DNA from: Escherichia coli
GTDB lineage: Bacteria > Pseudomonadota > Gammaproteobacteria > Enterobacterales > Enterobacteriaceae
NCBI RefSeq assembly: GCF_046105845.1
Contig: NZ_CP151004.1
Reading direction: 5' to 3' (one strand)
Length of the DNA stretch: 64,000 bases
Shown here: positions 1 to 64,000 of the stretch, in pieces
How the letters are laid out: every line of letters starts with the position of its first letter
Numbering within the stretch: the stretch's first letter is position 1
Translations under genes and position numbers: made by a program
The notes under the pieces: model-generated
What the model was told of the DNA's origin: nothing
What the model saw: the letters and a program-made list of their open reading frames with translations, nothing else
Database searches by the model: none

Positions 1-95
1 CAAAATACAGCCAACAACCGCTGGTGAAATATATCGGCCAGCCGGTCGTCAACATTGTCGAACTCAATCTGGCGCTGGATAAGCTTGATGAATAA
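1..95 (+). CDS. kdpC: K+-transporting ATPase subunit KdpC, C-terminal fragment (5' end outside window)
   Basis: Frame-3 translation ...[22 protein letters not shown], stop TAA 93-95 overlapping kdpD start; matches remembered KdpC C-terminus and kdp operon context. Confidence 0.7.
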
Positions 96-2772
96 CGAAC
101 CCTTACGTCCCGATCCCGATCGTCTGCTGGAACAAACTGCCGCGCCGCATCGGGGGAAGCTGAAAGTTTTCTTCGGTGCCTGTGCGGGCGTCGGGAAGAC
201 CTGGGCGATGCTGGCAGAGGCCCAGCGACTGCGGGCGCAAGGGCTGGATATTGTGGTTGGCGTGGTTGAAACCCACGGGCGGAAAGATACCGCCGCAATG
301 CTGGAAGGGCTGGCTGTTCTGCCGCCCAAACGCCAGGCGTACCGTGGGCGGCACATCAGCGAGTTTGATCTCGATGCCGCCCTCGCCCGCCGTCCGGCGC
401 TGATCTTAATGGACGAACTGGCGCACAGTAATGCGCCAGGTTCTCGTCATCCTAAACGCTGGCAGGACATCGAAGAGCTGCTGGAAGCGGGCATTGATGT
501 TTTCACAACCGTCAACGTTCAGCATCTGGAAAGTCTGAATGATGTGGTCAGCGGCGTCACCGGAATTCAGGTACGGGAAACCGTGCCCGATCCTTTTTTC
601 GATGCCGCCGACGACGTGGTGCTGGTGGACTTGCCCCCGGACGATCTGCGCCAGCGGCTGAAAGAAGGCAAAGTCTATATTGCCGGGCAGGCGGAGCGCG
701 CCATTGAACATTTTTTTCGCAAAGGCAATCTGATCGCCCTGCGCGAACTGGCACTGCGCCGTACTGCCGATCGCGTAGATGAGCAAATGCGCGCCTGGCG
801 GGGGCATCCTGGCGAAGAGAAAGTGTGGCACACGCGCGACGCGATCCTTTTATGCATCGGGCATAACACCGGCAGTGAGAAACTGGTCCGCGCGGCGGCG
901 CGGCTGGCGTCGAGGCTGGGTAGCGTCTGGCACGCGGTGTATGTTGAAACCCCTGCCCTGCATCGCTTACCGGAGAAAAAACGTCGGGCAATTCTCAGCG
1001 CCTTACGTCTGGCGCAGGAGCTGGGCGCGGAGACGGCAACACTTTCTGATCCAGCGGAAGAGAAAGCGGTAGTGCGTTATGCCCGTGAACATAATCTCGG
1101 CAAGATTATTCTCGGTCGCCCGGCCTCACGCCGCTGGTGGCGTCGGGAAACGTTTGCTGACCGACTGGCGCGCATCGCCCCCGATCTCGATCAGGTGCTG
1201 GTCGCGCTTGATGAACCACCCGCCCGCACGATTAACAACGCGCCGGATAGCCGCTCTTTTAAAGACAAGTGGCGGGTACAGATTCAGGGATGCGTGGTTG
1301 CCGCCGCGTTATGCGCCGTTATCACCTTAATTGCCATGCAGTGGCTGATGGCGTTTGATGCCGCCAACCTGGTGATGCTGTATCTACTTGGCGTGGTGGT
1401 GGTGGCGCTATTTTATGGACGCTGGCCTTCGGTGGTTGCTACCGTCATTAATGTGGTGAGTTTCGATCTCTTTTTTATCGCCCCACGCGGCACGCTCGCC
1501 GTCTCTGATGTGCAATATCTGCTGACCTTCGCGGTGATGTTAACCGTCGGGCTGGTGATCGGGAACCTTACTGCTGGCGTGCGTTATCAGGCGCGGGTAG
1601 CCCGTTACCGCGAGCAACGCACACGGCACTTATATGAAATGTCGAAAGCACTGGCGGTGGGCCGCAGTCCGCAGGACATCGCCGCCACCAGCGAACAATT
1701 TATTGCCTCCACGTTTCATGCCCGCAGCCAGGTGTTGCTGCCTGATGACAACGGTAAATTGCAGCCGTTAACACATCCGCAAGGAATGACGCCGTGGGAC
1801 GATGCCATCGCGCAGTGGGGTTTTGATAAAGGCCTGCCTGCGGGTGCGGGCACCGACACGTTACCCGGCGTGCCGTACCAGATTTTGCCGTTAAAAAGCG
1901 GTGAGAAAACCTACGGACTGGTGGTGGTGGAGCCGGGGAATCTGCGCCAGTTGATGATCCCGGAACAGCAGCGCCTGCTGGAGACGTTTACGCTGTTAGT
2001 CGCCAATGCCCTTGAGCGGCTGACGCTAACCGCCAGCGAAGAACAGGCGCGGATGGCAAGCGAACGTGAACAGATCCGCAACGCCCTGCTGGCGGCGCTT
2101 TCGCATGATTTACGCACTCCGCTTACGGTGCTGTTCGGTCAGGCAGAAATCTTAACGCTCGATCTGGCGAGCGAAGGATCGCCCCACGCCCGCCAGGCCA
2201 GCGAGATTCGTCAGCATGTGCTGAACACGACCCGACTGGTGAATAATCTACTGGATATGGCGCGAATTCAGTCCGGCGGCTTTAATTTGAAGAAAGAGTG
2301 GTTAACGCTGGAAGAAGTGGTCGGCAGCGCGCTGCAAATGCTGGAACCGGGTTTATCGTCGCCTATCAATCTTTCTCTGCCAGAACCGCTGACCTTAATC
2401 CGCGTTGACGGGCCACTGTTTGAACGGGTGCTGATTAATCTGCTGGAGAACGCGGTGAAATACGCGGGTGCACAGGCCGAAATTGGTATCAATGCCCACG
2501 TTGAGTGCGAAAATCTAGAACTGGATGTCTGGGATAACGGCCCCGGTCTTCCACCAGGCCAGGAGCAGACGATATTTGATAAGTTTGCTCGCGGGAATAA
2601 AGAGTCGGCGGTACCGGGTGTAGGGCTTGGGTTGGCAATTTGTCGGGCGATAGTGGATGTACACGGCGGCACCATTACCGCATTCAACCGACCGGAAGGT
2701 GGTGCCTGTTTTCGTGTTACACTTCCCCAGCAAACAGCCCCTGAACTTGAAGAATTTCATGAGGATATGTGA
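88..2772 (+). CDS. kdpD: Sensor histidine kinase KdpD (894 aa)
   Basis: ORF 55..2772; internal ATG at 88 gives [16 protein letters not shown]..., Walker-type GACAGVGKT, 4 TM segments, HDLRTP H-box and C-terminal HATPase motifs. Confidence 0.95.
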
Positions 2773-3446
2773 CAAACGTTCTGATTGTTGAAGATGAACA
2801 GGCTATTCGTCGCTTTCTGCGCACGGCGCTGGAGGGCGATGGGATGCGCGTCTTTGAGGCCGAAACGCTGCAACGCGGCTTGCTGGAAGCGGCAACCCGT
2901 AAGCCAGATTTGATTATTCTCGATCTCGGCCTGCCCGATGGTGATGGGATTGAGTTTATCCGCGACCTGCGCCAGTGGAGCGCGGTGCCGGTGATTGTGC
3001 TTTCCGCACGTAGCGAAGAGAGCGACAAAATCGCCGCGCTGGATGCCGGAGCGGATGATTACCTGAGTAAGCCATTTGGTATTGGCGAATTGCAGGCCCG
3101 TCTGCGCGTCGCTTTACGCCGCCACTCCGCCACCACCGCGCCCGATCCGCTGGTGAAATTTTCCGATGTTACCGTCGATTTAGCGGCTCGTGTGATCCAT
3201 CGCGGTGAGGAAGAGGTGCATCTCACACCAATTGAGTTTCGCCTGCTGGCGGTGCTGCTCAACAATGCCGGAAAAGTGCTCACCCAGCGCCAGCTCCTTA
3301 ACCAGGTGTGGGGACCAAACGCGGTCGAACACAGTCATTATTTGCGTATTTATATGGGGCATCTGCGACAAAAACTGGAGCAAGATCCCGCCCGCCCCCG
3401 CCACTTCATTACTGAAACCGGTATTGGGTATCGGTTTATGCTTTAG
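2769..3446 (+). CDS. kdpE: Response regulator KdpE (225 aa), GTG start overlapping kdpD stop
   Basis: [20 protein letters not shown]..., receiver domain plus OmpR-type winged helix; GTG at 2769 within ATGTGA junction. Confidence 0.95.
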   Translation: MTNVLIVEDEQAIRRFLRTALEGDGMRVFEAETLQRGLLEAATRKPDLIILDLGLPDGDGIEFIRDLRQWSAVPVIVLSARSEESDKIAALDAGADDYLSKPFGIGELQARLRVALRRHSATTAPDPLVKFSDVTVDLAARVIHRGEEEVHLTPIEFRLLAVLLNNAGKVLTQRQLLNQVWGPNAVEHSHYLRIYMGHLRQKLEQDPARPRHFITETGIGYRFML

Positions 3447-3454
3447 GCGGTTAA

Positions 3455-3560
3455 ATGCTGGATCCGGCATGAACGCCTTATCCGGCCTACAAAATAGCGC
3501 AAATTCAATATATTGCACCATCTTCCCAGGCCTGATAAGCGTAGCGCATCAGGCAGTCAT
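3455..3560. repeat. REP-type palindromic units in kdpE-pgm spacer
   Basis: ggatccggcatgaacgccttatccggcctac and caggcctgataagcgtagcgcatcaggc, typical REP consensus-like imperfect palindromes. Confidence 0.5.
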
Positions 3561-3564
3561 AAGT

Positions 3565-3596
3565 AAAAAAGGGCGATCTTCCGACCGCCCTTTTTC
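3565..3596. terminator. Bidirectional rho-independent terminator shared by convergent kdpE and pgm
   Basis: aaaaaa-GGGCG-atcttccgac-CGCCC-ttttt: GC stem flanked by A-run and T-run. Confidence 0.55.
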
Positions 3597-3609
3597 TTAT
3601 TAAATGTGT

Positions 3610-5250
3610 TTACGCGTTTTTCAGAACTTCGCTAACAATCTCAACCGCTTCTTTCTCAATCTGCTTGCGATGTTCTTCCCCGAGGAAGCTTTCGCAATAA
3701 ATCTTGTACGCGTCTTCCGTGCCTGACGGACGCGCGGCGAACCAGCCGTTGTCAGTCATCACTTTCAGACCGCCAATAGAAGCACCGTTGCCCGGAGCAG
3801 CAGTCAGGCGTGCGGTGATCGGGTCACCTGCCAGGGTGCTGGCGCTCACCATTTCCGGAGACAGCTTAGACAGCGCCGCTTTTTGTGCGGAAGTCGCAGC
3901 TGCCTGCAAACGGTTGTAGCTCGGCGCACCAAAGCGTTTTGCCAGTTCGTTGTAGTGTTCCTGCGGGTTCTTACCGGTGACAGCGGTGATTTCCGCCGCC
4001 AGCAGACACATGATGATGCCGTCTTTGTCGGTGGACCACGGCGTGCCGTCGAAACGCAGGAAGGAAGCCCCTGCGCTCTCTTCGCCGCCAAAGCCGAAGC
4101 TGCCGTCGAACAGACCATCAACAAACCATTTGAAACCTACCGGGACTTCTACCAGCTTACGGCCCAAATCATTGACCACACGGTCGATCATCGCAGAAGA
4201 AACCAGCGTTTTACCGACAGCAACATCTTTGCCCCACTGCGGACGATGCTGGAACAGGTAGTTGATCGCCACCGCCAGGTAGTGGTTCGGATTCATCAAA
4301 CCTGCCGGAGTGACGATACCGTGACGGTCATAATCCGGGTCGTTAGCAAACGCCAGATCGAACTTATCACGCAGTGCCAGCAGGCCCGCCATCGCACACT
4401 CGGAGGAGCAGTCCATACGGATCGCGCCGTCTTTATCGAGGTGCATAAAGCGGAAGGTTTGATCGACCTGATCGTTAACGATGGTCAGGTTGAGGTTGTA
4501 ATACTCGCCAATGCGCTTCCAGTATTCGATACCGGAACCACCCAGCGGATCAACGCCCAGCGTCAGGCCCGCTTTCTGAATCGCCGCCATATCAACGATA
4601 TCGGCCAGCCCTTCCACAAACGGCTGCACCAGATCCTGCTCTTTCACATGACCGGATGCCATCGCTTCGTCGAGGGAGATACGCTTCACGCCTTTCAGGC
4701 CATCAGCCATCAGTGCGTTGGCCCTGTCTTCCACCACTTTAGTGACGTTGGTATCAGCCGGGCCACCATTTGGCGGATTGTACTTGATACCACCATCTTC
4801 CGGCGGGTTATGAGACGGTGTGATCACGATACCGTCTGCCAGCGGGCCACCTTTTTTATTGTGAACCAGGATGGCATTGGAAACGGCAGGCGTCGGGGTG
4901 AAGCCATTGTTTTCCTGCACAATGACATCAACGCCATTCGCTGCCAGCACTTCCAGTACGGAAATGAACGCAGGCTCGGACAGGGCGTGAGTATCTTTAC
5001 CCACATAGCAAGGGCCAGTGATGCCGTTTTTCGCACGTTCTTCAGCAATTGCCTGAGCGATCGCCAGAATGTGCGGCTCGTTAAAGCTGTGGCGCGCTGC
5101 ACTGCCACGGTGACCGGAAGTACCGAATTTCACCGCGTGCTCCGCATTCCCTGCTTCTGGTTTCAGTACATAATATTGCGCCGTCAGTTGGGCGACGTTA
5201 ATCAAATCACTCTGTTGTGCAGGTTGGCCTGCACGATTGTGGATTGCCAT
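3610..5250 (-). CDS. pgm: Phosphoglucomutase (546 aa)
   Basis: ORF 3610..5301; internal ATG at 5250 gives [22 protein letters not shown]...; TSGHRGS-type phosphoserine loop. Confidence 0.95.
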
Positions 5251-5275
5251 TGCTTTGTCCTTTGTCTGCAACGTT

Positions 5276-5821
5276 TTAGATAGTTCCGCAAACCTTCTCA
5301 ATCAATTCCGCCGGGAATTGCATCGACTGCATGATGTGTTCGATCATGCTGCATTTACGGCCGGTGTTGGTGTTGGTGATCACCCAATACGGCGTGCCAG
5401 GCACATGTTTCGGCTTGGTCTGATTACCATTTTTCAGCAGCGTTTGTTCATCTGCCGCAAAGTAAACGCGTGTACGACCGTGCAACGATTCCGTTGCTTC
5501 GGCAAACGCCTGGGCGTCAAGAGAATATAGTGTAGACAACAGCAGCATAAAGCGATTGACCGCTCGCTTTTGCTCTGCGTATTCATCCGAAAGCAGAAGT
5601 TCACGCATTGCGCGAACCTTGTCTTTAATCGTTTTGACCGGCTTCGCTTCGACGATAGCAGGTGACGCAACGCGAACCTCTTTCGTCACCGGAGCAGCAG
5701 GCTGTGATGCGGCGGAAAATTTCAACATACGCCGTAAAATGTCGGATGCGCTCTCGCCGATATGCTTAGTGTGGCTGGCAATATAGCTGTAGAGTTCATC
5801 ATCAACTTCAATCGTTTTCAT
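5276..5821 (-). CDS. seqA: Replication initiation negative modulator SeqA (181 aa)
   Basis: ORF 5276..5899; internal ATG at 5821 gives [35 protein letters not shown]... Confidence 0.95.
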
Positions 5822-6005
5822 CTTAATCCAGTGCAGTGTCTTAGCTGAATACAAGTCGCCAGGAGTATATGAATAAATCCCGGCAGCGGATAGCGTCAAG
5901 CCTGGCTTGCAGAAAAACTCGGATTAAACCTTATTTGTTGCAGCCCTGTGGCACAATGGTCAACATAATACCCTAACCCGACAACGCGAAAAAAAGAACT
6001 TTGCC

Positions 6006-6770
6006 ATGAAATTGAATATCCGCGCGCAAACTGCACAAAACCAGCACAATAATTCTCCCATCGTTCTTGTCCATGGTCTGTTTGGTAGCCTAGACAACCT
6101 TGGCGTACTGGCTCGCGATCTGGTAAACGATCACAATATCATCCAGGTTGATATGCGTAACCACGGTCTTTCACCGAGAGATCCGGTAATGAATTACCCG
6201 GCGATGGCCCAGGATCTTGTTGATACCCTGGATGCACTGCAGATCGACAAAGCAACATTTATCGGTCACTCCATGGGCGGTAAAGCGGTAATGGCACTTA
6301 CTGCACTGGCCCCCGATCGGATTGACAAGCTGGTGGCAATTGATATTGCTCCGGTCGATTATCACGTTCGCCGGCATGATGAGATTTTCGCGGCCATCAA
6401 CGCAGTCAGTGAATCGGACGCACAAACTCGCCAGCAAGCAGCGGCAATAATGCGCCAGCATCTTAATGAAGAAGGGGTGATTCAGTTTCTGCTGAAATCT
6501 TTTGTTGACGGGGAGTGGCGCTTTAACGTGCCGGTATTGTGGGATCAGTATCCGCATATTGTGGGTTGGGAGAAAATCCCGGCATGGGATCACCCTGCCC
6601 TGTTTATCCCTGGCGGCAATTCTCCGTATGTTAGCGAGCAGTACCGCGATGATTTACTGGCACAATTTCCACAGGCACGGGCGCATGTGATTGCAGGCGC
6701 GGGTCACTGGGTCCATGCTGAAAAACCGGATGCGGTATTACGCGCTATCCGTCGCTATCTCAATGATTAA
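6006..6770 (+). CDS. ybfF: Alpha/beta-hydrolase esterase YbfF (254 aa)
   Basis: ORF MKLNIRAQTAQNQHNNSPIVLVHGLFGS..., GHSMGG nucleophile elbow. Confidence 0.9.
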   Translation: MKLNIRAQTAQNQHNNSPIVLVHGLFGSLDNLGVLARDLVNDHNIIQVDMRNHGLSPRDPVMNYPAMAQDLVDTLDALQIDKATFIGHSMGGKAVMALTALAPDRIDKLVAIDIAPVDYHVRRHDEIFAAINAVSESDAQTRQQAAAIMRQHLNEEGVIQFLLKSFVDGEWRFNVPVLWDQYPHIVGWEKIPAWDHPALFIPGGNSPYVSEQYRDDLLAQFPQARAHVIAGAGHWVHAEKPDAVLRAIRRYLND

Positions 6771-6909
6771 CGCAACTGATTAAAAACCCAGCGTCCGCGT
6801 CGCTTTCCGCGCGTGGGCGTTGGCGTGACTCATCGCGCTGATGTATTATGGCGCGCTATCCATCCGGGCAGAGGCCTGGCTGATTGTTTCCCCCGAAGTC
6901 ACCAAGATC

Positions 6910-7203
6910 ATGGCCAAAGAACAAACGGACCGTACGACATTAGATCTGTTCGCGCACGAGCGTCGACCGGGACGACCGAAAACTAATCCGCTTTCGCGCG
7001 ATGAACAGCTGCGTATTAATAAACGCAACCAGCTAAAACGCGACAAAGTACGTGGCCTTAAGCGTGTCGAACTGAAGCTGAACGCGGAAGCTGTCGAGGC
7101 GCTGAACGAGCTGGCGGAATCGCGCAATATGAGCCGTAGCGAACTGATCGAAGAGATGTTAATGCAGCAACTGGCGGCGCTGCGTAGTCAGGGCATCGTT
7201 TAA
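6910..7203 (+). CDS. ybfE: LexA-regulated small protein YbfE (97 aa)
   Basis: ORF 6841..7203; internal ATG at 6910 gives [28 protein letters not shown]... Confidence 0.85.
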
Positions 7204-7342
7204 ATTTCCACTTTCATGTAGCACAGTGTGCAGTCCTGCTCGTTTGCTGATTCCGCAAGACTGCCTGTTCTGCTATGATTGCCTTTATCCGTGGGCAATT
7301 TTCCACCCCCATTTCAATAAGTTTCAAGAGGTTACTTCACTC

Positions 7343-7873
7343 ATGGCTATCACTGGCATCTTTTTCGGCAGCGACACCGGTAATACCGAAAATATCGCAA
7401 AAATGATTCAAAAACAGCTTGGTAAAGACGTTGCCGATGTCCATGACATTGCAAAAAGCAGCAAAGAAGATCTGGAAGCTTATGACATTCTGCTGCTGGG
7501 CATCCCAACCTGGTATTACGGCGAAGCGCAGTGTGACTGGGATGACTTCTTCCCGACTCTCGAAGAGATTGATTTCAATGGCAAACTGGTTGCGCTGTTT
7601 GGTTGTGGTGACCAGGAAGATTACGCTGAATACTTCTGCGACGCATTGGGCACCATCCGCGACATCATTGAACCGCGCGGTGCAACCATTGTTGGTCACT
7701 GGCCAACTGCGGGCTATCATTTCGAAGCATCAAAAGGTCTGGCAGATGACGACCACTTTGTCGGTCTGGCTATCGACGAAGACCGTCAGCCGGAACTGAC
7801 CGCTGAACGTGTAGAAAAATGGGTTAAACAGATTTCTGAAGAGTTGCATCTCGACGAAATTCTCAATGCCTGA
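7343..7873 (+). CDS. fldA: Flavodoxin 1 (176 aa)
   Basis: ORF 7226..7873; internal ATG at 7343 gives [27 protein letters not shown]..., flavodoxin FMN-binding signature. Confidence 0.95.
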
Positions 7874-8078
7874 TGTGATGCGGCGTAGACTCATGTCTAC
7901 GCCGTATTAATAGATAATGCCAATCAAAATAATTGCTACAAATTTGTAACTTTTGCTGTTGTACCTGTACAATGTCCCGGTGTTCAAGTGGCCTTGCCGT
8001 TGTAAATGTAAGCAGTGCCACGTTTTTATTAACAATATTTGCCAGGGACTTGTGGTTTTCATTTAGGCGTGGCAATTC

Positions 8079-8097
8079 TATAATGATACGCATTATC
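8079..8097 (+). promoter_or_regulatory. Fur box (autoregulatory operator) overlapping the uof start
   Basis: tATAATGATAcGCATTATC, near match to 19-bp Fur consensus GATAATGATAATCATTATC. Confidence 0.7.
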
Positions 8098-8169
8098 TCA
8101 AGAGCAAATTCTGTCACTTCTCCTAATGAAGTGAACCGCTTAGTAACAGGACAGATTCCGCATGACTGA
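8083..8169 (+). CDS. uof: uof leader peptide upstream of fur (28 aa), translationally coupled
   Basis: MIRIISRANSVTSPNEVNRLVTGQIPHD; stop TGA 8167-8169 overlaps fur ATG at 8162. Confidence 0.8.
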   Translation: MIRIISRANSVTSPNEVNRLVTGQIPHD

Positions 8170-8608
8170 TAACAATACCGCCCTAAAGAAAGCTGGCCTG
8201 AAAGTAACACTTCCTCGCTTGAAAATCCTGGAAGTTCTTCAGGAGCCGGACAACCATCACGTCAGTGCGGAAGATTTATACAAACGTCTGATCGATATGG
8301 GTGAAGAAATTGGTCTGGCTACGGTATATCGCGTACTGAACCAGTTTGACGACGCTGGTATCGTCACCCGCCACAATTTTGAAGGCGGTAAATCCGTATT
8401 TGAACTGACACAGCAACATCACCACGATCACCTGATCTGCCTCGACTGCGGCAAGGTTATCGAATTTAGTGATGATTCCATCGAAGCGCGTCAGCGTGAA
8501 ATTGCCGCAAAACATGGCATTCGCCTGACTAACCACAGTCTCTATCTTTACGGTCACTGTGCCGAAGGCGATTGCCGCGAAGATGAGCACGCGCACGAAG
8601 GCAAATAA
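8162..8608 (+). CDS. fur: Ferric uptake regulator Fur (148 aa)
   Basis: ORF MTDNNTALKKAGLKVTLPRLKILEVLQEPDNHHVSAEDLYKRL... with HHHDH and CxxC metal sites. Confidence 0.97.
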   Translation: MTDNNTALKKAGLKVTLPRLKILEVLQEPDNHHVSAEDLYKRLIDMGEEIGLATVYRVLNQFDDAGIVTRHNFEGGKSVFELTQQHHHDHLICLDCGKVIEFSDDSIEARQREIAAKHGIRLTNHSLYLYGHCAEGDCREDEHAHEGK

Positions 8609-8623
8609 GCCAGCCGGAACGAG

Positions 8624-8651
8624 AAAAGCCAACCTGCGGGTTGGCTTTTTT
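8624..8651. terminator. Rho-independent terminator between convergent fur and chiQ
   Basis: aaaaGCCAACCtgcGGGTTGGCtttttt. Confidence 0.6.
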
Positions 8652-8691
8652 ATACACGGGAAATAAGAAAAGCGAGAGTTACAGCTCTCAC

Positions 8692-9018
8692 TTATTTGTT
8701 ATTACTGCGAATTTCCTGCCAGACCTTATCACAGTCGGCTTTTACCGCCTGATCATTTCCGGTTTGCGTTGCGCGCAGACACTGCTGATAATCCAGTACG
8801 CGTACACTTTCCTGATCGGCAAACTGCTGATGTTGTTTCTCTTTCTTCAGCACGTTTAACACGCTCTGGCAGGCTTCAATTTTTTCTGGCGAACCTTGCG
8901 CGGTGTTAATACAGGCGCTGTATGCCTCTTTCAGACGACTGTCTTCCTGTGGCGCGGTTGATTGCGCACAAGCTACCAGCCCCGATGCAATCATGGCGAT
9001 GAGAATCAGTTTTTTCAT
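8692..9018 (-). CDS. chiQ: Lipoprotein ChiQ (YbfN), 108 aa
   Basis: ORF MKKLILIAMIASGLVAC..., lipobox LVAC, downstream of chiP on same strand. Confidence 0.85.
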   Translation of the reverse strand: MKKLILIAMIASGLVACAQSTAPQEDSRLKEAYSACINTAQGSPEKIEACQSVLNVLKKEKQHQQFADQESVRVLDYQQCLRATQTGNDQAVKADCDKVWQEIRSNNK

Positions 9019-9067
9019 AGCAAATTCCTCAAACGTGCGGCAGGCACAAAACCTGCCGCGTCAGGCA

Positions 9068-10474
9068 TCAGAAGATGGTGAATGGTGCGATTACCATAAA
9101 TTTCACGTCACGCTCATCCTGGAAGATGTTGCCGTAACCACCGCCCCAGCTTGGGATGTCGGAGTGGTTGTCGTATTCGGTGAAGTGCAGTTTGAACATC
9201 GTGCCTTTGGCACGACCGTCCTGAATGGTGTAGACCGCATCCAGGCTGTAGGCAGACTCTTCAATAGTCCGGTTTTTGTCGTAGTACGCATCCGGATTGC
9301 TCTGCCAGGTCGCAGGTTTAGCATCCCATGCGTAAACGTAGGAAGCGCCGATGGCGAAGCCTGGAAGATTCCAGTTTTTCAGGTCATACATCGCACCGAA
9401 GAAGACCGCTTTTTCGCCGTTGGCGTTGAAGTCAGAACGGTTATCCCACCAGATATCCAGGCGACCGTTCGAGGAAGCGTAGGTTGGAGTCATACGTTGC
9501 AGGAAATATCCCTGCTGACCGTCGGCTTTAACCCAGGTGCCTTCCAGACGCAAATCCACTACATCAGCCGCCCGGTAACCAAAGGTCAACGCTTGCAGCC
9601 AGGCAGTGCCGTCGTAAAGGTCGTTGACGCTGCGATCGTCAACTTTATCGCGCGTACCATAGAACTGGTAGCTGGTGGTTAACGGGCTACCGGCGATATC
9701 AAATTTGTAGCTGGCTTTGGCAAAATATTGATCGATATACCCTTCTGCCTGACCAAATGCCGCTTCCAGTACAAAGTTATTTTTGAAGTCGTACTTCGCA
9801 CCAATAGAATGCAGATAATCAACTTTGGTGGTTTTATCGTTCTGATAAAACTCATCCATTTCCAGATGCCACGGTGCTTTGTATTCGTTGGTCCACATGT
9901 AGGAGAAACTCAACGCACCCGCATCGCCGTAATCAAAATTCGCCCCGGCTTCCGCACCCTGATAAGTACCCGGCATAAAGCTCCAGTGCGGCGCTAACAG
10001 CGTTTGACCAGTTGGCTGAATGTAACCTGCCCTCGCCCACACCGGACCGTATTTAAATTTGGCCGCTGCTTTATACAGGCTTATACCGCTTTTGTCGCCG
10101 GACCAGTCTTCGTCATAGGCTTTATTGCTTTTTGAAAACGCGATTTCGTTCGGGTGAGAGCTGTCACCGTTTTCCGCCATTTCAATCGCCGTAAACGCAG
10201 CAATATCAAGGCCGAACATATCAGCAGCATAACCAGACTGAAAATCGAGGTTGGCGTTCCAGGTGGAGTGAGAAAGGTTGGTTTTGTATTTGTCGCCGTC
10301 GGTAACATCTTTACGGTCGCGTTCACGCTGCCAGTAATAGATACCGCCGGTTAAGGTTGAATCGTCGATGAATCCTTCGGCGCGAGCCTCCGGCATTGCC
10401 ATAAAGCCCGACATTGCTGTAACACCGGCGATAGCCAGCGCCAGCGTACTACGTTTGCCACTAAACGTACGCAT
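9068..10474 (-). CDS. chiP: Chitoporin ChiP (YbfM), OprD-family outer-membrane porin, 468 aa
   Basis: [35 protein letters not shown]... signal peptide, C-terminal aromatic residue (PFTIF). Confidence 0.9.
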
Positions 10475-10801
10475 GGGTTAATCCTCTTTGACGTATAAAT
10501 TGCTGCACCAAAGGTGAACAGCGAAAAAAATAAAAATTAAAAAAGTAGCGTTGAGAAAAGTCTCGCTGACTACAGGAACAGACTATTTTTCGCGACGCGA
10601 ATTATCAATCTCTTTCTGTAACCAGAATGTAAGAACATGAGCAACCGCACATATTTTGATGATTTTTGTTACAAGGCTTAAGTTTGCTGTTGAAAGGCTT
10701 GCAGAAGAATAAAAGCGTGAAATTCCAGCAAGATGAAAGCGGTTACATTTTATTTAATTATGGCTTGTGATTTTAAATTTGTTTTATGGATAAATTGCGA
10801 A

Positions 10802-10826
10802 GCGGAATTAATTCGCGAAGAAAAGC
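10802..10826. promoter_or_regulatory. Candidate NagC operator upstream of chiP
   Basis: gcgGAATTAATTCGCGAAgaaaagc resembles the nagE operator TTAATTCGTATCGCAAATTAA in this window; chiP is reported to be NagC-repressed. Confidence 0.3.
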
Positions 10827-10831
10827 AGAAA

Positions 10832-10860
10832 AAAACGCCGCAGAGCGCGGCGTTTTGGAT
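10832..10860 (-). terminator. Rho-independent terminator downstream of glnS
   Basis: aaaaaaACGCCGCagaGCGCGGCGTttt; on minus strand the stem is followed by a T-run. Confidence 0.6.
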
Positions 10861-10875
10861 TGTTTGCATGTTTCA

Positions 10876-10912
10876 TGCCGGATGCGGCGTAAACGCCTCA
10901 CCCGGCCTGGTA
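10876..10912. repeat. REP element
   Basis: atGCCGGATGCGGCGTAAACGCCTCACCCGGCCTgg, REP-like. Confidence 0.5.
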
Positions 10913-10922
10913 GAACTTAAAA

Positions 10923-12587
10923 TTACTCGCCTACTTTCGCCCAGGTATCACGCAGCCCAACGGTGCGGTTAAATACCGGTTTTTCCGCCGTAGAATGGCG
11001 GCTGTCGAGGCAGAAATAACCTTCACGCTCAAACTGGAATGCTTTACCCGCTACCGCGTCTTTCAGAGACGGTTCAGCAAAGCCCTGTTTGATCACCAGC
11101 GATTCCGGGTTAATCACCGACAGGAAATCATCCGCAGCACCTGGGTTCGGCACGCTGAACAGACGATCGTACAGGCGGATTTCAACCGGCAGCGCATGTG
11201 CCGCGCTCACCCAGTGGATAACACCTTTCACTTTACGACCATCTGCCGGATCTTTGCTTAAGGTGTCGGCGTCATAAGTACAGAAGATGGTGGTGATATT
11301 GCCTTCGGCATCTTTCTCCACGCGTTCAGCCTTAATGACGTAAGCATTACGCAGACGCACTTCTTTACCCAGCACCAGACGTTTGTACTGCTTGTTAGCT
11401 TCTTCGCGGAAATCGGCGCGATCGATCCAAATCTCACCGCTAAACGGCACCTGACGGCTCCCCATTTCCGGTTTGTTCGGATGGTTCGGCATGGTGACCA
11501 TTTCGCCTTCGCCATGGTAGTTTTCGATAACCAGTTTCACCGGATCGATAACCGCCATTGCGCGCGGCGCATTTTCGTTGAGATCTTCACGGATGCAGGA
11601 TTCCAGTGACGCCATCTCAATGGTGTTGTCCTGCTTGGTCACGCCGATGCGTTTGCAGAACTCACGAATAGAAGCCGCAGTGTAACCACGACGACGCAGA
11701 CCGGAAATGGTCGGCATACGCGGGTCATCCCAGCCTTCAACGTGCTTGTCGGTCACCAGCAGGTTCAGCTTACGCTTGGACATCACGGTGTATTCCAGAT
11801 TCAGGCGCGAGAATTCGTACTGGCGCGGGTGAACAGGAATGGTGATGTTGTCCAGTACCCAGTCGTACAGACGACGGTTGTCCTGGAACTCAAGCGTACA
11901 CAGAGAGTGCGTAATACCTTCCAGCGCATCGCTGATGCAATGGGTGAAGTCGTACATCGGGTAGATGCACCACTTGTTGCCAGTCTGGTGGTGTTCAGCA
12001 AATTTAATGCGGTACAGCACCGGATCGCGCATTACGATAAATGGCGACGCCATGTCGATTTTCGCACGCAGGCAGGCTTTACCTTCTTCAAAACCACCGG
12101 TACGCATTTTTTCGAACAGCGCCAGGTTCTCTTCAACGCTGCGGTCGCGGTACGGGCTGTTTTTACCCGGCTGCGTCAGGGTGCCGCGGTATTCGCGGAT
12201 CTGTTCCGGTGTCAGTTCATCAACGTACGCCAGGCCTTTATTGATCAGTTCGATCGCATAGGCGTGGAGCTGATCAAAATAATCGGAGGAGTAACGGACG
12301 TTACCAGACCAGTGAAAACCTAACCACTCAACGTCGTTTTTGATCGACTCAACATACTCGATATCTTCTTTTACCGGGTTAGTGTCGTCGAAACGCAGGT
12401 TGCACTGGCCTTTATAGTCCTGGGCGATCCCGAAGTTCAGGCAGATAGATTTCGCATGGCCAATATGCAGATAGCCATTCGGCTCCGGCGGGAAACGGGT
12501 GTGTACTGTGGTGTGCTTACCACTGGCCAGATCTTCATCGATGATCTGACGAATAAAGTTAGTCGGGCGGGCTTCTGCCTCACTCAT
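10923..12587 (-). CDS. glnS: Glutaminyl-tRNA synthetase (554 aa)
   Basis: [50 protein letters not shown]..., HIGH and VMSKR class I motifs. Confidence 0.97.
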
Positions 12588-12750
12588 CGTGGATTCCTCA
12601 AAGCGTAAACAACGTATAACGGCGTATGATCTTATAAGCGGGACAGGCTGACAACTGTTAGTTAGTGAAAATCGAAAATCTCACTGAGATTATGGGGATG
12701 ATTGATGAAAAAAAAAGCGGCAGAGAAGATCTCCACCGCTTGTCATTGTT

Positions 12751-12780
12751 GGATGCGACGCTCAAGCGTCGCATCAGGCA
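12751..12780. repeat. REP-like palindrome in glnS-nagE spacer
   Basis: GGATGCGACGCtcaaGCGTCGCATCaggca. Confidence 0.4.
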
Positions 12781-12789
12781 TAAAGAAGA

Positions 12790-14736
12790 TTACTTTTTGA
12801 TTTCATACAGCGGCGTTTGACCCGCCACGACATGGCCCTGAGCTTTAATGATCAAGCCACTGAAATCGTCGATATTGCTGCAAACCACCGGGCTAATCAT
12901 CGAGCGGGCGTTAGCGTTCAGGTAATCCAGATCCATTTCCAGAATCGGTTGCCCTGCGCTTACCTGCGCGCCCTCTTCCACCAGACGTTTAAAGCCTTTA
13001 CCTTCCAGCGCTACGGTGTCGATACCCATATGGACGACGATCTCCGCGCCTTTTTCGGTTTCCAGGCAGAACGCGTGGTTGGTATTGAAGATTTTCACGA
13101 TTGTCCCTGCGGCTGGTGATACGACGATTTTATCTGTCGGTTTCACCGCCACACCGTCACCCACCGCTTTGCTGGCGAATGCTTCGTCAGGAACCTGATT
13201 CAGTGCCACAACATCACCGGTAATCGGCGATACCAGCTCCGCGATAGACACCGCGTTTGGTACAGCCTGCGGTTTTGCTACAGGAGCGGCAGTTGCCGGA
13301 GTTGCTTCAGCTGACGCAGCGGCTACCGGACCACGGGCAACAACTTTCTTCATTGCATCGCCAATGGATTCCGCTTTCGCGCCAACAATCACCTGAATAG
13401 TCTGTTTGTTCAGTTTCACTACCCCAGAAGCACCCAGCCGTTTACACATCGCATCGTTGACGCGAGCCGAGTCAACCACGGTCAGGCGCAGACGAGTAAT
13501 ACAGGCGTCAATTGCTTTCAGGTTGTCAGTACCGCCAACCGCAGCAATATAGTTGGTCGCCAGTTGAGTCAGACCTTCTTCCGTGTTGCTGTTGGCTTCT
13601 TCAGTAACGATCTCGTCTTCTTTATCTTCACGGCCCGGCGTTTTCAGGTTGAACATACGGATAACCAAACTGAACACCACGAAGTAGATAGCGAAGAAGA
13701 CAACACCCATCACCAGCAGCATCCAGACGTTCTGGCTGGCGGCCGGCAGGTTATACATCAACGCGTAGTCGATAGCCCCCGCAGAGAAGGAGAAGCCCGC
13801 GTGGATACCCAGCAGCGTTGCCACAAACAGGCTGATACCGGTCAGCAGTGCGTGCAGGAGGTACAGCAGCGGCGCAAGGAACATGAACAGGAATTCCAGC
13901 GGCTCAGTCACACCGGTCAGGAACGCAGTAACAGCAACAGAAAGCAGCATACCGCCAACCATCGGACGACGCTCTTTCGGTGCTGCAAAGTACATCGCCA
14001 GCGCCGCACCCGGCAGACCGAACATCATGATCGGGAAGAAGCCGGACATGAACATCCCCGCGGTGCCGTCACCGGCATAGAAGCGGTTAATGTCGCCGTG
14101 GAAAACCGTACCCGCCGCGTTGGTGAATTCACCAATCTGGAACCAGGCGATGGTGTTCAGTACCTGATGCAGACCGGTTGGGATCAGCAGACGGTTGATG
14201 AAACCAAAGATACCGGAACCCAGCGCGCCCGCAGAAACGATCCACTCGCCGCCTGCATGGATAGCGTGCTGTACCGGCGGCCAGACGTAACCAAAAATGG
14301 CCGCCAGCACCAGGCAGAAGAAGCCGGTGGCAATCGGCACAAAGCGTTTGCCGCCGAAGAAGCTCAGGAAGTCAGGCAGTTTAATATCGGACCAACGGTT
14401 ATAGGCTGCGCCACCAACCAGACCGGTAATGATACCCGCCAGTACACCCATGTTAATTTCTGGGTTGATGGTCACCATCGCTTTGGTTAACACAAAGTAA
14501 CCTACCGCACCCGCCAGCGCCGCCGCACCCGCGCTGTCTTTCGACCAGCTGGATGCCACACCGATGGCGAAGATTAATGCGAGGTTATCAAAAATCGCAC
14601 CGCCCGCCTGGGCAATAAACGCAACGTTAAGTAAATCTGGCTGACCGAATCGCAGCAACAGCGCCGCCACCGGCAGCACCGCGATAGGGAGCTGTAACGC
14701 CCTACCGAGTCGCTGGAAAAAACCTAAAATATTCAT
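12790..14736 (-). CDS. nagE: PTS N-acetylglucosamine-specific EIICBA component (648 aa)
   Basis: ORF MNILGFFQRLGRALQLPIAVLPVAALLLRFGQ..., EIIC membrane domain followed by EIIB (CITRLR) and EIIA domains. Confidence 0.95.
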   Translation of the reverse strand: MNILGFFQRLGRALQLPIAVLPVAALLLRFGQPDLLNVAFIAQAGGAIFDNLALIFAIGVASSWSKDSAGAAALAGAVGYFVLTKAMVTINPEINMGVLAGIITGLVGGAAYNRWSDIKLPDFLSFFGGKRFVPIATGFFCLVLAAIFGYVWPPVQHAIHAGGEWIVSAGALGSGIFGFINRLLIPTGLHQVLNTIAWFQIGEFTNAAGTVFHGDINRFYAGDGTAGMFMSGFFPIMMFGLPGAALAMYFAAPKERRPMVGGMLLSVAVTAFLTGVTEPLEFLFMFLAPLLYLLHALLTGISLFVATLLGIHAGFSFSAGAIDYALMYNLPAASQNVWMLLVMGVVFFAIYFVVFSLVIRMFNLKTPGREDKEDEIVTEEANSNTEEGLTQLATNYIAAVGGTDNLKAIDACITRLRLTVVDSARVNDAMCKRLGASGVVKLNKQTIQVIVGAKAESIGDAMKKVVARGPVAAASAEATPATAAPVAKPQAVPNAVSIAELVSPITGDVVALNQVPDEAFASKAVGDGVAVKPTDKIVVSPAAGTIVKIFNTNHAFCLETEKGAEIVVHMGIDTVALEGKGFKRLVEEGAQVSAGQPILEMDLDYLNANARSMISPVVCSNIDDFSGLIIKAQGHVVAGQTPLYEIKK

Positions 14737-14860
14737 CTTATTCCCCCTACGAGAACCCTATTTGGCTCGTTTAAAGCCGTATTTTTATTTTGCTGCAAAT
14801 TGTACTGCCGATGTTCTGTAATCAGATTGTTAGATCATCTGCTACAGAGTGTGTGAAAAT

Positions 14861-14881
14861 TTAATTCGTATCGCAAATTAA
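14861..14881. promoter_or_regulatory. NagC operator in divergent nagE-nagB control region
   Basis: TTAATTCGTATCGCAAATTAA, near-perfect palindrome. Confidence 0.55.
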
Positions 14882-14893
14882 AAGCGTGTCTTT

Positions 14894-14909
14894 TGTGAGT
14901 TTTGTCACC
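14894..14909. promoter_or_regulatory. CRP (CAP) binding site in nagE-nagB control region
   Basis: TGTGAgttttgTCACc, TGTGA-N6-TCAC core. Confidence 0.6.
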
Positions 14910-15068
14910 AAATATCGTTATCATCACTCCCTTTTACTGGCTAAACCAGAAAACTTATTTTATCATTCAAAAAATCAGGTCGGATTGACGCCTGTCTGCG
15001 CAAATCCAGGTTACGCTTAAAGATGCCTAATCCGCCAACGGCTTACATTTTACTTATTGAGGTGAATA

Positions 15069-17077
<2,009 letters not shown>

Positions 17078-17085
17078 GAGAAAGT

Positions 17086-18306
17086 ATGACACCAGGCGGA
17101 CAAGCTCAGATAGGTAATGTTGATCTCGTAAAACAGCTTAACAGCGCGGCGGTTTATCGCCTGATTGACCAGTATGGGCCAATCTCGCGGATTCAGATTG
17201 CCGAGCAAAGCCAGCTTGCCCCCGCCAGCGTAACCAAAATTACGCGTCAGCTTATCGAACGCGGGCTGATTAAAGAAGTTGATCAGCAGGCCTCCACCGG
17301 GGGCCGCCGCGCTATCTCTATCGTCACCGAAACCCGCAATTTCCACGCAATCGGCGTACGGCTTGGTCGTCACGACGCCACCATCACCCTGTTTGATCTC
17401 AGCAGCAAAGTGCTGGCAGAAGAACATTACCCGTTGCCGGAACGTACCCAGCAGACGCTGGAACATGCCCTGCTGAATGCCATTGCTCAGTTTATTGATA
17501 GCTACCAGCGCAAGCTGCGCGAGCTGATCGCCATTTCCGTGATCCTGCCAGGGCTTGTTGACCCGGACAGCGGCAAAATTCATTACATGCCGCATATTCA
17601 GGTAGAAAACTGGGGGCTGGTAGAAGCACTGGAAGAACGTTTTAAAGTGACCTGTTTCGTCGGCCACGATATCCGTAGTCTGGCGCTGGCAGAGCACTAC
17701 TTCGGTGCAAGTCAGGATTGCGAAGACTCCATTTTAGTGCGTGTCCATCGCGGGACCGGGGCAGGGATTATCTCTAACGGGCGCATTTTTATTGGCCGCA
17801 ACGGTAACGTCGGTGAAATTGGCCATATTCAGGTCGAACCGCTGGGTGAACGCTGCCACTGCGGCAACTTTGGCTGCCTGGAAACTATTGCTGCCAACGC
17901 TGCTATTGAACAACGGGTGTTGAATCTGTTAAAGCAGGGCTACCAGAGCCGCGTGCCGCTGGACGACTGCACCATAAAAACTATCTGCAAAGCTGCGAAC
18001 AAAGGCGATAGCCTGGCGTCGGAAGTGATTGAGTATGTCGGTCGTCATCTGGGCAAAACCATCGCCATTGCGATCAACTTATTTAATCCGCAAAAAATTG
18101 TTATTGCCGGTGAAATCACCGAAGCCGATAAAGTGCTGCTCCCTGCTATTGAAAGCTGCATTAATACCCAGGCGCTGAAGGCGTTTCGCACTAATCTTCC
18201 GGTGGTACGTTCTGAGCTGGATCACCGCTCGGCAATCGGCGCTTTTGCGCTGGTAAAACGCGCCATGCTCAACGGTATTTTGCTCCAGCATTTGCTGGAA
18301 AATTAA
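17086..18306 (+). CDS. nagC: Transcriptional regulator NagC (ROK family, 406 aa)
   Basis: ORF MTPGGQAQIGNVDLVKQLNSAAVYRLIDQYGPISRIQIAEQSQL..., HTH plus ROK sugar-kinase-like fold with CxCGxxGC zinc motif. Confidence 0.95.
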   Translation: MTPGGQAQIGNVDLVKQLNSAAVYRLIDQYGPISRIQIAEQSQLAPASVTKITRQLIERGLIKEVDQQASTGGRRAISIVTETRNFHAIGVRLGRHDATITLFDLSSKVLAEEHYPLPERTQQTLEHALLNAIAQFIDSYQRKLRELIAISVILPGLVDPDSGKIHYMPHIQVENWGLVEALEERFKVTCFVGHDIRSLALAEHYFGASQDCEDSILVRVHRGTGAGIISNGRIFIGRNGNVGEIGHIQVEPLGERCHCGNFGCLETIAANAAIEQRVLNLLKQGYQSRVPLDDCTIKTICKAANKGDSLASEVIEYVGRHLGKTIAIAINLFNPQKIVIAGEITEADKVLLPAIESCINTQALKAFRTNLPVVRSELDHRSAIGAFALVKRAMLNGILLQHLLEN

Positions 18307-18353
18307 TGTGCTTTTATAGTGGCGCTTATTGTTGTCAATATTCTGGGTAGTCC

Positions 18354-19106
18354 ATGACCATTAAAAATGTAATTTGCGATATCGACGGCGTGCTGATGCA
18401 CGATAACGTCGCCGTACCGGGCGCAGCGGAATTTTTGCACGGGATTATGGATAAAGGCCTGCCGCTGGTGTTGCTGACCAACTATCCTTCGCAGACCGGG
18501 CAAGATCTGGCGAATCGCTTTGCCACTGCGGGTGTCGATGTGCCGGACAGCGTGTTTTATACCTCCGCGATGGCAACCGCCGATTTCCTGCGTCGCCAGG
18601 AAGGCAAGAAAGCATATGTGGTGGGCGAAGGCGCACTGATTCATGAACTGTACAAAGCCGGTTTCACTATTACCGATGTGAACCCTGATTTTGTGATTGT
18701 TGGCGAAACGCGTTCCTACAACTGGGACATGATGCATAAAGCAGCCTATTTCGTCGCTAACGGTGCACGCTTTATCGCCACCAACCCGGACACCCACGGG
18801 CGCGGTTTTTATCCGGCCTGTGGCGCGCTATGCGCGGGGATCGAAAAAATCTCCGGACGTAAACCGTTCTATGTTGGTAAGCCGAGTCCGTGGATCATCC
18901 GCGCAGCATTAAACAAAATGCAGGCGCATTCGGAAGAAACGGTGATTGTTGGCGATAACCTGCGTACCGATATTCTGGCGGGCTTCCAGGCCGGTCTGGA
19001 GACGATTCTGGTACTCTCCGGTGTTTCGTCGCTCGACGATATCGACAGTATGCCATTCCGCCCCAGCTGGATTTACCCATCGGTCGCCGAAATCGACGTT
19101 ATCTGA
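18354..19106 (+). CDS. nagD: HAD-family UMP phosphatase NagD/UmpH (250 aa)
   Basis: ORF MTIKNVICDIDGVLMHDNVAVPGAAEFLHGIMDKGLPLVLLTN..., DxDG HAD motif. Confidence 0.93.
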   Translation: MTIKNVICDIDGVLMHDNVAVPGAAEFLHGIMDKGLPLVLLTNYPSQTGQDLANRFATAGVDVPDSVFYTSAMATADFLRRQEGKKAYVVGEGALIHELYKAGFTITDVNPDFVIVGETRSYNWDMMHKAAYFVANGARFIATNPDTHGRGFYPACGALCAGIEKISGRKPFYVGKPSPWIIRAALNKMQAHSEETVIVGDNLRTDILAGFQAGLETILVLSGVSSLDDIDSMPFRPSWIYPSVAEIDVI

Positions 19107-19362
19107 ATAGCAACCACGCCTCAGGGCGTGGTTTCTTATTTTTACCCATCACTAAAATTCGCCCATTTAATAAAACCCGCCCAAAATTATCGATTCATCA
19201 ATAAATACACCTCTACACCCTACCCTTTTTCATTAATCAGCAATCACCATTACGTTTTTTATTTACCCCCTGCCAAATCGCTTGCGCACAGTGCTGCTTT
19301 GCGGCATTTTTTTAAACAAGCAAACACAACAAGCAACAAATACCAGGTTAACGGAGAAGGTT

Positions 19363-21027
19363 ATGTGTTCAATTTTTGGCGTATTCGATATCAAAACAGA
19401 CGCAGTTGAGCTGCGCAAGAAAGCACTCGAGCTGTCACGCCTGATGCGTCATCGTGGCCCGGACTGGTCCGGTATTTATGCCAGCGATAACGCCATTCTC
19501 GCCCACGAACGTCTTTCCATTGTTGACGTTAACGCGGGGGCGCAACCTCTCTACAACCAACAAAAAACTCATGTGCTGGCAGTAAACGGTGAAATCTACA
19601 ACCACCAGGCATTGCGCGCTGAATATGGCGATCGTTACCAGTTCCAGACCGGGTCTGACTGTGAAGTGATCCTCGCGCTGTATCAGGAAAAAGGGCCGGA
19701 ATTTCTCGACGATTTGCAGGGCATGTTCGCTTTTGCCCTGTACGACAGCGAAAAAGATGCGTATCTGATTGGTCGCGACCATCTGGGGATCATCCCACTG
19801 TATATGGGCTATGACGAACATGGTCAGCTGTATGTGGCCTCAGAAATGAAAGCCCTGGTGCCGGTATGCCGCACGATTAAAGAGTTCCCGGCGGGGAGCT
19901 ATTTGTGGAGCCAGGACGGCGAAATCCGTTCTTATTATCATCGCGACTGGTTCGACTACGATGCGGTGAAAGATAACGTAACCGACAAAAACGAGCTGCG
20001 TCAGGCACTGGAAGATTCCGTTAAAAGCCATCTGATGTCTGATGTGCCTTACGGTGTGCTGCTATCTGGTGGCCTGGATTCCTCAATCATTTCCGCGATC
20101 ACCAAGAAATACGCCGCCCGTCGCGTGGAAGATCAGGAACGCTCTGAAGCCTGGTGGCCGCAATTACACTCCTTTGCTGTAGGTCTGCCGGGTTCACCGG
20201 ATCTGAAAGCAGCCCAGGAAGTGGCAAACCATCTGGGCACGGTGCATCACGAAATTCACTTCACTGTACAGGAAGGTCTGGATGCCATCCGCGACGTGAT
20301 TTACCACATCGAAACCTATGATGTGACCACTATTCGCGCTTCAACACCGATGTATTTAATGTCGCGTAAGATCAAAGCGATGGGCATTAAAATGGTGCTG
20401 TCCGGTGAAGGTTCTGATGAAGTGTTTGGCGGTTATCTTTACTTCCACAAAGCACCGAATGCCAAAGAACTGCATGAAGAGACGGTGCGTAAACTGCTGG
20501 CCCTGCATATGTATGACTGCGCGCGTGCCAACAAAGCGATGTCAGCCTGGGGCGTGGAAGCACGCGTTCCGTTCCTCGACAAAAAATTCCTTGATGTGGC
20601 GATGCGCATTAACCCACAGGATAAAATGTGCGGTAACGGCAAAATGGAAAAACACATCCTGCGTGAATGTTTTGAAGCGTATCTGCCTGCAAGCGTGGCC
20701 TGGCGGCAGAAAGAGCAGTTCTCCGATGGCGTCGGTTACAGTTGGATCGATACCCTGAAAGAAGTGGCGGCGCAGCAGGTTTCTGATCAACAGCTGGAAA
20801 CTGCCCGCTTCCGCTTCCCGTACAACACGCCGACGTCCAAAGAAGCGTATCTGTACCGGGAGATCTTTGAAGAACTGTTCCCGCTTCCGAGCGCCGCTGA
20901 GTGCGTGCCGGGCGGCCCTTCCGTCGCGTGTTCTTCCGCTAAAGCGATCGAGTGGGATGAAGCGTTCAAAAAAATGGACGATCCATCTGGTCGTGCGGTT
21001 GGTGTTCACCAGTCGGCGTATAAGTAA
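19363..21027 (+). CDS. asnB: Asparagine synthetase B, glutamine-hydrolysing (554 aa)
   Basis: ORF 19282..21027; internal ATG 19363 gives MCSIFGVFDIKTDAVELRKKALELSRLMRHRGPDWSG..., N-terminal Cys nucleophile. Confidence 0.95.
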   Translation: MCSIFGVFDIKTDAVELRKKALELSRLMRHRGPDWSGIYASDNAILAHERLSIVDVNAGAQPLYNQQKTHVLAVNGEIYNHQALRAEYGDRYQFQTGSDCEVILALYQEKGPEFLDDLQGMFAFALYDSEKDAYLIGRDHLGIIPLYMGYDEHGQLYVASEMKALVPVCRTIKEFPAGSYLWSQDGEIRSYYHRDWFDYDAVKDNVTDKNELRQALEDSVKSHLMSDVPYGVLLSGGLDSSIISAITKKYAARRVEDQERSEAWWPQLHSFAVGLPGSPDLKAAQEVANHLGTVHHEIHFTVQEGLDAIRDVIYHIETYDVTTIRASTPMYLMSRKIKAMGIKMVLSGEGSDEVFGGYLYFHKAPNAKELHEETVRKLLALHMYDCARANKAMSAWGVEARVPFLDKKFLDVAMRINPQDKMCGNGKMEKHILRECFEAYLPASVAWRQKEQFSDGVGYSWIDTLKEVAAQQVSDQQLETARFRFPYNTPTSKEAYLYREIFEELFPLPSAAECVPGGPSVACSSAKAIEWDEAFKKMDDPSGRAVGVHQSAYK

Positions 21028-21040
21028 GAAATGCGGTACT

Positions 21041-21066
21041 GCCCCGGAGAAATCCGGGGCTGTTTT
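21041..21066 (+). terminator. Rho-independent terminator of asnB
   Basis: GCCCCGGAgaaaTCCGGGGCtgtttt. Confidence 0.6.
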
Positions 21067-21338
21067 AGTTATTGAGCTGCTTGTTGATTCTGATACGCAG
21101 TGAGGAAATGTTCCGGATTTGCTACATCGCTGTTTGACAACTCATCACTGTAGGCCAGTATTTCATAGATTAATTTCCCACCACTATTGTTGAATTCCGA
21201 ATTTCATCCTGTATGACAAAAGAATGGCTGTAGGGTGGGGAAAAAACACAAAGTAAACAATAATTGACGAATATAGCGCCACGCTGTTCGCAACCTAACC
21301 AAACAGTCACTTTCGAGCAATTTTCCTTGAAAAAGAGG

Positions 21339-21367
21339 TTGACGCTGCAAGGCTCTATACGCATAAT
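21339..21367 (+). promoter_or_regulatory. Sigma70 promoter of the tRNA operon (stringent-type)
   Basis: TTGACG (-35), 17-bp spacer, CATAAT (-10), followed by GC-rich discriminator gcgcccc. Confidence 0.5.
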
Positions 21368-21407
21368 GCGCCCCGCAACGCCGATAAGGTATCGCGAAAA
21401 AAAAGAT

Positions 21408-21484
21408 GGCTACGTAGCTCAGTTGGTTAGAGCACATCACTCATAATGATGGGGTCACAGGTTCGAATCCCGTCGTAGCCACCA
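21408..21484 (+). tRNA. metT: tRNA-Met (CAU), elongator
   Basis: GGCTACGTAGCTCAGTTGGTTAGAGC...CTCATAA anticodon loop...GTAGCCACCA; cloverleaf, encoded CCA. Confidence 0.9.
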
Positions 21485-21492
21485 TCTTTTTT

Positions 21493-21577
21493 GCGGGAGT
21501 GGCGAAATTGGTAGACGCACCAGATTTAGGTTCTGGCGCCGCAAGGTGTGCGAGTTCAAGTCTCGCCTCCCGCACCA
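21493..21577 (+). tRNA. leuW: tRNA-Leu (UAG), long variable arm
   Basis: GCGGGAGTGGCGAAATTGGTAGACGCACCAGATTTAGGTTCTGG...CGCACCA; anticodon TAG. Confidence 0.9.
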
Positions 21578-21600
21578 TTCACCAGAAAGCGTTGTACGGA

Positions 21601-21675
21601 TGGGGTATCGCCAAGCGGTAAGGCACCGGTTTTTGATACCGGCATTCCCTGGTTCGAATCCAGGTACCCCAGCCA
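21601..21675 (+). tRNA. glnU: tRNA-Gln (UUG)
   Basis: TGGGGTATCGCCAAGCGGTAAGGCACCGGTTTTTGATACCGG...CCCCAGCCA; anticodon TTG. Confidence 0.9.
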
Positions 21676-21709
21676 TCTTCTTCGAGTAAGCGGTTCACCG
21701 CCCGGTTAT

Positions 21710-21784
21710 TGGGGTATCGCCAAGCGGTAAGGCACCGGTTTTTGATACCGGCATTCCCTGGTTCGAATCCAGGTACCCCAGCCA
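21710..21784 (+). tRNA. glnW: tRNA-Gln (UUG), second copy
   Basis: Identical sequence to the copy at 21601. Confidence 0.9.
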
Positions 21785-21799
21785 TCGAAGAAACAATCT

Positions 21800-21876
21800 G
21801 GCTACGTAGCTCAGTTGGTTAGAGCACATCACTCATAATGATGGGGTCACAGGTTCGAATCCCGTCGTAGCCACCA
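21800..21876 (+). tRNA. metU: tRNA-Met (CAU), elongator, second copy
   Basis: Identical sequence to the copy at 21408. Confidence 0.9.
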
Positions 21877-21924
21877 AATTCTGAATGTGTCGAATAAGTT
21901 CGGCAAATTCACAAACCAATTTGT

Positions 21925-21999
21925 TGGGGTATCGCCAAGCGGTAAGGCACCGGATTCTGATTCCGGCATTCCGAGGTTCGAATCCTCGTACCCCAGCCA
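21925..21999 (+). tRNA. glnV: tRNA-Gln (CUG)
   Basis: TGGGGTATCGCCAAGCGGTAAGGCACCGGATTCTGATTCCGG...; anticodon CTG. Confidence 0.9.
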
Positions 22000-22036
22000 A
22001 TTTATTCAAGACGCTTACCTTGTAAGTGCACCCAGT

Positions 22037-22111
22037 TGGGGTATCGCCAAGCGGTAAGGCACCGGATTCTGATTCCGGCATTCCGAGGTTCGAATCCTCG
22101 TACCCCAGCCA
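22037..22111 (+). tRNA. glnX: tRNA-Gln (CUG), second copy
   Basis: Identical sequence to the copy at 21925. Confidence 0.9.
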
Positions 22112-22114
22112 CAT

Positions 22115-22147
22115 TAAAAAAGCTCGCTTCGGCGAGCTTTTTGCTTT
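22115..22147 (+). terminator. Rho-independent terminator of the tRNA operon
   Basis: aaaaaAGCTCGCttcgGCGAGCTttttgctttt. Confidence 0.7.
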
Positions 22148-22159
22148 TCTGCGTATATT

Positions 22160-22262
22160 CAATGTCGAATGCGATGTTGACACGTCTTATCCTTCAAAGT
22201 CGGATGCGACGCTGACGCGTCTTATCCGACCTACAGTTGGCACGCATCCGGCAATGTTGTAA
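22160..22262. repeat. REP-type palindromic units between tRNA operon and ubiF
   Basis: gtcggatgcgacgctgacgcgtcttatccgacctac and ggcacgcatccggcaatg. Confidence 0.5.
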
Positions 22263-22264
22263 GG

Positions 22265-23440
22265 CTACAACCCTAACGCATATTTCAGCGCCTGACGTTT
22301 CAACACGCCAGCACGCTCCGCCGCCATCAAACCAAGATTACGCACAAAACGCAGCGGCGGCAGATTATTACTGAATCCGGCATAAAACAGATCCATACCG
22401 CTCTGCATAATGAAGTTATCCGCCATGCGCCGCATCTGGTAACGCTTGAGGACAGGATAACTGGCCCACGCTTCGCCGTAGCTGCGGGCATTCACCAGAA
22501 CGTCAATCAGGGCATCGACATCACGATAACCAAGATTCACCCCCTGCCCCGCCAGCGGATGGATGGTATGCGCGGCATCGCCCACCAGCGCAAGCCCTGG
22601 CTGCACATACTGCAACGCATGGCGACGCGTCAGCGGAAACGCACCAGCGGCAAGCGGTGTCACGTAACCCAGACGCGACGGGAAATGCTTCGCGATTTCC
22701 GCCTGGAGCTGTGCCATATTCATATTCTGCAACTGGCGAATGCGCGCCGGAGAGTCATACCACACCAGCGATGCCCAGTTATCAAACAACGGCAGAAACG
22801 CACGCGGTCCGTCCGGGGTAAATTGCTGCCAGGTGCTATCGCCGGGATCGTTCTCGCACTGTACGCTAATCAACATACACGACTGTGCATACTGCCAGGC
22901 ATGAACGCCAATTCCCGCCATCTGCCGCACCTGCGAATTTGCGCCGTCGGCACCAATCACCAGCTTCGCGCGGATCGTTTCTCCACCCTTCAGTTCCAGC
23001 TCCTGAAGATCATCATGGCGATGCAGCGCAATCAGCGAGCCTGGCACACGTAACGTTACTTTTGGATGCGCTTCCAGCGCCTGCCACAGCGCCTGTTGCA
23101 GGACGGTGTTTTCCACCATATAGCCAAGCAGCGGCAGCTTAAGTTCAGCGGCGTCAAACACCACATGCGCCGTTTCCCACTCCCACGTTTCCAGTCTGCG
23201 GTAAGGATGGCAACGCATAGCCTGTACTGCATCCCAGACCCCTAACCCTTTAAGCAATGATACCGAAGCCGCACTAATCGCCGAGATCCGCACGTCCGGC
23301 TGGCTGTCAGCGACAAACGGTGCAGGTTGGGCATGTTCGATCACCATTACCGAAAATCCGTGCTGAGCCAGTCCCAGCGCCAGTGCGCCGCCGACCATTC
23401 CTCCGCCGACAATGGCAATTTCCGTTGGTTGATTTGTCAT
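22265..23440 (-). CDS. ubiF: Ubiquinone biosynthesis FAD-dependent hydroxylase UbiF (391 aa)
   Basis: ORF 22265..23446; ATG at 23440 gives MTNQPTEIAIVGGGMVGGALALGL..., GxGxxG FAD motif. Confidence 0.93.
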   Translation of the reverse strand: MTNQPTEIAIVGGGMVGGALALGLAQHGFSVMVIEHAQPAPFVADSQPDVRISAISAASVSLLKGLGVWDAVQAMRCHPYRRLETWEWETAHVVFDAAELKLPLLGYMVENTVLQQALWQALEAHPKVTLRVPGSLIALHRHDDLQELELKGGETIRAKLVIGADGANSQVRQMAGIGVHAWQYAQSCMLISVQCENDPGDSTWQQFTPDGPRAFLPLFDNWASLVWYDSPARIRQLQNMNMAQLQAEIAKHFPSRLGYVTPLAAGAFPLTRRHALQYVQPGLALVGDAAHTIHPLAGQGVNLGYRDVDALIDVLVNARSYGEAWASYPVLKRYQMRRMADNFIMQSGMDLFYAGFSNNLPPLRFVRNLGLMAAERAGVLKRQALKYALGL

Positions 23441-23585
23441 GGTCAATCATCCTGTTAGCAATATGCTTTAAGTTTACAGGATTTTTACCCCCAAGGGCTG
23501 ATAACGCTCATACTGGTCACAACGGCAGCAAAGCATTACACTATGCGCCCTGCATTCCTGGCTACTATTTCGCAAGAGCAAGTCG

Positions 23586-25010
23586 ATGACCAAAAAACTC
23601 CATATTAAAACCTGGGGCTGTCAGATGAACGAGTACGATTCATCGAAGATGGCCGATCTGCTGGATGCCACCCACGGCTATCAACTGACCGACGTGGCGG
23701 AAGAAGCGGATGTGCTGCTGCTGAACACCTGCTCAATCCGCGAGAAGGCTCAGGAAAAAGTCTTCCATCAGTTGGGTCGCTGGAAACTGTTAAAAGAGAA
23801 GAATCCAGACCTGATTATCGGTGTCGGCGGCTGCGTGGCATCGCAGGAAGGCGAGCACATTCGCCAGCGCGCCCACTATGTCGATATTATTTTTGGGCCG
23901 CAAACGCTGCACCGCCTGCCGGAGATGATCAACTCCGTGCGCGGCGACCGCAGCCCGGTTGTAGATATCAGCTTCCCGGAAATCGAGAAGTTTGACCGTC
24001 TGCCGGAACCGCGCGCCGAAGGGCCGACCGCGTTTGTCTCCATCATGGAAGGCTGCAATAAATATTGCACCTACTGCGTGGTACCTTACACCCGTGGTGA
24101 AGAGGTAAGCCGTCCGTCCGACGATATTCTGTTTGAGATTGCCCAGCTTGCGGCTCAGGGCGTGCGTGAAGTCAACCTGCTCGGTCAGAACGTGAACGCC
24201 TGGCGTGGTGAAAACTACGACGGCACCACCGGAACGTTTGCCGATCTGCTGCGTCTGGTTGCGGCGATCGACGGGATCGATCGTATTCGCTTTACCACCA
24301 GCCATCCGATCGAATTCACCGACGATATCATCGAAGTGTACCGCGACACGCCGGAGCTGGTGAGCTTCCTGCACCTGCCGGTACAGAGCGGTTCCGATCG
24401 CATTCTGAACCTGATGGGCCGTACTCATACGGCGCTGGAGTATAAAGCGATCATCCGTAAACTGCGTGCGGCGCGTCCGGATATTCAGATCAGTTCTGAC
24501 TTCATTGTTGGCTTCCCTGGCGAAACCACCGAAGACTTCGAGAAAACGATGAAGCTGATTGCCGACGTCAATTTCGACATGAGCTACAGCTTTATCTTCT
24601 CTGCACGTCCGGGTACACCAGCCGCCGATATGGTTGATGATGTTCCGGAAGAAGAGAAGAAGCAGCGTCTGTATATTCTGCAAGAACGTATCAATCAGCA
24701 AGCGATGGCATGGAGCCGCCGGATGCTCGGCACCACCCAGCGTATTCTGGTAGAAGGGACTTCGCGTAAGAGCATCATGGAGCTTTCCGGGCGTACCGAA
24801 AATAACCGCGTGGTCAACTTCGAGGGCACACCGGATATGATCGGTAAATTCGTCGATGTAGAAATTACCGACGTCTACCCGAACTCTCTGCGCGGTAAAG
24901 TGGTGCGTACTGAAGATGAAATGGGGCTGCGCGTGGCAGAAACACCAGAATCGGTCATTGCCCGTACCCGCAAAGAAAACGACCTTGGCGTGGGTTATTA
25001 TCAGCCGTAA
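23586..25010 (+). CDS. miaB: tRNA-i6A37 methylthiotransferase MiaB (474 aa)
   Basis: [29 protein letters not shown]..., radical-SAM CxxxCxxC (CNKYCTYC), TRAM domain. Confidence 0.95.
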
Positions 25011-25014
25011 TTCT

Positions 25015-25046
25015 CAGGCCCGCCGTTCCGGTGGGCCTTGTTTTTT
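25015..25046 (+). terminator. Stem-loop with T-run downstream of miaB (possible intra-operon attenuator)
   Basis: aGGCCCgccgttccggtGGGCCttgtttttt. Confidence 0.4.
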
Positions 25047-25162
25047 CTCTCTTTATCCCCATCTTTATCGCAATGCTTGCGCCTTTTTCCTGTGGCGTGA
25101 ATAATTTCCTTATAGGCCGGTGAATGTTCAGCTTCCGGCGGCATACAGATAAGAGGAACGGT

Positions 25163-26203
25163 TTGAACATAGACACTCGCGAAATCACCCTGGAGCCAGC
25201 AGACAACGCGCGTCTGTTGAGCCTGTGCGGCCCGTTTGATGACAACATCAAACAACTCGAACGCCGTCTCGGCATCGAAATCAATCGCCGCGATAACCAC
25301 TTTAAACTGACCGGCCGTCCGATTTGCGTCACCGCTGCGGCAGACATTCTGCGTAGCCTGTATGTCGATACTGCCCCGATGCGCGGTCAGATTCAGGATA
25401 TTGAACCGGAACAGATCCACCTTGCGATTAAAGAAGCGCGGGTACTGGAGCAAAGCGCGGAGAGCGTGCCGGAGTACGGCAAAGCGGTCAATATCAAAAC
25501 CAAACGCGGCGTAATCAAGCCGCGCACGCCAAACCAGGCGCAGTACATCGCCAATATTCTCGACCATGACATTACCTTCGGCGTTGGCCCGGCGGGTACG
25601 GGTAAAACCTACCTGGCAGTGGCTGCAGCAGTTGATGCCCTGGAGCGTCAGGAAATTCGCCGTATTCTGCTGACTCGTCCGGCGGTAGAAGCCGGTGAGA
25701 AACTGGGCTTCCTGCCTGGCGATTTAAGCCAGAAAGTAGATCCGTATCTGCGCCCGCTGTACGACGCGCTGTTTGAAATGCTGGGCTTTGAGAAAGTCGA
25801 GAAACTGATTGAGCGCAACGTTATTGAAGTCGCGCCGCTGGCCTATATGCGTGGCCGTACGCTGAACGACGCGTTTATCATTCTCGATGAAAGCCAGAAC
25901 ACCACCATCGAACAGATGAAGATGTTCCTGACCCGTATCGGTTTTAACTCAAAAGCGGTTATCACCGGCGACGTCACGCAGATCGACCTGCCGCGTAATA
26001 CTAAATCAGGCTTACGTCATGCCATCGAAGTGCTGGCTGACGTCGAAGAGATCAGCTTTAACTTCTTCCACAGCGAAGACGTGGTTCGTCACCCGGTGGT
26101 GGCGCGTATCGTTAACGCTTATGAAGCCTGGGAAGAAGCAGAACAAAAACGTAAAGCGGCGCTGGCAGCAGAACGCAAGCGCGAAGAACAGGAACAAAAA
26201 TGA
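25163..26203 (+). CDS. ybeZ: PhoH-like ATPase YbeZ (346 aa), probable TTG start
   Basis: ORF 25124..26203; TTG at 25163 preceded by AAGAGGA gives (M)[18 protein letters not shown]...; Walker A GPAGTGKT. Confidence 0.9.
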
Positions 26204-26667
26204 GTCAGGTGATCCTCGATTTACAACTGGCATGTGAAGATAATTCCGGGTTACCGGAAGAGAGCCAGTTTCAAACATGGCTGAATGCAGTGATCCCGCA
26301 GTTTCAGGAAGAGTCGGAAGTGACTATTCGCGTGGTCGATACCGCCGAAAGCCACAGTCTGAATCTGACCTATCGCGGTAAGGATAAGCCGACCAACGTG
26401 CTCTCCTTCCCGTTTGAAGTGCCGCCTGGCATGGAAATGTCGCTACTGGGCGATCTGGTTATCTGCCGTCAGGTGGTTGAGAAGGAAGCACAGGAGCAAG
26501 GCAAACCACTGGAGGCGCACTGGGCGCATATGGTGGTGCACGGCAGTCTGCATTTGTTAGGTTACGATCACATCGAAGATGACGAAGCAGAAGAAATGGA
26601 AGCCATCGAAACAGAGATTATGCTTGCTCTGGGCTATGAGGATCCGTACATTGCCGAGAAAGAATAA
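26200..26667 (+). CDS. ybeY: Endoribonuclease YbeY, rRNA maturation factor (155 aa)
   Basis: [27 protein letters not shown]..., HGxLHLxGYDH zinc motif. Confidence 0.95.
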
Positions 26668-26756
26668 TTTGCCAGGCATTTGACTGGCAGACGTCCCCGC
26701 CGTTGGTGATTAACGACGGCGTTTTGATTAACTAACATGAGAACCCATACGACGCC

Positions 26757-27635
26757 ATGAGCGACGACAATTCACACAGTAGTGACACGATAAGCAACAA
26801 GAAGGGATTTTTCTCCCTGTTACTCAGCCAACTTTTCCACGGTGAACCGAAAAACCGTGACGAACTGCTGGCGCTGATCCGTGATTCCGGGCAGAACGAC
26901 CTTATCGACGAAGATACGCGCGATATGCTCGAAGGGGTGATGGACATCGCAGACCAACGCGTCCGCGACATCATGATCCCCCGCTCCCAGATGATTACCC
27001 TGAAACGCAACCAGACGCTGGACGAATGCCTTGATGTCATCATCGAGTCCGCCCACTCACGTTTCCCGGTGATTAGCGAAGACAAAGATCACATTGAAGG
27101 GATTCTGATGGCGAAAGACTTGCTGCCGTTTATGCGCAGCGATGCTGAAGCCTTCAGCATGGACAAAGTGTTACGTCAGGCAGTTGTCGTTCCTGAAAGT
27201 AAGCGCGTAGACCGGATGCTGAAAGAGTTTCGCTCTCAGCGTTACCACATGGCGATCGTCATTGACGAATTCGGTGGGGTTTCCGGTCTGGTGACCATTG
27301 AAGACATCCTGGAACTGATTGTTGGTGAGATTGAAGACGAGTATGACGAAGAAGATGATATCGACTTCCGTCAGCTGAGTCGTCATACCTGGACCGTGCG
27401 CGCACTGGCTTCCATTGAAGACTTCAACGAGGCGTTCGGCACCCACTTTAGCGATGAAGAGGTCGACACTATCGGTGGTCTGGTGATGCAGGCATTTGGG
27501 CATCTTCCGGCGCGTGGTGAAACCATCGACATCGACGGTTACCAGTTCAAAGTGGCGATGGCCGACAGTCGGCGTATTATTCAGGTTCATGTCAAAATTC
27601 CGGATGACTCACCCCAGCCAAAGCTGGATGAATAA
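26757..27635 (+). CDS. corC: CorC/YbeX CBS-domain Mg/Co efflux-associated protein (292 aa)
   Basis: [41 protein letters not shown]..., CBS pair plus CorC_HlyC domain. Confidence 0.93.
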
Positions 27636-27659
27636 AACCGAAACTGGATAGATAACTAC

Positions 27660-29201
27660 ATGGCTTTTGCCTCATTAATTGAACGCCAGCGCATTCGCCT
27701 GCTGCTGGCGTTATTATTCGGTGCCTGCGGAACGCTGGCCTTCTCTCCTTACGATGTCTGGCCTGCGGCGATTATTTCGCTGATGGGGCTTCAGGCGCTG
27801 ACCTTTAACCGCCGTCCACTCCAGTCTGCCGCTATTGGCTTTTGCTGGGGATTTGGCCTCTTTGGCAGCGGTATTAACTGGGTCTATGTCAGCATCGCGA
27901 CTTTTGGCGGAATGCCTGGCCCGGTTAACATCTTCCTGGTGGTGCTGCTGGCGGCGTATTTGTCGCTGTATACCGGACTGTTTGCTGGCGTGCTGTCGCG
28001 CCTGTGGCCGAAAACCACCTGGCTGCGCGTGGCGATTGCCGCCCCTGCTCTCTGGCAAGTGACCGAGTTTCTGCGCGGTTGGGTGCTGACTGGTTTCCCG
28101 TGGTTACAGTTCGGCTATAGCCAGATTGATGGCCCGTTAAAAGGGCTGGCACCAATAATGGGCGTGGAAGCCATTAACTTCCTGCTAATGATGGTTAGCG
28201 GCCTGCTGGCACTGGCGTTGGTCAAACGCAACTGGCGTCCGCTGGCGGTGGCCGTCGTGCTGTTCGCCCTTCCCTTCCCGCTGCGTTACATCCAGTGGTT
28301 TACCCCGCAACCGGAGAAAACCATTCAGGTTTCGATGGTTCAGGGCGATATTCCGCAATCACTGAAATGGGACGGAGACCAGCTTCTTAATACGCTGAAG
28401 ATTTACTACAACGCAACGGCACCGCTGATGGGCAAATCATCGTTGATTATCTGGCCGGAGTCGGCGATAACCGATCTGGAAATTAATCAGCAACCGTTCC
28501 TCAAAGCACTGGACGGTGAGTTGCGCGATAAAGGTAGCTCGCTGGTAACCGGGATTGTTGACGCGCGTCTCAATAAGCAGAACCGCTACGATACTTACAA
28601 CACCATCATCACGCTGGGGAAAGGTGCGCCGTACAGCTACGAATCAGCCGATCGCTATAACAAAAACCATCTGGTGCCGTTTGGCGAGTTTGTCCCGCTG
28701 GAGTCGATTCTGCGTCCGTTAGCGCCGTTCTTTGATCTGCCGATGTCGTCGTTCAGCCGTGGGCCATATATCCAGCCACCGCTGTCGGTAAACGGTATTG
28801 AGCTTACTGCGGCTATTTGCTACGAGATCATTCTCGGCGAGCAAGTGCGTGATAACTTCCGCCCGGATACCGATTATCTGCTGACTATCTCCAACGATGC
28901 ATGGTTTGGTAAGTCTATTGGTCCATGGCAGCACTTCCAGATGGCGCGAATGCGTGCGCTGGAGTTGGCGCGCCCGCTACTGCGTAGCACCAACAACGGC
29001 ATTACGGCGGTGATTGGTCCGCAGGGTGAGATTCAGGCGATGATCCCGCAATTCACCCGCGAGGTGTTAACCACTAACGTGACGCCGACTACCGGACTTA
29101 CACCGTACGCACGTACCGGCAACTGGCCTCTGTGGGTGCTGACGGCACTGTTTGGTTTTGCTGCTGTGCTGATGAGTCTGCGTCAGCGACGTAAACGTTG
29201 A
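27660..29201 (+). CDS. lnt: Apolipoprotein N-acyltransferase Lnt (about 512 aa)
   Basis: [37 protein letters not shown]..., multi-TM N-terminus, CN-hydrolase domain. Confidence 0.95.
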
Positions 29202-29214
29202 GGTGAATGATGCG

Positions 29215-29249
29215 CTGGCCTGCAAAATTGCATCATTTTTGCAGGCCAG
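29215..29249. repeat. Perfect 13-bp inverted repeat just downstream of lnt
   Basis: CTGGCCTGCAAAA-ttgcatca-TTTTGCAGGCCAG; no U-tract on either strand. Confidence 0.6.
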
Positions 29250-29304
29250 ATAAACCGTTAACACCGCATCCGGTATCAACAAAACATACTTTCTCATTAA
29301 GCGG

Positions 29305-29332
29305 TGGGGCGTGATTATCATGCCCCTTTTTT
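29305..29332 (+). terminator. Rho-independent terminator (plus-strand orientation) abutting the stop of the minus-strand rhomboid gene
   Basis: GGGGCgtgattatcatGCCCCtttttt. Confidence 0.55.
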
Positions 29333-29333
29333 C

Positions 29334-31211
29334 TTACGGTTCAGGGATACAAGCCACATTGCCATATTGGGGATGACGAATAATTGCCTGCGGATCAAGC
29401 GAGCGCGTCCTGTCCAGTTGGATTAACCCGTTCTTCGCCATAACAAATATTTTTCTACCATCCGCTGAAAAACGAAGGTGATTAACGTAGCTGGCAGGAT
29501 AAACGCCAATAATCTGCCCGGCATTAATATTGAGCTGGATGACATAACCTTGCAGGCCATATGACACCAACGCTAAATATTGACCGTCCGGGCTAATACC
29601 CTCAACGGAATAAACGCTCCTGCTACACCATTGCGTCATAATACTGGCTTGTTGATCCTCAGCTCTTATACGTGAAATCCCCTGGCTATCGGCAAAAATA
29701 ATCTCTCCATTTTTTGGTCGGAATCCCATCGCAGAAACGACACCACGCGCATCACCTGCGGGAAAGTCTTCTTTCTGATGCGTGATGGTATTGATGCGTA
29801 CAATGTCACCTCTGACCATACCGGGTATCAACAATGTTTTTTCATCCGGGGAAAGTGCCATAACCCAGGCACCAGGTTTATTACTCGTCCCCGTCCCGTC
29901 GTATTTCTCCAGCGGGATATCCGCCACATGCTGATAAGTCACCAGATCAATGGCTGACACACTATTACTGGTGCGATTCATCACCCAAGCTTTTGTGCCA
30001 TCACGCGAGAGGATAAGACTGTCAGGATGTGCACCGGTGGTAATCGACTGAATAATCTCCCCCGTCGCCACGTTAATGACCGATAACGCATTCGCTTCAA
30101 ATGAAGTCGCATAAAGCAACGTTTCATCCGGGCTTAGCGCCAGCGATCTGACGCCCTGATCTTTACAGCCACCACAATGTTTGACTGACTTTTCTTTCGC
30201 TATGGGGGCTGTAAAGGTATGCAGGATTTTCTTTTGTCCGAGGTCGAAAACAACAATGCTGTTGGTGTTTTCAATTGCGGCATACAACGTATTACCATCC
30301 CGACTGATCGCCATATCATGGATATCGGAAATCTCAGCGAGCAAATCACCACTGGCCTGTTCACGACTTACCGGAGCGGATAATGTTTCCCTGAGGGCGT
30401 TGCGTTCCTCCGCTAACTGCTGCTTTTTTTGCCGTCGCTCTTGTTCAATCTCCTGTGGATAAAACTCTTCACGCAGGCTTTGCCTGACTTGTAAAACTGA
30501 CTCACCCATCTGCTGCTGCGCAAGCCAGATAGCCCCGGTCAGAAGAAGACTACCCGCAACAATAATCCCGCCTTCCGTAACAAGCCGGTTTTGCCCATAT
30601 AAACGCGCACTCAGCCCCCCCATCGCGCCACCCGCAATCAGGCCGCCAATGTGGCAAGCGTTATCTATTCCTGTTTGCCGGGCACCGTACAACAGTGTCA
30701 GCGCCACCATACCCAGCAGAGGAAATACTCGCCGCTGGTTTTTATGGTGTGTGCCCGCACCTGAAGCAAGCTGTGTTGCTATCGCAGCGCCAGCTATTCC
30801 CATAATCGCCCCGGATGCCCCAACGCTGATGACTATCTGCTCACTTTCGCGTAACGCATAACAGGCACTGATTAGCCCACCAAAGACGCCGGAGAATAAC
30901 CAGATAATCAGAAGTCGCCATTTCCCCAGTATCCGCTCCGCCACTGCCCCCACCACCAGAAGTGCAAACATATTCATCAGCAAATGGGGAAAACTACTGT
31001 GCAGAAAGACACTGCTCAATAAGCGCCAGGATTCGCCCGACAACGTGAGAGAAGTAACGTTAGCACCGAGATGGATGAGTGCGGATTGATCGACTTCTTC
31101 ATAACTCATCCATTGTGCGAGGTAACAAAATATCCCAACACAGAGCGCAAAAAGGATAAGGGTTATTGCGGGTAATTGAACATTTAACGGCTTAACCGAA
31201 GATGCAGACAT
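29334..31211 (-). CDS. Rhomboid-family intramembrane serine protease (7 TM) fused via a charged linker to a C-terminal YVTN/YncE-like beta-propeller (625 aa); not a gene I recognise from E. coli K-12
   Basis: Single 625-codon ORF. N-terminal residues 1-235: rhomboid motifs WR (62-63), HxxxN (H76, N80), GASG with catalytic Ser133, ACHIGG with His187, plus seventh hydrophobic helix 216-232. Residues 240-285 charged (EEFYPQEIEQERRQKKQQLAEERNALRE). Residues 286-625: about seven repeats of [LI]S[PR]DG..[LI]...N......[IV]D-type beta-strand blades. Confidence 0.85.
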   Translation of the reverse strand: MSASSVKPLNVQLPAITLILFALCVGIFCYLAQWMSYEEVDQSALIHLGANVTSLTLSGESWRLLSSVFLHSSFPHLLMNMFALLVVGAVAERILGKWRLLIIWLFSGVFGGLISACYALRESEQIVISVGASGAIMGIAGAAIATQLASGAGTHHKNQRRVFPLLGMVALTLLYGARQTGIDNACHIGGLIAGGAMGGLSARLYGQNRLVTEGGIIVAGSLLLTGAIWLAQQQMGESVLQVRQSLREEFYPQEIEQERRQKKQQLAEERNALRETLSAPVSREQASGDLLAEISDIHDMAISRDGNTLYAAIENTNSIVVFDLGQKKILHTFTAPIAKEKSVKHCGGCKDQGVRSLALSPDETLLYATSFEANALSVINVATGEIIQSITTGAHPDSLILSRDGTKAWVMNRTSNSVSAIDLVTYQHVADIPLEKYDGTGTSNKPGAWVMALSPDEKTLLIPGMVRGDIVRINTITHQKEDFPAGDARGVVSAMGFRPKNGEIIFADSQGISRIRAEDQQASIMTQWCSRSVYSVEGISPDGQYLALVSYGLQGYVIQLNINAGQIIGVYPASYVNHLRFSADGRKIFVMAKNGLIQLDRTRSLDPQAIIRHPQYGNVACIPEP

Positions 31212-31368
31212 AAGGTGTTTCTTCCTTGAAAAGACAGGTAAAAAGCATTTTTCCCGTGTGCAGTTATCATCCCGGCAAACGTCCCATGCCGAAAAGATAA
31301 CTCTGTCCGAAATATGACTTTTTCAGCCTAAAATTACAATCGTAATTAATTCATCCCTAAGTATTTTT

Positions 31369-31384
31369 TGGCATGTAAGTTGCT
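31369..31384 (+). promoter_or_regulatory. Candidate sigma54 (-24/-12) promoter directed toward gltI
   Basis: TGGCATgtaagTTGCT: GG and GC elements at the consensus spacing of TGGCACG-N4-TTGCA. Confidence 0.4.
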
Positions 31385-31451
31385 TTATTTACTGTGTAAG
31401 CAATGAAATCAGCCGCGACGCAACCGGGTTGCACCACCACAAATCAGCGGT

Positions 31452-31468
31452 AGCACCAAAAAGGTGCA
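31452..31468. promoter_or_regulatory. Candidate NtrC (GlnG) enhancer site in the rhomboid-gltI divergent region
   Basis: aGCACCAaaaaGGTGCA matches TGCACCA-N3-TGGTGCA at 15 of 17 positions; further GCACC/GGTGC half-sites at 31430-31436 and 31491-31496. Confidence 0.45.
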
Positions 31469-31665
31469 GTTTAAGAATTTTGCTTCGGAATGGTGCGGCG
31501 CAACTCGCAAAAACAAACAATAAAACAGCAATATCTTTACATTTAGCCAAACTAAATGTTACCTAACAGGCACAACACTGCACAATAAAGTTGCAGACGA
31601 TAACAACACAAACACTCACAACGGGTATCCATGCGTTCTTAACGCAGAAGATAAAGGAGTTGGAT

Positions 31666-32574
31666 ATGCAATTACGTAAACCTGCCACAGCAATCCTGGC
31701 CCTGGCGCTTTCCGCAGGACTGGCACAGGCAGATGACGCCGCCCCGGCAGCGGGCAGTACGCTGGACAAAATCGCCAAAAACGGTGTGATTGTCGTCGGT
31801 CACCGTGAATCTTCAGTACCTTTCTCTTATTACGACAATCAGCAAAAAGTGGTGGGTTACTCGCAGGATTACTCCAACGCCATTGTTGAAGCAGTGAAAA
31901 AGAAACTCAACAAACCAGACTTGCAGGTGAAACTGATTCCGATCACCTCACAAAACCGTATTCCACTGCTGCAAAACGGCACTTTCGATTTTGAATGTGG
32001 TTCTACCACCAACAACGTCGAACGCCAAAAACAGGCGGCTTTCTCTGACACTATTTTCGTGGTCGGTACGCGCCTGTTGACCAAAAAGGGTGGCGATATC
32101 AAAGATTTCGCCGATCTGAAAGGCAAAGCCGTAGTCGTCACTTCCGGCACTACCTCTGAAGTTTTGCTCAACAAACTGAATGAAGAGCAAAAAATGAATA
32201 TGCGAATTATCAGCGCCAAAGATCACGGTGACTCTTTCCGCACCCTGGAAAGCGGTCGTGCCGTTGCCTTTATGATGGATGATGCTCTGCTGGCTGGTGA
32301 ACGTGCGAAAGCGAAGAAACCAGACAACTGGGAAATCGTCGGCAAGCCGCAGTCTCAGGAAGCCTACGGTTGTATGTTGCGTAAAGACGATCCGCAGTTC
32401 AAAAAGCTGATGGATGACACTATCGCTCAGGTGCAGACCTCCGGTGAAGCGGAAAAATGGTTTGATAAATGGTTCAAAAATCCCATTCCGCCGAAAAACC
32501 TGAACATGAATTTCGAACTGTCGGACGAAATGAAAGCACTGTTCAAAGAACCGAATGACAAAGCACTGAACTAA
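31666..32574 (+). CDS. gltI: Glutamate/aspartate ABC transporter periplasmic binding protein GltI (302 aa)
   Basis: ORF 31591..32574; ATG 31666 preceded by AAGGAG gives MQLRKPATAILALALSAGLAQA... signal peptide. Confidence 0.95.
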   Translation: MQLRKPATAILALALSAGLAQADDAAPAAGSTLDKIAKNGVIVVGHRESSVPFSYYDNQQKVVGYSQDYSNAIVEAVKKKLNKPDLQVKLIPITSQNRIPLLQNGTFDFECGSTTNNVERQKQAAFSDTIFVVGTRLLTKKGGDIKDFADLKGKAVVVTSGTTSEVLLNKLNEEQKMNMRIISAKDHGDSFRTLESGRAVAFMMDDALLAGERAKAKKPDNWEIVGKPQSQEAYGCMLRKDDPQFKKLMDDTIAQVQTSGEAEKWFDKWFKNPIPPKNLNMNFELSDEMKALFKEPNDKALN

Positions 32575-32577
32575 TTA

Positions 32578-32731
32578 CAAGAACCAGGGGCGGAAATTCC
32601 AGCCCTCTCGATTGTTACGTAGCACGGACAGACTATACGCCTGATGGTCGTTCCCCATCGGGCCTGAAAACCGCAATACGCTGGGTAACAATCTTCGAGG
32701 GTAGCAGTTAACGCTGCTACCCTCTTTTTTC
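32578..32731 (+). ncRNA. sroC: SroC sRNA (GcvB sponge) processed from the gltI-gltJ spacer
   Basis: Conserved gltI-gltJ intergenic region ending in terminator GGGTAGCAGttaacGCTGCTACCCtctttttt; position matches the known SroC locus. Confidence 0.6.
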
Positions 32732-32743
32732 TGGAGTAGATTT

Positions 32744-33484
32744 ATGTCTATAGACTGGAACTGGGGTATTTTTTTACAACAAGCCCCGTTCGGCAACACC
32801 ACCTATCTTGGTTGGATCTGGAGTGGTTTTCAGGTCACGATCGCTTTGTCGATCTGCGCCTGGATTATCGCTTTCCTCGTCGGTTCATTTTTCGGCATTT
32901 TACGTACCGTTCCAAACCGTTTTCTCTCCGGTCTGGGTACGTTGTATGTCGAACTGTTCCGCAACGTGCCGTTGATTGTGCAATTCTTTACCTGGTATCT
33001 GGTGATCCCGGAGCTGCTGCCGGAGAAAATCGGCATGTGGTTTAAGGCCGAGCTGGATCCCAATATTCAGTTTTTCCTTTCATCCATGCTCTGCCTGGGG
33101 CTGTTTACCGCCGCCCGTGTTTGCGAACAGGTACGCGCCGCGATCCAGTCGCTGCCGCGTGGGCAGAAGAATGCCGCGCTGGCGATGGGTCTGACGCTGC
33201 CGCAGGCTTACCGCTATGTACTGTTGCCTAATGCTTATCGCGTTATCGTCCCGCCGATGACCTCCGAGATGATGAACCTGGTGAAAAACTCCGCCATCGC
33301 CTCGACCATCGGTCTGGTGGATATGGCGGCGCAGGCGGGTAAATTGCTCGACTACTCGGCCCACGCCTGGGAGTCGTTTACCGCCATCACGCTGGCGTAT
33401 GTGTTGATTAACGCGGTTATCATGCTGGTAATGACGCTGGTTGAACGTAAAGTTCGCCTGCCCGGCAACATGGGGGGCAAATAA
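32744..33484 (+). CDS. gltJ: Glutamate/aspartate ABC transporter permease GltJ (246 aa)
   Basis: [35 protein letters not shown]..., polar amino-acid permease family. Confidence 0.95.
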
Positions 33485-34158
33485 TGTACGAGTTTGACTG
33501 GAGTTCCATTGTCCCTTCCCTGCCATATCTGCTCGACGGGCTGGTGATCACCCTGAAAATCACCGTCACGGCAGTCGTGATTGGTATTTTGTGGGGCACC
33601 ATGCTGGCGGTGATGCGCTTGTCCAGCTTTGCGCCCGTAGCGTGGTTTGCCAAAGCCTACGTTAACGTATTCCGCTCGATTCCTTTAGTTATGGTTTTGC
33701 TGTGGTTTTACCTGATTGTGCCGGGTTTTCTGCAAAACGTGCTGGGATTATCGCCAAAAAATGATATCCGTTTAATTTCGGCGATGGTGGCGTTTTCGAT
33801 GTTTGAAGCGGCCTACTATTCAGAGATTATCCGCGCCGGTATTCAAAGTATTTCTCGTGGTCAGTCGAGCGCCGCGCTGGCGTTGGGGATGACTCACTGG
33901 CAGTCGATGAAACTGATTATTCTGCCGCAGGCGTTCCGCGCGATGGTGCCGCTGCTGCTCACTCAGGGCATCGTACTGTTCCAGGATACCTCACTGGTGT
34001 ATGTGTTATCTCTGGCCGATTTCTTCCGTACCGCCTCAACCATTGGTGAGCGTGATGGTACGCAGGTTGAGATGATCCTGTTTGCCGGATTTGTTTATTT
34101 CGTTATTAGCCTTAGCGCATCGTTGTTGGTCAGCTACTTGAAAAGAAGGACAGCATAA
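33484..34158 (+). CDS. gltK: Glutamate/aspartate ABC transporter permease GltK (224 aa)
   Basis: [31 protein letters not shown]...; start overlaps gltJ stop (TAATG). Confidence 0.95.
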
Positions 34159-34883
34159 TGATTACCCTGAAAAATGTTTCAAAATGGTATGGTCACTTTC
34201 AGGTGCTGACCGACTGCTCAACCGAAGTGAAAAAAGGCGAAGTGGTGGTGGTTTGCGGCCCGTCTGGTTCCGGCAAATCAACGCTGATTAAAACCGTCAA
34301 CGGCCTCGAACCGGTGCAGCAAGGTGAAATCACCGTCGATGGCATCGTGGTTAACGACAAGAAAACCGATCTGGCAAAGCTGCGTTCCCGCGTCGGGATG
34401 GTGTTCCAGCATTTCGAGTTGTTCCCCCATTTGTCGATTATTGAAAACCTGACCCTGGCGCAGGTGAAAGTGCTTAAACGCGATAAAGCACCCGCTCGTG
34501 AAAAAGCATTGAAATTGCTGGAGCGCGTCGGGCTTTCCGCACATGCCAATAAGTTTCCGGCGCAGCTTTCCGGCGGTCAGCAGCAGCGTGTGGCGATCGC
34601 TCGCGCATTGTGCATGGATCCTATCGCGATGCTGTTCGACGAACCGACATCGGCGCTGGATCCGGAGATGATCAACGAAGTGCTGGACGTGATGGTGGAA
34701 CTGGCGAACGAAGGAATGACCATGATGGTGGTGACCCACGAAATGGGCTTTGCCCGTAAAGTGGCGAATCGGGTGATCTTTATGGACGAGGGTAAAATTG
34801 TCGAAGACTCGCCGAAAGACGCTTTCTTCGATGATCCGAAATCGGACCGCGCAAAAGACTTCCTCGCGAAAATCCTGCATTAA
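34158..34883 (+). CDS. gltL: Glutamate/aspartate ABC transporter ATP-binding protein GltL (241 aa)
   Basis: [45 protein letters not shown]..., Walker A, LSGGQQQR signature. Confidence 0.95.
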
Positions 34884-35000
34884 TCACTCTGGCGCGCATA
34901 CCCAATTGCGCGCCATCTCACGCTTTATCGTTTCGCCCCTCGTATCTGTTACATCCTGGCGTTACCCTTGTCGCAAAGAAGCACACAACAAGGAGCAACA

Positions 35001-35936
35001 ATGGCACTGCCAATTCTGTTAGATTGCGACCCAGGTCATGACGACGCTATCGCAATAGTTCTCGCCCTCGCCTCACCAGAGCTTGATGTCAAAGCAATTA
35101 CGTCTTCCGCCGGAAACCAGACACCAGAAAAAACCTTACGCAATGTTCTGCGTATGCTGACCTTGCTTAATCGCACCGATATTCCGGTAGCAGGCGGCGC
35201 GGTAAAACCGTTAATGCGTGAGTTGATTATCGCGGACAATGTGCACGGCGAAAGCGGTCTCGACGGCCCGGCATTACCGGAACCGACGTTCGCACCGCAA
35301 AACTGTACGGCGGTAGAGCTGATGGCGAAAACACTACGTGAAAGTGCGGAACCTGTCACGATTGTTTCTACCGGACCGCAAACTAACGTTGCCTTGCTGC
35401 TCAATAGCCACCCGGAACTGCATAGCAAAATTGCCCGTATCGTGATTATGGGCGGTGCAATGGGGCTTGGTAACTGGACGCCTGCGGCTGAATTTAATAT
35501 TTACGTTGACCCGGAAGCGGCAGAAATTGTCTTCCAGTCAGGGATCCCGGTGGTGATGGCCGGTCTGGATGTTACTCACAAAGCACAAATTCACGTTGAG
35601 GACACCGAGCGTTTCCGCGCCATTGGCAACCCTGTTTCAACCATTGTTGCCGAACTGCTGGATTTCTTCCTCGAATATCATAAAGACGAAAAATGGGGCT
35701 TTGTCGGCGCACCGCTGCATGACCCATGCACCATCGCCTGGCTGTTAAAACCGGAGTTGTTTACCACTGTTGAGCGCTGGGTTGGCGTGGAAACACAAGG
35801 GAAATATACCCAGGGTATGACGGTTGTTGATTATTATTATCTGACCGGCAATAAACCGAATGCTACTGTAATGGTCGATGTTGATCGTCAGGGCTTTGTT
35901 GATTTACTGGCTGATCGTCTGAAATTTTACGCTTAA
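35001..35936 (+). CDS. rihA: Pyrimidine-specific ribonucleoside hydrolase RihA (311 aa)
   Basis: ORF 34968..35936; ATG 35001 gives [22 protein letters not shown]..., DxDxxxDD nucleoside hydrolase motif. Confidence 0.95.
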
Positions 35937-35942
35937 TCACTC

Positions 35943-35967
35943 GCCGGATGACATCACGCCATCCGGC
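35943..35967. repeat. Short REP-like hairpin in the 44-bp rihA-ybeL spacer
   Basis: GCCGGATGacatcacgcCATCCGGC. Confidence 0.4.
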
Positions 35968-35980
35968 ACCACTCATTTCA

Positions 35981-36463
35981 TTAAGGCTCGAACGGGCGTC
36001 TCTGGAACTGGTCATGACCACATTTCGGGCATAGCGTCAGCACTTCCGGTGTATAGATCGGGAGATGGAAATGACATTTCTCGCAGACCAGATTTCCCAG
36101 CCCTACCACTTCTCCGCTGTGATAAACCCCGTGATGATTGAGGTCCTGGAAAACTTCGCGCCATTCAAGCTGCGTTTTATCGGTGATGTCTGCCAGCTCC
36201 TGCCACAAGCTTTCTTTAATCACCCGCATAAAGACGCTGTCAGACTCTTCTTTCAGGCTCTCTTCATAGCTCATGGCGAACTCTTCCAGGTCACGTCTGA
36301 CAGCTCGCGTCAGCTCATCGACTTCGGTTCGCGTTAACTCCCCTGTTTTTATTACGCGCTCGCGCGCCTGTTCCACCAGTGCGTCGATATCACGTTCGCC
36401 ATTGCGCAGGCGTTCGCTCAGTGACGCGACCAGTTCACGGTAATATTGAGCAACCTTGTTCAT
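35981..36463 (-). CDS. ybeL: DUF1451 zinc-ribbon protein YbeL (160 aa)
   Basis: ORF MNKVAQYYRELVASLSERLRNGERDIDALVEQ..., C-terminal CxxC...CPxCG. Confidence 0.9.
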   Translation of the reverse strand: MNKVAQYYRELVASLSERLRNGERDIDALVEQARERVIKTGELTRTEVDELTRAVRRDLEEFAMSYEESLKEESDSVFMRVIKESLWQELADITDKTQLEWREVFQDLNHHGVYHSGEVVGLGNLVCEKCHFHLPIYTPEVLTLCPKCGHDQFQRRPFEP

Positions 36464-36698
36464 CGTTTCATCTCCCGGGTCGTTAACTGACTATAATAAT
36501 AGACGTTCTTTGTTCCTTGCTTTGCTAATACGCCCACAAACTCTGTAAATTAATGTATGAATAATCCGAGCATCATTTCAACGTCGAGTGCGCGAAAGGC
36601 TGTTTTGACGCGGACGTTTGGGCTATGCTATGCGGATCTGAAAAACCACCTCAAACGCTACTTTTGTAGCCGTAATGAAAACAGGACCACTGGCTGCC

Positions 36699-39281
36699 AT
36701 GCAAGAGCAATACCGCCCGGAAGAGATAGAATCCAAAGTACAGCTTCATTGGGATGAGAAGCGCACATTTGAAGTAACCGAAGACGAGAGCAAAGAGAAG
36801 TATTACTGCCTGTCTATGCTTCCCTATCCTTCTGGTCGACTACACATGGGCCACGTACGTAACTACACCATCGGTGACGTGATCGCCCGCTACCAGCGTA
36901 TGCTGGGCAAAAACGTCCTGCAGCCGATCGGCTGGGACGCGTTTGGTCTGCCTGCGGAAGGCGCGGCGGTGAAAAACAACACCGCACCGGCACCGTGGAC
37001 GTACGACAACATCGCGTACATGAAAAACCAGCTCAAAATGCTGGGCTTTGGTTATGACTGGAGCCGCGAGCTGGCAACCTGTACACCGGAATACTACCGT
37101 TGGGAACAGAAATTCTTCACCGAGCTGTATAAAAAAGGCCTGGTATATAAGAAGACTTCTGCAGTCAACTGGTGCCCGAACGACCAGACCGTACTGGCGA
37201 ACGAACAAGTTATCGACGGCTGCTGCTGGCGCTGCGATACCAAAGTTGAGCGTAAAGAGATCCCGCAATGGTTTATCAAAATCACTGCTTACGCTGACGA
37301 GCTGCTCAACGATCTGGATAAACTGGATCACTGGCCAGACACCGTTAAAACCATGCAGCGTAACTGGATTGGTCGTTCCGAAGGCGTAGAAATCACTTTC
37401 AACGTTAACGACTATGACAACACGCTGACCGTTTACACTACCCGTCCGGACACCTTTATGGGTTGTACCTACCTGGCGGTAGCGGCAGGTCATCCGCTGG
37501 CACAGAAAGCGGCGGAAAATAATCCTGAACTGGCCGCCTTTATTGACGAATGCCGTAACACCAAAGTTGCCGAAGCTGAAATGGCGACGATGGAGAAAAA
37601 AGGCGTCGATACTGGCTTTAAAGCGGTTCACCCATTAACGGGCGAAGAAATTCCCGTTTGGGCAGCAAACTTCGTATTGATGGAATACGGCACGGGCGCA
37701 GTTATGGCGGTTCCGGGCCACGACCAGCGCGACTACGAGTTTGCCTCTAAATACGGCCTGAATATCAAACCGGTTATCCTGGCAGCTGACGGCTCTGAGC
37801 CAGATCTTTCTCAGCAAGCCCTGACTGAAAAAGGCGTGCTGTTCAACTCTGGCGAGTTCAACGGTCTTGACCATGAAGCGGCCTTCAACGCTATCGCCGA
37901 TAAACTGACTGCGATGGGCGTTGGCGAGCGTAAAGTGAACTACCGCCTGCGCGACTGGGGTGTTTCCCGTCAACGTTACTGGGGCGCGCCGATTCCGATG
38001 GTGACGCTGGAAGACGGTACCGTAATGCCGACCCCGGACGACCAGCTGCCGGTGATCCTGCCGGAAGATGTGGTGATGGACGGCATTACCAGCCCGATTA
38101 AAGCAGATCCGGAGTGGGCAAAAACTACCGTTAACGGTATGCCAGCGCTGCGTGAAACCGACACTTTCGACACCTTTATGGAGTCCTCCTGGTACTATGC
38201 GCGCTACACTTGCCCGGAGTACAAAGAAGGTATGCTGGATTCCAAAGCGGCTAACTACTGGCTGCCGGTGGATATCTACATTGGTGGTATCGAACACGCC
38301 ATTATGCACCTGCTCTACTTCCGCTTCTTCCACAAACTGATGCGTGATGCAGGCATGGTGAACTCTGACGAACCAGCGAAACAGTTGCTGTGTCAGGGTA
38401 TGGTGCTGGCAGATGCCTTCTACTATGTTGGCGAAAACGGCGAACGTAACTGGGTTTCCCCGGTTGATGCTATCGTTGAACGTGACGAGAAAGGCCGTAT
38501 CGTGAAAGCGAAAGATGCGGCAGGCCATGAACTGGTTTATACCGGCATGAGCAAAATGTCCAAGTCGAAGAACAACGGTATCGACCCGCAGGTGATGGTT
38601 GAACGTTACGGCGCGGACACCGTTCGTCTGTTTATGATGTTTGCTTCTCCGGCTGATATGACTCTCGAATGGCAGGAATCCGGCGTGGAAGGGGCTAACC
38701 GCTTCCTGAAACGTGTCTGGAAACTGGTTTACGAGCACACAGCGAAAGGTGATGTTGCGGCACTGAACGTTGATGCGCTGACTGAAGATCAGAAAGCGCT
38801 GCGTCGCGATGTGCATAAAACGATCGCTAAAGTGACCGATGATATCGGCCGTCGTCAGACCTTCAACACCGCAATTGCGGCGATTATGGAGCTGATGAAC
38901 AAACTGGCGAAAGCACCGACCGATGGCGAGCAGGACCGCGCCCTGATGCAGGAAGCGCTGCTGGCGGTAGTCCGTATGCTTAACCCGTTCACCCCGCACA
39001 TCTGCTTCACGCTGTGGCAGGAACTGAAAGGCGAAGGCGATATCGACAACGCACCGTGGCCGGTTGCTGACGAAAAAGCGATGGTGGAAGACTCCACGCT
39101 GGTCGTGGTGCAGGTTAACGGTAAAGTCCGTGCAAAAATCACCGTTCCGGTGGACGCAACGGAAGAACAGGTTCGCGAACGTGCTGGCCAGGAACATCTG
39201 GTAGCAAAATATCTTGATGGCGTTACCGTGCGTAAAGTGATTTACGTACCCGGTAAACTCCTCAATCTGGTCGTTGGCTAA
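36699..39281 (+). CDS. leuS: Leucyl-tRNA synthetase (860 aa)
   Basis: ORF 36675..39281; ATG 36699 gives [56 protein letters not shown]..., HMGH and KMSKS motifs. Confidence 0.97.
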
Positions 39282-39295
39282 GCGCGGGAGGAAGC

Positions 39296-39877
39296 GTGCG
39301 ATATCTGGCAACATTGTTGTTATCTCTGGCGGTGTTAATCACCGCCGGGTGTGGCTGGCATCTGCGTGATACCACGCAGGTTCCTTCCACTATGAAGGTC
39401 ATGATCCTGGACTCAGGCGATCCGAACGGGCCATTAAGCCGTGCGGTGCGTAACCAGTTACGTCTGAATGGTGTCGAGTTGCTTGATAAAGAAACCACGC
39501 GTAAGGACGTTCCATCCCTGCGTTTGGGTAAAGTGAGCATCGCGAAAGATACCGCATCGGTATTCCGTAACGGTCAAACAGCAGAGTATCAGATGATCAT
39601 GACGGTCAATGCGACCGTGTTGATCCCCGGCCGTGACATCTACCCGATTAGCGCCAAAGTCTTCCGTTCGTTCTTCGATAACCCGCAAATGGCGTTAGCG
39701 AAAGATAACGAACAAGACATGATCGTAAAAGAGATGTACGACCGTGCTGCCGAACAGCTGATTCGTAAGCTGCCAAGCATCCGTGCTGCGGATATTCGTT
39801 CCGACGAAGAACAGACGTCGACCACAACGGATACTCCGGCAACGCCTGCACGCGTCTCTACCACGCTGGGTAACTGA
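39296..39877 (+). CDS. lptE: LPS assembly lipoprotein LptE (193 aa), GTG start
   Basis: [26 protein letters not shown]..., lipobox ITAGC; immediately downstream of leuS. Confidence 0.93.
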
Positions 39878-40908
39878 TGATTCGGTTGTACCCGGAACAA
39901 CTCCGCGCGCAGCTCAATGAAGGGCTGCGCGCGGCGTATCTTTTACTTGGTAACGATCCTCTGTTATTGCAGGAAAGCCAGGACGCTATTCGTCAGGTAG
40001 CTACGGTACAAGGATTCGAAGAACACCACACTTTTTCCATTGATCCCAACACTGACTGGAATGCGATCTTTTCGTTATGCCAGGCCATGAGTCTGTTTGC
40101 CAGTCGACAAACGCTATTGCTGTTGTTACCAGAAAACGGACCGAATGCGGCGATCAATGAACAACTTCTCACACTCACCGGACTTCTGCATGACGACCTG
40201 CTGTTGATCGTCCGCGGTAATAAATTAAGCAAAGCGCAAGAAAATGCCGCCTGGTTTACTGCTCTTGCGAATCGCAGCGTGCAGGTGACCTGTCAGACAC
40301 CGGAGCAGGCTCAGCTTCCCCGCTGGGTTGCTGCGCGCGCAAAACAGCTCAACTTAGAACTGGATGACGCGGCGAATCAGGTGCTCTGCTACTGTTATGA
40401 AGGTAACCTGCTGGCGCTGGCTCAGGCACTGGAGCGTTTATCGCTACTCTGGCCAGACGGCAAACTGACATTACCTCGCGTTGAACAGGCGGTGAATGAT
40501 GCCGCGCATTTCACCCCTTTTCATTGGGTTGATGCTTTGTTGATGGGAAAAAGTAAGCGCGCGTTGCATATTCTTCAGCAACTGCGTCTGGAAGGCAGCG
40601 AACCGGTTATTTTGTTGCGCACATTACAACGTGAACTGTTGTTACTGGTTAACCTGAAACGCCAGTCTGCCCATACGCCACTGCGTGCGTTGTTTGATAA
40701 GCATCGGGTATGGCAGAACCGCCGGGGCATGCTGGGCGAGGCGTTAAATCGCTTAAGCCAGCCGCAGTTACGTCAGGCCGTGCAACTCCTGACACGAACG
40801 GAACTCACCCTCAAACAAGATTACGGTCAGTCAGTGTGGGCAGAGCTGGAAGGGTTATCTCTTCTGTTATGCCATAAACCCCTGGCGGACGTATTTATCG
40901 ACGGTTGA
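39877..40908 (+). CDS. holA: DNA polymerase III delta subunit HolA (343 aa)
   Basis: [43 protein letters not shown]... Confidence 0.95.
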
Positions 40909-40909
40909 T

Positions 40910-41551
40910 ATGAAATCTTTACAGGCTCTGTTTGGTGGCACCTTTGATCCGGTGCACTATGGTCATCTTAAACCCGTGGAAACGCTGGCGAATTTGATTG
41001 GTCTGACGCGGGTCACAATCATCCCTAATAATGTTCCTCCGCATCGTCCCCAGCCGGAAGCGAACAGCGTACAGCGTAAACACATGCTTGAACTGGCGAT
41101 TGCCGACAAGCCATTATTTACTCTTGATGAACGCGAGCTAAAGCGCAATGCCCCCTCTTACACTGCGCAAACACTGAAAGAGTGGCGGCAGGAACAAGGG
41201 CCGGACGTGCCGCTGGCGTTTATTATTGGTCAGGATTCACTGCTGACCTTTCCGACCTGGTACGAATACGAAACGATACTCGACAATGCACATTTGATCG
41301 TCTGTCGGCGTCCAGGTTACCCACTTGAAATGGCGCAACCGCAATACCAGCAATGGCTGGAAGATCATTTGACACATAACCCGGAAGATCTTCACCTTCA
41401 GCCTGCCGGTAAAATTTATCTGGCTGAAACGCCGTGGTTTAACATCTCCGCGACCATCATCCGCGAACGTTTGCAAAACGGTGAATCGTGTGAGGATTTA
41501 TTGCCGGAACCGGTACTGACTTACATTAACCAACAAGGCTTGTATCGCTGA
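40910..41551 (+). CDS. nadD: Nicotinate-nucleotide adenylyltransferase NadD (213 aa)
   Basis: [35 protein letters not shown]..., GGxFxPxHxGH motif. Confidence 0.95.
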
Positions 41552-41574
41552 TACCTGTCGTTACGGAGGGCATG

Positions 41575-42186
41575 ATGCGACTGTGGTTAATTCGTCATGG
41601 TGAAACGCAAGCGAATATCGATGGTCTTTACAGCGGTCATGCGCCCACCCCCCTGACTGCGCGCGGTATTGAGCAAGCGCAAAATCTGCATACGCTGCTA
41701 CATGGTGTTTCCTTTGACCTGGTTTTATGCAGTGAACTGGAACGGGCACAGCATACCGCGCGACGGGTTCTCAGTGACCGCCAGCTCCCCGTGCAAATCA
41801 TCCCTGAACTCAACGAAATGTTTTTTGGCGACTGGGAGATGCGACATCATCGCGACCTCATGCAAGAAGATGCCGAAAACTATAGCGCGTGGTGCAATGA
41901 CTGGCAGCATGCTATCCCCACGAACGGTGAAGGATTTCAGGCATTTTCACAACGTGTGGAACGGTTTATCGCAAGGCTTAGTGAATTTCAGCACTATCAG
42001 AATATTTTAGTCGTCAGCCATCAGGGTGTACTGAGTCTGTTAATCGCCCGTTTAATTGGTATGCCTGCCGAAGCTATGTGGCATTTTCGCGTTGACCAGG
42101 GGTGTTGGAGCGCCATTGATATCAACCAAAAATTCGCGACGCTACGCGTCCTCAATAGCCGTGCCATCGGGGTCGAGAATGCATGA
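41575..42186 (+). CDS. cobC: Alpha-ribazole phosphatase / phosphoglycerate-mutase family protein CobC (203 aa)
   Basis: ORF 41572..42186, MRLWLIRHGETQANIDGLYSGH..., RHG histidine phosphatase motif. Confidence 0.9.
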   Translation: MRLWLIRHGETQANIDGLYSGHAPTPLTARGIEQAQNLHTLLHGVSFDLVLCSELERAQHTARRVLSDRQLPVQIIPELNEMFFGDWEMRHHRDLMQEDAENYSAWCNDWQHAIPTNGEGFQAFSQRVERFIARLSEFQHYQNILVVSHQGVLSLLIARLIGMPAEAMWHFRVDQGCWSAIDINQKFATLRVLNSRAIGVENA

Positions 42187-42427
42187 CTTTTCTGTTTTTT
42201 TACGGGTAAGCCGCAACGACCATTGACAGCCCTGGGCAGGCTGATATTCTCCGCAGCCAGACTTTTTTCGCCAGACACGACTTTGTAGAAATTGTTTTAC
42301 AAAAATGGCGATGCAATCTGCGGCGCGGGGTGGGATGATAGCCCACTTTCGAAAGCCGATTCGGCGACAATTGTCCCGAAATCGCCTCTGGTTCAGGTAT
42401 ACTGACAGACCATTTTTATCTATTTGA

Positions 42428-42763
<336 letters not shown>

Positions 42764-42766
42764 TGC

Positions 42767-43234
42767 GTGAAGCTGCAACTTGTCGCCGTGGGAACGAAAA
42801 TGCCGGACTGGGTACAAACTGGTTTTACCGAGTACCTGCGTCGTTTTCCGAAAGATATGCCCTTCGAGCTGATTGAAATTCCGGCCGGAAAACGCGGCAA
42901 GAATGCGGACATCAAGCGCATACTCGACAAAGAGGGTGAGCAGATGTTGGCGGCCGCAGGCAAAAACCGCATTGTCACCCTCGATATTCCAGGCAAGCCC
43001 TGGGATACGCCGCAGTTAGCCGCTGAGCTGGAACGCTGGAAGCTGGATGGTCGCGACGTCAGTCTACTGATTGGCGGGCCTGAAGGGTTGTCGCCTGCCT
43101 GTAAAGCGGCGGCTGAGCAGAGCTGGTCGCTGTCGGCGCTTACCCTCCCCCATCCGCTGGTTCGCGTGCTGGTCGCAGAGAGTCTGTACCGGGCGTGGAG
43201 CATCACCACCAACCATCCTTATCACCGTGAGTGA
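42767..43234 (+). CDS. rlmH: 23S rRNA m3Psi1915 methyltransferase RlmH (155 aa), GTG start
   Basis: [48 protein letters not shown]... Confidence 0.93.
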
Positions 43235-43264
43235 TAAGGGAGCTTTGAGTAGAAAACGCAGCGG

Positions 43265-45166
43265 ATGAAACTACAGAACTCTTTTCGCGACTATACGGCA
43301 GAGTCCGCGCTGTTTGTGCGCCGGGCGCTGGTCGCCTTTTTGGGGATTTTGCTGCTGACCGGCGTGCTTATCGCCAACCTGTATAATCTGCAAATTGTTC
43401 GCTTTACCGATTACCAGACCCGCTCTAATGAAAACCGCATTAAGCTGGTGCCTATCGCGCCCAGCCGCGGCATTATCTACGACCGTAACGGTATCCCTCT
43501 GGCCCTCAACCGCACTATCTACCAGATAGAAATGATGCCGGAGAAAGTCGATAACGTGCAGCAAACGCTGGACGCTTTGCGCAGCGTGGTAGATCTGACC
43601 GATGACGATATTGCTGCATTCCGAAAAGAGCGCGCACGTTCACACCGTTTCACCTCTATTCCGGTGAAAACTAACCTGACCGAAGTACAAGTAGCTCGCT
43701 TTGCCGTCAATCAGTACCGTTTTCCGGGTGTTGAAGTTAAAGGCTATAAACGTCGTTACTATCCTTACGGTTCGGCGTTGACCCACGTCATCGGCTATGT
43801 GTCGAAAATCAACGATAAAGACGTCGAACGCCTGAATAATGACGGCAAACTGGCCAACTATGCGGCAACGCATGATATAGGTAAGCTGGGCATTGAGCGT
43901 TACTATGAAGACGTGCTGCACGGTCAGACTGGTTATGAAGAGGTTGAAGTTAACAACCGTGGGCGTGTTATCCGCCAGTTAAAAGAAGTACCACCGCAAG
44001 CCGGACACGATATTTACCTGACGCTGGATCTCAAACTCCAGCAATATATTGAAACGCTGCTGGCGGGTAGCCGCGCAGCGGTGGTAGTCACCGATCCGCG
44101 TACAGGTGGGGTGCTGGCGCTGGTTTCCACGCCTAGTTATGACCCAAACCTATTTGTTGACGGTATCTCCAGCAAAGATTATTCCGCCTTGCTGAACGAC
44201 CCGAATACACCGCTGGTGAACCGCGCCACACAGGGGGTTTATCCTCCCGCGTCTACAGTTAAACCCTATGTGGCGGTTTCGGCATTGAGCGCCGGAGTGA
44301 TCACGCGCAATACGACGCTGTTTGACCCAGGCTGGTGGCAACTGCCAGGTTCGGAAAAACGTTATCGTGACTGGAAAAAATGGGGCCACGGGCGTCTGAA
44401 TGTCACAAGGTCGCTGGAAGAATCTGCGGATACCTTCTTCTATCAGGTGGCCTACGATATGGGAATCGATCGCCTCTCCGAATGGATGGGTAAATTCGGT
44501 TATGGTCATTACACCGGTATCGACCTGGCGGAAGAACGTTCCGGCAACATGCCTACCCGCGAATGGAAACAGAAACGCTTTAAAAAACCGTGGTATCAGG
44601 GTGACACCATTCCGGTTGGTATCGGTCAGGGTTACTGGACAGCGACCCCAATCCAGATGAGTAAGGCACTGATGATCCTGATTAATGACGGTATCGTGAA
44701 GGTTCCGCATTTGCTGATGAGCACCGCCGAAGACGGCAAACAGGTGCCATGGGTACAACCGCATGAACCGCCCGTCGGCGATATTCATTCCGGTTACTGG
44801 GAGCTGGCAAAAGACGGTATGTACGGTGTTGCTAACCGCCCTAACGGTACGGCGCATAAATACTTTGCCAGCGCACCGTACAAAATTGCGGCGAAATCTG
44901 GTACAGCTCAGGTCTTCGGTCTGAAAGCGAACGAAACCTATAATGCGCACAAAATTGCCGAGCGTTTACGTGACCACAAACTGATGACCGCCTTTGCGCC
45001 ATACAACAATCCGCAAGTCGCTGTCGCCATGATTCTGGAGAACGGCGGTGCGGGTCCGGCGGTTGGTACGCTGATGCGCCAGATCCTCGACCACATTATG
45101 CTGGGTGATAACAACACCGATCTGCCTGCGGAAAATCCAGCGGTTGCCGCAGCGGAGGACCATTAA
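43265..45166 (+). CDS. mrdA: Penicillin-binding protein 2 (633 aa)
   Basis: [36 protein letters not shown]..., STVK, SGN and KSGT transpeptidase motifs. Confidence 0.97.
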
Positions 45167-45168
45167 TC

Positions 45169-46281
45169 ATGACGGATAATCCGAATAAAAAAACATTCTG
45201 GGATAAAGTCCATCTCGATCCCACAATGCTGCTGATCTTACTGGCATTGCTGGTTTACAGCGCCCTGGTTATCTGGAGCGCCAGCGGTCAGGATATTGGC
45301 ATGATGGAGCGTAAAATCGGCCAAATCGCGATGGGCCTGGTCATCATGGTGGTGATGGCGCAAATTCCTCCACGCGTTTATGAAGGCTGGGCCCCCTATC
45401 TCTATATCATCTGTATTATTTTGCTGGTGGCGGTAGATGCTTTTGGTGCCATCTCTAAAGGCGCTCAACGCTGGCTGGACCTCGGTATTGTTCGTTTTCA
45501 GCCGTCGGAAATTGCCAAAATAGCCGTGCCACTGATGGTTGCGCGCTTTATCAACCGCGACGTTTGCCCGCCATCGTTGAAGAACACTGGCATCGCGCTG
45601 GTGCTGATATTTATGCCCACGCTGCTGGTGGCTGCACAGCCTGACCTGGGAACATCAATCCTCGTTGCGCTTTCCGGTCTGTTTGTACTGTTCCTCTCTG
45701 GCCTTAGCTGGCGTCTGATTGGCGTCGCAGTAGTGCTGGTGGCGGCGTTCATTCCTATTCTGTGGTTCTTCCTGATGCATGATTACCAGCGCCAGCGCGT
45801 AATGATGCTCCTGGACCCGGAATCAGACCCACTCGGCGCGGGCTATCATATTATTCAGTCTAAAATTGCTATTGGCTCCGGCGGATTACGCGGCAAAGGC
45901 TGGCTGCACGGTACTCAGTCACAGCTTGAATTTCTCCCCGAACGCCATACCGACTTTATCTTCGCGGTACTGGCGGAAGAGCTGGGATTAGTGGGCATTT
46001 TGATTCTGCTCGCTCTTTACATTCTGCTAATCATGCGCGGGCTGTGGATAGCCGCCAGAGCGCAAACCACCTTTGGTCGCGTCATGGCTGGCGGCTTAAT
46101 GCTGATATTATTCGTTTATGTCTTCGTAAATATTGGTATGGTAAGCGGTATTCTGCCGGTTGTAGGGGTTCCGCTCCCACTGGTCAGTTATGGAGGATCG
46201 GCGCTAATTGTGCTGATGGCTGGGTTCGGGATTGTAATGTCAATCCACACCCACAGGAAAATGTTGTCGAAAAGCGTGTAA
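45169..46281 (+). CDS. mrdB: Peptidoglycan glycosyltransferase RodA (SEDS family, 370 aa)
   Basis: [45 protein letters not shown]... Confidence 0.97.
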
Positions 46282-46291
46282 GAGGTGCGCA

Positions 46292-47380
46292 ATGCGTAAG
46301 CAGTGGCTCGGGATCTGCATCGCGGCAGGAATGCTCGCGGCATGTACAAGCGATGATGGTCAGCAACAGACGGTAAGTGTACCGCAGCCTGCGGTATGTA
46401 ACGGCCCCATAGTTGAAATTAGCGGGGCGGACCCGCGTTTCGAACCACTGAACGCGACGGCAAATCAGGATTACCAGCGCGACGGTAAAAGCTACAAAAT
46501 CGTGCAGGATCCGTCTCGATTTAGCCAGGCGGGACTGGCGGCAATCTATGATGCCGAACCCGGCAGTAACCTGACGGCCTCTGGCGAAGCTTTCGATCCG
46601 ACACAGCTGACGGCGGCCCATCCGACGCTTCCGATCCCCAGCTACGCCAGAATCACTAACCTGGCTAACGGGCGAATGATCGTGGTGCGCATTAATGATC
46701 GCGGTCCTTACGGCAACGACCGCGTTATTTCGCTTTCTCGCGCGGCAGCTGACCGTCTTAACACGTCAAACAACACCAAAGTTCGTATCGATCCGATTAT
46801 TGTCGCCCAGGATGGTTCGCTTTCTGGTCCTGGTATGGCTTGTACCACAGTTGCCAAACAGACTTACGCCCTGCCTGCACCTCCCGATTTAAGCGGTGGC
46901 GCGGGAACAAGTTCAGTGTCTGGCCCGCAGGGTGACATTCTTCCGGTCAGTAATTCGACGCTAAAAAGCGAAGATCCGACCGGCGCGCCGGTAACCAGCA
47001 GCGGTTTCCTCGGTGCACCAACGACGTTAGCGCCTGGTGTGCTGGAAGGCAGCGAACCAACACCTGCGCCACAGCCCGTTGTTACAGCCCCCTCGACAAC
47101 GCCTGCAACCTCGCCTGCAATGGTGACACCGCAAGCCGCCTCACAAAGCGCCAGCGGCAACTTTATGGTGCAAGTCGGGGCCGTTAGCGATCAGGCTCGT
47201 GCGCAACAGTACCAACAGCAACTAGGACAGAAGTTCGGCGTCCCCGGTCGCGTAACTCAAAATGGCGCGGTCTGGCGGATCCAGCTTGGCCCATTCGCCA
47301 GCAAAGCCGAAGCCAGTACCTTGCAGCAACGTTTGCAAACCGAAGCCCAATTACAGTCATTTATTACCACCGCGCAGTAG
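46292..47380 (+). CDS. rlpA: Septal lytic transglycosylase-like lipoprotein RlpA (362 aa)
   Basis: ORF MRKQWLGICIAAGMLAACTSDD..., lipobox LAAC, DPBB domain, C-terminal SPOR domain. Confidence 0.95.
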   Translation: MRKQWLGICIAAGMLAACTSDDGQQQTVSVPQPAVCNGPIVEISGADPRFEPLNATANQDYQRDGKSYKIVQDPSRFSQAGLAAIYDAEPGSNLTASGEAFDPTQLTAAHPTLPIPSYARITNLANGRMIVVRINDRGPYGNDRVISLSRAAADRLNTSNNTKVRIDPIIVAQDGSLSGPGMACTTVAKQTYALPAPPDLSGGAGTSSVSGPQGDILPVSNSTLKSEDPTGAPVTSSGFLGAPTTLAPGVLEGSEPTPAPQPVVTAPSTTPATSPAMVTPQAASQSASGNFMVQVGAVSDQARAQQYQQQLGQKFGVPGRVTQNGAVWRIQLGPFASKAEASTLQQRLQTEAQLQSFITTAQ

Positions 47381-47519
47381 CGTAAAGCAGGCATCTGATG
47401 TGTCAATTTCTGTAAATGACGTTAACAAAGTCACGCGGAAAGTCAGATGCCTGCCGGTAGTGCATTTGCTATAGTAGGGCACTTTTTTTAATTCCATCAC
47501 GGATGTCGTAGTTCAGACC

Positions 47520-48731
47520 ATGAATACCATTTTTTCCGCTCGTATCATGAAGCGCCTGGCGCTCACCACGGCTCTTTGCACAGCCTTTATCTCTGCTGCA
47601 CATGCCGATGACCTGAATATCAAAACTATGATCCCGGGTGTACCGCAGATCGATGCGGAGTCCTACATCCTGATTGACTATAACTCCGGCAAAGTGCTCG
47701 CCGAACAGAACGCAGATGTCCGCCGCGATCCTGCCAGCCTGACCAAAATGATGACCAGTTACGTTATCGGCCAGGCAATGAAAGCCGGTAAATTTAAAGA
47801 AACTGATTTAGTCACCATCGGCAACGACGCATGGGCTACCGGTAACCCAGTGTTTAAAGGTTCTTCGCTGATGTTCCTCAAACCGGGCATGCAGGTTCCG
47901 GTTTCTCAGCTGATCCGCGGTATTAACCTGCAATCGGGTAACGATGCTTGCGTCGCCATGGCCGATTTTGCCGCTGGTAGCCAGGACGCTTTTGTTGGCT
48001 TGATGAACAGCTACGTTAACGCCCTGGGCCTGAAAAATACCCACTTCCAGACGGTACATGGTCTGGATGCTGATGGTCAGTACAGCTCCGCGCGAGATAT
48101 GGCGCTGATCGGCCAGGCGTTGATCCGTGACGTACCAAATGAATACTCGATCTATAAAGAAAAAGAATTTACGTTTAACGGTATTCGCCAGCTGAACCGT
48201 AACGGTCTGTTATGGGATAACAGCCTGAATGTCGACGGCATCAAAACCGGACACACTGACAAAGCAGGTTACAACCTTGTTGCTTCTGCGACTGAAGGCC
48301 AGATGCGCTTGATCTCTGCGGTGATGGGCGGACGTACTTTTAAAGGCCGTGAAGCCGAAAGTAAAAAACTGCTAACCTGGGGCTTCCGTTTCTTCGAAAC
48401 CGTTAACCCACTGAAAGTAGGTAAAGAGTTCGCCTCTGAACCGGTTTGGTTTGGTGATTCTGATCGCGCTTCGTTAGGTGTTGATAAAGACGTGTACCTG
48501 ACCATTCCGCGTGGCCGCATGAAAGATCTGAAAGCCAGCTATGTGCTGAACAGCAGTGAATTGCATGCGCCGCTGCAAAAGAATCAGGTCGTCGGTACTA
48601 TCAACTTCCAGCTTGATGGCAAAACGATCGAACAACGCCCGCTGGTTGTGCTGCAAGAAATCCCGGAAGGCAACTTCTTCGGCAAAATCATTGATTACAT
48701 TAAATTAATGTTCCATCACTGGTTTGGTTAA
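47520..48731 (+). CDS. dacA: D-alanyl-D-alanine carboxypeptidase PBP5 (403 aa)
   Basis: [63 protein letters not shown]..., SLTK, SGN and KTG motifs. Confidence 0.97.
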
Positions 48732-48840
48732 AAATCGAACACTTGAAAGTGTAATTTCCGCCCCCATATACTAAGCATCAGTAAAAAACTCCCGCCTTCT
48801 GGCGGGAGTTGCTATTTAATTACGTTACGCCGGAGCTGAC

Positions 48841-49104
48841 ATGAAAACCAAACTTAACGAACTGCTTGAATTCCCTACTCCTTTTACTTACAAAGTTATG
48901 GGGCAGGCGTTACCTGAGCTGGTTGATCAGGTGGTTGAAGTGGTACAGCGCCATGCGCCAGGTGACTACACCCCAACGGTAAAACCAAGCAGCAAAGGCA
49001 ACTACCACTCGGTATCTATCACTATCAACGCTACTCATATCGAGCAGGTTGAAACACTGTATGAAGAACTGGGCAAAATCGATATTGTCCGCATGGTTCT
49101 GTAA
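48841..49104 (+). CDS. ybeD: UPF0250 protein YbeD (87 aa)
   Basis: [46 protein letters not shown]... Confidence 0.93.
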
Positions 49105-49204
49105 CTCGCTTCTCCGTTACCCGGCTCCTGGTCGGGTAACTCCCCTCTCCTCGCTGTGATATACTTTTCCCCCACTTTTACTCATTCTCCACGGAGATGC
49201 CGTT

Positions 49205-49846
49205 TTGTATCAGGATAAAATTCTTGTCCGCCAGCTCGGTCTTCAGCCTTACGAGCCAATCTCCCAGGCTATGCATGAATTCACCGATACCCGCGATGAT
49301 AGTACCCTTGATGAAATCTGGCTGGTCGAGCACTATCCGGTATTCACCCAAGGGCAGGCAGGAAAGGCGGAGCACATTTTAATGCCGGGTGATATTCCGG
49401 TGATTCAGAGCGATCGCGGTGGGCAGGTGACTTATCACGGGCCGGGGCAACAGGTGATGTATGTGTTGCTTAACCTGAAACGCCGTAAACTCGGTGTGCG
49501 TGAACTGGTGACCTTGCTTGAGCAAACAGTGGTGAATACCCTGGCTGAACTGGGTATAGAAGCGCATCCTCGGGCTGACGCGCCTGGTGTCTATGTCGGG
49601 GAAAAGAAAATTTGCTCACTGGGTTTACGTATTCGACGCGGTTGTTCATTCCACGGTCTGGCATTAAACGTCAATATGGATCTTTCACCATTTTTACGTA
49701 TTAATCCTTGTGGGTATGCCGGAATGGAAATGGCTAAAATATCACAATGGAAACCCGAAGCGACGACTAATAATATTGCACCACGTTTACTGGAAAATAT
49801 TTTAGCGCTACTAAACAATCCTGACTTCGAATATATTACCGCTTAA
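49205..49846 (+). CDS. lipB: Octanoyltransferase LipB (213 aa), TTG start
   Basis: ORF (M)[53 protein letters not shown]... Confidence 0.95.
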
Positions 49847-50105
49847 TTCCATACATCAATGGCCCAATTTACACTGGGTCATTACTCATAATACCTGCTA
49901 ATGCTTTACATCTCCTTCGCGTTTGTATATTTTCTTTATCACTTGCAGAAATGCGATGCTACGCCTTGCTCCGTAACTCACCCCATTGATTAACTTATTG
50001 AAATAGTTGATTGTGGTGAGCAAAAGCGTTCCGTTCCAATTAGACATAAGATTATTGTAATTTTTTTAAATATTATTTTTCCATGAATAAAATTGGAGTA
50101 AGTGC

Positions 50106-51059
50106 GTGGATAGTAATAATCAAATTGAAACCTGTTTAAGCAGAAAGTCGTCAGAAGGTAAACCACAAATATTTACAACCTTACGAAATATTGATCTTAA
50201 CCTTCTGACTATTTTTGAAGCTGTATATGTACATAAAGGGATCGTTAATGCAGCGAAAGTGCTTAATCTGACACCCTCGGCAATCAGTCAGTCTATTCAG
50301 AAACTGCGCGTTATATTCCCTGACCCATTGTTTATTCGCAAAGGCCAGGGTGTCACTCCTACCGCATTTGCGATGCATCTACATGAGTATATCAGTCAGG
50401 GCCTTGAGTCCATTCTTGGCGCGCTGGATATCGAAGGAAGCTATGATAAGCAACGAACGATAACTATTGCGACCACCCCCTCAGTCGGAGCCCTGGTCCT
50501 TCCTGTCATCTATCGGGCGATTAAAACTCACTATCCGCAGCTTTTACTGCGCAACCCGCCCATCAGCGACGCGGAAAACCAACTCAGTCAGTTTCAAACC
50601 GATCTCATCATCGATAACATGTTTTGCACCAATCGTACGGTGCAACATCATGTTCTGTTCACCGACAATATGGTGTTAATTTGCCGTGAGGGAAATCCAC
50701 TACTCTCTTTAGAAGATGACAGAGGGACTATCGACAACGCTGCGCATATACTCCTGTTACCGGAAGGGCAAAATTTCAGCGGTCTGCGGCAGAGAGTTCA
50801 AGAGATGTTTCCGGACCGGCAAATCAGTTTCACCAGCTACAACATTTTGACAATCGCTGCACTGGTTGCCAACAGTGACATGTTAGCGATTATTCCCAGC
50901 CGTTTTTATAACCTGTTTAGCCGTTGTTGGCCGCTGGAAAAACTGCCTTTTCCGTCCTTAAATGAGGAGCAAATAGATTTCTCTATCCACTACAACAAAT
51001 TCAGCCTGCGTGATCCCATCCTGCACGGGGTAATAGATGTTATCCGTAATGCATTTTGA
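50106..51059 (+). CDS. ybeF: LysR-family transcriptional regulator YbeF (317 aa)
   Basis: ORF MDSNNQIETCLSRKSSEGKPQIFTTLRNIDLNLLTIFEAVYVHKGIVNAAKVLNLTPSAISQSIQKLR..., LysR HTH. Confidence 0.9.
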   Translation: MDSNNQIETCLSRKSSEGKPQIFTTLRNIDLNLLTIFEAVYVHKGIVNAAKVLNLTPSAISQSIQKLRVIFPDPLFIRKGQGVTPTAFAMHLHEYISQGLESILGALDIEGSYDKQRTITIATTPSVGALVLPVIYRAIKTHYPQLLLRNPPISDAENQLSQFQTDLIIDNMFCTNRTVQHHVLFTDNMVLICREGNPLLSLEDDRGTIDNAAHILLLPEGQNFSGLRQRVQEMFPDRQISFTSYNILTIAALVANSDMLAIIPSRFYNLFSRCWPLEKLPFPSLNEEQIDFSIHYNKFSLRDPILHGVIDVIRNAF

Positions 51060-51267
51060 AAAAGTATTGTTACAGCCAGATCACAGCGAAGAACGAAAAA
51101 ATGGCACAATCCAACAACAATTTTACATTTTCGCGACCGCTTTGGCTGCTTTCAGGTCCGTTTCAATGATATACTGCCAGTCGTTAATTCAAAAATAGTT
51201 GATAATTACAACAATCTATTGAATTGAAACGCTTTCCTTCGTAATTCGCAACTGGAACACGCACGCT

Positions 51268-52233
51268 ATGAGTAAACCCATTGTGATGGAACGCGGTGTT
51301 AAATACCGCGATGCCGATAAGATGGCCCTTATCCCGGTTAAAAACGTGGCAACAGAGCGCGAAGCCCTGCTGCGCAAGCCGGAATGGATGAAAATCAAGC
51401 TTCCAGCGGACTCTACACGTATCCAGGGCATCAAAGCCGCAATGCGCAAAAATGGCCTGCATTCTGTCTGCGAGGAAGCCTCCTGCCCTAACCTGGCGGA
51501 ATGCTTCAACCACGGCACAGCAACGTTTATGATCCTCGGCGCTATTTGTACCCGCCGTTGTCCGTTCTGTGACGTTGCCCATGGTCGCCCGGTAGCTCCG
51601 GATGCCAATGAACCAGTGAAACTGGCGCAGACCATTGCCGATATGGCGCTGCGTTATGTGGTTATCACCTCCGTTGACCGTGATGACCTGCGCGATGGCG
51701 GTGCCCAGCACTTTGCGGATTGCATTACTGCCATTCGGGAAAAAAGCCCGCAAATCAAAATTGAAACTCTGGTGCCGGATTTCCGCGGTCGTATGGATCG
51801 TGCTCTGGATATTCTGACCGCCACACCACCAGATGTGTTCAACCATAACCTGGAAAACGTACCGCGTATTTACCGTCAGGTACGGCCTGGTGCAGATTAC
51901 AACTGGTCGCTGAAGCTGCTGGAACGCTTTAAAGAAGCGCATCCGGAAATCCCGACCAAGTCTGGTCTGATGGTGGGTCTGGGTGAAACCAATGAAGAAA
52001 TTATTGAGGTAATGCGCGACCTGCGCCGTCATGGTGTGACGATGTTAACGCTGGGGCAATATTTGCAGCCAAGCCGCCATCACCTGCCGGTTCAACGTTA
52101 CGTTAGCCCGGATGAGTTCGACGAAATGAAAGCCGAAGCGCTGGCGATGGGCTTTACCCATGCTGCATGCGGTCCGTTTGTCCGCTCGTCTTACCACGCC
52201 GATTTGCAGGCGAAAGGGATGGAAGTTAAGTAA
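51268..52233 (+). CDS. lipA: Lipoyl synthase LipA (321 aa)
   Basis: [29 protein letters not shown]..., radical-SAM CxxxCxxC (CTRRCPFC) plus auxiliary cluster cysteines. Confidence 0.97.
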
Positions 52234-52264
52234 TCCTGTAATAATTGCTTACATCTGTCTGATA

Positions 52265-52294
52265 AAAAACCCGCTTTTTGAAGCGGGTTTTTTG
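52265..52294. terminator. Bidirectional rho-independent terminator shared by convergent lipA and tatE
   Basis: aaaaaaCCCGCTttttgAAGCGGGtttttt. Confidence 0.7.
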
Positions 52295-52333
52295 TATCGA
52301 ACAAGATATTGAGGGAGCGTCCTGCTCGCCACG

Positions 52334-52537
52334 TCACTCTTTATGAGAGAGCTTTTCAGCCTGAAGATCAACGTCTGCGCCTTTTTTCGCCGCAGCATCG
52401 TCATCATTCATCGCCTTCTTGAACCCTTTAATGGCCGCTCCAAGGTCTCCGCCCAGCGTACGTAACTTCTTAGTCCCAAACAGCAGAACGACCAGCGCCG
52501 CAACTACCAGCAGTTTGGTAATACTAATCTCACCCAT
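52334..52537 (-). CDS. tatE: Sec-independent translocase component TatE (67 aa)
   Basis: [50 protein letters not shown]... Confidence 0.95.
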
Positions 52538-52665
52538 AGATACCTTCTTGACATATAACCGGCAACAGAACGCGCCTTAAAAACCAGAGAATATTAACGG
52601 TCATTCGACGCGCGCACACAATAGCAATCTGTAACAAGGTGAATCAAGCGCCGAGTAAAAAAACA

Positions 52666-53454
52666 TCATAATAATTGCGGCGGCGCAAAGCGACGGTTGT
52701 TTAAGACGGGCAGTTGCGCGCGCACCTGACGCACACGTTCGGGCGTCACTTCCGCCATAATGAGTGCAGGCATTTCTGACGCTGCCGCAATGGTGACGCC
52801 AAAGGGATCTATAATCCGGCTTTGCCCGATATTTTTGTTCCCGCACTCCCCCGCCGCCACCATATAACAGGTGGTATCCAGCGCACGAGCGGCAAGCAAC
52901 GTTGACCAGTGATGCTCTTTGAGCGGCCCACGAACCCAGGCGGCAGGAAGTACCAGGATTTCAGCTCCCTGTAATGCCTGTGCCAGCGCCAGCTCTGGAA
53001 AGCGTAAGTCATAACAGGTCATCAGACCGACCTTCATCCCTTCCACCTCCAGTAACGGAGCTATTTCATTACCAGCATCAACATGGCGTGATTCCTGAAT
53101 GGCAAATGCATCATAGAGATGCAGTTTGGCATAACGGGCGACGATGTTTCCTGCCTGAAGTGCCACCAGCATATTCCATGCGCGCCCCGGCGTTGAAGGA
53201 ACATGAATCGTCAGAATTGTCGTCATCATGTTACGTTTACTTTCTCGCCGTAAACGTCCGAGGAATTTGCCTTCCAGCAGCTGCGCTGATTTAACCGATA
53301 GATCTGCATCATGATCATCACGCGCCAACAATGCTTCCGGCAGGACAAACAGCGAAACGTCGTTTTCCGCCGCCTGCGCCATCAACGAGGCACAAATCTC
53401 AGCGTTCTTTTCCCACACAGATGTAACAGCAAACTGTCCTGCGGCAACCAGCAT
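52666..53454 (-). CDS. ybeM: Carbon-nitrogen hydrolase (nitrilase superfamily) YbeM-like protein, apparently intact (262 aa; alternative GTG start at 53460)
   Basis: ORF ...[47 protein letters not shown]...; E-K-C triad context (MTCYD); AGGAGG 7 nt upstream of ATG 53454. Confidence 0.8.
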
Positions 53455-53549
53455 TGCCACCTCCTCCTGTCAGAGTCGTAAAATTCGCCAACGGCGATTA
53501 TTCGGCGTTACACTTATCACTCATACAAATCAAATAGCAGGATTTTGCA

Positions 53550-53933
53550 GTGTTACAACTTCTTTTAGCAGTTTTTATTGGCGGTGGTACGGGAAGCGTG
53601 GCGAGATGGCTGTTAAGTATGCGATTTAACCCGCTGCATCAAGCGATTCCGTTGGGGACGCTGGCTGCAAACCTGATTGGGGCATTCATCATAGGAATGG
53701 GATTCGCCTGGTTTAGCAGGATGACGAACATTGATCCAGTGTGGAAAGTATTAATCACCACCGGATTTTGTGGCGGTCTAACAACCTTCTCAACATTTTC
53801 GGCAGAAGTGGTGTTTTTGTTACAAGAGGGCCGCTTTGGCTGGGCGTTACTGAACGTTTTCGTCAACCTTTTGGGGTCTTTTGCTATGACCGCACTGGCT
53901 TTCTGGCTGTTTTCCGCCTCAACCGCACACTAA
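53550..53933 (+). CDS. crcB: Fluoride channel Fluc/CrcB (127 aa)
   Basis: [58 protein letters not shown]..., TTFSTF motif. Confidence 0.95.
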
Positions 53934-53938
53934 AGACC

Positions 53939-53967
53939 AAAAAAAACCCGCTGATTAAGCGGGTTTT
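53939..53967. terminator. Bidirectional rho-independent terminator shared by convergent crcB and cspE
   Basis: aaaaaaaaCCCGCTgattaAGCGGGtttt. Confidence 0.7.
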
Positions 53968-53986
53968 GAATTCTTGCTGACGTATC

Positions 53987-54196
53987 TTACAGAGCGATTA
54001 CGTTTGCAGCAGAAGGGCCTTTGGCACCGTTAGTGATTTCGAACTCTACGCGCTGACCTTCAGCAAGAGTTTTAAAACCATTAGTCTGGATTGCAGAGAA
54101 GTGTACGAACACGTCTTTGCTGCCGTCTTCCGGAGTAATGAAACCGAATCCTTTGGACTCATTAAACCACTTAACGTTACCTTTAATCTTAGACAT
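53987..54196 (-). CDS. cspE: Cold-shock-family protein CspE (69 aa)
   Basis: ORF 53987..54280; internal ATG 54196 gives [69 protein letters not shown]. Confidence 0.97.
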
Positions 54197-54370
54197 CAAA
54201 ATTACCTTTACATGAAAAATAGACACAAATGCTGTGTCGGTTACCAGTACACCAATTGTGGTACGCTTTGTCCAGTGCAACTTTACTAAAAAGTGATAAA
54301 AGTCGCGTTATTTTTGATGTTAATTATTTTACCCATTGATTTTAAAGAGTTTACTAAAATTTCATTTGTC

Positions 54371-54931
54371 TCAAAACTGAAAGCGCATCCAGGCAAAGTA
54401 CACATTGCCATTGTTATAGGTACCCGGAATGTAGGTCATCTGAAAAGTCACTGGACCATAACCCACAGAGGCCAATGGCAGTAGAACCGGGAGAGGGATG
54501 TAATTCCAGTTATCGCGTGCCGTTACGCCAGCGGTGAATCCCAGTCCTAAATGAAAATTTTCATCTGCCAGCGGTCGCCAGGTACTTTCCCATCCGTATC
54601 CGGCAATCGGTTCCCATTTGTTCCACGAGTCCTTAAATGCCATGGCATACAGGCCATGCCAGTTTCCTTTTTCATCCCAACGCGACTGACCAAAACCGCC
54701 ACCCCACGGTCGCTCGTTATAGCGATCGGTTTTTTCTTTGTCGTAAGCGAAACGAGCATGCCAGGTGATGGCAGGAATATATAAATCATAATGTTCAGGC
54801 TGTTGCCAGGTTTGTGTAATATTTTCTCCAAACGTTGTCATCCACTCATCTGCGTTAGCAAAAACTTTACCAACGCTGATTAACTGAATAAAAACAAAGG
54901 AAAAGATAGCGACATATTTACTCACGTTCAT
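54371..54931 (-). CDS. pagP: Lipid A palmitoyltransferase PagP (186 aa)
   Basis: ORF 54371..54955; ATG 54931 gives [64 protein letters not shown]... Confidence 0.95.
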
Positions 54932-55415
54932 TTGTGACCATAAAACATTTATCAAAAATCTACTACTAGCATAGCAAAGCTACAATTAACATAACCTTAA
55001 TAGCCCCAACATAAAGAATAATCTGAATAGCTGCTCTATTTATTTCCGCTTGTTTAAGTTAAATATTTCCGCGCATCGATTAAAGATGATGCGTCGTTTT
55101 CTGCGATGGGAATAGTCAAAAAAGAAAAACCAAGTCTTTTTTGATGACAAAATGCAACCAAGAAAAAATTACTTTATTTTTAATAAGATACAAAAAATTC
55201 CTTAACGAAAAATATATTATATATCGTCAACCCATGATCATGGTAGATTATTTTTTGAGCGCACACCCGCGGCTAACACCATTGCAATTAACAAATTTGC
55301 ATCAATCCACCATCAATTTACACACATTATTATGTGATAATTGCCAACCGCTAAATATGCGTTTTGTTATCTATGTATAAAAACAGCAACTTCAATGTCT
55401 TAATGGCAGTTTTTC

Positions 55416-55429
55416 TTGATTTTAATCAG
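55416..55429. promoter_or_regulatory. Candidate FNR site upstream of dcuC
   Basis: TTGATtttaATCAg, close to TTGAT-N4-ATCAA, about 95 bp upstream of the dcuC ATG. Confidence 0.35.
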
Positions 55430-55519
55430 CATTCACCGCCAATTTATTGGGCATATTTTTTTCCTTAAGCTTTAGGAATTTTTTATTATTTACTTTGGGG
55501 CCTGGAGACAGGAAAAATT

Positions 55520-56905
55520 ATGCTGACATTCATTGAACTCCTTATTGGGGTTGTGGTTATTGTGGGTGTAGCTCGCTACATCATTAAAGGGTATTCCGCC
55601 ACTGGCGTGTTATTTGTCGGTGGCCTGTTATTGCTGATTATCAGTGCCATTATGGGGCACAAAGTGTTACCGTCCAGCCAGGCTTCAACAGGCTACAGCG
55701 CCACGGATATCGTTGAATACGTTAAAATATTGCTAATGAGCCGCGGCGGCGACCTCGGCATGATGATTATGATGCTGTGTGGCTTTGCCGCTTACATGAC
55801 CCATATCGGCGCGAATGATATGGTGGTCAAGCTGGCGTCAAAACCATTGCAGTATATTAACTCCCCTTACCTGCTGATGATTGCCGCCTATTTTGTCGCC
55901 TGTCTGATGTCTCTGGCCGTCTCTTCCGCGACCGGTCTGGGTGTTTTGCTGATGGCAACCCTGTTTCCGGTGATGGTAAACGTTGGTATCAGCCGTGGTG
56001 CAGCTGCTGCTATTTGTGCCTCCCCGGCGGCGATTATTCTCGCACCGACTTCAGGGGATGTGGTGCTGGCGGCGCAGGCTTCCGAAATGTCGCTGATTGA
56101 CTTCGCCTTCAAAACGACGCTGCCTATCTCAATTGCTGCAATTATCGGCATGGCGATCGCCCACTTCTTCTGGCAACGTTATCTGGATAAAAAAGAGCAC
56201 ATCTCTCATGAAATGTTAGATGTCAGTGAAATCACCACCACTGCTCCTGCGTTTTATGCCATTTTGCCGTTCACGCCGATCATCGGAGTGCTGATTTTTG
56301 ACGGCAAATGGGGTCCGCAATTACACATCATCACTATTCTGGTGATTTGTATGCTGATTGCCTCCATTCTGGAGTTCATCCGCAGCTTTAATACCCAGAA
56401 AGTTTTCTCTGGTCTGGAAGTGGCTTATCGCGGGATGGCAGATGCGTTTGCTAACGTGGTGATGCTGCTGGTTGCCGCTGGGGTATTCGCTCAGGGGCTT
56501 AGCACCATCGGCTTTATTCAAAGTCTGATTTCTATCGCCACCTCGTTTGGTTCGGCGAGTATCATCCTGATGCTGGTATTAGTGATCCTGACAATGCTGG
56601 CGGCAGTCACGACCGGTTCAGGCAATGCGCCGTTTTATGCGTTTGTTGAAATGATCCCGAAACTGGCGCACTCTTCCGGCATTAACCCGGCGTATTTGAC
56701 TATCCCAATGCTGCAGGCGTCAAACCTCGGTCGTACCCTGTCACCCGTTTCTGGCGTAGTCGTTGCGGTTGCCGGGATGGCGAAAATCTCACCATTTGAA
56801 GTCGTAAAACGCACCTCGGTGCCGGTGCTTGTTGGTTTGGTGATTGTTATCGTTGCTACAGAGCTGATGGTGCCAGGAACGGCAGCCGCGGTCACAGGCA
56901 AGTAA
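55520..56905 (+). CDS. dcuC: Anaerobic C4-dicarboxylate transporter DcuC (461 aa)
   Basis: ORF MLTFIELLIGVVVIVGVARYIIKGYSATGVLFVGGLLLLIISAIMGHKVL..., polytopic membrane protein. Confidence 0.95.
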   Translation: MLTFIELLIGVVVIVGVARYIIKGYSATGVLFVGGLLLLIISAIMGHKVLPSSQASTGYSATDIVEYVKILLMSRGGDLGMMIMMLCGFAAYMTHIGANDMVVKLASKPLQYINSPYLLMIAAYFVACLMSLAVSSATGLGVLLMATLFPVMVNVGISRGAAAAICASPAAIILAPTSGDVVLAAQASEMSLIDFAFKTTLPISIAAIIGMAIAHFFWQRYLDKKEHISHEMLDVSEITTTAPAFYAILPFTPIIGVLIFDGKWGPQLHIITILVICMLIASILEFIRSFNTQKVFSGLEVAYRGMADAFANVVMLLVAAGVFAQGLSTIGFIQSLISIATSFGSASIILMLVLVILTMLAAVTTGSGNAPFYAFVEMIPKLAHSSGINPAYLTIPMLQASNLGRTLSPVSGVVVAVAGMAKISPFEVVKRTSVPVLVGLVIVIVATELMVPGTAAAVTGK

Positions 56906-56945
56906 ATAGTCATGCCGGAGGCAAGTTTCCTCCGGCTTTATCATG

Positions 56946-57626
56946 TCACCCACTGTGGTATATGCGTTGCGGTCTGCCAACTTTGCCGTGAACAATTTCA
57001 GCAATAATCAGATGGCGGCTGGCGCAATATTCAAGATAACGTCTGGCAGTGGTGCGGCTGATAGTCAGTGCCTGCGCCACCGTTTCTGCCGTATGTTGCA
57101 CACCAGGCTCTTTAAACAGTTTTCGCACTGCGTTTAGCGTCAAGGGGTCAATGCCGGTCGGCAGTTCGTCTTTGGGTTCACCGCGAGCATAGGCATTAAA
57201 CATCTCATCAATTTGCTTCTGGCTGGCGCTATCAATACTTTCCAGCATATGTTTACGCTGGCGGAAACGGGTTAGCGTTTGCCCCAGCCGTTCATAGGCA
57301 ATTGGCTTAATGAGATAATCAAATACACCACAACGTACGGCTTCAGACACCGTTTCCATATCGCTGGCTGCAGTGGTAAACACCACGTCGCCGGGATAAT
57401 GCGTCTGCACCAGTTCATGCAGTAAATTAATCCCTCTACCGTCAGGAAGATAGTTATCGAGCAAGATTAGCCCCGGCTTAAAACGCTCGATCATCATTCG
57501 GGCCTGCGCCAGGTTTCCCGCCAGTAATATCTGACTGAATCCGGGAATGTGACGAATATATTCCGCATGCATCTCTGCCAGCGGCGTTTCGTCCTCAACG
57601 ATCAATAGGGTTAATGGAGCTGTCAT
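56946..57626 (-). CDS. dpiA: Response regulator DpiA (CitB), 226 aa
   Basis: ORF MTAPLTLLIVEDETPLAEMHAEYIRHIPGFSQILLAGNLAQARMMIERFKPGLILLDNYLPDGRGI... Confidence 0.95.
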   Translation of the reverse strand: MTAPLTLLIVEDETPLAEMHAEYIRHIPGFSQILLAGNLAQARMMIERFKPGLILLDNYLPDGRGINLLHELVQTHYPGDVVFTTAASDMETVSEAVRCGVFDYLIKPIAYERLGQTLTRFRQRKHMLESIDSASQKQIDEMFNAYARGEPKDELPTGIDPLTLNAVRKLFKEPGVQHTAETVAQALTISRTTARRYLEYCASRHLIIAEIVHGKVGRPQRIYHSG

Positions 57627-59253
57627 TAGGTTTCACTTTCGGAATATAGATTGAAAATAAGGTACCGCAGGGCTCATTATCTTCGAGAGTGATAACACCA
57701 CCGCAGCGCGTTACGTAGCTGGCAATCAAGTACAACCCAATGCCATGTTCGCCGGGCTCGTCAGCACGCGTACTGACACCCTGCTCAAATATTTTGTCTC
57801 GTAGAGACTCTGGAACGCCGCAGCCCTGATCGGCGACTTCAATCACCACATCATCGCCTTCATCGCTGAGGAATAATTCAACGATCTTGTTTCCTTCATC
57901 GCTACGTAGGCTGGCTTCGAAGGCGTTATCAAGTAAATTGCCCACAATGGCTGCAAACTCGGTGCTGTCCAGTCCTGGCGGCAGTTGCGAAAGCTGACTT
58001 CCGGGGACGATGACCATTTTTAGCCCCAGTTCGCGGGCGCGCTGCACTTTACCAAAAAGCAGCCCCGCCACCTGGCGATCGGCAAACGCCTCGCGCAGGC
58101 TATCAATAAGCTGTTGCTGGGCCTGAGACTCCCCCTGCACCATCGCCAACACGCGATCATACTCTTTCATCTGCAACAGACCATTGAGCGTCGACATCCA
58201 ATTGAGATGCTCGTGTCGCAATGTGCGCAGGCTCTCGACGTATTGTTTAATTTGCGTCAGTTGCGCATTGAGGGTGGATATTTCGTCTTTACTACGAAAG
58301 CTGATAATGGCCCCCAGCAAATCATCACCAGAACGAATAGCTTCCCGGTTGGCAATAACGCTCAGACCGTTAAAGTTCGCCACCACATCCTGACGTTTTT
58401 CATCAATCTGTTCGGTAAAGAAATCGGCGGGCCTGACCACTTCAGCAATGGGTTTACCCAACCATTGCCGTCCGGGGGAGCTCAGCCCCAGCATCTTTCT
58501 TGCGTTACGATTGATGGCGGTAATGTAACCATGCGGATCCACCGCAATGAGCCCTTCATAAACCGAACTAAACAGCGCCTCTTGCTGACGGACCACGCGT
58601 GCGATTTGCTTTGGCTCCATGCCCATCATCTGCCGACGGATATGCGCGGCCAGGAACCACGATAGCAACATCAGAATCCCTAACAGCACGACAAACACGC
58701 CAGCCATCGGTAATAAAAACTCAGCCCGCCAGCTATCGATTTTACTCACCAGGTAGCCAATCGACACCACGCCGATGACTTTTCCATCGTCATCAAAGAT
58801 TGGCGTTTTGGCACGCATCGCCATGCCAATTGACCCTTTCCCGGTGATGAAGTAGCTCTCCCCTTTCTCCAGCGCGCCCGGTTTGGTGAACTGCATAGGA
58901 TAACCAATTTTCTCCGGATTAGGATGGTAAAGACGAATCGAGTGGCGATCGCCAATCACCACATAATCGAAATCAGTATCTCTTTGTAATTTATCAGCGA
59001 TGGTCGCCAGCCTCTTGTAGTCACGCGTTTTCACTGCGCTGATGATACTGTCATTAGAAGCAATAATTTTTGCCTGATTCATTGCCATGTCGCGCACATG
59101 AAGCGTTAAATAGTCCTCAAAACTGGCCGTAAAATATTGCGCCAGGGCTGCAATGACAAATATTGAGAACACCAGAATCAGCAAAAAGATACGCAGCGGA
59201 AATGCCAGTCTTTGGAAAAATGCAAACTGTTTATTCTCGTTAAGCTGCAACAT
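57595..59253 (-). CDS. dpiB: Citrate-sensing histidine kinase DpiB (CitA), about 552 aa
   Basis: ORF 57595..59313; internal ATG 59253 gives MLQLNENKQFAFFQRLAFPLRIFLLILVFSIFVIAALAQYF...; periplasmic PAS domain, HATPase; 3' end overlaps dpiA by 32 nt. Confidence 0.93.
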   Translation of the reverse strand: MLQLNENKQFAFFQRLAFPLRIFLLILVFSIFVIAALAQYFTASFEDYLTLHVRDMAMNQAKIIASNDSIISAVKTRDYKRLATIADKLQRDTDFDYVVIGDRHSIRLYHPNPEKIGYPMQFTKPGALEKGESYFITGKGSIGMAMRAKTPIFDDDGKVIGVVSIGYLVSKIDSWRAEFLLPMAGVFVVLLGILMLLSWFLAAHIRRQMMGMEPKQIARVVRQQEALFSSVYEGLIAVDPHGYITAINRNARKMLGLSSPGRQWLGKPIAEVVRPADFFTEQIDEKRQDVVANFNGLSVIANREAIRSGDDLLGAIISFRSKDEISTLNAQLTQIKQYVESLRTLRHEHLNWMSTLNGLLQMKEYDRVLAMVQGESQAQQQLIDSLREAFADRQVAGLLFGKVQRARELGLKMVIVPGSQLSQLPPGLDSTEFAAIVGNLLDNAFEASLRSDEGNKIVELFLSDEGDDVVIEVADQGCGVPESLRDKIFEQGVSTRADEPGEHGIGLYLIASYVTRCGGVITLEDNEPCGTLFSIYIPKVKPNDSSINPIDR

Positions 59254-59632
59254 TGTTTTCCTTGCGGGTTGTCCCGAGCCTCTTTGACGAATGTAATTAA
59301 AATGTTGAATCAAAATACATAGATATTAAATATAATCGTGGCAAATTTTATTCATTAAATCAATTAAATCACTTAAACCTGCGGGTCATTTCGTAATTAC
59401 ATTAATTAAAAAACTTAAAACCATTAAATAAATAAAAAACCACTAACTCTATGTGAAATAAATCAAAATTTCACGCTGCAATACTCCTTAGGATGTATAG
59501 CGAAAGGAGAAAAAGATATACCTCGATCGCCCCCCTTTCTCCCAAGTGAAAATAAAAGGTTATCAGTTTGCAACATCGAACAACATTCGTTGCAAATCGA
59601 TAACAACATGCACCTTCAGGATACTATTTATT

Positions 59633-60691
59633 ATGTTCGGCAATGATATTTTCACCCGTGTAAAACGTTCAGAAAATAAAAAAATGGCGGAAATTGCCCA
59701 ATTCCTGCATGAAAATGATTTGAGCGTTGACACCACAGTCGAAGTATTTATTACCGTAACCCGCGATGAAAAGCTTATCGCGTGCGGTGGAATTGCCGGA
59801 AATATTATTAAATGCGTTGCTATCAGTGAATCCGTTCGCGGTGAAGGACTGGCGCTGACATTAGCCACCGAGCTAATTAACCTCGCCTATGAGCGGCACA
59901 GCACGCATCTGTTTATTTATACCAAAACCGAATACGAGGCGCTGTTCCGCCAGTGCGGTTTTTCCACGCTGACCAGCGTACCCGGCTTGATGGTGCTGAT
60001 GGAAAACAGCGCCACGCGACTGAAACGCTATGCCGAATCGCTGAAAAAATTTCGTCATCCAGGGAACAAGATTGGCTGCATTGTGATGAACGCCAATCCC
60101 TTTACGAATGGTCACCGTTATCTGATTCAACAGGCTGCAGCACAGTGCGACTGGTTGCATCTGTTTTTAGTTAAAGAAGATTCTTCACGCTTTCCCTATG
60201 AAGACCGGCTGGATCTGGTGTTAAAAGGCACCGCCGATATTCCACGCCTGACTGTGCATCGCGGCTCCGAATACATCATCTCCCGCGCTACGTTCCCTTG
60301 CTACTTCATTAAAGAACAGAGCGTCATTAACCATTGTTACACCGAAATTGATCTGAAGATTTTCCGTCAGTACCTCGCTCCCACGCTGGGTGTAACTCAC
60401 CGCTTTGTCGGTACTGAACCCTTTTGTCGCGTTACCGCCCAGTACAACCAGGATATGCGCTACTGGCTGGAAACGCCGACTATCTCCGCACCGCCCATCG
60501 AACTGGTTGAAATTGAGCGGCTGCGTTACCAGGAGATGCCGATATCCGCTTCCCGGGTACGTCAACTGCTGGCGAAAAACGATCTCACGGCTATCGCGCC
60601 GCTGGTCCCTGCAGTCACGCTGCATTATTTGCAGAACCTGCTTGAGCACTCCCGCCAGGACGCGGCAGCTCGTCAAAAGACCCCCGCATGA
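59633..60691 (+). CDS. citC: [Citrate (pro-3S)-lyase] ligase CitC (352 aa)
   Basis: ORF 59546..60691; ATG 59633 gives MFGNDIFTRVKRSENKKMAEIAQFLHENDLSVDTTVEVFITVTRDEKLIACGG... Confidence 0.93.
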   Translation: MFGNDIFTRVKRSENKKMAEIAQFLHENDLSVDTTVEVFITVTRDEKLIACGGIAGNIIKCVAISESVRGEGLALTLATELINLAYERHSTHLFIYTKTEYEALFRQCGFSTLTSVPGLMVLMENSATRLKRYAESLKKFRHPGNKIGCIVMNANPFTNGHRYLIQQAAAQCDWLHLFLVKEDSSRFPYEDRLDLVLKGTADIPRLTVHRGSEYIISRATFPCYFIKEQSVINHCYTEIDLKIFRQYLAPTLGVTHRFVGTEPFCRVTAQYNQDMRYWLETPTISAPPIELVEIERLRYQEMPISASRVRQLLAKNDLTAIAPLVPAVTLHYLQNLLEHSRQDAAARQKTPA

Positions 60692-60705
60692 GAAACAGGT
60701 GAAAA

Positions 60706-61002
60706 ATGAAAATAAACCAGCCCGCCGTTGCAGGCACCCTTGAGTCTGGGGATGTGATGATACGCATCGCCCCACTCGATACGCAGGATATCGACCTGCA
60801 AATCAACAGCAGCGTTGAGAAACAGTTTGGCGATGCCATTCGCACCACCATTCTGGACGTTCTCGCCCGCTACAACGTGCGCGGCGTACAGCTGAATGTC
60901 GATGACAAAGGCGCACTGGACTGCATTTTACGTGCACGACTGGAAGCCCTGCTGGCACGCGCCAGCGGTATCCCGGCTCTGCCATGGGAGGATTGCCAAT
61001 GA
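60706..61002 (+). CDS. citD: Citrate lyase acyl carrier protein (gamma subunit) CitD (98 aa)
   Basis: [56 protein letters not shown]... Confidence 0.95.
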
Positions 61003-61907
61003 TTTCCGCTTCGCTGCAACAACGTAAAACTCGCACCCGCCGCAGCATGTTGTTTGTGCCTGGTGCCAATGCCGCGATGGTCAGCAACTCATTCATCTAC
61101 CCGGCTGATGCCCTGATGTTTGACCTCGAAGACTCCGTGGCATTGCGTGAAAAAGACACAGCCCGCCGCATGGTTTACCACGCGCTGCAACATCCGCTGT
61201 ATCGCGATATTGAAACCATTGTGCGTGTAAACGCGCTGGATTCCGAATGGGGTGTTAACGACCTGGAAGCCGTCGTTCGCGGTGGTGCGGACGTTGTGCG
61301 TCTGCCGAAAACCGATACCGCTCAGGATGTTCTGGATATCGAAAAAGAGATCCTGCGCATCGAAAAAGCCTGTGGTCGTGAACCCGGCAGCACCGGCCTG
61401 CTGGCAGCGATTGAATCTCCGCTGGGCATTACCCGCGCGGTGGAAATCGCTCACGCTTCCGAGCGTTTGATCGGTATCGCCCTCGGTGCAGAAGACTATG
61501 TGCGCAACCTGCGTACAGAACGCTCCCCGGAAGGAACTGAACTGCTGTTCGCACGCTGTTCCATTTTGCAGGCCGCGCGCTCTGCGGGTATTCAGGCGTT
61601 CGATACCGTCTATTCCGACGCTAATAACGAAGCCGGATTCCTGCAAGAAGCCGCCCACATCAAACAGCTGGGCTTTGACGGCAAATCGCTGATCAACCCG
61701 CGTCAGATTGATCTGCTGCACAACCTCTACGCACCGACCCAGAAAGAAGTGGATCACGCCCGCCGCGTCGTAGAAGCCGCTGAAGCCGCCGCTCGCGAAG
61801 GCCTCGGCGTGGTTTCCCTGAACGGCAAGATGGTGGACGGTCCGGTTATCGATCGCGCCCGTCTGGTGCTCTCCCGTGCAGAACTTTCCGGCATCCGCGA
61901 AGAATAA
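60999..61907 (+). CDS. citE: Citrate lyase beta subunit (citryl-ACP lyase) CitE (302 aa)
   Basis: ORF 60984..61907; ATG 60999 gives [47 protein letters not shown]... Confidence 0.95.
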
Positions 61908-61917
61908 GGCAATCAAA

Positions 61918-63450
61918 ATGACGCAGAAAATTGAACAATCTCAACGACAAGAACGGGTAGCGGCCTGGAATCGTCGCGCTGAATGCGATCTTGCCGCTTT
62001 CCAGAACTCGCCAAAGCAAACCTACCAGGCTGAAAAAGCGCGCGATCGCAAACTGTGCGCCAACCTGGAAGAAGCGATTCGTCGTTCTGGTTTACAGGAC
62101 GGCATGACGGTTTCCTTCCATCACGCTTTCCGTGGCGGTGACCTGACCGTCAATATGGTGATGGACGTCATCGCGAAGATGGGCTTTAAAAACCTGACTC
62201 TGGCCTCCAGCTCCCTGAGTGATTGCCATGCGCCGCTGGTAGAACACATTCGCCAGGGCGTGGTTACCCGCATTTATACCTCCGGCCTGCGCGGTCCGCT
62301 GGCGGAAGAGATCTCCCGTGGTCTGCTGGCGGAACCGGTGCAAATCCACTCTCACGGCGGACGTGTGCATCTGGTACAGAGCGGCGAACTGAATATCGAC
62401 GTGGCTTTCCTCGGCGTCCCGTCCTGTGATGAATTCGGTAATGCCAACGGCTACACTGGTAAAGCCTGCTGCGGCTCCCTCGGCTATGCAATGGTTGATG
62501 CCGACAACGCGAAACAGGTTGTGATGCTCACTGAAGAACTGCTGCCTTATCCTCATAATCCGGCAAGCATTGAGCAAGATCAGGTTGATCTGATCGTCAA
62601 AGTTGATCGCGTTGGCGATGCCGCGAAAATCGGCGCTGGCGCGACCCGTATGACCACTAACCCGCGCGAACTGCTTATTGCCCGTAGCGCTGCGGATGTG
62701 ATTGTCAACTCTGGCTACTTCAAAGAAGGTTTCTCCATGCAAACCGGCACCGGTGGCGCATCGCTGGCGGTAACCCGTTTCCTGGAAGACAAAATGCGTA
62801 GCCGCGATATTCGCGCCGACTTCGCCCTCGGCGGTATTACCGCGACGATGGTTGACCTGCACGAAAAAGGTCTGATCCGCAAACTGCTGGATGTACAGAG
62901 CTTTGACAGCCACGCTGCGCAATCGCTGGCCCGTAACCCCAATCACATCGAAATCAGCGCCAACCAGTACGCTAACTGGGGTTCAAAAGGCGCATCGGTT
63001 GATCGTCTCGACGTGGTGGTACTGAGCGCGCTGGAAATTGACACCCAGTTCAACGTTAACGTGCTGACCGGCTCTGACGGCGTACTGCGTGGTGCTTCCG
63101 GTGGTCACTGCGATACCGCGATTGCCTCTGCACTTTCCATCATCGTCGCACCGCTGGTACGCGGTCGTATTCCGACTCTGGTGGATAACGTGCTGACCTG
63201 CATCACTCCGGGCTCCAGTGTCGATATTCTGGTCACCGACCACGGTATCGCAGTTAACCCGGCACGTCCGGAACTGGCAGAACGTCTGCAGGAAGCGGGG
63301 ATCAAAGTGGTTTCTATTGAGTGGCTGCGTGAACGTGCGCGTCTGCTGACCGGTGAACCACAGCCGATTGAATTCACCGACCGCGTCGTTGCCGTTGTGC
63401 GTTACCGCGATGGCTCGGTGATCGATGTTGTGCATCAGGTGAAGGAATAA
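61918..63450 (+). CDS. citF: Citrate lyase alpha subunit (citrate CoA-transferase) CitF (510 aa)
   Basis: ORF 61876..63450; ATG 61918 gives MTQKIEQSQRQERVAAWNRRAECDLAAFQNSPKQTYQAEKARDRKL... Confidence 0.95.
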   Translation: MTQKIEQSQRQERVAAWNRRAECDLAAFQNSPKQTYQAEKARDRKLCANLEEAIRRSGLQDGMTVSFHHAFRGGDLTVNMVMDVIAKMGFKNLTLASSSLSDCHAPLVEHIRQGVVTRIYTSGLRGPLAEEISRGLLAEPVQIHSHGGRVHLVQSGELNIDVAFLGVPSCDEFGNANGYTGKACCGSLGYAMVDADNAKQVVMLTEELLPYPHNPASIEQDQVDLIVKVDRVGDAAKIGAGATRMTTNPRELLIARSAADVIVNSGYFKEGFSMQTGTGGASLAVTRFLEDKMRSRDIRADFALGGITATMVDLHEKGLIRKLLDVQSFDSHAAQSLARNPNHIEISANQYANWGSKGASVDRLDVVVLSALEIDTQFNVNVLTGSDGVLRGASGGHCDTAIASALSIIVAPLVRGRIPTLVDNVLTCITPGSSVDILVTDHGIAVNPARPELAERLQEAGIKVVSIEWLRERARLLTGEPQPIEFTDRVVAVVRYRDGSVIDVVHQVKE

Positions 63451-63453
63451 GCC

Positions 63454-64000
63454 ATGCACCTGCTTCCTGAACTCGCCAGCCATCATGCGGTGTCAATTCC
63501 CGAGCTGCTCGTCAGCCGGGATGAAAGGCAAGCACGGCAACACGTCTGGCTCAAGCGCCATCCTGTTCCACTGGTCTCCTTTACCGTGGTTGCGCCTGGG
63601 CCGATTAAAGACAGCGAGGTCACACGCCGAATTTTTAATCATGGCGTGACAGCCTTGCGTGCCTTAGCCGCAAAACAGGGCTGGCAAATTCAGGAGCAGG
63701 CTGCACTGGTTTCCGCCAGCGGGCCGGAGGGCATGTTGAGCATTGCCGCCCCGGCTCGCGACCTCAAGCTCGCCACCATTGAGCTTGAACATAGTCATCC
63801 TCTCGGGCGGTTATGGGATATCGATGTCCTGACACCCGAAGGCGAAATTCTCTCCCGCCGCGACTATTCACTGCCGCCTCGCCGCTGCCTGTTGTGCGAG
63901 CAAAGCGCAGCTGTTTGCGCGCGTGGAAAAACCCATCAACTGACCGATTTACTCAACCGCATGGAGGCGCTGCTGAACGATGTCGATGCCTGCAACGTCA
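63454..64000 (+). CDS. citX: Apo-citrate lyase phosphoribosyl-dephospho-CoA transferase CitX, 3' end outside window
   Basis: ATG 63454 opens [53 protein letters not shown]... running to window end; cit operon context. Confidence 0.85.

Follow-up and report, generated by a model that had tools for sequence, protein, structure and literature searches.

A described rhomboid protease between lnt and gltI

Rhom7 of Shigella sonnei (SSON_0610, UniProt Q3Z4D6) is an experimentally validated protease that cuts the transmembrane segments of the orphan respiratory-complex subunits HybA and FdnH; proteolysis is lost in S133A and H187A mutants, and a double mutant of S. sonnei showed no phenotype (Liu et al., EMBO J 2020, PMC7232013). 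That paper does not call the C-terminal domain of the protein a β-propeller (the word is absent), and presence/absence polymorphism of the gene is not discussed. The GlpG proteins of Escherichia coli and Haemophilus influenzae (PDB 2ic8 and 2nr9) share with Rhom7 a core that carries the WR, HxxxN, GxSG and HxGG motifs, but the six transmembrane (TM) helices of GlpG come with a cytoplasmic domain at the N terminus; Rhom7 instead adds a seventh TM helix and, at the C terminus, a propeller. Rhomboids of the Bacillus subtilis YqgP/GluP type consist of a rhomboid core, additional TM segments and an extracytoplasmic TPR domain. Rhom7 follows the same architectural logic, a core, then a further TM helix, then a C-terminal repeat domain, with the difference that its repeats form a YVTN propeller.

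We analysed a 64,000-nucleotide stretch of an E. coli genome (the window), in which lnt (apolipoprotein N-acyltransferase; positions 27660–29201, plus strand, 513 amino acids) and gltI (the binding protein of the glutamate/aspartate ABC transporter and the right-hand core neighbour; 31666–32574, plus strand) enclose the interval 29202–31665. The interval runs from the lnt stop codon at 29201 to the gltI ATG at 31666, and the RefSeq annotation of homologous loci agrees with these limits. As a preliminary description of the locus had stated, it holds a single gene on the strand opposite to both neighbours: the only long open reading frame (ORF), at 29334–31211 on the minus strand, encodes 625 amino acids and is convergent with lnt and divergent from gltI. 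The product is 93% identical to S. sonnei Rhom7 over its full length (582 of 625 residues), and the 43 substitutions and one-residue indel that separate the S. sonnei variant from it are allelic differences only. The two proteins are alike in their S133/H187 numbering, seven predicted TM helices and C-terminal domain (PMC7232013), and in an S. sonnei contig the gene occupies the same lnt/gltI slot in the same orientation. Judged by its sequence, the gene is rhom7, encoding the ortholog of an already characterized rhomboid protease; it is not an unexplained insertion and needs no new name.

Profile searches bear out the earlier reading of the gene as a rhomboid joined to a propeller. The Pfam Rhomboid model (PF01694, MEROPS S54) matches amino acids 59–199 with E = 1.4 × 10−27 over model positions 2–138 of 143, and there are YVTN/lactonase-type propeller matches further on. 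The catalytic core (30615–31037, minus strand) is part of the TM1–TM6 region (amino acids 15–203) and contains S133 within GASG and H187 within HIGG; W62-R63, H76, N80, G131-A-S133-G and H187-x-G-G are invariant in a 14-sequence homologue alignment that extends down to 25% identity. In an AlphaFold2 model (mean pLDDT 80.6), which comprises seven helices plus a propeller, TM1–TM6 span amino acids 15–32, 74–95, 97–122, 132–149, 152–178 and 184–203. The model and the hydropathy profile then place a seventh TM helix (209–233) and a long charged helical linker (237–276) at 30384–30587 on the minus strand. Beyond the literature that we searched, the C-terminal domain is predicted to be a seven-bladed YVTN-type β-propeller (amino acids 289–600; 29412–30347, minus strand): it exceeds the cut-off of the TIGR02276 YVTN repeat (E = 5 × 10−16), and its best match in structure and sequence is 1l0q, the YVTN propeller of a Methanosarcina mazei surface-layer protein (Foldseek E = 6 × 10−17; phmmer E = 1 × 10−24). 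1l0q, with 19% identity, is a stand-alone S-layer module that includes PKD domains, and it gives no guide to the function of Rhom7. The homologue alignment shows (near-)invariance of C529 and C621; residues 347–350 form a CxxC motif.

On this evidence, rhom7 is probably a functional chromosomal gene for a seven-TM rhomboid intramembrane serine protease with a predicted Ser133/His187 dyad, and the seventh helix and long linker would tether the propeller. From the topology of rhomboids and the presence of TM7 we infer that the propeller presumably lies in the periplasm; its role is likewise a matter of inference. Although a rhomboid, the protein is distinct from GlpG: amino acids 13–205 match GlpG 2nr9 (E = 1 × 10−9) and TIGR04239, the latter at 41.8 bits against a cut-off of 250, and NF008155 scores 37 against 335. 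Rhombosortase was similarly rejected (TIGR03902, 46.6 bits against 84). Many YqgP/GluP-type proteins are the next-best database matches, over the rhomboid domain only (24–45% of the query). Among 1.84 billion representatives searched with the C-terminal 390 amino acids, giant YVTN-repeat proteins dominate, and the only co-linear clusters are of the E. coli type and the Klebsiella type. A PADLOC search with the Rhom7 protein and an Rfam search of the lnt–gltI interval returned no match.

Two junction states in Escherichia coli

Across 5,426 complete E. coli genomes, rhom7 lies between lnt and gltI in 3,237, in single copy and at the same position throughout, and is full length in all but five of them (3,232); it is routinely annotated as an intact coding sequence in RefSeq. 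An empty junction of one common form is found in 2,184 genomes, and the two states together account for 5,421. A partial rhom7 in strain BS-01, considered as an independent deletion, was dismissed as a garbled assembly with poly-C junk. The site had been described as a recurrent variable one; variable it is, but with only two junction states the census gives no support to recurrent hits. Beyond the literature searched, E. coli is dimorphic at this junction, with about 60% of genomes carrying rhom7 and 40% lacking it, and the K-12 lineage is on the minority side. The K-12 strains DSM 498, J53 and 3A have an IS5 and no rhom7, as the preliminary description had it for K-12, and the CTAA target duplication of the IS5 lies at the equivalent of window positions 31563–31566; K-12 is the old empty allele plus a later IS5. 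Our preferred reading, to which we assign a probability of roughly 65%, is that the occupied and empty alleles form an ancient dimorphism that is traded by homologous recombination in conserved flanks, with K-12 on the empty side before its IS5 arrived.

The preliminary description instead took rhom7 to have been inserted in this genome. Its recent arrival as a single gene in the strain or its lineage, by some unrecognized mobile or site-specific mechanism, would be in keeping with the orientation of the gene opposite to both neighbours, with its absence from K-12, Escherichia marmotae and Salmonella, and with its slightly low G+C and GC3. The G+C content of 29341–29540, given earlier as about 46%, is exactly 0.46, compared with 0.495 for rhom7, 0.476 for the interval and 0.515 for the window, and rhom7 GC3 is 0.489, against 0.572 ± 0.052 across 50 ORFs of the window (z about −1.6). 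The value lies in the lower tail of the distribution yet inside the range of the genes of the window itself, among which rihA has 0.503 and four other ORFs fall below 0.50; the codon-bias distance of rhom7 (+1.1 s.d.) is likewise towards the tail but within range.

The divergence of the gene tells against a recent arrival. Within E. coli, rhom7 has a dS of 0.11–0.17, compared with 0.08–0.17 for lnt, 0.08–0.15 for gltI and 0.10–0.15 for gltJ, and in the comparison with a cryptic Escherichia clade its dS is 0.23 and that of the flanks 0.20–0.34. Because dS equals that of the neighbours, rhom7 has been in the slot for at least as long as the diversity of E. coli. Its nucleotide diversity in the species is 4–7%, and ω is close to 0.2 in each of the three domains, a value that denotes purifying selection. 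The occupied state is also the majority state, at a constant position and in single copy, and is shared with the cryptic clade and with Klebsiella. Given the dS parity and the census, a recent insertion appears effectively refuted, and we accord it next to no probability. Both junction alleles arose before E. coli diversified.

The marks of a genomic island or integrative element are likewise missing, as first reported. The ORF list of the interval contains rhom7 alone and no integrase, recombinase or transposase gene; no tRNA adjoins the interval, the nearest being at 21408–22111, 7 kb away; and neither a tRNA/att target nor terminal inverted repeats or a target-site duplication of the IS/transposon type were found for it in the window. 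Repeat searches gave no convincing flanking direct repeats, and the one family that spans the borders, a 13-nt repeat matching at 92%, is no more than chance would produce. This repeat (GTAGCACCAA(C/A)AA at 28984 and 31450) was rejected as a deletion or insertion scar, as it is of chance size and lies off the block boundaries at 29196 and about 31427. We attribute the lack of integrase, transposase, tRNA and direct repeats to exchange by homologous recombination in the flanks.

Mosaic flanks and the gltI leader

The occupied block is sharply bounded, measures ~2.2 kb and extends from 29196 to about 31427, that is, from the last lnt codons to just past a sigma-54-type motif upstream of gltI; empty alleles have about 160 bp in its place. 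BLAST homology of the window to empty alleles ends at 29195, inside lnt. Empty alleles end lnt with CGACGTAAATAA (RQRRK*), and occupied alleles with a 77-bp spacer end it with GCACGTAAACGTTGA (RARKR*). The last lnt codons of the window (29178–29201) read CTGCGTCAGCGACGTAAA followed by CGTTGA, an empty-type ...RQRRK and then an occupied-type arginine and stop; the tail is of the empty type through CGTAAA and of the occupied type afterwards, and is thus a chimera.

Downstream of lnt, the window has a 132-bp spacer (29202–29333), a minority variant present in single copy in 192 of the 5,426 genomes. Other occupied alleles have a spacer of 77 bp (about 1,698 genomes) or 126 bp (at least 879 genomes, including the type strain ATCC 11775), the latter presumably being the only variant with a canonical REP sequence. 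A hairpin in the 132-bp spacer (29215–29249; inverted repeat with 16-nt arms, 94% complementary) was rejected as a multi-copy REP element, since a near-exact search finds it once per genome. A terminator hairpin at 29306–29326, followed by a T-run, is a shared part of the lnt–rhom7 spacer.

The flanks are mosaic. Between the window and the empty strain 23AR0303 there is a single SNP in 28400–29050 and there are 12 in 29051–29197, and divergence is back at background after about 31470. More generally, pairwise divergence is 0.3–1.8% in miaB–corC and peaks at the junction, with up to 8.9% at the 3′ end of lnt and 8.2% in the gltI leader; the leader common to both alleles, which forms the right-hand recombination flank (31428–31665, plus strand), differs by 4.9–8.2% between occupied and empty alleles. 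Occupancy varies inside lineage groups, groups being defined here by flank similarity only, and E. marmotae, compared over the final 150 nt of lnt, lies inside the spread of E. coli values. The simplest explanation for the mode of gain or loss, originally called unclear, is that homologous recombination replaced one allele with the other, to judge by the mosaic flanks and the chimeric end of lnt. Recombination is thus the probable means of transfer, and crossovers in the 3′ end of lnt and in the gltI leader would pass the alleles among lineages.

The right-hand side of the block contains the haplotype-specific portion of the rhom7–gltI intergenic region (31212–31427), as delimited by alignment to empty alleles. 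Its first part, 31212–31368, has no clear counterpart there; the remaining 59 nt (31369–31427) are homologous to empty alleles yet only about 51% identical. Within allele classes this segment is conserved at 51–59 of 59 positions, and at 56–59 among occupied Escherichia alleles, cryptic clade included, whereas occupied and empty alleles share 29–32; over the following 51 nt they share 39–46. The argument for deep divergence of the alleles draws on short segments, these 59 nt and 4–5 codons of lnt.

The 59-nt segment opens with TGGCAT-N5-TTGCT (31369–31384, plus strand), a motif match to a sigma-54-type promoter facing gltI. It is the sole match in the window, where 0.36 would be expected by chance, and its position is conserved in Escherichia, Salmonella and Klebsiella; occupied and empty alleles differ in having TGGCAT in one and TGGCAC in the other. 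An NtrC-consensus-like GCACC-N5-GGTGCA lies at 31453–31468 in the gltI leader, and in Salmonella the gltIJKL operon is among those assigned to NtrC/sigma-54 (PMC4987338). A sigma-54 promoter may act ahead of gltI. These features raise an alternative in which selection on the regulation of gltIJKL, and not on rhom7, keeps the dimorphism: the occupied block swaps the 59 nt with the motif and everything upstream, its boundary lies downstream of the conserved motif, and the near-invariance of the occupied 59 nt points to constraint, so that transporter expression may differ and rhom7 would be a passenger. The sigma-54 assignment is, however, a motif assignment, and the purifying selection on rhom7 and its near-absence of disruption are not those of a neutral passenger; we hold this alternative to be improbable.

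Other genera and comparison with known systems

Outside E. coli, rhom7 has the same slot and orientation in one cryptic Escherichia clade (Escherichia sp. MOD1-EC7003) and in three Klebsiella lineages (K. aerogenes, K. huaxiensis and Klebsiella sp.). The preliminary description had allowed for a gene present in all close relatives, with K-12 as the derived state; instead, E. marmotae has an empty junction of the K-12-type structure and Salmonella an empty junction of homologous structure, in one representative each. A Rhom7 labelled 'E. fergusonii' was set aside as evidence for that species, its flanks being E. coli-like (corC dS 0.066), and Lnt matches at 90–92% identity, considered as E. albertii or E. 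fergusonii, were error-laden E. coli assemblies. In some 15 enterobacterial genera the consensus ending of Lnt is ...RQRR[KR]. K. aerogenes has a common Lnt ending in ...RQRRR and a rhom7-linked one ending in ...RSRKR, so this species evidently has the same Lnt-tail dimorphism and the same left boundary as E. coli; the cluster sizes suggest that a typical K. aerogenes is empty. Beyond the literature searched, both alleles are older than the species, and the breakpoints recur in Klebsiella.

The shared slot and orientation also fit a different history, in which rhom7 has been in place since the common ancestor of Escherichia and Klebsiella and is a decaying core gene, the empty state, that of K-12 included, being a deletion, either one ancient event later spread by recombination or several. 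On this history the case that the preliminary description named as its own refutation would be essentially correct. The dS on par with the flanks agrees with this, as does the ratio of rhom7 dN to lnt dN, which stays near 3 whether E. coli strains are compared with one another or with Klebsiella, as co-divergence predicts; such a ratio fits plain vertical descent and weakens the case for import of the cassette into Escherichia. A 24-nt stretch just past the lnt stop in empty alleles, which resembles occupied positions 31264–31287 at a score equalled by 20 of 2,000 shuffles, could be a deletion remnant. Against this history, all 2,184 empty E. coli share one junction, which is also that of E. 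marmotae and is homologous in Salmonella, and about 15 genera have the empty-linked Lnt tail as their consensus, which independent deletions cannot account for. The empty 59-nt segment, 40–44/59 identical to Salmonella, looks vertically related to it, whereas the occupied one is an outlier despite its near-invariance in Escherichia. Database matches at 57–91% identity include no Rhom7 homologue named from Salmonella, Citrobacter, Enterobacter or K. pneumoniae, and no pseudogenized copies were seen. We consider ancestral presence followed by deletion unlikely, if a serious contender. Under the preferred reading of an old dimorphism exchanged by recombination, the empty junction would be the family-wide ancestral type, and the cassette would have entered, or been kept in, Escherichia before the radiation of E. 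coli.

The presence/absence pattern appears to have the marks of a trans-species polymorphism, namely two classes at intermediate frequency, with single junctions and identical boundaries in every allele aligned, sharing of each class across species or genera, greater divergence between classes than within the species and raised linked diversity, in an outgroup sample that is thin. Going further, selection could be maintaining rhom7 and its empty counterpart as a dimorphism across genera, with breakpoints common to Escherichia and Klebsiella, in which a quality-control rhomboid comes together with a different sigma-54 leader for the glutamate/aspartate transporter. We regard this as speculative and rather unlikely; if true, natural E. 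coli would be a ready-made 60/40 experiment on what bacterial rhomboids are for. The physiological roles of bacterial rhomboids are poorly defined, and the natural polymorphism could serve association studies with host, niche and anaerobic respiration, which is a modest lead.

The polymorphic mutS–rpoS region is an accessory hotspot of E. coli, flanked by core genes and exchanged by homologous recombination in its flanks. The lnt–gltI locus resembles such hotspots in presence/absence between conserved core genes, the lack of mobility genes, mosaic flanks and raised linked diversity. It differs from them in having two alleles, a single gene and breakpoints that are conserved across genera, in place of many alternative cargoes.

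The lone gene between lnt and gltI

The interval between lnt (plus strand, stop at 29201) and gltI (plus strand, ATG at 31666), both delimited by RefSeq annotation of homologous loci, contains a single substantial open reading frame, rhom7 (29334–31211, minus strand, 625 amino acids), which runs towards lnt and away from gltI. The preliminary description had reported this lone opposite-strand gene, and it had also given the K-12 state correctly: K-12 strains are without rhom7 and have an IS5 copy, bounded by a CTAA target duplication, at the equivalent of window 31563–31566. The G+C content of 29341–29540 is 0.46 on recount, as estimated there, compared with 0.495 for rhom7 and 0.515 for the whole window. 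The low composition is slight, and does not make the gene an outlier: its GC3 of 0.489 falls in the low tail of the 50 window ORFs (0.572 ± 0.052). The reported lack of a tRNA target and of direct repeats was borne out, with no tRNA nearer to the interval than 21408–22111 and no credible repeats flanking it. The interval contains no Rfam families, and the rhom7 protein had no defence-system match. The seven tRNA genes at 21408–22111 (Met, Leu, Gln ×2, Met, Gln ×2; plus strand) lie about 7 kb upstream and are not associated with the rhom7 block, and the sRNA sroC (Rfam RF00369, 174.8 bits) occurs at 32570–32732 in the gltI–gltJ spacer, as expected for the operon.

The protein combines a Pfam Rhomboid domain (amino acids 59–199, E = 1.4 × 10−27) with YVTN-type propeller repeats. 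Assignments to GlpG and to rhombosortase were each rejected, with scores far under the curated cut-offs. The signature residues W62-R63, H76, N80, G131-A-S133-G and H187-x-G-G do not vary among 14 aligned homologues, which reach down to 25% identity. In Rhom7 of Shigella sonnei (SSON_0610), catalysis is reported to depend on S133 and H187, and a TatA-based substrate is no longer cleaved by the S133A and H187A variants (PMC7232013). One S. sonnei protein matches the window protein at 93% identity along its full length, and its gene occupies the same gltI/lnt slot; judged by sequence and position, the E. coli gene in the window is orthologous to rhom7. Modelling with AlphaFold2 (mean pLDDT of 80.6) gives seven transmembrane helices, a long helical linker (amino acids 237–276) and a propeller (amino acids 289–600). 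The best PDB relative of the membrane core is GlpG, and that of the propeller, by both fold and sequence, is the 7-bladed YVTN propeller 1l0q. Given the rhomboid topology and the seventh helix, the propeller should be periplasmic, a location that the conserved cysteines (C529, C621 and a CxxC at 347–350) fit.

Two junction states of considerable age

Synonymous divergence of rhom7 among E. coli (Nei–Gojobori estimates against the window genes; dS of 0.11–0.17) is similar to that of lnt (0.08–0.17), gltI (0.08–0.15) and gltJ (0.10–0.15). Against the cryptic-clade Escherichia sp. MOD1-EC7003, dS is 0.23 for rhom7 and 0.20–0.34 for the flanks. For rhom7, ω is about 0.2 and much alike across the propeller, linker and membrane parts; it is 0.01–0.09 for lnt, 0.01–0.03 for gltI and 0–0.06 for gltJ. 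Thus, divergence of the gene has kept pace with that of its neighbours, and purifying selection acts on it. Its protein clock is faster, with 93.6–95.4% identity within E. coli compared with 98–100% for the flanking proteins, and 51–54% compared with 83–95% against Klebsiella. Homologues occupy the same slot in the same orientation in K. aerogenes, K. huaxiensis and another Klebsiella; a Budvicia homologue (31% identity) is not in the lnt–gltI slot. The interval had been read as a single-gene insertion; as a recent event this is excluded, because dS equals that of the flanks and the slot is shared with Klebsiella.

Among 5,426 complete E. coli genomes, 3,237 have rhom7 (full length and single copy in 3,232) and 2,184 have a common 104-nt empty junction. 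As 5,421 genomes are in one state or the other, the junction has two states, not many. The site is variable, as suggested, but the idea of a recurrently hit one is not supported. In the rows inspected, rhom7 is always between lnt and gltI, and occupied alleles differ solely in the lnt–rhom7 spacer, which has three forms: 77 bp (about 1,698 genomes), 126 bp (at least 879 genomes, including the type strain ATCC 11775) and 132 bp (192 genomes), the last being the window type (29202–29333). The 126-bp form (4500–4628 in the PMV-1 and Ecol_276 loci) includes the canonical REP-like GCCTGATGCGCGACGCTTATCAGGCCTAC; the 132-bp form has a different hairpin, in single copy. The window strain is an ordinary E. 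coli, 1.3–1.8% from other strains in miaB–corC.

In strain BS-01 (NZ_CP172816.1, 3640–5190), low-complexity poly-C-rich sequence replaces the middle of rhom7, and lnt carries a partial flag; the locus seems to reflect faulty assembly rather than biology. In a K-12-derived transconjugant (NZ_CP110859.1), lnt is followed by IS5 and then by DLP12 prophage genes (quuD, rusA, ybcO and others) rather than by gltI, which is an IS5-associated rearrangement of the junction in a laboratory derivative.

Boundaries of the block that differs and direction of the original event

The empty allele is also old. For it, the outgroup junctions covered were those of one representative each of E. marmotae and Salmonella. 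Neither E. marmotae nor Salmonella enterica has a gene between lnt and gltI, and their spacers can be aligned to the E. coli empty allele; the gene is thus not common to all close relatives, a case that the preliminary description had set against its own reading. The block by which the two E. coli alleles differ is sharply bounded. On the left, it begins within the last lnt codons: Lnt ends in SLRQRRK-stop in empty alleles and in SLRARKR-stop in occupied alleles with the 77-bp spacer. The window Lnt ends in LRQRRKR-stop (29178–29201; 513 rather than 512 amino acids), and its gene tail is an exact chimera of the two, joined at an ACGTAAA common to both. The chimeric tail also occurs in AST215, isolate 624 and PMV-1. 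The common Lnt of K. aerogenes ends in MSLRQRRR and the rhom7-linked one in MSLRSRKR; a second genus thus shares both the dimorphism and its left breakpoint.

The right boundary is at about 31427. Upstream of it, a 59-nt segment opens with a σ54-type motif, TGGCA(C/T)-N5-TTGC, whose position is kept in Escherichia, Salmonella and Klebsiella (TGGCAT-N5-TTGCT in the window; 31369–31384, plus strand, some 290 bp before the gltI ATG). This segment is 56–59/59 identical among occupied and 51–58/59 among empty Escherichia alleles, but only 29–32/59 between the two; this homology is nonetheless real, as none of 2,000 shuffles reached the observed score. The following 51 nt are ordinary (39–46/51 between occupied and empty). 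An NtrC-consensus-like GCACC-N5-GGTGCA (31453–31468) lies downstream of the σ54-type motif, not upstream, which would be an unusual arrangement if both were functional.

The evidence on the direction of the original event points both ways. Import of a rhom7 cassette into an ancestrally empty junction is favoured by the Lnt tail that goes with the empty state, as RQRR[KR] is the consensus across about 15 enterobacterial genera, by the greater likeness of the 59-nt segment to Salmonella in empty alleles (40–44/59, compared with 30–31/59 in occupied alleles) and by the scattered occurrence of Rhom7 (in Escherichia, in some Klebsiella and in two further lineages). Ancestral presence with later loss is favoured by synteny with Klebsiella and by a dN(rhom7)/dN(lnt) of about 3 that is constant at both timescales.

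Probable exchange of alleles through the flanks

Diversity peaks at the junction, with maxima of 8.9% (3′ end of lnt) and 8.2% (gltI leader), compared with 0.3–1.8% a few kilobases away, and over the final 150 nt of lnt the distance from E. marmotae to E. coli does not exceed the distances among E. coli strains. Relative to the empty strain 23AR0303, the window has one SNP in 28400–29050 and 12 in 29051–29197; beyond about 31470, divergence is back at the background level. Occupancy varies even among strains whose outer flanks are almost identical (RM10466, 07_3986 and GN4741 occupied; M505 empty). Together with the chimeric lnt tail, these patterns point to occupied and empty alleles replacing each other through homologous recombination between conserved flanking sequences, which would explain why there is no mobility signature.

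A second presence/absence site, with the hscC-side cluster, is found about 4 kb away on the downstream side of rihA (35937–36463). In the window, PMV-1 and 23AR0303, ybeL (35981–36463, minus strand) directly follows rihA; in K-12-like, B1-like and other strains hscC does so, and alignments are non-homologous from about 35950. The rihA gene itself (35001–35936) forms two deep E. coli haplotype groups, with these three strains about 5–7% from others; in the E. marmotae representative no rihA can be aligned, and a Transposase_mut gene takes its place.

Overall, the original observation stands and its interpretation stands in part. Relative to the literature searched, the clean 60/40 dimorphism of the junction, its antiquity, with breakpoints kept across genera, and the YVTN-propeller identity of the Rhom7 C-terminal domain are apparently new. 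The gene is known, as is the kind of situation: an accessory allele flanked by core genes and, most probably, swapped by flanking homologous recombination.

Follow-up and report, generated by a model that had tools for sequence, protein, structure and literature searches.

What does a perfect 13-bp inverted repeat represent when it lies immediately downstream of lnt, the gene for apolipoprotein N-acyltransferase, and is followed by no T-run? The repeat was noticed in a 64,000-nucleotide stretch of Escherichia coli DNA (hereafter the window), and the original prediction, made from the letters alone, allowed for a protein-binding palindrome, an RNA-processing or stabilising hairpin at the 3′ end of lnt, or the relic boundary of an inserted segment, but missed the REP/BIME origin of the hairpin. 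Comparison with other E. coli genomes identifies the hairpin as an ordinary derivative of REP/BIME sequence; the site varies between strains, with at least four alternative versions including this one. It is very probably the tail-to-tail junction of a decayed BIME-1 relic, likely to serve as a barrier in the lnt 3′UTR in the manner of other REPs.

Genomic setting and predicted structure

The element sits in the 132-nt spacer between lnt and a convergent gene for a rhomboid protease-beta-propeller fusion (Table 1), an extragenic 3′-end position that is typical of REPs. The RefSeq annotation used was that of E. coli AST215, whose genome is 99.9% identical to the window. The TGA stop codon of lnt occupies 29199-29201 and is separated by 13 nt from the foot of the stem. 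Over a span of 35 nt (29215-29249) the sequence reads CTGGCCTGCAAAA-TTGCATCAT-TTTTGCAGGCCAG, and the arms are complementary at 13 of 13 positions, as originally described, although the loop had been typed with eight nucleotides, one T having been dropped from the actual nine. Two extra pairs are possible inside the loop.

Table 1. Features at and around the lnt 3′ flank, in window coordinates
Feature	Position	Strand	Basis or remark
lnt (apolipoprotein N-acyltransferase) CDS	27660..29201	+	Pfam LNT_N and CN_hydrolase; RefSeq annotation of AST215
Strain-variable segment, 2.2 kb	29196..31420	.	blastn of window against K-12-type genomes
z1-type REP head remnant GAATGATGCG (canonical GCCTGATGCG)	29205..29214	+	alignments; orthologous site of isolate 538
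GATGCG	29209..29214	+	pairs with CGCATC 29265-29270 in MFE and centroid folds; also found as inverted repeat
Hairpin left arm CTGGCCTGCAAAA	29215..29227	+	z1 REP tail, or z1 tail fused to part of L linker (putative)
Hairpin loop TTGCATCAT, 9 nt	29228..29236	+	with T-run, resembles y-proximal L linker end AATTTGCATGAcTTTGTAGG
Hairpin right arm TTTTGCAGGCCAG	29237..29249	+	tail and foot of y REP
Degenerate y-type REP ACCGGATGCGGTGTTAACGGTTTATCTGGCCTGCAAAA	29237..29274	-	84% identity to y consensus over 37 nt
lnt intrinsic terminator	29306..29332	+	terminator scan; 9-bp GC-rich stem 29306-29326, then TTTTTT
Rhomboid protease-beta-propeller fusion, 625 aa, convergent with lnt	29334..31211	-	ORF, Pfam, RefSeq annotation

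Perfect 13-bp inverted repeats with loops of 3-12 nt were counted in 200 first-order Markov simulations of the window, in which the mean expectation was 0.025 per 64-kb window, as against two observed; a chance origin of the hairpin was excluded on this ground. The only other such repeat in the window (52264-52293, AAAAAACCCGCTT-TTTG-AAGCGGGTTTTTT) is a classic bidirectional intrinsic terminator. The RNA form of the hairpin folds at -23.4 kcal/mol on the plus strand (z = -6.0) and at -21.9 kcal/mol on the minus strand (z = -5.0), the DNA form at -15.6 kcal/mol, and the 13-bp stem dominates the predicted folds.

The hairpin itself is not an intrinsic terminator. No T-run follows the 13-bp stem on either strand, the plus strand continuing with ATAAACCG and the minus strand with CGCATCATTC, and the terminator scan picks 29306-29332 instead. 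On both points the original prediction, which had placed the real terminator at 29305-29332, was borne out. The downstream terminator has no T-run in the minus direction.

Other candidate features of the region were considered and set aside. An Rfam scan of 28700-29800 returned no match at E <= 5. A pseudoknot between AATGATGC (29206-29213) and the loop stretch GCATCATT (29230-29237) is sterically unfit, a single nucleotide linking the strand to the base of the stem, and the same two stretches were never preferred as an alternative pairing in the folds. A 35-codon open reading frame on the plus strand (MMRWPAKLHHFCRPDKPLTPHPVSTKHTFSLSGGA, 29207-29314), preceded by a Shine-Dalgarno-like GAGGTG that overlaps the lnt stop, runs through the hairpin and REP sequence and was rejected as a gene; it is probably spurious, since the G at 29202 in the Shine-Dalgarno-like motif is T in all six other aligned hairpin alleles.

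REP composition of the element

REPs are imperfect palindromes of 30-40 nt with a conserved GTAG 5′ of the foot, and a BIME-1 consists of a z1 and a y REP in inverse orientation with a conserved long L linker between them (Ton-Hoang et al. 2012, PMC3333891). REP typing by blastn-short against the REP consensus sequences identified a degenerate y-type REP on the right side of the element, for which the aligned y consensus is GCCGGATGCGGCGTGAACGCCTTATCCGGCCTACAAAA. When the 83 nt at 29203-29285 were compared by blastn with 5426 complete E. coli genomes, the right half (29236-29283) gave matches of 83-87% at other intergenic places in nearly every genome (more than 5000 of the 5426). Three of these other-locus matches were inspected (K-12 rplY-yejK, gudD-barA and fdhE-yiiF), and all were REP/BIME sequences. 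The REP at K-12 rplY-yejK, an 85% match (TTTTTGCAGGCCAGATAAGGCGTTCACGCCGCATCTGGCA), has the GCAG tail TTTTTGCAGGCCAGATAAGG and the CCAG foot that are seen in the window. The right arm and the 25 nt beyond it could also be aligned with the y(GCAG) part of a z1-linker-y BIME of E. albertii.

The y REP is altered in both its tag and its stems. The tetranucleotide is GCAG (29241-29244) and not GTAG, a known minority state that is also found in otherwise canonical y REPs of K-12, the gudD-barA spacer and E. albertii. Five of the seven Watson-Crick pairs of the outer stem (consensus GCCGGAT/ATCCGGC) are left, the other two being a G.T and an A.C mismatch; the inner stem (consensus GGCG/CGCC) is lost, with AAACCG opposite CACCGC, and a foldable palindrome is no longer present. 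The y stretch folds poorly on the plus strand (-4.2 kcal/mol, z = +0.55, no better than shuffles), and on the minus strand another, G.U-rich hairpin is formed (29282-29255, then UUUAUCU). The 13-bp stem also sequesters the y foot.

On the left side, the flank GTGAATGATGCGC is the head of the complete z1 REP that occupies the orthologous site in isolate 538 (GAATGATGCGCGACGCTTATCAGGCCTAC), and about 10 apical nucleotides of the z1 palindrome are missing from the window element. A joint alignment gives the layout z1 head, gap, tail, short linker and y REP. The canonical z1 tail is CAGGCCTAC followed by AAAA; judged from the alignments, the left arm would be either this tail with two substitutions or the GGCC of z1 fused to the TGCAA of the L linker. 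In sequence, the loop and its T-run (AATTGCATCATTTTTGCAGG) are similar to the end of the BIME-1 L linker that adjoins y (AATTTGCATGACTTTGTAGG), and only about 17 nt (AAAATTGCATCATTTTT) lie between the tetranucleotides, a stretch that resembles this y-proximal end alone and not the long L linker. In the predicted folds the z1 head pairs with the y head (GATGCG/CGCATC), which lengthens the hairpin across a 15-nt bulge.

These features are shared in part with REPINs, or REP doublets (Bertels & Rainey, PMC3116915, PMC3337134), in which inverted REPs fold into one long hairpin: the heads (GAUGCG/CGCAUC) and the tails (13 bp) both pair in the window element, as in the fold of an E. albertii BIME. 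Unlike such doublets, the window element has an internally deleted left half, marked by the 15-nt bulge, and it is found once per genome with no evidence of mobility.

Probable descent from BIME-1 and alleles at the lnt 3′ flank

The lnt 3′ flank was found in four versions among E. coli genomes. The hairpin version of the window, truncated z1, short linker and y, is carried by 192 (megablast) to 202 (blastn) of the 5426 genomes, at one place in each, and its carriers include ST648, EPEC E2348/69 and the complete genome NZ_AP043621.1. The canonical BIME-1 version (GCCTGATGCGCTACGCTTATCAGGCCTAC, the L linker and a truncated y) is known from the example strains ATCC 8739, H105, EC6563 and isolate 538, its query sequence matching many other BIMEs as well. 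The collapsed version (GCCTGATG-T-ATCCGGCA), found in about 1650 genomes, has only the two outer heads left. The K-12-type version, without the rhomboid gene and present in about 2190 genomes, has its own 12-bp hairpin followed by a y REP. RNA of the collapsed version is almost unstructured (-8.4 kcal/mol, z = -0.35), whereas the other three versions place strong hairpins within 15 nt of the stop codon.

The window element contains a z1 and a y REP in inverse orientation and occurs once at the locus, as expected of a BIME-1, and the four example strains of the canonical version have z1, L linker and truncated y directly after lnt, at the orthologous site. It is filed as a BIME-1 relic by descent, on the basis of this orthology with canonical BIME-1 alleles and of sequence similarity. 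It resembles the BIME-1 of Bachellier/Gilson and Ton-Hoang et al. 2012 (PMC3333891) in its inverse, tail-to-tail REP halves, with the z1 head on the left and the y REP on the right, in its single copy at the locus and in its extragenic place between convergent genes. It differs in lacking the z1 apex and most of the approximately 34-nt L linker, including the central palindromic part, in a y REP that has GCAG and no inner stem, and in a tail-tail stem that dominates over the REP palindromes.

Deletions of the apex of z1 and of the greater part of the L linker would have brought the two REP tails close together, giving the perfect 13-bp stem; the y REP no longer has a palindrome of its own or a GTAG tag. 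When the element is aligned globally with a reconstructed full BIME-1, four gaps are needed on the left side, and the several deletions that this requires are compatible with more than one exact path. Copy number differs between the two forms: a canonical BIME-1 query finds a median of 15 places per genome, and the hairpin variant is single-copy, with about two related places per genome at E <= 0.01. Multiple identical copies genome-wide, as in a known REP/MITE family, had been named as an outcome that would refute the original prediction, and this outcome is seen in a weak sense; the right half belongs to a multi-copy REP family, but the 83-nt hairpin-plus-REP allele (29203-29285) has one matching place per carrier genome.

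Binding and cleavage by the REP-associated tyrosine transposase (RAYT/TnpA-REP) require GTAG and the stem mismatch (PMC3333891). With its GCAG tag and without the mismatched stem, the element is probably no longer a TnpA-REP substrate, and such a loss of mobility fits the single copy per genome. The element would, on the same sequence features, not be filed as an active REP.

Loss of the linker also bears on the protein-binding option. BIMEs are reported to bind IHF (at the L linker), gyrase and Pol I (PMC3333891; PMC2817692), and a double-stranded palindrome bound by a transcription factor, or by gyrase or IHF as at BIMEs, might be imagined here. This reading is extremely improbable: the L linker lacks its central palindromic portion, where the IHF site of BIME-1 is located, the hairpin lies between the 3′ ends of two genes, with no promoter-like site in 28900-29700, and the element is single-copy with arms that vary among strains. 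The protein-binding palindrome of the original prediction thus found no support.

The inserted segment offers another possible origin. In genomes of the K-12 type, 154 bp with a different hairpin and y REP replace the 2.2-kb segment, and homology of the window to these genomes stops at 29195 and restarts at 31421. The hairpin therefore lies 20 nt inside the left edge of the segment, as a relic boundary might, and REP clusters are known sites of rearrangement. It is nevertheless very unlikely that the hairpin marks the insertion or deletion of the rhomboid segment as a scar or boundary, for instance as a site of recombination or as a mobile element's terminal repeat. Near the right boundary (31421) neither a REP nor a counterpart of the repeat is present, the site exists in three different versions among rhomboid-positive genomes, which makes the repeat polymorphism independent of the segment, and K-12-type genomes have a REP of their own at the same place. 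Of the relic-boundary proposal, then, the proximity to the left edge stands, and a right-edge partner and a link between repeat and segment do not. Nor is the hairpin conserved in rhomboid-lacking genomes, where the K-12-type hairpin is found instead.

Several side observations concern the same region. About 3234 of the 5426 E. coli genomes carry the rhomboid-beta-propeller gene, which K-12 and O157 lack. The C-terminus of Lnt (29183-29201) differs between alleles: the window has LRQRRKR and K-12 has LRQRRK, many rhomboid-positive strains have LRARKR, and LRARQR occurs in E400634, which places the recombination boundary in the last lnt codons. The K-12-type arrangement (3512-3576 in genome L003), a 12-bp hairpin that lacks a U-run and lies about 12 nt past the lnt stop with a y-type REP after it, parallels that of the window in unrelated sequence. 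In the same K-12-derived genome an IS5 copy (L003 3865-4845) lies between lnt and gltI, and it is absent from the otherwise similar genome L007.

Perfection of the stem

Seven sequences of the hairpin version were aligned, and three arm positions were found to vary. The change 29247 C>T (ST648 and HS-02) leaves a G.U pair, 29249 G>A (HS-02) gives a terminal mismatch, and 29221 T>A (E400634) gives an internal A.A mismatch; no compensatory change was present for any of the three positions among the seven sequences. Variable sites number 3 of 26 in the arms, 2 of 9 in the loop, 3 of 13 in the spacer and 3 of 29 in the rest of the y REP, a sample too small for the lower proportion in the arms to carry meaning, and these counts do not support a constraint on pairing.

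Both arms share the same two non-consensus bases (CTGGCCTGC / GCAGGCCAG), in comparison with the canonical z1 tail given above and the canonical y tail GTAGGCCGG. A z1-linker-y BIME of E. albertii has the same GCAG y tail with a canonical z1 tail, and its tails reach only 11/13 complementarity. The shared bases would fit either copying of one arm from the other, by template switching in a quasi-palindrome, or selection. Quasi-palindrome correction by intramolecular template switching has reportedly been described by Ripley in 1982 and, in E. coli, by the Lovett laboratory. The two shared bases are what would be expected if one arm had been copied from the other, but the parallel is purely inferential here and the same pattern would be given by selection or by an unsampled REP subfamily.

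A scan for the strict form GGCCTRCAAAA-N3-15-TTTTGYAGGCC in 100,044 species-representative genomes found 29 loci, only two of which are enterobacterial REP junctions (in E. albertii and Leclercia); the other 27 lie in unrelated organisms and are likely chance matches or terminators. The idea that a tight tail-tail hairpin is a generic feature of BIMEs was dropped, given its strict form in two enterobacterial genomes only. On these counts the tight perfect junction is unusual and its parts are ordinary.

Could the hairpin instead be a selected cis-regulatory RNA of lnt, a 3′UTR stabiliser or a brake on translation termination, to which REP ancestry is incidental? Three of the four site versions place a strong hairpin no more than 15 nt from the lnt stop; in the K-12 type the 12-bp hairpin and the REP together amount to -29 kcal/mol in total, and in the BIME-1 type the z1 REP begins 3-4 nt after the stop. 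The two non-consensus bases common to both arms, set against the incomplete complementarity of the E. albertii analogue, point the same way. The commonest rhomboid-positive version, however, is the essentially unstructured collapsed one, and none of the three arm changes is compensated, so that selection for such an element is regarded as unlikely. It is similarly doubtful that the perfection of the stem is non-accidental, one arm having been copied or selected, and that about 4% of E. coli thereby acquire a hairpin that measurably lowers or stabilises Lnt expression.

Possible function

REPs have been described as context-dependent 3′UTR elements that attenuate transcription, protect upstream mRNA and take on terminator or stabiliser roles; about 60% of them lie between convergent genes, and their positions differ among strains (bioRxiv 10.64898/2026.03.23.713779). 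Since REP elements are reported to act in this manner, a role in stabilising or processing RNA at the 3′ end of lnt is the most plausible of the three options first proposed.

The hairpin would be transcribed within the lnt 3′UTR, upstream of the true terminator, and an RNA hairpin of about -23 kcal/mol would be expected to slow 3′-to-5′ exonucleases, modestly and in an allele-specific manner. With 13 nt between its foot and the stop codon, the hairpin may mildly disturb termination of lnt translation as well. Our best guess, which draws on the predicted folds and the REP literature, is that the hairpin impedes 3′ exonucleases modestly in strains with this allele and possibly affects translation termination. 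Any such role would be dispensable, given that about 30% of all genomes have a version without such a structure. From the opposite side, antisense rhomboid transcripts would meet the y-derived hairpin (29282-29255) first and the 13-bp stem after it; read-through of this kind is probable because there is no U-tract terminator in the rhomboid direction.

According to Liang, Rudd & Deutscher 2015, in the account given by PMC12306157, ribosomes stall and translation falls where a REP begins within 15 nt of a stop codon. The window element is comparable to the stop-proximal REPs of that account in having a stable REP-derived hairpin 13 nt after the lnt stop, and it differs from them, as they are portrayed there, in that its hairpin is the junction of two REP tails and not a REP palindrome.

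The locus is one more at which E. coli strains differ through the gain, truncation and collapse of REP/BIME elements. It also illustrates how a perfect palindrome left by a decaying BIME can mimic a stand-alone regulatory hairpin, which calls for caution in scans based on sequence only. If the hairpin allele altered Lnt expression, it would constitute natural REP-based tuning of an essential gene with promoter and coding sequence unchanged, and four natural alleles are available for comparison.

Further REP material is present elsewhere in the window. A canonical BIME-1 at 3460-3554 consists of a y REP, an L linker and a z1 REP; its z1 tail reads CCAGG and not GTAGG, so the tetranucleotide is variable in BIMEs elsewhere as well. 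More REP-like matches were obtained by blastn-short at 10877-10908 (y), 12752-12779 (z2) and 22203-22235 (z2).

Follow-up and report, generated by a model that had tools for sequence, protein, structure and literature searches.

The closest described counterpart of the protein analysed here is Rhom7 of Shigella sonnei (SSON_0610, UniProt Q3Z4D6), an active rhomboid protease that is inactivated by either the S133A or the H187A mutation (Liu et al. 2020, EMBO J 39:e102922; PMC7232013). [quoted passage not shown] When over-expressed, Rhom7 cleaves the single C-terminal transmembrane anchors of orphan HybA and FdnH, a helix-breaking proline in the anchor being required for the cut; at native levels, cleavage of HybA or FdnH is undetectable and a double rhomboid mutant has no growth phenotype (PMC7232013), so that the physiological substrates may be others. 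The C-terminal domain was not recognised as a β-propeller by Liu et al., nor was it tried on natural substrates, and we found no paper that names it as a propeller. The S133A and H187A mutants suggested in the original prediction, together with versions lacking TM7 or the C-terminal domain, are already published for this protein (PMC7232013).

Related architectures are seen in Firmicutes, where Bacillus subtilis YqgP/GluP and Staphylococcus aureus ActH similarly join a rhomboid core to a TM7 by which a protein-binding repeat domain is exported. In ActH the TPR domain binds LytH, setting a precedent for protein binding by the outer domain of a 6+1 rhomboid, and ligand binding is predicted for the TPR domain of YqgP. 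Escherichia coli GlpG has the rhomboid fold and the catalytic dyad in common with Rhom7 and likewise cleaves orphan HybA in Shigella, but it has six TM helices, with an N-terminal domain on the cytoplasmic side and none in the periplasm. Propellers with seven blades and a 40-residue YVTN repeat are known from the Methanosarcina mazei S-layer protein (PDB 1l0q) and from E. coli YncE.

In the window, by which we mean the whole 64,000-nucleotide stretch of E. coli DNA that was analysed, a gene of this kind (hereafter rhom7) stands alone between lnt and gltI. The ORF list confirms the single uninterrupted reading frame of 625 codons on the minus strand described in the original prediction. The features of the locus are as follows.

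29334..31211, minus strand: complete rhom7 CDS, a single intact ORF of 625 codons with an ATG start and zero internal stops, plus a stop codon at 29334-29336; the same CDS is annotated by RefSeq in other E. coli genomes
31221..31227, minus strand: Shine-Dalgarno-like AAGGAAG, 9 nt 5' of the ATG, read directly from the sequence
30507..31211, minus strand: rhomboid core of six TM helices plus TM7, residues 1-235 (PF01694, AF2 helices, match to GlpG structure)
30813..30815, minus strand: codon of catalytic Ser133 (GASG, TM4)
30651..30653, minus strand: codon of catalytic His187 (ACHIGG, TM6)
30513..30587, minus strand: TM7, residues 209-233
30357..30506, minus strand: charged helical linker, residues 236-285
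29337..30356, minus strand: predicted seven-bladed YVTN/YncE-type β-propeller, residues 286-625 (TIGR02276, 1l0q by sequence and fold, AF2)
30165..30176, minus strand: Cys346-Gly-Gly-Cys349, the first conserved cysteine pair
29625..29627, minus strand: codon of Cys529, likely disulfide partner of Cys621
29349..29351, minus strand: codon of Cys621, near the C-terminus
29306..29326, strand unassigned: GC-rich hairpin directly 3' of the rhom7 stop, flanked by an A-run and, on the opposite side, by a T-run (terminator scan and direct reading)

By profile, motifs and six-helix core the protein is a rhomboid protease of the MEROPS S54 type, predicted to be Ser/His-dependent, cleavage having been demonstrated with the S. 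sonnei orthologue alone. The Pfam comparison proposed in the original prediction gave a PF01694 match at residues 59-199 (E = 1.4e-27), and recomputing the motif positions placed WR at 62-63, HLLMN at 76-80, GASG at 131-134 and ACHIGG at 185-190, so that the rhomboid hallmarks first noticed (W62 R63, H76/N80, Ser133, His187) are all borne out. WR, HxxxN and the two catalytic residues are invariant in an alignment of 16 relatives, and the S. sonnei alanine mutants are inactive at the corresponding Ser133 and His187. In the AF2 model the helices of the membrane core lie at the expected places with pLDDT mostly 80-90, those of core and TM7 together spanning residues 15-34, 74-95, 97-122, 132-149, 152-178, 184-203 and 209-233. 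Residues 13-205 align to GlpG structures in a sequence comparison with the PDB, reaching E = 1.2e-9 for Haemophilus influenzae GlpG (2nr9); similarity to E. coli GlpG is weak (E ~2e-4 to PDB GlpG chains). Membership of the GlpG family itself was rejected, the scores of 41.8 and 37 bits falling short of the respective NCBIfam equivalog cut-offs of 250 and 335 and only about 14 residues preceding TM1. The protein is likewise no rhombosortase (TIGR03902, 46.6 bits against a cut-off of 84).

The extra hydrophobic helix proposed after SARLYGQNR is recovered both as a hydropathy peak at 210-228 and as the AF2 helix at 209-233, and Phobius predicts seven TMDs in the S. sonnei orthologue (PMC7232013). 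The L1 loop contains no K/R and four D/E while the TM2-3, TM4-5 and TM6-7 loops contain two, three and two K/R, respectively, a pattern that by the positive-inside rule fits an N-in, C-out topology. The N-terminus would then be cytoplasmic, with TM7 sending the linker and propeller to the periplasm. Hydropathy, AF2 and loop charges agree on a 6+1 arrangement with a predicted extracytoplasmic C-terminal domain.

The E. coli ORF is, as judged from sequence, the orthologue of S. sonnei Rhom7 and so an already known protein, orthology having been assigned from 93% identity to proteins labelled S. sonnei and from matching residue numbers rather than from the SSON_0610 sequence. S133, H187 and the seven-helix prediction agree with what is published for SSON_0610, which likewise has a C-terminal domain; the difference is only allelic or orthologous, at about 6-7% of residues. 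NCBI lists an identical protein under E. coli, named as a rhomboid family protease. At 90% identity this protein falls in a cluster of 8814 sequences, including copies from E. coli, E. fergusonii and S. flexneri, whereas the one S. sonnei-labelled copy looked up (P0013, 93% identical) makes up a cluster by itself. Of 5426 complete E. coli genomes, 3237 (~60%) carry a RefSeq annotation of rhom7, and the gene is full length in 3232 of the 5426. The original headline of an unassignable gene therefore fails, given this wide annotation and the orthology to Rhom7, and the SSON_0610 literature (PMC7232013) places the gene in a family that is already well characterised.

Following the membrane core, the linker carries nine K/R and 11 D/E and is modelled by AF2 as helices at 237-250 and 253-276, in keeping with the charged helical segment first predicted. 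It closes with a conserved P-x-P-V-x-x-E-x-A-x-G stretch leading into the propeller, in which V281, A286 and G288 are invariant in the 16-member alignment. The C-terminal part is all-β in the AF2 model, with 28 strands in seven four-stranded groups, the blade count being taken from AF2 secondary structure rather than from coordinates; strand 289-292 and the C-terminal strand together complete the last blade and close the ring. The AF2 pLDDT is 82, and ten-residue blocks of the propeller mostly average 80-96, with dips at about 341-350 (46), 431-450 (64 and 53), 461-470 (69) and 481-490 (61). The YVTN repeat model TIGR02276 scores 58.3 bits against a cut-off of 27.85, and PDB 1l0q is matched by sequence (E = 1.1e-24) and, as the best fold match, by structure (E = 7.6e-16); the other top fold matches, G-β and the β subunit of hydrazine synthase, are also seven-bladed propellers. 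The structure and propeller-model comparisons that had been recommended thus yield a propeller fold for the C-terminus, and the seven blades originally proposed stand. The YVTN-type repeats do so only in part: those canonical by sequence are limited to blades 2-3 (approximately 352-440, each repeat at E = 1e-7), and blades 1 and 4-7 have diverged past sequence recognition. A search of representatives with the C-terminal domain was dominated by giant YVTN-repeat proteins matching blades 2-3. With 34 bits against a cut-off of 400 for the YncE equivalog NF052280, the domain is a fold relative of YncE, not its orthologue. It differs from both 1l0q and YncE in being tethered to a membrane protease and in bearing two family-specific cysteine pairs.

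The CGGC motif originally reported at 346-349 is indeed present, though not in blade 1 as was thought; it lies in a long loop between blades 1 and 2 that is modelled with low confidence (342-348). A CxxC or Cx3-4C pair occurs at this site in 14 of the 16 members, and both cysteines are jointly lost in Klebsiella aerogenes. Cys529 is also kept in 14 of the 16 aligned members, being replaced or missing in P0036 and P0047, and is invariant in two subset alignments that both omit those two sequences. Cys621 is kept in at least 90% of sequences and is invariant in the distant subgroup. A Cys621-Cys529 disulfide, which we consider likely from this conservation, would tie the tail to blade 5/6, and the two conserved pairs fit a periplasmic location.

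Sequence comparison also lends support to the parallel with YqgP/GluP drawn in the original prediction, since, its own small family aside, the core is closest to GluP-type rhomboid-TPR proteins (33-44% identity over that region). In contrast to YqgP, GluP and ActH, however, the window protein carries a predicted seven-bladed propeller on a helical linker instead of three TPRs and has no TPR match, lacks an N-terminal cytosolic regulatory domain, with about 14 residues before TM1, and belongs to a family found in Proteobacteria rather than Firmicutes.

Its distribution and rate of change mark rhom7 as a fast-evolving accessory gene under purifying selection that is variably present between strains. 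It is absent from about 40% of complete E. coli genomes, including that of K-12 MG1655, in agreement with the earlier remark that it was not known from K-12; that absence explains why it was not recognised. In K-12 some 155 bp of unrelated sequence stand in place of the segment 29196-31420 (window numbering). IS5 was considered as the cause of the deletion and rejected, as it is located roughly 140 bp outside the lost segment, at a site corresponding to window 31562-31566. Values of dN/dS are 0.11-0.22 in both domains (0.10-0.18 for the propeller alone), which is 4-10 times those of neighbouring genes at similar dS. Syntenic orthologues occur in K. aerogenes and another enterobacterial group, and identity to the K. 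aerogenes copy is 50% overall (propeller 51%, rhomboid core 47.5%) against 83-95% for the flanking genes. More distant relatives, at 25-57% identity, agree with it in length and in the order of domains. A profile search of a 5.8-billion-protein set with the family alignment revealed no new full-length members. A genome scan with the full-length alignment returned predominantly ordinary rhomboids, so that the species spread is that among the matches listed, and a metagenome scan led by a T6SS-linked member added only two further distant loci of full length (L095 and L096), the rest being E. coli-type.

Taking these results together, we regard it as highly probable that the gene encodes the E. 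coli orthologue of Rhom7, an inner-membrane rhomboid protease with a periplasmic propeller serving as a client-binding platform, carried by a fast-evolving accessory gene. The propeller would lie over the active site, which faces the periplasm, and offer a surface for binding proteins, its two cysteine pairs forming disulfides in the periplasm. Client membrane proteins would be chosen or retained by their periplasmic portion while the rhomboid core cuts their TM helix, licensing further degradation. From the published C-terminal deletion (PMC7232013), the propeller is presumably dispensable for catalysis itself, with which a role in substrate choice, or the ligand- or substrate-gated proteolysis first suggested, may be compatible. 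Since an artificial substrate is still cleaved after removal of the domain, that role in substrate selection is one that we infer only.

A different function is suggested by the genomic setting of two distant relatives. In an all-against-all comparison of neighbouring ORFs across the family loci, the only shared neighbours were the enterobacterial lnt-gltI synteny and a module of T6SS toxin genes: at L006 and L023 a full-length relative follows, on the same strand, directly after a VasX-family effector and two to three tandem ExIF genes, the membrane immunity genes of that toxin. L006 lies inside a complete T6SS cluster (PAAR, DUF4123 adaptor, TssM, TssA) and the L023 effector matches NF041559 at E = 3e-159. 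This raises the question of whether the family acts against or alongside VasX/BTH_I2691 pore-forming toxins (VasX/Tke5), the propeller capturing the toxin or its membrane immunity partner and the rhomboid core cutting TM helices inserted in the inner membrane. The family would then provide a proteolytic second-line immunity or clean-up, of which the E. coli/Shigella gene would be an orphan version, its effect hidden because K-12, the usual laboratory prey, lacks rhom7. The module recurs although identity is only 25.6% between the two rhomboid-propellers and about 25% between their effectors; the ExIF proteins have two to three TM helices, as does the immunity protein Tki5; and a third relative (L011) adjoins TssF, a loose T6SS association. 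The patchiness of rhom7 between strains, its elevated dN/dS relative to its neighbours and its marked divergence from the K. aerogenes copy would also suit such a role. Against this, the sample is small, at two or three loci, and in some ten other lineages listed, all enterobacterial ones included, there is no T6SS gene nearby, as is true of the metagenomic L095 and L096; the E. coli gene at its lnt-gltI locus has no T6SS effector as a neighbour. The known substrates are respiratory-complex subunits only (PMC7232013), dN/dS is well under 1, and we found no paper linking rhomboids with T6SS. The T6SS immunity proteins TsiV2 and Tki5 act through binding and not proteolysis. Both for the family and for the E. 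coli copy we consider a part in toxin defence unlikely. Anti-phage models from PADLOC matched neither the window protein nor two distant relatives.

It also seems improbable that the propeller works independently of proteolysis, activating or scaffolding a periplasmic enzyme as in S. aureus ActH, with the rhomboid part as an anchor or doing a separate job. In its favour, the TPR domain of ActH suffices to activate LytH, with the rhomboid part of ActH dispensable for the phenotype, the Rhom7 propeller is not needed for cleavage of the model substrate (PMC7232013), and the propeller is under purifying selection of its own. Yet no conserved partner gene adjoins the family loci, propeller and core have diverged alike from K. 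aerogenes, and the catalytic residues are invariant across the family, indicating that protease activity is kept as well. Absence from 40% of complete genomes, K-12 among them, might alternatively point to a functionless accessory gene in E. coli that is barely expressed and heading to loss, as might native expression too low for detectable substrate cleavage, the lack of a mutant phenotype (PMC7232013), occasional disruption by IS elements (H31) and the failure of a promoter scan to find a σ70-like site upstream of rhom7 on the coding strand. Such decay is very unlikely given that thousands of copies are full length, that selection on them is purifying at dS values like those of neighbours, that relatives as distant as 25% identity still have the catalytic residues and both cysteine pairs and that the same locus is kept in several enterobacterial genera. 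Finally, some database entries are separate fragments, named 'outer membrane protein' or 'beta-propeller fold lactonase family protein', which could be taken to mean that a rhomboid gene and a propeller gene were joined by a sequencing or assembly frameshift. The chance of this is negligible and the explanation was rejected: the split entries are found where an IS element has inserted (H31), the E. coli-type protein is encoded as a single ORF of 619-627 amino acids in thousands of independent assemblies, and the relatives at 25-57% identity retain its length and domain order.

Although the finding re-discovers a published protein, and on its own adds little, the C-terminal domain of Rhom7 now has a clear predicted fold, that of a YVTN propeller with seven blades, and bears two conserved pairs of cysteines; its part in substrate choice thereby becomes directly testable. 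Being patchy between strains and evolving much faster than its neighbours, rhom7 is unlike a housekeeping quality-control factor. The toxin-immunity neighbourhood shared by L006 and L023 is a new lead on the function of the family and, were the link to toxin defence true, it would uncover both a new form of such defence and a physiological role of a bacterial rhomboid, a long-standing question. At the locus itself, the hairpin at 29306..29326 may act as a terminator common to lnt and rhom7, which are convergent.

The rhomboid-propeller gene, which the original prediction held to be the only unassignable gene of the window, encodes a protein that is already known and experimentally characterised. 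RefSeq annotates it as a 'rhomboid family intramembrane serine protease' and NCBI holds the exact window protein, whose 90%-identity cluster comprises 8814 sequences, E. fergusonii and S. flexneri copies among them; copies labelled as S. sonnei are 93% identical to it. The S. sonnei orthologue, SSON_0610, was named Rhom7 after its seven predicted TMDs (Liu et al. 2020, PMC7232013), and was shown to be proteolytically active towards single-pass TM anchors with a helix-breaking proline. Ser133 and His187 were identified as catalytic, a TatA-TMD reporter being cut by the wild-type protein but not by S133A or H187A, and the TM anchors of HybA, HybO and FdnH were cleaved by plasmid-expressed Rhom7, HybA and FdnH only if orphaned from their complexes and if the TM proline was present (PMC7232013). 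The amount of Rhom7 made natively was insufficient for cleavage to be detected, and no growth phenotype was found (PMC7232013). A 2025 review lists UniProt Q3Z4D6 as Rhom7 with these substrates. The architecture originally proposed was right and the gated proteolysis suggested with it may be a function of the protein, but the gene is not new; the interest that is left lies in its unstudied propeller, in its being an accessory and fast-evolving gene, and in the T6SS-toxin neighbourhood of its distant relatives.

Rhom7 combines a complete active site of the rhomboid type with a seventh helix and a propeller. The motifs first read from the sequence all lie where they were claimed to be (WR 62-63, HLLMN 76-80, GASG 131-134, ACHIGG 185-190 and CGGC 346-349), and a position recount places Ser133 within GASG and His187 within ACHIGG. 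Residues 59-199 match the Pfam rhomboid family (E=1.4e-27) and align with H. influenzae GlpG at E=1.2e-9, E. coli GlpG aligning more weakly (about 2e-4). The protein is neither GlpG nor rhombosortase, since it scores far below the cut-offs of both curated models (41.8 vs 250 and 46.6 vs 84, respectively). The C-terminal part exceeds the cut-off of the YVTN repeat model, 58.3 vs 27.85, and aligns by sequence (E=1.1e-24) with 1l0q, the archetype of YVTN propellers, the repeats being recognisable by sequence in blades 2-3 only (about residues 352-440).

An AlphaFold2 model built from 16 family sequences (mean pLDDT 81.9) contains seven membrane helices, the final one at 209-233, a linker of two helices (237-250 and 253-276) and, in the C-terminal part, 28 strands forming seven four-stranded sheets, the last of which is completed by the N-terminal strand 289-292 and a C-terminal strand. 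Foldseek places 1l0q first in the PDB (E=7.6e-16), followed by G-beta subunits, hydrazine synthase beta and Lp49; 1l0q, the G-beta subunits and hydrazine synthase beta are seven-bladed propellers. The charge distribution of the loops is consistent with an N-in, C-out topology: L1 carries four D/E and lacks K/R, and TM2-3, TM4-5 and TM6-7 contain two, three and two K/R.

Although the propeller is already tagged by domain databases and RefSeq, its fold assignment appears to be absent from the literature searched, as the word 'propeller' occurs neither in Liu et al. 2020 (PMC7232013) nor in the 2025 review listing Rhom7, and a full-text search retrieved no paper discussing a bacterial rhomboid together with a β-propeller domain. 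Four E. coli fragments of the propeller in AFDB (A0A376KY81, A0A484VT88, A0A484VRC0 and A0A376LJY3) carry the UniProt label 'Outer membrane protein', which looks like a misannotation of an inner-membrane-tethered periplasmic domain.

The family has two conserved cysteine pairs. C346/C349 lie in a long, low-confidence loop of the model, while the C529/C621 pair is present in 14 of the 16 aligned sequences. In both K. aerogenes proteins (P0038 and P0039) the two CxxC-loop cysteines have gone together with part of the loop, in the columns around window residues 343-352, and C529/C621 is retained. Because paired cysteines stay or vanish together, we infer that they form periplasmic disulfides. The propeller would thus be periplasmic and disulfide-bonded, positioned above the outward-facing active site, and may serve as a protein-binding platform selecting or holding the periplasmic part of clients. 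A precedent for a protein-binding outer domain on a 6+1 rhomboid is the TPR domain of ActH, which binds and activates LytH; that of YqgP is predicted to bind a ligand. Deletion of the C-terminal domain, tested on an artificial substrate only (PMC7232013), indicates that catalysis does not depend on the propeller.

The gene stands between lnt and a divergent gltI, as follows.

27660-29201: lnt, convergent with rhom7
29306-29326: GC-rich hairpin directly 3' of the rhom7 stop (terminator scan and sequence reading)
31211 to 29334, minus strand: rhom7, a single ORF of 625 codons with an ATG start
9 nt 5' of the rhom7 ATG, minus strand: AAGGAAG (sequence reading)
32570-32732, plus strand: sRNA sroC (Rfam RF00369, 174.8 bits), between gltI and gltJ as in K-12

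Just past the lnt stop is a 16 bp inverted repeat (CTGGCCTGCAAAATTG / CATTTTTGCAGGCCAG, 29215-29249), and a REP-like stretch, GATACCGGATGCGG...GGCCTGC, is also found between lnt and rhom7. The ORF list starts gltI at TTG 31591; RefSeq genomes annotate the ATG equivalent to 31666, 25 codons downstream (MQLRKPATAIL...).

K-12 MG1655 lacks rhom7, which explains why the gene had not been recognised from that strain. K-12 has counterparts of window 28800-29195 (the end of lnt) and of 31421-32000, upstream of gltI; in place of 29196-31420 it carries about 155 bp of unrelated sequence. Simple deletion by IS5 does not account for the loss, since IS5D is inserted separately, some 140 bp past this segment and upstream of gltI, at the equivalent of 31562-31566. 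The gene is present as a single copy in 3237 of the 5426 complete E. coli genomes, is essentially full length in 3232 of them, and shares 94-99% nucleotide identity with the window. In E. coli O15_8X it is interrupted by IS1 (NZ_CM182542.1 3210586-3213239), RefSeq calling the halves 'rhomboid family intramembrane serine protease' and 'beta-propeller fold lactonase family protein'.

Across four E. coli alleles the dN/dS of rhom7 is 0.11-0.22, alike in the rhomboid and propeller parts, compared with 0.006-0.08 for lnt and 0-0.04 for gltI at comparable dS; rhom7 is therefore under purifying selection, but much weaker than that on its neighbours. The lnt-rhom7-gltI order recurs in K. aerogenes and another enterobacterial group, and the K. 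aerogenes rhomboid-propeller is only 50% identical to that of E. coli, against 83-95% for Lnt, GltI, GltJ and CorC. Just past gltL in K. aerogenes (L003 1-1997) is a two-partner secretion pair, a TPS-domain exoprotein and a ShlB-type transporter, with no counterpart seen in the E. coli loci examined.

Among the matches listed, full-length relatives are few: those at 50-57% identity are enterobacterial and syntenic, and those at 25-35% are scattered, with Budvicia, Uliginosibacterium, Paraburkholderia, Trinickia and several metagenome bins among their sources, a distribution that is a lower bound. AFDB look-alikes occur in Paraburkholderia silviterrae and Phytopseudomonas daroniae, and a shorter Variovorax protein (528 aa) is a weaker rhomboid match with a TM-score of 0.31-0.36. 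Beyond the family, the rhomboid core is closest to GluP-type proteins, in which a rhomboid is joined to TPRs; this lends sequence support to the analogy with YqgP drawn originally.

Most family members have unrelated genomic contexts, L006/L007 and L023 being the two exceptions. Three loci of distant relatives are the following.

L006, 1141-8195 (same order in L007): PAAR, 953-aa VasX_N effector, two ExIF-family genes, rhomboid-propeller, DUF4123/Tla1-like adaptor, unknown gene, TssM, TssA
L023, 496-8823: 921-aa BTH_I2691-family effector (NF041559, E=3e-159), three tandem ExIF genes, rhomboid-propeller on the same strand
L011, 313-4266: rhomboid-propeller adjoining TssF

In L006/L007 the gene thus lies inside a T6SS cluster. 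Its product is 25.6% identical to that of L023, the two VasX/BTH_I2691-family T6SS effectors being about 25% and the ExIF proteins, taken as immunity proteins, 28-35% identical; shared at such low identities, the effector/ExIF/rhomboid-propeller module is conserved across deep divergence. Combining a soluble N-terminal region with 2-3 TM helices, ExIF proteins resemble Tki5, the membrane immunity protein by which Tke5, a pore-forming toxin of the BTH_I2691 family, is neutralised in the inner membrane (PMC13133200). A literature search found no paper linking a rhomboid to T6SS or VasX. The pattern would fit proteolytic immunity, the rhomboid removing membrane-inserted toxin helices; it would also fit the quality control already proposed, acting here on orphaned components of a membrane complex of toxin and immunity protein. 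The toxin link is a lead from two or three loci, with nothing tying it directly to E. coli rhom7. The Budvicia homologue divergently adjoins a conserved trio of genes, lacking any NCBIfam match, whose products are of 417, 481 (DUF6384) and 459 aa (L009 3676-7754 and L004 2676-6754).

Follow-up and report, generated by a model that had tools for sequence, protein, structure and literature searches.

Candidate downstream NtrC enhancer at the sigma-54 promoter of gltIJKL in Enterobacteriaceae and Erwiniaceae

The window analysed here is the whole stretch of 64,000 nucleotides (64 kb) from a non-K-12 Escherichia coli, in which the gene order is corC-lnt-[rhomboid]-gltI-sroC-gltJKL-rihA. The rhomboid gene and gltI are separated by a spacer of 454 bp that contains both a sigma-54 and an NtrC motif. 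The features of this region are:

29334-31211, minus strand: rhomboid/beta-propeller gene, with a Rhomboid domain at residues 59-199 and beta-propeller-like repeats
31368-31384, plus strand: sigma-54 (-24/-12) promoter of gltIJKL, TTGGCATGTAAGTTGCT, supported by a position weight matrix (PWM), conservation and ChIP of orthologs
31393-31397, plus strand: predicted sigma-54 transcription start, placed 11-13 nt after the -12 GC, as is usual
31430-31446, no strand assigned: NtrC-type site A, TGCACCACCACAAATCA, with a strong left half-site; centre at about +44
31452-31468, no strand assigned: NtrC-type site B, AGCACCAAAAAGGTGCA, the best dyad; centre at about +66
31481-31497, no strand assigned: NtrC-type site C, TGCTTCGGAATGGTGCG, with a strong right half-site and highly conserved; centre at about +95
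31497-31570, plus strand: block of very high conservation (mostly 8-9/10) that separates the NtrC array from the proximal leader
31602-31622, plus strand: C/A-rich target of the sRNA GcvB in the gltI leader, the best predicted duplex with the GcvB R1 region
31666-32574, plus strand: gltI coding sequence, an open reading frame annotated as gltI by RefSeq at a locus of 99% identity
32570-32732, plus strand: sRNA sroC, which is processed out of the 3' end of gltI (Rfam RF00369, 174.8 bits)

The proximal part of the leader holds several of these elements. A Shine-Dalgarno sequence of gltI, AAGGAG, lies at 31654-59, and a CA-rich region of the gltI 5' UTR is described in the literature as bound by GcvB. 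The distal C/A-rich tract at 31499-31523 was considered as a second GcvB site and dropped, since it is not among the best duplexes predicted with GcvB. The conserved block at 31497-31570 probably holds the sigma-70 promoter reported in the literature and/or sites for other factors; a scan with the sigma-70 consensus gave no strong match, and a comparison with Erwinia and Pantoea gave no single consistent -35/-10 assignment for the proximal promoter. At 31539-31559, within the most conserved part of the spacer, there is a perfect 8-bp inverted repeat, ACATTTAG-N5-CTAAATGT, whose TAACA...TGTTA dyad is retained in Erwinia and Pantoea. It may be a regulator site overlapping the proximal promoter.

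The first-pass annotation, made from the letters of the DNA, had placed a sigma-54-like motif with exact GG-N10-GC spacing in this spacer, pointing toward gltI. On re-reading, both its coordinates and its letters are correct: in TGGCATgtaagTTGCT at 31369-31384 the GG is at 31370-71 and the GC at 31382-83, with a gap of 10 nt. The element, TGGCATGTAAGTTGCT (31369-84), thus combines the required spacing of the -24 GG and -12 GC with the TGGCAC-N5-TTGCW context. A PWM scan, suggested at the same time as a check, agrees with this assignment. With a matrix built from 41 ChIP-validated E. coli sites, from which the K-12 ortholog was excluded, 31368-31384 ranks first in the 64-kb window at 16.9 bits, where the median of the training sites is 15.9. 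The window also contains a single exact match to TGGCAY-N5-TTGCW. From a predicted start near 31395 the leader would extend about 271 nt to the gltI ATG, which is in line with the length of about 270 nt given earlier.

Two other sigma-54-like sequences were seen. The second-best PWM match in the window, CTGGCCTGCTTTATGCA at 15232-15248 on the minus strand (15.7 bits), falls within the overlapping open reading frames 15069-15869 (plus) and 15222-15764 (minus). Intragenic sigma-54 sites are reportedly common in E. coli, and this may be an example. In most species the 3' coding part of lnt contains TGGCGCG-N4-CTGCT (at 2373-2388 in locus L007), with equivalents at -567 to -682 from the gltI ATG in many loci; this sequence is probably kept as coding sequence.

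For NtrC, site B is the strongest candidate. It had been described as a palindrome at 31452-31468 matching the consensus TGCACCA-N3-TGGTGCA at 15 of 17 positions, which holds when the N positions are counted; at the specified positions AGCACCAAAAAGGTGCA matches 12 of 14. The additional half-sites are present as well, TGCACCA at 31430-36 and TGGTGC at 31491-96. GCACC-N5-GGTGC has a single exact match in the 64-kb window. An NtrC enhancer is expected to have at least two dyads of the type TGCACC-N5-GGTGCA, in a fixed register on approximately the same face of the helix, and the predicted sites A, B and C show both properties (spacings of 22 and 29 bp). A fourth dyad, TGCACAATAAAGTTGCA at 31579-31595, agrees with the NtrC consensus at 11 of 14 positions; it follows the sigma-54 motif at a distance of about 210 bp, and a related TGCAC-N7-GTTGCA is retained in about 20 species. 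Weak NtrC binding is one possible role for this dyad; another is a small hairpin in the leader, immediately 5' of the GcvB target.

We compared the gltI loci from 80 Enterobacteriaceae species, 81 sequences altogether, and further relatives from Erwinia, Pantoea and Shimwellia. The sigma-54 motif is found in 81 of 81 Enterobacteriaceae sequences and in the three outgroups, invariably on the gltI strand; in the 81 sequences it scores 16.4-20.0 bits and lies 287-439 bp 5' of the gltI ATG. The alignment shows islands of conservation at the -24/-12 element, at the three NtrC-type sites and at a very conserved block of approximately 31475/31497-31570, while the DNA 5' of the sigma-54 motif is unconserved. 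The left half of site A reaches level 9 of 10. In site B the GCAC-N7-GTGC core is nearly invariant over the 81 sequences, with a spacer free to vary and a constant length of 17 bp. The spacing between the centres of A and B is 22 bp in 78/81 sequences, and between B and C it is 29 bp in all 81. Erwinia, Pantoea and Shimwellia have the same order of elements and the same 22/29-bp register.

The NtrC sites had been noted to lie downstream of the sigma-54-like motif, an odd geometry. It is real and is kept across the species compared: in the 81 Enterobacteriaceae sequences, as in Erwinia, Pantoea and Shimwellia, the three sites are invariably downstream of the sigma-54 motif. In the window they cover +35 to +102, that is, 45-115 bp downstream of the -12 element. 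When NtrC-like matches (at least 10 of 14 positions) are counted, 190 fall within 260 bp on the downstream side of the motif, with offsets fixed at +61/62, +83/84 and +112/113 in all 79 testable sequences. The 260 bp upstream contain 10 scattered matches, mostly within lnt, and no conserved NtrC site in these 79 sequences. The canonical placement, about 80-150 bp upstream of the promoter, is therefore not seen here, as every site is 3' of the sole sigma-54 motif.

From the sites to gltI no species has a further sigma-54 motif, the maximum score there being 5.7 bits. One candidate, aGGCACaacacTGCAc at 31568-83, with GGCAC-N5-TGCA at 31569-83, was considered as a second and canonically placed sigma-54 promoter. 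It was rejected, since its GG-N9-GC spacing is wrong, it occurs in only 4 sequences, all from Escherichia, and scores there do not exceed 5.7 bits in any species. In the absence of another sigma-54 motif downstream of it, the array can serve only the promoter that lies upstream.

The distance between promoter and array varies in steps. Measured between the sigma-54 motif and site B, it amounts to 82-84 bp in 67 of the 81 sequences, 95-96 bp in five, 106 bp in five, 114-115 bp in three and 118 bp in one; in Erwinia, Pantoea and Shimwellia it is 95-97 bp. The stretch between site C and the ATG varies freely in length, from 175 to 189 bp with outliers at 230 and 304. The promoter-array steps are close to whole helical turns, which is what an interaction dependent on the face of the helix, i.e. 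looping, predicts. Tested for zero-phase clustering with a period of 10.5 bp, the 7 lineage classes yield p of about 0.005; after collapse to 4 lengths p rises to about 0.06. The number of independent length changes is small. We regard the phasing as suggestive, not conclusive.

The locus corresponds to regions already studied in relatives. The site called OS04 in K-12 (5' of insH3/gltI) and the site of STM0665 (gltI) in Salmonella are at the locus orthologous to that of the window, and share with it the -24/-12 element as well as its distance from the NtrC-type sites; both are bound by sigma-54 in vivo and assigned to the NtrC regulon. The K-12 sequence, TTGGCACATCTATTGCT, is a sigma-54 ChIP-seq peak with a fold-above-threshold score of 21, and the OS04 site is flagged in EcoCyc as a predicted promoter. 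In Salmonella TGGCACGTCTATTGCTTT is a sigma-54 ChIP-chip site, with NtrC given as the activator of gltIJKL; the rise of gltIJKL driven by DctD250 is only 1.8-fold. The window strain differs from K-12 and Salmonella in carrying a diverged spacer variant, TGGCATGTAAGTTGCT, which accompanies the upstream rhomboid gene.

NtrC itself has been located at this operon. In nitrogen-starved K-12 an NtrC ChIP-seq peak of 55-fold is assigned to gltIJKL, and gSELEX gives peaks for RpoN holoenzyme and for NtrC, both in the K-12 insH/lnt spacer. The gltI operon is described with both a sigma-70 and a sigma-54 promoter (Miyakoshi et al. 2022). Nitrogen limitation induces SroC in Salmonella and in the IS5-free E. 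coli O157 and O111, but only marginally in K-12, because of its IS5 insertion. In K-12 MG1655 IS5D (insH3) is found at CTAA, corresponding to 31563-66 of the window and 104 bp before the ATG, while the window strain is uninterrupted; the target falls at the margin of the highly conserved proximal block. The element puts 1.2 kb between gltI and the sigma-54 motif with its NtrC-type sites, all of which are beyond IS5, and the poor response of the K-12 gltI operon to nitrogen limitation can be attributed to IS5 lying between promoter and gene.

Taken together with the conservation, this literature on orthologs (sigma-54 ChIP, NtrC ChIP-seq, gSELEX and SroC induction) means that the placement of gltIJKL in the nitrogen-limitation (NtrC) regulon, stated in the first-pass annotation, is correct and was already known. 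An earlier call made from sequence only thus coincides with an experimentally documented regulon member. Control of gltIJKL by sigma-54 and NtrC is already documented, and we make no claim to its discovery. What remains of value is the architecture: teaching places bacterial enhancers upstream, and natural enhancers on the downstream side are rare, with rocG as the cited case. We found no explicit description of the downstream NtrC geometry in the searchable literature; older reviews may cover it. The position of the NtrC ChIP-seq peak was considered as a test of upstream against downstream binding and set aside, since its resolution is too low for individual sites: the peaks for glnK, glnH, rutA, ddpX and astC are also centred on the promoters and not on the known upstream enhancers, and the interval at gltI therefore cannot decide between the two sides.

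The comparison with other systems shows how the arrangement deviates. Like gltI, glnAp2 and glnHp2 combine a sigma-54 -24/-12 promoter with multiple TGCACC-N5-GGTGCA dyads, spaced by whole turns and about 70-130 bp away. There, however, the enhancer is about 80-150 bp upstream, while at gltI all sites are downstream, in what would be the transcribed leader. Textbook NtrC sites are 80-150 bp upstream, and the sites at gltI are atypical in this respect. A natural downstream enhancer of the sigma-54 type is known from Bacillus subtilis rocG (RocR/SigL), which resembles the gltI array in its position relative to the promoter. The rocG element differs in being 1.5 kb downstream, past the coding region, and in using another activator; the predicted NtrC sites of gltI are less than 120 bp away, in the 5' leader.

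Based on these observations we consider it likely that gltI-sroC-gltJKL has a distal nitrogen-regulated promoter at which NtrC acts by looping from three downstream sites. RNA polymerase with sigma-54 would form a closed complex on TTGGCATGTAAGTTGCT at 31368-31384. Upon nitrogen limitation, phosphorylated NtrC would occupy the three sites, with centres at 31438, 31460 and 31489 on roughly one face of the helix, and from the transcribed leader it would loop back to the polymerase and cause open-complex formation. From a start near 31395, about 271 nt of leader would be transcribed before gltI is reached, including the region of the proximal promoter and the target of GcvB. The motifs, their conservation and their fixed register are described above, and the occupancy of orthologs by sigma-54 and NtrC and the induction under nitrogen limitation are reported in the literature; from these we infer the transcription start, the use of sites A-C as the functional enhancer and its action from the downstream side. 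The earlier suggestion was a long leader or a downstream-acting enhancer. The downstream sites and the leader length stood, and for the enhancer the compared sequences point to action from downstream as the only arrangement with which they would be compatible. An NtrC oligomer within the transcribed region could also hinder elongation.

A wider claim is held more tentatively. We regard it as possible, though below an even chance, that this is a natural and evolutionarily fixed downstream NtrC enhancer, a three-site leader array whose helical phase has been kept through insertions and deletions across Enterobacteriaceae and Erwiniaceae. The array may at the same time lie at an upstream-activator-like distance from the proximal promoter. 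If this is true, gltI would offer a convenient system in a model organism for two questions: the way in which an enhancer-bound AAA+ activator reaches sigma-54 from downstream, and the passage of the polymerase through its own activator.

Other explanations of the same array were weighed. NtrC binding is known to repress glnAp1 and glnL, and by analogy the array may mainly modulate the proximal sigma-70 promoter, or act as an obstacle that stops or slows transcripts started at the distal one, with sigma-54 activation coming from elsewhere or from NtrC in solution. Relative to the highly conserved proximal block (31497-31570) the sites lie about 75-140 bp upstream, and the operon is reported to have promoters of both types. 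However, NtrC is described as an activator of sigma-54 promoters only, and none is present downstream of the sites. Further, the invariant 22/29-bp register and the turn-wise distances argue for a stereospecific link to the distal promoter, and there is no conserved alternative enhancer upstream from which activation might come. We therefore find this explanation unlikely.

Looping from the three downstream sites also has to be compared with readings in which the dyad does not bind NtrC at all. The GCACC-N5-GGTGC dyad is inside the predicted transcribed region and has changed symmetrically in K-12, to GCACT...AGTGC, as would be expected of an RNA hairpin in a long leader. Over the 81 sequences, however, positions 5/6 and their mirrors vary independently, and one common form, GCACC...AGTGC, would be mismatched (C-A) in RNA. 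The invariant GCAC/GTGC core agrees with the NtrC consensus, the leader folds no better than shuffled sequences (z = -1.18), and sroC is the only Rfam match, the leader belonging to no Rfam family. A structured RNA leader was rejected on these grounds, and we give the hairpin an extremely small probability. Even less probable, to the point of being negligible, is a chance co-occurrence of functionless motifs. Taken singly, either motif could be attributed to chance: about 0.3 matches per 64 kb are expected for each, and 41 of 200 shuffles equalled the sigma-54 PWM score. The combination of both within 200 bp did not occur in any of 1000 shuffles; the two elements are in register in 84 sequences from two families, and the orthologous region is bound by sigma-54 and by NtrC, in vivo as well as in vitro.

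The spacer is also the upstream region of the rhomboid gene, and it had been suggested that this gene shares the control region and is nitrogen-regulated as well. The NtrC-type sites are about 220-290 bp upstream of its start codon, which speaks for the suggestion. A minus-strand sigma-54 promoter was looked for and rejected: the best score in the intergenic region is 6.9 bits, where the weakest of the 41 validated sites has 8.6. With no such motif, and with NtrC described as an activator of sigma-54 promoters only, shared control is not supported. Nor is the gene associated with the elements in general, as it is absent from 77 of the 80 species loci, in which lnt is directly upstream and the promoter and sites are nonetheless present. 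We judge nitrogen control of the rhomboid gene to be very improbable.

The gene is a lineage-specific accessory insertion between lnt and the gltI promoter, restricted to Escherichia. It was found in the lineage of the window, in another E. coli (L002) and in two other Escherichia species (L003 and L005), and the full query including it was matched by 3235 of 5426 complete E. coli genomes (about 60%). In loci without it, lnt ends 340-500 bp before gltI, with a maximum of 885 bp. The gene (29334-31211) accompanies a diverged copy of the promoter region (31212-31420), which has TGGCATGTAAGTTGCT and not TGGCACATCTATTGCT. That the two go together suggests that the whole segment was moved by recombination.

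Follow-up and report, generated by a model that had tools for sequence, protein, structure and literature searches.

The spacer between gltI and gltJ in the analysed stretch of 64,000 nucleotides of Escherichia coli DNA (contig NZ_CP151004.1, assembly GCF_046105845.1; hereafter the window) is the chromosomal locus of the small RNA SroC, an identification to which we give a probability of about 97%. When the whole window was compared to Rfam 15, the sroC family (RF00369) matched on the plus strand over its full length (32570-32732, model positions 1-163 of 163), with a score of 174.8 bits against a gathering score of 45 (E = 7.4e-37). The matched sequence is identical at 163 of 163 positions to sroC of E. 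coli K-12 MG1655 (b4763, NC_000913.3 686681-686843). The curated K-12 record describes a 163-nt ncRNA between gltI and gltJ that overlaps the end of gltI by 5 nt, and the window copy has the same geometry: it lies in the spacer on the operon strand, its 5' end is 5 nt inside the 3' end of gltI and its 3' end is 11 nt before the gltJ ATG.

The original prediction, made from the letters of the window, had named SroC, measured the spacer at 169 bp and suggested a covariance-model search as a check. That search gave the strong Rfam match described above, the name is borne out by the full-length match and by the identity with K-12, and the spacer is indeed 169 bp long (32575-32743, between the gltI TAA at 32572-32574 and the gltJ ATG at 32744). 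The span proposed for the RNA, 32578-32731, has to be widened at both ends to the boundaries given by Rfam and by the K-12 annotation.

SroC is already known, a textbook case, and the locus offers no new biology. In every non-K-12 record that we examined, the automatic RefSeq (PGAP) annotation shows only gltI and gltJ under this stretch, and among the examined records sroC is named in the curated K-12 record only. Flagging SroC here fills an annotation gap, and the value of doing so is that of a correct annotation. The RNA is a model for an mRNA-derived sponge that controls GcvB, the master amino-acid sRNA, and its 3' end is a model for a leaky terminator with a dual role inside an operon. The references for SroC are Vogel 2003 and Miyakoshi 2015.

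Table 1 Features of the sroC locus and of the gltIJKL operon in the window
Feature	Coordinates	Strand	Basis
C/A-rich element in the gltI 5' UTR (AACAACACAAACACTCACAAC), -64 to -44 from the ATG	31602..31622	+	sequence reading
gltI	31666..32574	+	ORF list, 302 aa; Pfam SBP_bac_3, E = 6e-29; annotated gltI in matching E. coli records
SroC sRNA, 163 nt	32570..32732	+	RF00369; identity with K-12 b4763; MFE z = -6.5
Stem-loop 1 (SL1; SroC nt 18-37)	32587..32606	+	MFE structure
Stem-loop 2 (SL2; SroC nt 41-124), long hairpin presenting both GcvB sites	32610..32693	+	MFE structure; RNAalifold
BS2, GGACAGAC (SroC nt 57-64)	32626..32633	+	exact 8-nt complement of K-12 GcvB 156-163 (R3/SL4)
BS1, UCGUUCC (SroC nt 79-85), SL2 apical loop	32648..32654	+	exact 7-nt complement of K-12 GcvB 13-19 (SL1)
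Intrinsic (Rho-independent) terminator	32697..32730	+	terminator scan; hairpin 32697-32724 and T6 32725-32730
gltJ Shine-Dalgarno (GGAG, 32733-32736) and ATG (32744-32746)	32733..32746	+	sequence reading
gltJ	32744-33484	+	ORF list; Pfam BPD_transp_1; K-12 and strain 746 annotation
gltK	33484-34158	+	ORF list; Pfam BPD_transp_1; K-12 and strain 746 annotation
gltL	34158-34883	+	ORF list; Pfam ABC_tran; K-12 and strain 746 annotation

Conservation, structure and GcvB pairing sites

The 163-nt sequence was found in 5421 of 5426 complete E. coli genomes, with a median of one copy per genome and at least 99% identity in 5249 of them. A 501-bp query that includes the coding flanks reached at least 99% identity in 2694 genomes only, which indicates that SroC is more conserved than the coding sequence that adjoins it. 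In one genome per species we searched for the pattern AGCACGGAC-N12-20-GGTCGTTCCCCA, which matches the window once. The scan returned 51 loci (51 species genomes) from at least 13 genera of Enterobacteriaceae, namely Escherichia, Salmonella, Citrobacter, Enterobacter, Kluyvera, Klebsiella, Raoultella, Kosakonia, Phytobacter, Lelliottia, Pluralibacter, Huaxiibacter and Superficieibacter; this sample was picked by an sRNA pattern and is biased to close relatives, so the limits of the family lie beyond its reach. The C-terminus of GltI is directly upstream in all 51 loci, and wherever a locus reaches far enough (49 of 49 loci) the N-terminus of GltJ follows, 110-127 nt downstream of the start of the pattern match. 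A defective SroC homologue has been reported from Yersinia (PMC4474525).

The RNA folds far more stably than its composition demands. Its MFE is -66.3 kcal/mol, against -40.5 +/- 4.0 kcal/mol in 200 shuffled sequences (z = -6.5), none of which was as stable. The MFE fold consists of a short first stem-loop, the long SL2 and the terminator hairpin (SroC nt 128-155), and RNAalifold recovers SL2 from the alignment, where each pair of the upper stem is altered on both sides in 11-25 of the 50 sequences. The formal count of covariation was done on the MFE structure of the window SroC itself. Fourteen pairs were changed on both sides: two in helix 1, which is paired in 86.7% over 49 distinct sequences, and six and five in helices 2 and 5 of SL2 (88.9% and 97.1% paired), among others. 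Over the whole structure 91.1% of the cells were paired, compared to 85.5% after shuffling and 38-51% with slid partners; 131 cells were changed on both sides (shuffled 46.8 +/- 5.7, slid partners 9-43), and the covariation score was 0.192 (slid partners 0.04-0.06), a value that none of 500 shuffled alignments reached (0.095). The secondary structure of SroC is thus conserved and is supported by compensatory changes. The terminator core is invariant and adds nothing to this evidence. The Rfam consensus lengthens the base of SL2 by UCUCG/CGAGG, a helix that would overlap the 5' arm of the terminator; in an alignment judged by eye, its third position shows uncompensated changes in Raoultella/Klebsiella, in C. 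amalonaticus/Pluralibacter and in Enterobacter JUb54.

Both GcvB pairing sites are present on SL2 of the window SroC. Compared to K-12 GcvB, BS1 is a 7-nt site in the apical loop, complementary to GGAACGA at GcvB 13-19, and BS2 is an 8-nt site in an internal bulge, complementary to GUCUGUCC at GcvB 156-163; they are 14 nt apart, the spacing published for SroC (PMC4474525). In windowed duplex predictions BS2 with GcvB is the best local duplex (-23.3 kcal/mol) and BS1 the second (-21.3 kcal/mol). A duplex of the two RNAs over their whole length (RNAduplex, -78.8 kcal/mol, end-to-end) was discarded, as it ignores intramolecular structure. BS1 is unpaired with a probability of 1.0, and BS2 is partly unpaired with a mean of 0.59. 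Only 65% of the alignment cells keep the small helix by which BS2 would be sequestered, a value that fits the position of BS2 in an accessible bulge. The segment AGACTATA, which includes part of BS2 and its flank and was not constrained by the search pattern, is invariant in 50 sequences while the stems vary.

Complementarity to GcvB is not significant on its own: an 8-mer and a separate 7-mer within 30 nt occur in 9.4% of dinucleotide shuffles of SroC, and the functional assignment of the sites accordingly rests on their identity to the tested sequence. Further perfect 7-8-mers to GcvB exist within the stems of SroC. The stem of the SroC terminator, GGUAGC/GCUACC with its U-run (32699-32722), has the same sequence as an internal hairpin of GcvB (nt 114-129). 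This likeness is probably a coincidence, as the Rfam consensus for GcvB shows just moderate conservation of that hairpin. No convincing pairing site for MgrR was found in SroC, including the invariant segment before the terminator; the best match involves the terminator of MgrR.

Terminator and read-through into gltJKL

The consensus terminator scan found the hairpin GAGGGTAGCAGT-TAAC-GCTGCTACCCTC, with 12 pairs (7 of them G-C), a loop of 4 nt and a following TTTTTT, and a folding energy of -21.3 kcal/mol. Under weak criteria the scan reports 11 sites in 4 kb (5.3 expected), of which the SroC site is by far the strongest. The strong intrinsic terminator that had been predicted here is hence well founded, and the arms GGGTAGCAG and GCTGCTACCC named for it form the core of the longer stem. 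Two of its details needed correction. The proposed run of seven T is T-C-T6 (TCTTTTTT), the first two bases of which can still pair in the stem, and the distance to the gltJ start, put at 12 nt, is 13 nt from the end of T6 to the ATG (32731-32743), or 11 nt from the 3' end of SroC.

A Rho-independent terminator thus lies directly upstream of gltJ, where the 3' end of SroC is expected. It would define the 3' end of SroC and act as an attenuator of transcription into gltJKL; in Salmonella the 3' end of SroC is formed by a conserved Rho-independent terminator (PMC4474525), and by analogy the window terminator would both terminate transcription and leak. One gltIJKL promoter in Salmonella gives rise to the operon mRNA and, through the "leaky" terminator, to a short gltI mRNA (PMC4474525). 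The genes on the two sides of the hairpin encode a glutamate/aspartate transporter, with the permease and ATPase genes gltJ, gltK and gltL downstream of it. The stop and start codons of gltJ/gltK and of gltK/gltL overlap by 1 nt each, as expected of one translationally coupled unit. The Shine-Dalgarno sequence of gltJ, part of the conserved GGAGTAGATTTATG in the alignment, begins 3 nt past the T-tract, too close for a promoter to fit between terminator and gltJ. The suggestion that read-through must supply gltJKL agrees with this lack of space, with the overlapping gene junctions and with the published single promoter (PMC4474525). Read-through was shown in Salmonella, and by analogy the expression of gltJKL in the window strain is likely to depend on it as well, a supported reading. 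A scan of the plus strand for sigma-70-like sites between 31200 and 35200 found none; it also missed the promoter of gltI and is therefore uninformative about an internal promoter. In the main text of a study that mapped 3' ends in E. coli (PMC7815308), sroC, gltI and gltJ are not named.

The terminator core GGGTAGC/GCTACCC and about 12 nt before it (AATCTTCGAG, of which AAUCUUCGAG is a part) are invariant in 50 sequences from at least 13 genera (window 32690-32730), while SL1 and SL2 drift by compensatory changes. In Escherichia and Kluyvera an insertion lengthens the terminator stem from about 7-9 to 12 pairs (-13.1 to -21.3 kcal/mol). Invariance next to drifting stem-loops suggests a constraint on the sequence itself, and it is conceivable, if rather unlikely, that this constraint exceeds the need for any stable hairpin and reflects a site for a factor or an RNA that tunes termination, or a third module for pairing or Hfq contact. 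Extra conserved nucleotides were already noted by Miyakoshi et al. 2015, who speculated on regulated termination (PMC4474525). If such tuning of termination and read-through exists, it would set the ratio of SroC to gltJKL and act as a regulated switch of moderate interest.

Origin and function of SroC

The mechanism by which SroC is made and acts has been worked out mostly in Salmonella. SroC carries a 5' monophosphate there, and its 5' end inside gltI is no transcription start (Miyakoshi, Chao and Vogel 2015, PMC4474525). Its release from gltI-sroC requires RNase E, SroC is lost when RNase E is inactivated, and purified RNase E together with Hfq converts a 5'-monophosphorylated precursor to mature SroC in vitro (PMC4474525). 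Structure probing located the pairing with GcvB to two sites, one of 7 nt and one of 8 nt, separated by 14 nt in SroC and distant in GcvB, and deletion of sroC lengthened GcvB's half-life from 1.7 min to more than 15 min (PMC4474525). The E. coli pair of SroC and GcvB was reported to be equally functional (PMC4474525). SroC was present in 67,138 of 95,686 GcvB chimeric reads in E. coli RIL-seq in stationary phase (PMC9299463). E. coli SroC shortened GcvB's half-life from more than 16 min to 3.8 min, irrespective of the phosphorylation state of its 5' end, and was itself stable for more than 16 min (PMC10250213). A review lists MgrR as a second sRNA sponged by SroC, and fliE/flhBAE as mRNA targets (PMC9438474).

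From this literature, which concerns an identical E. coli sequence and a Salmonella homologue, the processing, stability, Hfq dependence and GcvB decay described for SroC would extend to the window copy, and we infer that SroC is expressed in the window strain and that its gcvB, which lies outside the window, is normal. The mRNA of gltI is the parent transcript of SroC. Transcription would run from the gltI promoter through gltI, and a fraction of the polymerases would stop 13 nt upstream of gltJ, at a terminator that is strong yet leaky. RNase E, acting in a 5'-monophosphate-dependent manner and guided by Hfq, would then trim this short gltI transcript to the very stable 163-nt 3' fragment. 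By analogy, the source of SroC is the prematurely terminated gltI-sroC transcript. The original prediction, in which SroC is processed from the gltIJKL transcript, is right as to a processed fragment; as a refinement, the 3' end is made by the terminator and not by processing.

The mature RNA would pair with two distant regions of GcvB, through BS1 in the apical loop of SL2 and through BS2 in the internal bulge 14 nt upstream, and this pairing would lead to RNase E-dependent decay of GcvB. The predicted role as a GcvB sponge matches the primary literature (PMC4474525), and both published sites are intact at their published spacing. Decay of GcvB would lift repression from many mRNAs of amino-acid transport and metabolism, one of which is gltI, repressed by way of the C/A-rich site in its 5' UTR. 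The gltIJKL mRNA would come from polymerases that pass the terminator, and the same hairpin would set the excess of the binding protein over the membrane components.

The other arm of this SroC-GcvB-gltI loop is the C/A-rich element, a GcvB R1 target that lies upstream of the ribosome-binding site of gltI. The duplex of the gltI UTR with GcvB 56-100 has an energy of -45.7 kcal/mol, compared to -30.9 +/- 3.5 kcal/mol in 500 shuffles, none of which was as good. The element is identical in K-12 and strain 746, and was described as both a GcvB R1 target site and a translational enhancer (PMC4474525).

That the hairpin is only an attenuator inside the operon, which keeps GltI in excess over GltJKL while the RNA upstream of it is an inert by-product of decay, we consider very improbable. 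A terminator between the gene of a binding protein and those of the membrane components is in the usual place for control of stoichiometry, conservation is high both in the terminator and in the ribosome-binding site of gltJ, and the authors of PMC4474525 themselves assign attenuation to it besides the release of SroC. An attenuator, however, needs just a hairpin and a U-tract, and it leaves unexplained why invariant BS1 and BS2 sit on a covarying stem-loop of 84 nt, why chimeras of SroC dominate those of GcvB in E. coli RIL-seq (PMC9299463), and why SroC expressed alone destabilises GcvB. For Salmonella, point mutations in BS1 and BS2 that stabilise GcvB with termination unaffected, and their rescue by compensatory changes in GcvB, have been reported (PMC4474525). 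Attenuation is a real co-function of the SroC terminator and not an alternative to the sponge.

It is just as improbable that SroC is an independent gene with a promoter of its own within the 3' end of gltI, and no processing product. DapZ and MicL are 3' UTR sRNAs that are made in this manner (PMC4474525), and our insensitive promoter scan, to which the gltI promoter itself stayed invisible, counts little when it finds no sigma-70-like site on the plus strand between 31200 and 35200. The 5' monophosphate, the lack of a transcription start at the SroC 5' end, the dependence on RNase E and the maturation in vitro with RNase E and Hfq (PMC4474525) speak against such a promoter. Least probable by far is that the region is a REP-like repeated palindrome, a chance hairpin, or a coding part of the 75-aa ORF with a GTG start that the ORF list holds on the minus strand across the spacer (32575-32802). 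Intergenic palindromes are common in the operons of ABC transporters, but SroC is single-copy (E. coli genomes have it at a median of one place, and the pattern matches the window once) and a T-tract follows the hairpin on the plus strand only. Between orthologous spacers there are indels of 1, 7 and 9 nt as well as paired compensatory changes, a pattern that points to selection on RNA structure and not on coding; neither dispersed genomic copies of the region nor codon-periodic conservation on its minus strand was seen. The processed sponge RNA released from gltI remains our reading of the locus.

Genomic surroundings and known relatives

In K-12, the strain with the annotated SroC, the gltI promoter region has been rearranged by IS5D (window counterpart 31400-31665). 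The element lies about 100 nt upstream of the gltI ATG, in place of a native region that is common to the window and strain 746. Between lnt and gltI the window encodes, divergent from gltI, an ORF of 625 aa (29334-31211, minus strand) that combines a rhomboid domain at its N-terminus with a beta-propeller at its C-terminus. Its annotation reads "rhomboid family intramembrane serine protease". Of 5426 complete E. coli genomes, 3237 have it, at 90-99% identity only; strain 746 lacks it in the lnt-gltI spacer, and so does K-12 in the stretch that we examined. Downstream of the operon, rihA (an ORF of 322 aa) is immediately followed by an ORF of 160 aa on the minus strand (34968-36463), which is the rihA-ybeL arrangement of strain 746. 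In K-12 hscC adjoins rihA, and the window genome thus is without at least that K-12 block. In E. coli RM9088 a segment of 27 bp at the 3' end of gltI is duplicated in tandem and in frame (ALFKEPNDK is repeated; about window position 32537). The duplication lies about 30 nt upstream of the SroC 5' end, near the leader of about 20 nt that was reported to be necessary for RNase E processing, and the sroC of this strain is identical.

Elsewhere in the window, Rfam gave a full-length match to the cspA thermoregulator (RF01766; 53939-54297, minus strand) with 123 bits against a gathering score of 78 and many non-canonical pairs; it is presumably the mRNA of a cspA-family paralogue. Seven tRNA genes lie on the plus strand at 21408-22111, in the order Met(CAT), Leu(TAG), Gln(TTG) twice, Met(CAT) and Gln(CTG) twice.

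The window copy agrees with the known SroC (RF00369, b4763) in sequence, position, terminator, SL1 and SL2, and in the spacing of BS1 and BS2, and the sRNA shows no differences. The K-12 locus differs upstream, where K-12 has IS5D and the window an intact gltI upstream region together with the accessory rhomboid-family gene.

Like SroC, the chbBC spacer, which acts on ChiX, and 3'ETS-leuZ, which acts on RyhB and RybB, are by-products of longer transcripts that pair with an Hfq-bound sRNA and lower its activity. SroC uses two short sites, apart from each other, to bring about RNase E-dependent decay of its target, whereas the chbBC-ChiX case involves the ChiX terminator and PNPase. AgvB, an anti-GcvB RNA encoded by prophages of enterohaemorrhagic E. 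coli, is a GcvB antagonist as SroC is, but it addresses another region of GcvB and sequesters it without destabilising it, and it is a horizontally acquired, free-standing gene where SroC is a fragment of a core operon. The 3' UTR-derived sRNAs CpxQ, SdhX, NarS and MalH share with SroC the processing by RNase E, the 5' monophosphate, the association with Hfq and the use of the terminator of the parent mRNA. These RNAs come from the end of their operons and mainly repress mRNAs, whereas SroC arises inside an operon at a leaky terminator and has an sRNA as its main target.

Follow-up and report, generated by a model that had tools for sequence, protein, structure and literature searches.

An island-free ybeL-rihA junction with a REP-type hairpin in Escherichia coli, the probable ancestral-type allele of an insertion hotspot

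The convergent genes rihA and ybeL are only 44 bp apart in the stretch of Escherichia coli DNA analysed here (64,000 nucleotides, hereafter the window), and the spacer between them contains a REP-type hairpin; in strain K-12, the same two genes are separated by a seven-gene block encoding, among others, the Hsp70 homologue HscC. We consider it probable, at about 0.85, that the junction of the window is the ancestral-type, island-free allele of the site, and that the HscC block is a later insertion within Escherichia which replaced the spacer.

Anatomy of the junction

The features of the site are collected in Table 1. The stop codon of rihA (TAA) occupies positions 35934-35936 and that of ybeL (TTA on the + strand) positions 35981-35983. 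An earlier note on this DNA, made from the sequence alone, had described two convergent genes separated by 44 bp, and the sequence and the list of open reading frames bear this out. The identity of both genes was confirmed by tblastn (99% identity with K-12 RihA, 100% with K-12 YbeL) and by their presence in the matching RefSeq annotations.

Table 1. Features of the ybeL-rihA site in the window and inserts found at the same site in other genera; coordinates are those of the window or of the locus named
Feature	Sequence	Coordinates	Strand	Description	Basis
rihA	window	35001..35936	+	pyrimidine-specific ribonucleoside hydrolase, 311 aa; its 3' end is the left border of the site	ORF list
intergenic spacer	window	35937..35980	.	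44 bp, TCACTCGCCGGATGACATCACGCCATCCGGCACCACTCATTTCA; island-free ('empty') allele of the ybeL-rihA hotspot	
REP-type palindrome	window	35943..35967	.	GCCGGATG-ACATCACGC-CATCCGGC, the middle being N9	
ybeL	window	35981..36463	-	DUF1451/zinc-ribbon protein, 160 aa; its 3' end is the right border of the site	ORF list
insert	Citrobacter sp. MGH106, L014	10552..16827		chaperone-usher fimbrial operon (usher/PapD)	Pfam
insert	Citrobacter sp. Cu233, L018	10536..18736		ORF layout as in L014	ORF layout only
insert	Leclercia, L048	10559..13917		two-partner-secretion (TPS) pair: TPS exoprotein and ShlB-type transporter	
insert	Klebsiella oxytoca, L069	10838..14350		ShlB-type partner confirmed	
inserts	Silvania, a second Leclercia and K. 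grimontii (L053, L055, L077)			similar two-gene inserts	size/layout only
insert	Enterobacter quasihormaechei, L032	5849..7363		Hcp gene	

The gene order of K-12, as given in the earlier note, matches the annotation of NC_000913.3: leuS, ybeL, ybeQ, ybeR, djlB, ybeT, ybeU, djlC, hscC, rihA and gltL, with a distance of 7,976 bp between the ybeL and rihA stop codons. When the seven K-12 proteins of the block were used as tblastn queries, none had a match within the 64-kb window; the absence of the ybeQ-ybeR-djlB-ybeT-ybeU-djlC-hscC island at this locus, as previously claimed, was thus confirmed.

The hairpin of the spacer

REPs are scattered over the genome in numerous copies; they are typically extragenic, at 3' ends or between convergent genes, and their consensus head and tail are GCC(G/T)GATG ... 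(C/T)ATC(C/A)GGC. The spacer does contain the one REP-like hairpin that had been noticed in it. Like REP and BIME elements, this hairpin is extragenic and situated between convergent genes, its whole length falling between the two stop codons, and its arms, arranged as GCCGGATG-N9-CATCCGGC, match the head and tail consensus. That pattern had a single match in the 64-kb window and none in 100 shuffles. Two differences from REP and BIME elements were observed. The tetranucleotide GTAG/CTAC, which is the context recognized by RAYT, is absent beside the hairpin (the flanks are CACTC/GCCGG on one side and CCGGC/ACCAC on the other), whereas it is present in orthologous Citrobacter spacers, for example GTAGGCCGGATAAG in loci L008, L019 and L020. 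In addition, the hairpin is a nearly perfect palindrome, when REPs are usually imperfect ones. Its appearance is that of an eroded or simplified REP. The sole other REP-like palindrome of the window, GCCTGATGCGCTACGCTTATCAGGC (3530..3554, - strand), lies immediately 3' of a hairpin with a T-run; it has the same 25-nt core as the hairpin of the spacer.

The predicted folding energy of the hairpin depends on the strand considered. On the + strand (rihA-sense RNA) it is of -14.8 kcal/mol (z of -3.1), versus -21.8 kcal/mol on the - strand (ybeL-sense RNA), where two mismatches become G-U pairs; the stem is then of 11 pairs, including the two G-U, and extends over positions 35942..35968. The stem is 6 nt away from the rihA stop codon and 13 nt away from that of ybeL. 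A promoter and terminator scan found no intrinsic terminator on either strand between positions 35700 and 36700: a stem is present in the spacer, but it is not followed by a T-run on either strand. The hairpin does not correspond to a curated RNA family either, since an Rfam scan of positions 34000..38000 gave no match at E<=1.

REP stem-loops shield upstream mRNA from 3' exonucleases and, with a stop codon no more than about 15 nt away, can impede terminating ribosomes. An RNA-level role of the spacer hairpin in the rihA and ybeL transcripts can be predicted on these grounds. It would constitute a 3'-end structure shared by both converging transcripts, and might block 3' exonucleases or aid termination, although it is no canonical U-tract terminator. 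An attenuating effect on translation termination, of the kind reported for REPs, may be added to this, both stop codons being within 15 nt of the hairpin.

Distribution of the empty junction among E. coli genomes

The distribution of the two arrangements was determined in a set of 5,426 complete RefSeq genomes of E. coli. A query of 1,027 bp spanning the junction was found in contiguous form, i.e. with an empty junction, in 964 genomes (about 18%); in nearly all the others, rihA and ybeL gave two separate matches. DNA from hscC was detected in 4,410 genomes. The 44-bp spacer alone was present in 882 genomes (572 with an identical copy and 310 with one mismatch), always on the chromosome and always as one copy, a count which applies to the whole spacer and not to its 25-nt core. 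A chimeric query made of the spacer and of hscC identified 5,292 genomes, which is the sum of 882 and 4,410: the overlap between the two groups is zero.

The earlier note had envisaged that the island could be present elsewhere in the same genome. Since not one of the 882 spacer-containing genomes of the set has hscC, the island has not moved elsewhere in the empty-site strains. The proposal that the locus is a strain-variable island site agrees well with the above counts (964 empty junctions and 4,410 genomes with hscC among 5,426) and, as detailed further on, it holds at the level of the family too. A more trivial explanation of the compact junction would be an assembly artefact, that is a collapsed or mis-joined contig hiding the island. 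It can practically be discarded, given that 964 complete genomes, those of CFT073 and CFSAN018748 among them, have the identical junction, which is also found in independent draft and metagenome assemblies.

Strain CFT073 (NC_004431.1), which we take to belong to phylogroup B2, is a good illustration of the empty state. Its ybeL and rihA genes are located at 715009-715491 and 715536-716471, respectively, without hscC block, and the order of the genes around the junction (lptE-leuS / ybeL / rihA-gltLKJI) is the same as in the window. The CFT073 spacer consists of the 44 bp of the window, hairpin included, except for one A>G change just after the stem. The flanking genes of CFT073 are 97.2-98.5% identical to those of the window, and the flanks of the window are 97.5-98.5% identical to those of K-12; the window is therefore about as far from one as from the other. 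For a larger segment of the window (26000..46000), the best 20-kb match among the 5,426 complete genomes was AST215, at 99.0%, which makes the source strain unusually distant; the next-best matches, including PCN033 and an O7:H15 strain named ST70, were at 98.3-98.5%.

Within Escherichia, the empty alleles are of two types. The 44-bp type is that of the window, CFT073 and others; the 39-bp type is that of E. coli PCP06171 and of SCPM-O-B-8794, a lineage sharing ~95% identity with E. coli. In the shorter spacer, the 10-bp stem is made perfect again by a C>T change: the hairpin is thus kept across divergent empty alleles. In neighbour-joining trees of the flanks, the empty alleles fall in at least three haplogroups, which indicates that they do not constitute one recent deletion clone.

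An intermediate form of the island was also encountered. In locus L089 (GCA_017320025.1, 10484..15652), the island is reduced to one module, with a 72-aa Sel1 fragment followed by ybeT-ybeU-djlC-hscC. This form is common, since 44 similar places were found besides L089, and it looks like the product of recombination between the two duplicated Sel1/DUF1266/J-domain modules of the island. In the neighbour-joining trees, the flanks of L089 group inside the CFT073 flank group; this, together with the distribution of the empty alleles over at least three haplogroups, indicates a mosaic history of the locus.

The HscC island of K-12

The K-12 island is composed of two Sel1/DUF1266/J-domain modules and of the gene for the Hsp70 homologue HscC. 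Its G+C content, 46.9%, is below that of the flanking genes (50-53%) and of the window (51.5%), and this atypical base composition is one of the marks by which regions of genome plasticity are recognized. HscC is a non-essential, specialized Hsp70 with DjlB and DjlC as partners; it has been connected with tolerance to Cd2+ and UV, it is below proteomic detection during exponential growth, and its distribution is sporadic, having probably spread through horizontal transfer (PMC8215388). Such a description fits that of a dispensable insert of lower G+C content. It is this HscC-DjlB/DjlC system which, when compared with K-12, is the cargo missing from the window: the window strain is simply without a dispensable accessory chaperone module.

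As for previous work, a search of the literature on the presence/absence polymorphism of hscC, or on the Sel1/DUF1266/J-domain/Hsp70 module, returned a general Hsp70 review only, and no paper on the ybeL-rihA locus. The possibility that the island is a known anti-phage system was considered as well: PADLOC, run on the seven K-12 proteins, gave only weak matches of the two Sel1-repeat proteins to PtuA, which were not convincing and were rejected.

Which allele came first

The orthologous loci of other species were obtained by scanning species-representative genomes with YbeL, which provided 80 loci (E. albertii and E. fergusonii not being among them) on which the K-12 proteins were mapped. The full seven-gene HscC block was found in three Escherichia lineages only, namely sp. 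E1V33, E. whittamii and sp. MOD1-EC7003, and at the same site as in K-12. The island of Escherichia sp. MOD1-EC7003 is an enlarged version, with an extra 2.5 kb between ybeL and ybeQ (L006, 10484..12996); one part of this segment has 27-30% identity with DjlB/DjlC, and two ORFs of ~320 aa, without Pfam match, are also found in it.

Elsewhere in the family, ybeL adjoins rihA in many species of Citrobacter and in Salmonella enterica subsp. arizonae, Pseudocitrobacter, Phytobacter, Kluyvera, Enterobacter, Lelliottia and Trabulsiella; in the outgroup loci without rihA, ybeL adjoins gltL. The outgroup spacers range from 0 to 226 bp and most of them contain palindromic repeats. Those of Citrobacter and Salmonella arizonae carry full REPs or REP pairs, and the 35-bp spacer of Citrobacter sp. 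FP75, TGAATTGCCGGATGGCGATACCATCCGGCACAAAA, has essentially the architecture of that of the window. The position of the repeat is also shared: the distance between the end of the REP arm CATCCGGC and the ybeL stop codon is 6-9 nt in 11 loci (Citrobacter, Salmonella arizonae and Pseudocitrobacter), 13 nt in the window and 8 nt, as read from its sequence, in the 39-bp Escherichia allele.

The spacer was also compared with the island. The intergenic sequences at the two ends of the island are 83 bp and 69 bp long, and the match of the spacer to both is at chance level: among 200 shuffles, 114 reached the observed score for the rihA-side end, 46 for the ybeL-side end and 71 for the whole island. 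The ends of the island have neither direct nor inverted terminal repeats. More generally, the search for att-like repeats, for terminal repeats of the island and for island remnants within the spacer gave nothing above chance. What would be expected of an excision scar or of an attB site was not seen, in that there are no attL/attR-like repeats of the spacer at the ends of the island, and no mobility gene; neither integrase nor IS is annotated within the K-12 island. From the adjacency of ybeL and rihA in the outgroups, the position of the REP arm and this lack of island similarity and of terminal repeats, we conclude that the compact junction is probably of ancestral type, with the hairpin as a resident REP.

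The opposite scheme, in which an ancestor carried the HscC island and later lost it, would make of the 44-bp hairpin spacer an excision scar; the earlier note had likewise suggested that the hairpin may be the scar of the empty site. An island-bearing ancestor is conceivable, the island being present in most E. coli and, at the same site, in three non-coli Escherichia, and partial loss does occur, as exemplified by the one-module version of L089, whose flanks group with those of CFT073. Loss, however, cannot recreate a spacer like that of the outgroups, where the same REP arm is found a few bases from the ybeL stop codon in Citrobacter, Salmonella arizonae and Pseudocitrobacter. Moreover, the similarity between spacer and island, including its 83-bp and 69-bp ends, does not exceed chance, and the K-12 island has no terminal repeats, integrase or IS. 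The empty alleles are furthermore diverse, with a 44-bp and a 39-bp type and at least three flank haplotypes, one lineage being ~95% identical to E. coli. We regard a secondary deletion as unlikely, and the suggestion of a scar as unsupported, given the occurrence of REP-type palindromes between adjacent ybeL and rihA genes in the outgroups, the chance-level similarity to the island and the lack of terminal repeats.

The favoured course of events, with the compact junction first, would be the following. In the Enterobacteriaceae, ybeL and rihA would have been neighbouring convergent genes with a short spacer, containing a palindromic repeat in most of the genera sampled. In Escherichia, the 8-kb block of lower G+C content would have inserted here, taking the place of the whole spacer from one stop codon to the other. 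Both alleles would have persisted afterwards, and CFT073 and the window strain would still have the initial spacer, REP-derived hairpin included. That the island was gained within Escherichia, and not lost, is what we infer from the comparisons above, and two points can be raised against it. Because the island exists in E. whittamii, sp. E1V33 and sp. MOD1-EC7003, it could be older than E. coli, which would make the empty allele of E. coli an old retained polymorphism or the result of re-import by homologous recombination. Also, REPs being mobile, an arm at the same position in several genera might be due to repeated colonization instead of descent.

A hotspot common to the family

Unrelated cargo occupies the same site in related taxa (Table 1), as in regions of genome plasticity, and so does the presence/absence polymorphism seen in E. 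coli lie between conserved core genes: the site downstream of ybeL is a general, family-wide hotspot. It resembles chromosomal integration hotspots by this polymorphism between fixed core flanks, by the atypical composition of its cargo and by the presence of other cargo in other genera. It differs from them in that no tRNA, integrase, IS or direct repeat is found at the borders of the K-12 island, which is thus unlike a classical integrative island.

Could the REP itself be the target? The spacer would then be a landing pad where the REP hairpin directs insertion, by transposition or recombination, and this would explain the varied cargo across genera. It is true that the HscC block, the fimbrial operon, the TPS/ShlB pairs and the Hcp gene are all at the same ybeL-downstream site, and that most of the empty versions contain palindromic repeats. 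Against this, the occupied loci have generally lost the REP altogether instead of showing it split or duplicated, and no target-site duplications, transposase or integrase genes were seen at their borders. In the cargo-bearing loci of other genera, a split REP was generally not found at the borders, which leaves REP-specific targeting unsupported. Besides, spacers between convergent genes tolerate insertion anyway, so that no specific mechanism is needed. Targeting by the REP hairpin therefore appears very unlikely. A more elaborate version, in which a REP landing pad conserved across the Enterobacteriaceae is consumed upon insertion and the two alleles of Escherichia are maintained as an old balanced polymorphism rather than by neutral gain and loss, is to our eyes quite unlikely.

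Two other variable sites were noticed in the window. The first is 4 kb away from the ybeL-rihA junction, between lnt and gltI (intergenic region ~29196..31561), where a 625-aa ORF is present on the - strand (29334..31211). According to the annotation of CFT073, the counterpart of this ORF there is a rhomboid-family intramembrane serine protease; Pfam adds only faint beta-propeller matches. The lnt-gltI site contains the 625-aa gene in CFT073 and in the window, IS5D in K-12 and nothing in CFSAN018748. The second is the nagE-glnS junction, compact in the window (12671..12710) and occupied in CFT073 by a ~9.1-kb cluster which includes genes for an SLC13 permease, a sialidase-family protein and a D-threonate kinase.

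Significance

To conclude, the island-free junction is an ordinary difference between strains, and published genomes already show it. About one in five sequenced E. coli, the long-published CFT073 among them, are like this strain in lacking the non-essential HscC/DjlB/DjlC system. What the comparison with other genera corrects is the direction of change: the compact, hairpin-bearing junction is probably the original state and the K-12 arrangement the derived one. If the latter is derived, K-12 is the wrong reference for calling the state of the window a 'deletion'. As an illustration of a family-wide hotspot for insertions between convergent core genes, the ybeL-rihA site could be useful, being small and clean.
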